Shown here piece by piece: positions 1-10,711 of a stretch of 10,711 bases of DNA. The stretch is from NCBI GenBank assembly GCA_004524385.1, contig SDNM01000022.1, positions 1 to 10,711 of the forward strand, written 5' to 3'. Origin of the DNA: Promethearchaeota archaeon. GTDB lineage: Archaea > Asgardarchaeota > Lokiarchaeia > Sigyniarchaeales > SOKP01. The translations under genes were made by a program, and so were the position numbers. Below the pieces are notes generated by a model, which saw nothing but the letters and a program-made list of their open reading frames with translations, was not told the origin of the DNA and did not search any database. Position 1 is the stretch's first letter. The number at the start of each line of letters is the position of its first letter.

Positions 1-303
1 ATTTGGAAAGAAAAATGTTGTTAAATTCATGGAATAAGCCTTTTTATAATCGTTAAAGATAAAAATAGGAATTAGAGAAACGATCGTCCATGAAAAATAA
101 ATAAAATATAGATCCGTTATATTATTTGGCTCAAATAAAATATAATTAGCAATAAATTGAATAATAATTTTACGCTCACCTGAGATCCCTTTATCAAAGA
201 TTATATGAAATTTATAATCAAATAAAAATATTAATAAGCTTAAAATTAAAAATTGAATAATGAAATTCATTATTTTCAATTTAAAGATTGACATTTTATC
301 CAT
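1..303 (-). CDS. Hypothetical hydrophobic (probable membrane) protein, N-terminal 101 codons; continues beyond the left edge
   Basis: Hand translation of the - strand from ATG (303-301) is open to position 1: MDKMSIFKLKIMNFIIQFLILSLLIFLFDYKFHIIFDKGISGERKIIIQFIANYILFEPNNITDLYFIYFSWTIVSLIPIFIFNDYKKAYSMNLTTFFFPN. An in-frame stop lies upstream at 312-310. A 101-codon open frame is unlikely by chance in DNA this AT-rich. The long I/L/F runs look like TM helices. It is not in the supplied track, probably because it is truncated by the window edge. Confidence 0.45.
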   Translation of the reverse strand, partial: MDKMSIFKLKIMNFIIQFLILSLLIFLFDYKFHIIFDKGISGERKIIIQFIANYILFEPNNITDLYFIYFSWTIVSLIPIFIFNDYKKAYSMNLTTFFFPN

Positions 304-469
304 TATAAGTTAGAACAATTAATTAGAACAAATAAAACTGATCTTTTATTAAATTACAAATAAAAAAAAATATCTATGTCGCAGGACAGACAATGAGCTT
401 AAAAAGAATAAATTTTAATAGATAAATTTATAATAGAGTATTAAAAATATCCGTGTTAAAATTTTAGTT

Positions 470-1219
470 ATGGTAAGACTTGATCCAGATTTGAAGGAAT
501 ATTTCTATGAAACAATATGTAGTTTTTTATTAGAAATTCACAATTCTTTAGATATTAATAATTTAGAAATAGATTTAAAAATAGATGAAATTATAAATGA
601 GATCTTTTTTGATTTTATAAATTCTATTCAAAATAAGATTGGTACTCCTCAATATAAACATAATATATCAAAAGAATTAGAATATGAAGTTAGAGATAAA
701 ATTATTAACAGAATATTTAAGTCTATGTTTACTAATGTTCAGTTATCAAATTATAATAAAGAGAAAATAATCTCTTCTGCTGTTAACTTATTCAAGAACA
801 GAAGTGAATTCTTTAATGATATTGAAGTAGATGAAGAAAAATATATGAAAAAGAAATATCCTTTTCTTACAGAATGTTTAGATGAATTAGATAATTATTA
901 TGGGATTGAAGAATGGTTTCTTTCCCATTTTGAGAATGATTGGGAAGACTTTAAACTATATTGGCAAAAATATAAAGAAAATCTTATTTTAAAATCAGAA
1001 TTTCTAAAAAAAGCATTTAACACATTTGGCGAAAGTAAATTTCTTGATGTTTTATCAAAATATCCTCCAATTAATGATTGTATTTGTATAAAAAATAAGA
1101 ATTATCAAGAAAAACTATCAACAATTAGAAATAGTAAAGAATATAGAAAATCTTATAGAAAATTTGTAAAGAATATCAAAAAAGAAAACACACAAAGACA
1201 AAAAGAAAAGGTTTTTTAA
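470..1219 (+). CDS. Hypothetical protein, 249 aa, N/K/E/I-rich with a basic C-terminal tail; no motif recognised
   Basis: A 750-nt open frame in AT-rich DNA, ATG start, TAA stop, followed by T-tracts and a hairpin. I recognise no conserved family signature in the translation. Confidence 0.55.
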   Translation: MVRLDPDLKEYFYETICSFLLEIHNSLDINNLEIDLKIDEIINEIFFDFINSIQNKIGTPQYKHNISKELEYEVRDKIINRIFKSMFTNVQLSNYNKEKIISSAVNLFKNRSEFFNDIEVDEEKYMKKKYPFLTECLDELDNYYGIEEWFLSHFENDWEDFKLYWQKYKENLILKSEFLKKAFNTFGESKFLDVLSKYPPINDCICIKNKNYQEKLSTIRNSKEYRKSYRKFVKNIKKENTQRQKEKVF

Positions 1220-1223
1220 GAAA

Positions 1224-1279
1224 TTTTTTTCCCAATCGTTAATGAATAAATTTACGAAAACCGTAAATTTTTTATTTTT
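1224..1279 (+). terminator. Candidate transcription terminator: T7 tract, then a 9-bp hairpin followed by a T-rich run
   Basis: ttttttt at 1224-1230 lies just after the stop at 1217-1219. A perfect inverted repeat aaatttacg (1248-1256) / cgtaaattt (1262-1270) has a 5-nt loop aaaac and is followed by ttttattttt. Archaeal RNAP terminates at oligo-T tracts. Confidence 0.4.
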
Positions 1280-1413
1280 GAATGTACTATTTATCTCACA
1301 GTGGAGATTTTATTAACTTATTCTTTAAAATATCATGTTTCAAAATTATTAGAGAGTGTCTTCTCCAATGAATTATGAAGTATTCACTTAAGGTTAGTCA
1401 TATGAAATTATTA

Positions 1414-1421
1414 TTTATATT
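1414..1421 (+). promoter_or_regulatory. Possible TATA box upstream of rpoA1; a Shine-Dalgarno aggag sits at 1444-1448
   Basis: tttatatt lies about 40 nt upstream of ATG 1457. aggag lies 8 nt upstream of the ATG. TATA-like strings are frequent in AT-rich DNA, so specificity is low. Confidence 0.25.
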
Positions 1422-1456
1422 AATAAATCTAAAATTAAAAAAAAGGAGTCAATTTC

Positions 1457-1693
1457 ATGAGTTATTCTTTTAGTCGGACTAAAATGATTGAAAAGATCAA
1501 GTTTGGACTTTTAAGCCCTGACGAGATCCGAAAGATGTCTGCTGCTCGTATAATTACGGCAGATACTTATGATGAAGATGGGTTACCTATTCCATCTGGA
1601 TTAATGGATCAACGATTAGGAACAATAGAACCAGGACAGCGTTGCCAGACATGCGGAAACCTCGTGAGTAATTGTATGGGACATTTCGGGCAC
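1457..1693 (+). CDS. rpoA1: DNA-directed RNA polymerase subunit A' (Rpo1N), exon 1 (79 aa) ending in ...[17 protein letters not shown]
   Basis: [14 protein letters not shown] and the zinc motif CxxCx6CxGHFGH are hallmark N-terminal motifs of the archaeal/eukaryotic largest RNAP subunit. The annotated 83-aa ORF continues CIKQ* into the insert. Confidence 0.9.
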
Positions 1694-1723
1694 TGTATTA
1701 AACAATAAGTTTAATACGTCTAA
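1694..1723 (+). other. Candidate 30-nt bulge-helix-bulge (BHB, relaxed type) intron within the rpoA1 coding sequence
   Basis: The insert is in frame (30 nt) and carries TAA at 1706, 1712 and 1721, between GHFGH and IELARPV. Central helix 1688-1691 gggc pairs with 1718-1721 gtct (2 G-C and 2 G.U). The 3-nt bulges are 1692-1694 and 1722-1724. A perfect 9-bp helix 1695-1703/1709-1717 has the loop aataa. Cutting after the 2nd bulge nucleotide on each side gives exactly 1693|1694 and 1723|1724. Confidence 0.55.
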
Positions 1724-4700
1724 ATAGAACTAGCCCGTCCAGTTATTCATGTAGGCTATGCTAAAAAAGTATTGAAAGTTCTAAGATCAATCTGTCCAGC
1801 ATGTTCAAAACTAATGCTTTCAGAAGAGGAAAAGACACGATTTGGGGACAAACAGACAAAACATCGAAAGATGTTTTTTGAGGGAGATGAAGATTTTACT
1901 AAAATTGTATTCAAAAGGGCAAGGAAAACAAAAATTTGTCCTTACTGTGGGGCAACTAAGAAAAAAATAATAATTGAAAAGCCAACCACGTTCTATGAAG
2001 AAGAGGAGAATAAGGGTTCCCGCAGATTAACACCTATTGAGATTATAGATCGACTTAAAAAAATAAATGATATTGATCTTAGGATATTAGGAATTTCGCC
2101 TGAAAATGCTCGCCTTGAATGGGTCATTTTTATAGTATTACCTATACCTCCTGTATGTGCAAGACCCTCAATTACTTTAGATAGCGGAATTCGATCTGAG
2201 GATGATTTAACCCACAAACTTGTTGATGTAATTCGGATTAATCAACGATTAAGAGAAAATATTGATGCTGGTGCTCCGCACTTGATAGTCGAAGATTTAT
2301 GGGAACTATTGCAATATCATATTACTACATATTTCGATAATCAAGTTTCAGGAATACCGCCGGCTAGACATCGTTCGGGTCGAGCGTTAAGAACCTTGAC
2401 TCAAAGATTGAAAGGTAAAGAAGGAAGATTTAGAAGTAATCTTAGTGGGAAAAGAGTTGATTTTTCAGCAAGAAGCGTTATATCTCCAAATCCTTATATA
2501 AGCATTAATGAAGTTGGTGTACCTCAAGATGTAGCAAAAATTTTAACAATTCCAACTAATGTAAACGATTGGAATATCGAAGAAATGAAGCAATTAATAT
2601 TAAATGGTCCTATTAGACATCCAGGAGCAAATTACATAATTAGGAACGATCGTAGAAGAATTGATCTCCGCTATGTCAAAAATAGAAAATTAATTGCTGA
2701 CATGATTGCTCCAGGATTTACAGTCGAACGACATTTAAATAATGGAGATTTAGTCTTATTCAATCGACAACCATCTCTCCATAGAATGTCAATAATGGCT
2801 CATGAAGTAAAAATAATGGATGGAAGAACTTTTAGGCTAAATTTAACTGTTTGCCTAGAAGGAAATACACCTATCCATACAGATATGGGTAAAATTAATA
2901 TAAAACGTCTTGTAAATAATTATGATAATATTGATCTTTACTCTTGCACTTGGAAAAAAGATTTACCTAATAATATTAATGATATAAACATTATTTCTCA
3001 AGGAATAAAGGAAAGTCAGATAATAAGTTCTGAGTTATCTAAAGATAGAATTGAAGGAAAACGAATTATTACAGAAATGGGAAGATTTATTGAAACAACT
3101 CTTGATCATCCCTTTTATACAGAAAAAGGAAAAATTCCTGCTGATTCTCTTTCGTTAGGAGATCGAGTTGCAGTGTATCCTATTGATCTCCCTGAGATAG
3201 AATATAATTCCGGTGTAACAATATTATCTGCTGAAGATATATTGAATGCTTGCCCTCCTAATACCTATACTAATAAATTATTAGACGAATTAAATAAAGC
3301 AAAATTGTTAAATATACCTCCAATTTCCAAGAAACAAATTATTTTGGCATCTTTAGTTGGACATTTAATGGCAGATGGAACTTTATGGTGGGATGAGAGA
3401 GGAGTTCATTTGACCTTCAGGATCAATTCAATGGAAGATGCTGAAAACATAAGAAATAAATTAAAGTCCGTTGGGATTGAGTCTCCAGAACCAGAAATAA
3501 AAGAATCTCGAGGTGATGAAATATTTACTGTTTCAGGAAAAGTTTTACGGCCTAAAGGAAAAGCCATAATAATTGATATTAGGAAAAAATCATTTGCTAT
3601 AGCTTTTCATGCATTAGGAGTCCCTGTTGGAGATAAAGTCACTCAAGAATTCTCAGTTCCTGAATGGATTCTTAATGGTTCAAAAATGGTAAAAAGAGCT
3701 TTCTTAAGGGCATATTTTGGTGGAGAACTTTCTACACCTCGATTGCATACAAAGTCAGCAAAAATTATTAATCAACCCATTTTTAAAATGTCTAAAATTG
3801 ATGGTCTGACTGCTTTACACTTTTTTAACGATATTAAATACCTTTTAAATGAATTTGGAGCAGATATTTCTTCCTATTCTACTGAACCTGGTAATATTAG
3901 AAAAAAGGATGGATTAAGAACTACTTCTTATGCAGCAAATATCGCATCAAATGAAAAACAACTTTTATCTTTTTATAAGAAAATTGGATGTGAGTTTGCC
4001 AGAGAAAAAGAAATTTATTGTCGTTATGTTTCAGAATATTTAACTCTCAAATTCTTGGCAAGAAATAAAATGCAAGAAGTTAAGTTAAAAGCAATAAAAT
4101 CAAGAGAGAATGGTTTAACATTAGAACAAATTGCGAATAGAATCAATGTAACTCCAACAACTATATCTAGATGGGAGAGAGGAATATATGAACACGCAGG
4201 ATTACCCATTAATTTTCCGACATTTAATGAATGGATTCTTGAAACAACTGAAATGTTAAGTGATGGATTAGTATGGGATAAAATAGCAAAAATTGAAAAC
4301 ATCAAGCTAGATATCGCTTATGATGTGACGATGAATGGTAACTATGATAACTTTATTGCGAATGAATTTTTAACCGGAAATTGCCCTCCCTATAATGCTG
4401 ATTTCGATGGTGATGAAATGAATTTACATGTTCCTCAAAGTGAAGAAGCGCGAACAGAAGCAGAACTACTACTTAAAGTTCAAGAGCATATTTTATCTCC
4501 CCGATTTGGTGGACCTATATTAGGGGGTATCCAAGATTTTATTTCCAGTGTTTTTCAATTCACTAGTAAAGAATCGATATATAATAGAAAAGATACTTTA
4601 AAATTGCTTTATAAAGGAGGAATTTTTGAAAGTAATCCCAATTTCACTTTAGATACTTTAAAACCCCTCACAACAGATCCTGAACCATTATATTCAGGGA

Positions 4701-6013
4701 AACAAATTTTTAGTACTCTTTTTCCAAATGATTTGAATATTCGAGTGAAATCAAAATTTTGTAAGAAATGTGATGTCTGTGAGGAATTAGATTGCCCTTA
4801 TGATGCTTATGTAACAATAAAGAATGGTGAATTGGTTACAGGAACAATTGATGAGAATTCATTTGGGGCTATGCAATCAAATAGTATTCTACAAAGGATC
4901 ATTAAAGATCATGGTAATGCTAGAGGAAGAGAATTTTTAGACAATGCAACTAAAATGCTTCTATATGTCATTCGCAAAAACGGGATGACAATGGGTTTAG
5001 ATGAAGTTTATGTCAAAGGAGAAGCTTTTGAAAAAATACAAGATATTATTAGTCATGCGAATAAAGAATCAAAAAAACTCATTAGAGCTTACTATGAAAA
5101 TGATACAAACATATTGAAAAGAGCTCCTGGACGTTCCATGAGAGAAACTTTAGAATTAAGAATCAGACAAGTCTTAAATCAAGCTCGAAGTCAAGCTAAT
5201 GAAGCTGCAGCTTTTTATATAGGAGATGAGGCTCATTCTGTTATAATGACAAAATCTGGGGCTCGAGGAAATATCCTAAATTTAGGACAAATGTCTGCCG
5301 TAGTTGGACAACAAGCTATAAGAGGTGAAAGAATTAATCGAGGATATACTCAAAGAACATTGCCTCATTTCAAAATGAATGATCTTAGTCCAAAATCCCG
5401 TGGATTTGTCTCATCTTCATATAGGAATGGTTTAAATCCAGAAGAATTTTTCTTTCACGCAATGGGGGGTCGAGAGGGGCTGGTAGACACGGCCGTCCGC
5501 ACGAGCACGTCCGGATATATGCAACGGAGATTAGTTAATGCTCTCCAAGATCTTGTCATCGAAAACGATGGTACTGTCCGCAATTCGGATAAAAATATAA
5601 TTGAATATGAGTTTGGCGATGATAGTATAGACCCAATGCATACTGATCATGGCAATGCAGTTAATTTAGATGTATTATTATTAAAAGCAAAATCGCTTGA
5701 CGTTGACAAAATTCGACAAGAAATCAAGAGCAAACCAAAAAAGAAAGCACCAGCAGAGAAAGCACCAGCAGAAAAAGCACCAACCAAGAAAGCACCAGCA
5801 AAAAAAGCACCAGCAAAAAAAGCACCAGCAAAAAAAGCACCAGCAAAAAAAGCACCAGCAAAAAAAGCACCAGCAAAAAAAGATGTTGCTAAAACTGAGG
5901 ATGATGAAGCCTTACAAGAACAGTTTGAAAAAGAAACTGGAAAAAATGCGATTTGGCGGGGTAAAGAGACTAAAGCATTCAAAGAATGGAAAAAGGAAAA
6001 AATTGGTGACTAG
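1724..6013 (+). CDS. rpoA1: DNA-directed RNA polymerase subunit A' (Rpo1N), exon 2; includes the intein and a C-terminal repeat tail
   Basis: It begins IELARPVIHVGYAKKV (1724-1771) in the same frame as the 1772..6013 ORF. It contains the second zinc motif CPACS...CPYCG, RQPSLHRMS, NADFDGDEMN (catalytic Mg site) and the bridge helix GGREGLVDTAVRTSTSGYMQRRL. TAG stop at 6011-6013. The track's TTG start at 1772 would discard the conserved IELA segment. Confidence 0.9.
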   Translation: MELARPVIHVGYAKKVLKVLRSICPACSKLMLSEEEKTRFGDKQTKHRKMFFEGDEDFTKIVFKRARKTKICPYCGATKKKIIIEKPTTFYEEEENKGSRRLTPIEIIDRLKKINDIDLRILGISPENARLEWVIFIVLPIPPVCARPSITLDSGIRSEDDLTHKLVDVIRINQRLRENIDAGAPHLIVEDLWELLQYHITTYFDNQVSGIPPARHRSGRALRTLTQRLKGKEGRFRSNLSGKRVDFSARSVISPNPYISINEVGVPQDVAKILTIPTNVNDWNIEEMKQLILNGPIRHPGANYIIRNDRRRIDLRYVKNRKLIADMIAPGFTVERHLNNGDLVLFNRQPSLHRMSIMAHEVKIMDGRTFRLNLTVCLEGNTPIHTDMGKINIKRLVNNYDNIDLYSCTWKKDLPNNINDINIISQGIKESQIISSELSKDRIEGKRIITEMGRFIETTLDHPFYTEKGKIPADSLSLGDRVAVYPIDLPEIEYNSGVTILSAEDILNACPPNTYTNKLLDELNKAKLLNIPPISKKQIILASLVGHLMADGTLWWDERGVHLTFRINSMEDAENIRNKLKSVGIESPEPEIKESRGDEIFTVSGKVLRPKGKAIIIDIRKKSFAIAFHALGVPVGDKVTQEFSVPEWILNGSKMVKRAFLRAYFGGELSTPRLHTKSAKIINQPIFKMSKIDGLTALHFFNDIKYLLNEFGADISSYSTEPGNIRKKDGLRTTSYAANIASNEKQLLSFYKKIGCEFAREKEIYCRYVSEYLTLKFLARNKMQEVKLKAIKSRENGLTLEQIANRINVTPTTISRWERGIYEHAGLPINFPTFNEWILETTEMLSDGLVWDKIAKIENIKLDIAYDVTMNGNYDNFIANEFLTGNCPPYNADFDGDEMNLHVPQSEEARTEAELLLKVQEHILSPRFGGPILGGIQDFISSVFQFTSKESIYNRKDTLKLLYKGGIFESNPNFTLDTLKPLTTDPEPLYSGKQIFSTLFPNDLNIRVKSKFCKKCDVCEELDCPYDAYVTIKNGELVTGTIDENSFGAMQSNSILQRIIKDHGNARGREFLDNATKMLLYVIRKNGMTMGLDEVYVKGEAFEKIQDIISHANKESKKLIRAYYENDTNILKRAPGRSMRETLELRIRQVLNQARSQANEAAAFYIGDEAHSVIMTKSGARGNILNLGQMSAVVGQQAIRGERINRGYTQRTLPHFKMNDLSPKSRGFVSSSYRNGLNPEEFFFHAMGGREGLVDTAVRTSTSGYMQRRLVNALQDLVIENDGTVRNSDKNIIEYEFGDDSIDPMHTDHGNAVNLDVLLLKAKSLDVDKIRQEIKSKPKKKAPAEKAPAEKAPTKKAPAKKAPAKKAPAKKAPAKKAPAKKAPAKKDVAKTEDDEALQEQFEKETGKNAIWRGKETKAFKEWKKEKIGD
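2852..4381 (+). mobile_element. Intein (510 aa) with LAGLIDADG homing-endonuclease domain, inserted in RpoA' between RLNLTV and CPPYNADFDGDEMN
   Basis: Extein continuity FRLNLTV|...|CPPYNADFDGDEMNLH. Block A is CLEGNTPIHT (Cys1) and block B is ETTLDHPFYT (TxxH). LAGLIDADG motifs are LVGHLMADGTL and FLRAYFGGELS. Blocks F/G are AYDVTMNGNYDNFIAN-EFLTGN, followed by +1 Cys. An HTH-like segment LTLEQIANRINVTPTTISRWERG lies at about 4115-4183. Confidence 0.9.
5747..5881 (+). repeat. 15-nt tandem repeat x9 (gcaccagcaaaaaaa), last six copies identical; encodes APAEK-APAEK-APTKK-(APAKK)x6
   Basis: Counted directly. Unit starts are 5747, 5762, 5777, 5792, 5807, 5822, 5837, 5852 and 5867. Units 4-9 are identical at the nucleotide level, and the repeat is in frame within rpoA1. 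Confidence 0.95.
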
Positions 6014-6039
6014 ATAAAAAATAATTGAGGTTATCAGTA

Positions 6040-10711: not shown

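Follow-up and report, generated by a model that had tools for sequence, protein, structure and literature searches.

How an archaeon can produce the catalytic subunit of its RNA polymerase from a gene that carries three in-frame stop codons inside an invariant motif is the question raised by a locus on contig SDNM01000022.1 (assembly GCA_004524385.1), of which positions 1 to 10,711 of the forward strand constitute the window analysed here. The host is an Asgard archaeon (Promethearchaeota), and the interrupted gene is rpoA1, which encodes RNA polymerase subunit A'. The most probable answer, to which we assign a probability of about 0.87 on sequence evidence, is that positions 1694-1723 form a bulge-helix-bulge (BHB) intron in the rpoA1 mRNA. 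Since the insert contains three stops and has a conserved, co-varying shape of the type recognised by the tRNA-splicing endonuclease (EndA), splicing of the mRNA would most likely be a precondition for making the polymerase. The features of the locus are collected in Table 1, where, as in the text, a slash within a sequence or between adjacent positions marks a cut or junction.

Table 1. Features of the split rpoA1 gene and of the predicted fold of its pre-mRNA, in positions of the window.
Feature	Position	Strand	Remarks
rpoA1 exon 1	1457..1693	+	79 codons, MSYSF...NCMGHFGH; translation, Pfam RNA_pol_Rpb1_1 profile positions 2-73
Putative 30-nt intron UGUAUUAAACAAUAAGUUUAAUACGUCUAA	1694..1723	+	TAA in frame at 1706, 1712, 1721
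rpoA1 exon 2, IELARPVIHVGY... to stop	1724..6013	+	Pfam Rpb1 domains 1-5, domain 1 beginning at profile position 74
Central helix H, 5' strand GGGC	1688..1691	+	Gly codon and base 1 of His codon; pairs with 1718-1721
Central helix H, 3' strand GUCU	1718..1721	+	Within the intron; pairs with 1688-1691
5' bulge A C/U	1692..1694	+	Unpaired in minimum-free-energy (MFE) and RNAalifold consensus folds; predicted cut after 1693
Inner helix h'	1695..1717	+	9-bp hairpin 1695-1703/1709-1717, loop AAUAA 1704-1708
3' bulge A A/A (U A)	1722..1726	+	Predicted cut after 1723
Outer exon-exon helix h, 5' strand UUC (Phe codon)	1685..1687	+	Pairs with 1727-1729
Outer helix h, 3' strand GAA (Glu codon)	1727..1729	+	MFE fold; pair counts

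The anatomy of the DNA is plain. The 5' part of rpoA1 lies in an open reading frame (ORF) of 83 amino acids (1457-1708), and the frame from 1724 reads IELARPVIHVGYAKKV and is continuous with the long ORF ending at 6013, the insert sitting exactly between GHFGH and IELARP. Its deletion is seamless because the RNA_pol_Rpb1_1 profile, having covered positions 2-73 in the 83-aa ORF, resumes with positions 74-312 at residue 1 of the frame from 1724. Sliding the junction by one base would yield Gln-Ile or His-Leu instead of His-Ile, and no in-frame ATG, GTG or TTG occurs within 1724-1771, the first being a TTG at 1772. The initial annotation of the window had already read the ORF, its three TAA stops and the downstream frame in this way, and had argued that the conserved segment lacks a restart codon, that removal of the insert restores the gene and that the junction is unique; all of this held when the sequence was re-read and compared with the Pfam profile. 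Exon 2 (1724..6013) also contains an intein.

It is highly improbable that the gene is simply broken, whether as a pseudogene or as a source of two polypeptides of 83 aa and ~1410 aa, even though gene callers annotate separate ORFs in many assemblies. The gene is essential, exon 2 is intact over 1429 codons with all Rpb1 domains, the conserved IELARPVIHVGYAKKV segment would be left without a start codon, and the split would interrupt an invariant motif. Further, the insert has been kept across diverged species with compensatory changes in its RNA, which implies selection on RNA structure, unlike a dead insertion. A sequencing or assembly artefact, or translation of the insert under an altered genetic code, is hardly credible. 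Some fragmented public rpoA1 genes are indeed artefacts, as illustrated by two loci (L096 and L097) that were considered as further split genes and rejected, since they carry single-base indel frameshifts and are probably assembly errors. However, the insert studied here is identical in the assemblies of two independent runs (SRR7614767 and SRR21285603), one of which shows two synonymous changes in the exons relative to the window, and 16 insert alleles occur across independent assemblies. As for the genetic code, five of the window's seven other ORFs end in TAA as an ordinary stop.

Comparison with orthologous loci, as the initial annotation had suggested, shows what is conserved at this junction. 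The gene is precisely uninterrupted between GHFGH and IELARP in 70 of the 86 sequences examined, while 16 different alleles of the insert, 30, 31 or 40 nt in length, all occupy the identical position; their sequence varies and their fold is kept. Presence of the insert is patchy among relatives that are 94-98% identical. Every in-frame insert at this site contains a stop codon (13/13), and the 31- and 40-nt alleles shift the reading frame, so that read-through is excluded. The peptides that the inserts would encode show no conservation, whereas the RNA pairs are conserved, which likewise speaks against decoding under an altered code.

The MFE fold of positions 1670-1745 has a free energy of -19.5 kcal/mol (z = -2.78), and 2 of 200 shuffles were equally good. 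It contains the 4-bp central helix, including two G-U pairs, the 3-nt 5' bulge and the helix h' of a BHB motif. The hairpin, the bulge at 1692-1694 and the GGGC/GUCU helix had been proposed in the initial annotation and stand; its outer helix does not, as both the MFE and the RNAalifold folds pair UUC (1685-1687) with GAA (1727-1729) over 3 bp. This leaves a 3' bulge of 5 nt; allowing a C/U mismatch would reduce it to 3 nt. The modelled motif fits the relaxed HBh' class rather than strict hBHBh'. BHB motifs are cleaved after the second nucleotide of each bulge, and cuts placed by this rule at 1693/1694 and 1723/1724 give GHFGH-IELARP, which shifts of +1 or -1 do not; the agreement between the rule and the junction required by the protein is thus borne out. 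It should be noted that counts of BHB motifs alone are no evidence, because loose BHB geometry matches 864 times on one strand of the AT-rich window. A 4-bp central helix combined with a helix of at least 9 bp at a given junction occurs at 2 of 21,318 positions for a length of 30, and at 18 of 2.89 million position/length pairs, so that the chance of finding the geometry at a pre-specified junction is ~1e-4 to 1e-5.

The fold is also conserved and co-varying. Among 12 aligned sequences, pairing holds in 96.5% of cells, compared with 83.2% in shuffles (0/500 reach the observed value), and the figure falls to 29-51% when the partners are slid as a control. The central helix is paired in 100% of cells, and its pair at the Gly wobble base covaries, appearing as A-U, G-U, G-C or U-G. 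All nine pairs of the inner helix show both-sided changes across relatives. RNAalifold recovers the same 19 pairs from the 12 sequences, with compensatory changes in 10. A more apt notation for the outer helix is UUY(Phe)/GAR(Glu), combined with a 3' bulge of 5 nt. Its pairs are present in 12/12 sequences, which is weak evidence because coding fixes both of its sides.

These observations bear on whether something other than EndA and RtcB might excise an intron at this site, such as another structure-specific endonuclease recognising the hairpin, or an unknown route of ligation. In favour of this are the non-canonical 3' site and the fact that, among the conserved elements, the strongest is a plain hairpin. 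Yet a hairpin alone could not define the junction with single-nucleotide precision. The exon-intron helix of 4 bp, paired in 12/12 sequences and covarying with a synonymous exon position, the fixed sizes and positions of the bulges, and the success of the BHB cut rule in picking the correct junction in several unrelated sequence contexts all make this alternative unlikely.

Those further contexts come from other insertion sites. At site B, 4 nt downstream (ATAG/../AG), the cut rule restores IELA in five relatives (L001, L080, L081, L084 and L101), and the introns of L080 and L081 show the strict motif. At site C of rpoA1 (DEDG-L/PIP) the rule again restores the protein, as it does for one insert in rpoA2 of another relative (L045) and at two sites in conserved protein of a more distant lineage (L095). 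Within 81 codons, rpoA1 has several insertion sites, and a single gene holds as many as three introns in some relatives. The window insert is thus one of a set of short, patchily distributed introns in rpoA1 and rpoA2, and the relaxed BHB intron first proposed from the window gains support from the 16 alleles, the compensatory changes, the frame-shifting 31- and 40-nt variants and these other sites. It is conceivable, at somewhat short of even odds, that a family of ~30-nt BHB mini-introns is being actively gained and lost in Asgard core transcription genes, occupying three or more positions within the first 81 codons of rpoA1 and one position in rpoA2. Because two introns lie only 4 nt apart in some genomes, one would have to be removed before the motif of the second can form. 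A strict scan for BHB-shaped inserts that fuse open frames was informative; a relaxed scan (H of at least 3 bp, lengths 18-110) returned 1118 candidates, mostly ordinary gene boundaries such as L30e/NusA, and was too noisy. Intron-containing tRNA genes, sought in 97 loci to validate the cut rule in this lineage, were not found.

The same sites weigh against programmed translational bypassing, in which the ribosome would hop over the 30 nt as it does in phage T4 gene 60 and over the byp elements of yeast (Magnusiomyces) mitochondria. Bypass elements are 27-55-nt hairpin inserts with stops in essential genes; the rpoA1 insert resembles them, and hopping would tolerate frame-shifting lengths. However, these elements act at the ribosome and need matched take-off and landing codons, which the rpoA1 insert lacks, since the take-off codon is CAY (His) and the triplet before resumption is UAA, UAG or UAU in 16/16 alleles. 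At sites B and C the insertion falls within a codon, in phase 1 (ATAG/AG and GGAC/TT), which hopping between codons could not produce, and the intron covaries with exon bases in a BHB arrangement. Bypassing is therefore very unlikely.

Two classical intron types were considered and rejected. A group I or II self-splicing intron has a ribozyme core of hundreds of nucleotides, against an insert of 30 nt; a scan of the window against Rfam at gathering thresholds gave no match. A spliceosomal-type intron would require GU...AG ends, and the junction demanded by the protein is CAC/UGU...UAA/AUA. The sole nearby GU...AG pair (1695-1727, 33 nt) would create CAC-UAA.

Under a BHB intron, exon GGGC (1688-1691) would pair with intron GUCU (1718-1721) in the pre-mRNA; the bulges would measure 3 nt on the 5' strand and 3 to 5 nt on the 3' strand, and the structure would be closed by the 9-bp intron hairpin. 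EndA would cut at both predicted sites, leaving 2',3'-cyclic phosphate and 5'-OH ends, an RtcB-type ligase would join the exons, and the 30-nt intron would probably be circularised. The mature mRNA would encode ...GHFGH-IELARP... across the predicted RNA junction GGGCAC/AUAGAACUAGCC (GGGCAC/AUAGAA); from the unspliced mRNA, only the 83-aa fragment would be possible. For the rpoA1 insert, cleavage, ligation and the identity of the enzymes are what we infer. The cut at 1723/1724 would rely on a ruler measured from the central helix, given the non-canonical 3' site and an outer helix of 3 bp dictated by coding. An (alpha-beta)2 enzyme from a crenarchaeon disfavoured motifs whose 5' boundary has a bulge of 4 nt (PMC2724299). 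The initial annotation had named Crenarchaeota, Nanoarchaeota and ARMAN as the lineages with broad-specificity EndA; the host, an Asgard archaeon, lies outside that list. Relaxed motifs can be cut by (alpha-beta)2 enzymes with the L1/CSL loop or by epsilon2 enzymes. For Asgard EndA, the form reported is (alpha-beta)2 with an L1 loop (PMC5829648). All near-complete archaeal genomes surveyed in one study encode EndA and RtcB, and Asgard archaea yielded circular rRNA transcripts (PMC12918454).

Several known systems invite comparison. An intron in the cbf5 pre-mRNA of Crenarchaeota (Aeropyrum, Sulfolobus) has reportedly been described by Watanabe in 2002, Yoshinari in 2006 and Yokobori in 2009. 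Like the rpoA1 insert, it is found in hosts with a hetero-oligomeric (alpha-beta)2 EndA (for Asgard, according to the literature), has a variable interior and lineage-specific presence and loss, and is misread by gene callers as a frameshift or a split gene; cbf5 introns likewise use relaxed motifs (PMC2738675). Unlike cbf5, the gene here codes for catalytic subunit A' of RNA polymerase, the host belongs to another phylum, Asgard (Promethearchaeota), several sites fall within 81 codons with up to three introns per gene, the intron is patchy even among relatives 94-98% identical, and splicing is predicted from sequence. Introns at non-canonical positions and multiple introns per gene are also said to occur in archaeal tRNAs, in studies credited to Marck and Grosjean in 2003 and Sugahara in 2008. 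Archaeal tRNA BHB introns (PMC6379350) share with the rpoA1 inserts the hBHBh'/HBh' architecture, the 4-bp central helix and bulges of 3 nt (3 or 5 nt on the 3' side of the window insert), lengths of tens of nucleotides, the occurrence of several per gene and, as predicted here, processing by EndA and RtcB. Unlike them, the rpoA1 substrate is an mRNA without a tRNA body, its exon half is constrained by codons, and the cut must keep the reading frame.

The Haloferax volcanii HVO_1309 mRNA is cleaved by the tRNA-splicing endonuclease, and RNA-seq shows its spliced form (PMC7714728; PMC10485636). As predicted for rpoA1, an archaeal mRNA serves as a substrate of this enzyme, but the host is a euryarchaeon with an alpha'2 enzyme, the BHB is canonical, and HVO_1309 is a different gene and not a recurring intron set in a core gene. 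The view in the initial annotation that BHB introns in archaeal mRNAs are essentially limited to cbf5 therefore stands for cbf5 as a known case and has to be extended to HVO_1309, which is also spliced by EndA (PMC10485636). Outside the archaea, HAC1 and XBP1 (Ire1 with tRNA ligase or RtcB) resemble the predicted processing of rpoA1 in that a short stop-containing or frame-changing insert is removed without a spliceosome by an endonuclease and a tRNA-type ligase, and the full protein depends on this removal. They differ in their use of Ire1 and twin stem-loops and in their regulatory role in stress responses, of which there is no evidence for rpoA1.

No earlier description of a BHB intron in rpoA1 was found in the literature searched, subscription-only papers aside, and this literature documents only two EndA-spliced archaeal mRNAs, cbf5 of some Crenarchaeota and the Haloferax gene HVO_1309. 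With strong covariation support, a further one is predicted to be rpoA1 of Asgard archaea, among which the ancestry of eukaryotes is generally placed. As the intron is stop-laden and the gene essential and presumably highly expressed, synthesis of RNA polymerase would depend on EndA and RtcB. A practical consequence concerns annotation: because of these inserts, rpoA1, which serves as a standard marker in phylogenomics, is recorded in many Asgard genomes in fragments or as hypothetical proteins. If the mRNA is spliced, translation of nascent transcripts must await splicing or be wasted, and this need bears on ideas that tie introns to the separation of transcription from translation. The patchy presence and seemingly ordered removal of adjacent introns present a tractable case of intron gain and loss. 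Should the mini-intron family prove real, the closest prokaryotic relatives of eukaryotes would depend, as a matter of routine, on mRNA splicing in several ordered steps for the production of their RNA polymerase, and would provide a living system for the spread of protein-coding introns without a spliceosome.

In the window (10,711 nt, 30.7% G+C), which carries rpoA1, rpoA2 and the genes for L30e, NusA and S12 in archaeal order, the gene for RNA polymerase subunit A' is split by a 30-nt insert at 1694-1723. Translation confirmed the 83-aa ORF described in the initial annotation: past its first TAA, two further TAA codons follow in the same frame, which from 1724 reads IELARPVIHVGYAKKV and stays open up to 6013. 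The genetic code is standard, because TAA closes five other ORFs of the window. The Pfam family RNA_pol_Rpb1_1 matches the short ORF over profile positions 2-73 and the frame from 1724, beginning with its first residue, over 74-312. Excising exactly 1694-1723 therefore restores the protein with nothing gained or lost, as had been proposed. The claim that no re-initiation codon exists between 1724 and 1771 also held, as in-frame ATG, GTG and TTG are absent before 1772. The 83-aa ORF, including its insert-encoded tail, has exact matches in assemblies from two sequencing runs independent of each other; the insert, identical in both, is thus established as real genomic DNA. Relative to the window, one of the strains has two exon changes, both synonymous.

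Coordinates of the rpoA1 insert, its fold and associated features (L numbers denote rpoA loci from other genomes and metagenomes compared with the window)
Feature	Locus	Position	Details
249-aa ORF upstream of rpoA1	window	470-1219	no Pfam family
rpoA1 short ORF	window	1457-1708	MSYSF...NCMGHFGH, then CIKQ, TAA (translation)
Outer pairing UUC/GAA	window	1685-1687/1727-1729	preferred by MFE fold, 5-nt 3' bulge
Helix GGGC/GUCU	window	1688-1691/1718-1721	MFE fold
5' bulge, 3 nt	window	1692-1694	MFE fold
Inner helix, 9-bp hairpin	window	1695-1703/1709-1717	MFE fold
rpoA1 intein (CLEGNTP...EFLTGN)	window	2852-4381	between RLNLTV and CPPYNADFDGDE
15-nt tandem repeat	window	5740-5882	9.5 copies; KKAPA-type lysine/alanine/proline tail, RpoA1 C-terminus
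rpoA2 intein	window	6280-7893	LAGLIDADG homing-endonuclease domain; between GEPGTQM and TLRTFH
Site B	L001-3, L080, L081, L084, L101	4 nt downstream of site A	inserts of 35, 50 or 85 nt
Site C	L004, L048, L064, L086, L091, L101		inserts of 30-31 nt
Site-A and site-B inserts	L084	4238-4267 and 4272-4306	ATAG alone between
Inserts at sites C, A, B	L101	677-706, 817-846, 851-885
rpoA1 inserts	L095 (GCA_053491595.1)	2693-2721 and 3385-3415	29 and 31 nt; more distant archaeal genome
rpoA2 insert	L045	7400-7428	29 nt, BHB-shaped; removal restores ...TFHYAGVE/EFSVTQGLPRLIEIVDARR

With the 83-aa ORF as query, many short N-terminal fragments were retrieved that end right after GHFGH or near DEDGLPI, one of them labelled Promethearchaeota. 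Orthologous rpoA1 loci were compared among Asgard archaea of the phylum Promethearchaeota (80 species-level genome loci), with extra insert-bearing loci from a metagenome pattern scan. Before the metagenome loci were added, GHFGH was joined directly to IEL in 70 of 86 sequences. Over all loci, the same His/Ile junction (site A) holds 16 distinct insert alleles, twelve of 30 nt, three of 31 nt and one of 40 nt. An artefact is contradicted by these 16 alleles together with the independent runs. The alleles diverge widely in sequence and their would-be peptides are unrelated, a stop codon is present in 13/13 in-frame copies, and the 31- and 40-nt alleles shift the reading frame; read-through, recoding and a function in the protein are therefore excluded. 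Translational hopping failed a matched-codon test and does not explain introns that split codons. A fragmented rpoA1 is not always a case of splicing: in L096 and L097 the gene is called as 3-4 ORFs, and both loci were rejected as intron cases since the breaks are single-base indels typical of assembly errors.

The bulge-helix-bulge (BHB) fold of the initial annotation stands in its hairpin, 5' bulge and central helix, all present in the minimum free energy (MFE) fold of 1670-1745 (-19.5 kcal/mol, z = -2.78), but on the 3' side the MFE fold prefers a UUC/GAA pairing with a larger bulge. By itself the motif is no proof: a search for nothing more than a 4-bp helix, the fixed bulges and an inner helix of 4 bp or longer gives hundreds of matches in the AT-rich window. 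When the junction is fixed in advance and the inner helix must reach 9 bp or more, the geometry is found at 2 of 21,318 positions with length 30 and in 18 of 2.89 million position/length pairs.

The twelve 30-nt alleles, extended by 16 nt of flank on the upstream side and 14 nt on the downstream side, align gap-free. In this alignment 96.5% of cells in the proposed pairs are paired versus 83.2% in shuffles, none of 500 of which reaches the observed value; sliding the partners by 1-3 columns as a control leaves 29-51% paired. RNAalifold, run without a supplied structure, returned the identical 19 pairs. The inner helix shows both-sided changes at 9/9 pairs. All twelve sequences keep the central helix paired; one of its pairs, joining the wobble position of the Gly codon to a base of the intron, occurs as A-U, G-U, G-C or U-G. 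The outer UUY/GAR helix, also paired throughout, carries little weight because Phe and Glu codons fix both its sides. The selection for RNA pairing seen in this alignment, an exon 2 of 1429 uninterrupted codons and the absent start codon all contradict a pseudogene or split gene.

In each bulge of a BHB substrate, cleavage follows the second base. This rule was coded and then applied to other insertion sites. At site A it scores best at shift 0 in all insert-bearing relatives, which bears out the earlier observation that the cut geometry falls on the junction the protein requires. At site B the geometry picks ATAG/.../AG, the junction restoring IELA, and the motif is a near-canonical hBHBh' in L080 and L081 (central helix H 4/4, inner h' 5-6/6, outer h 3-4/4). 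At site C the rule picks GGAC/...GTAA/TYCC and the protein is restored, the 31-nt versions being a poorer fit. BHB-compatible junctions in L095 restore DEDGYPIE/SGIMD and APQLIVE/DLWELLQYH. All compared loci were also scanned strictly for inserts of BHB shape that, once deleted, leave two long open frames fused. The scan found the rpoA1 inserts again and added a single further one, in rpoA2 of L045, at a position uninterrupted in 79 other loci. Elsewhere along rpoA1, no stop-containing or frame-shifting small inserts were seen.

Based on these sequence comparisons, the best explanation is that the tRNA-splicing endonuclease EndA would cut the rpoA1 pre-mRNA at 1693/1694 and 1723/1724, after which the ligase RtcB would join the exons. 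For Asgard archaea, an EndA of the (alpha-beta)2 form with the L1 loop is reported (PMC5829648). Every near-complete archaeal genome examined encoded both EndA and RtcB (PMC12918454), and the pathway is active in Asgard archaea, because circular rRNA transcripts have been seen there (PMC12918454). Relaxed motifs are also used by cbf5 introns (PMC2738675). Intron removal by a different endonuclease is a less likely and unnecessary assumption. Group I, group II and spliceosomal introns are contradicted by the insert's size, by the lack of an Rfam match and by its boundaries.

Some relatives carry several such introns. The rpoA1 gene of L101 has three within its first 81 codons, and the ATAG at 847-850, sole spacer between the site-A and site-B inserts, would be a 4-nt micro-exon. 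The site-B central helix has its 4/4 pairs complete only once the site-A intron is removed, which predicts an order of splicing for adjacent introns. Distribution is patchy. L084 has two introns and L036 neither, at 97.7% identity over the next 600 nt; gain or loss between them was therefore recent and precise. The intron of L090 is absent from L042 (93.7% identical), and the window's nearest relative, L006 (86.5%), is without it. Most site-A alleles are alike (TGTnnGAAnCAnTTAGnTTCnnACGTCTAA), a likeness compatible with shared descent and repeated precise loss, the scenario proposed for cbf5, or else with spread between lineages. A 1-kb metagenome scaffold (L100), 99% identical to the window's N-terminus, is without the insert; some 30 nt past the GHFGH codons, precisely at the intron hotspot, it is frameshifted by the absence of 2 nt (CATATA[GA]ACTTGCC). 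Either an imprecise loss or a chimera assembled from strains with and without the intron might account for this.

As to other features of the window, the rpoA1 intein is placed at the catalytic aspartate motif and contains a helix-turn-helix Pfam match, and the KKAPA-type tail has weak Pfam matches to histone-H1-like and extensin families. Neither rpoH nor rpoB lies upstream of rpoA1 in the window's clade; in L001 and L004 the upstream genes are of succinyl-CoA-ligase type, and the more distant L095 and L097 have rpoB in that place.

Reviews up to 2025 cite cbf5 and HVO_1309 as the sole archaeal mRNAs spliced by tRNA endonuclease, one adding that further examples are likely to turn up. The initial annotation correctly named cbf5, but its view that BHB mRNA introns are essentially limited to that gene overlooked HVO_1309. 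A literature search with little coverage of subscription journals turned up no previous account of BHB introns in rpoA1 or in Asgard protein-coding genes. Taken together, the several sites and multiple introns found in relatives may be more than a further example of a kind already known. With both an intron and an intein in rpoA1, synthesis of the subunit would require splicing once at the RNA level and once at the protein level.
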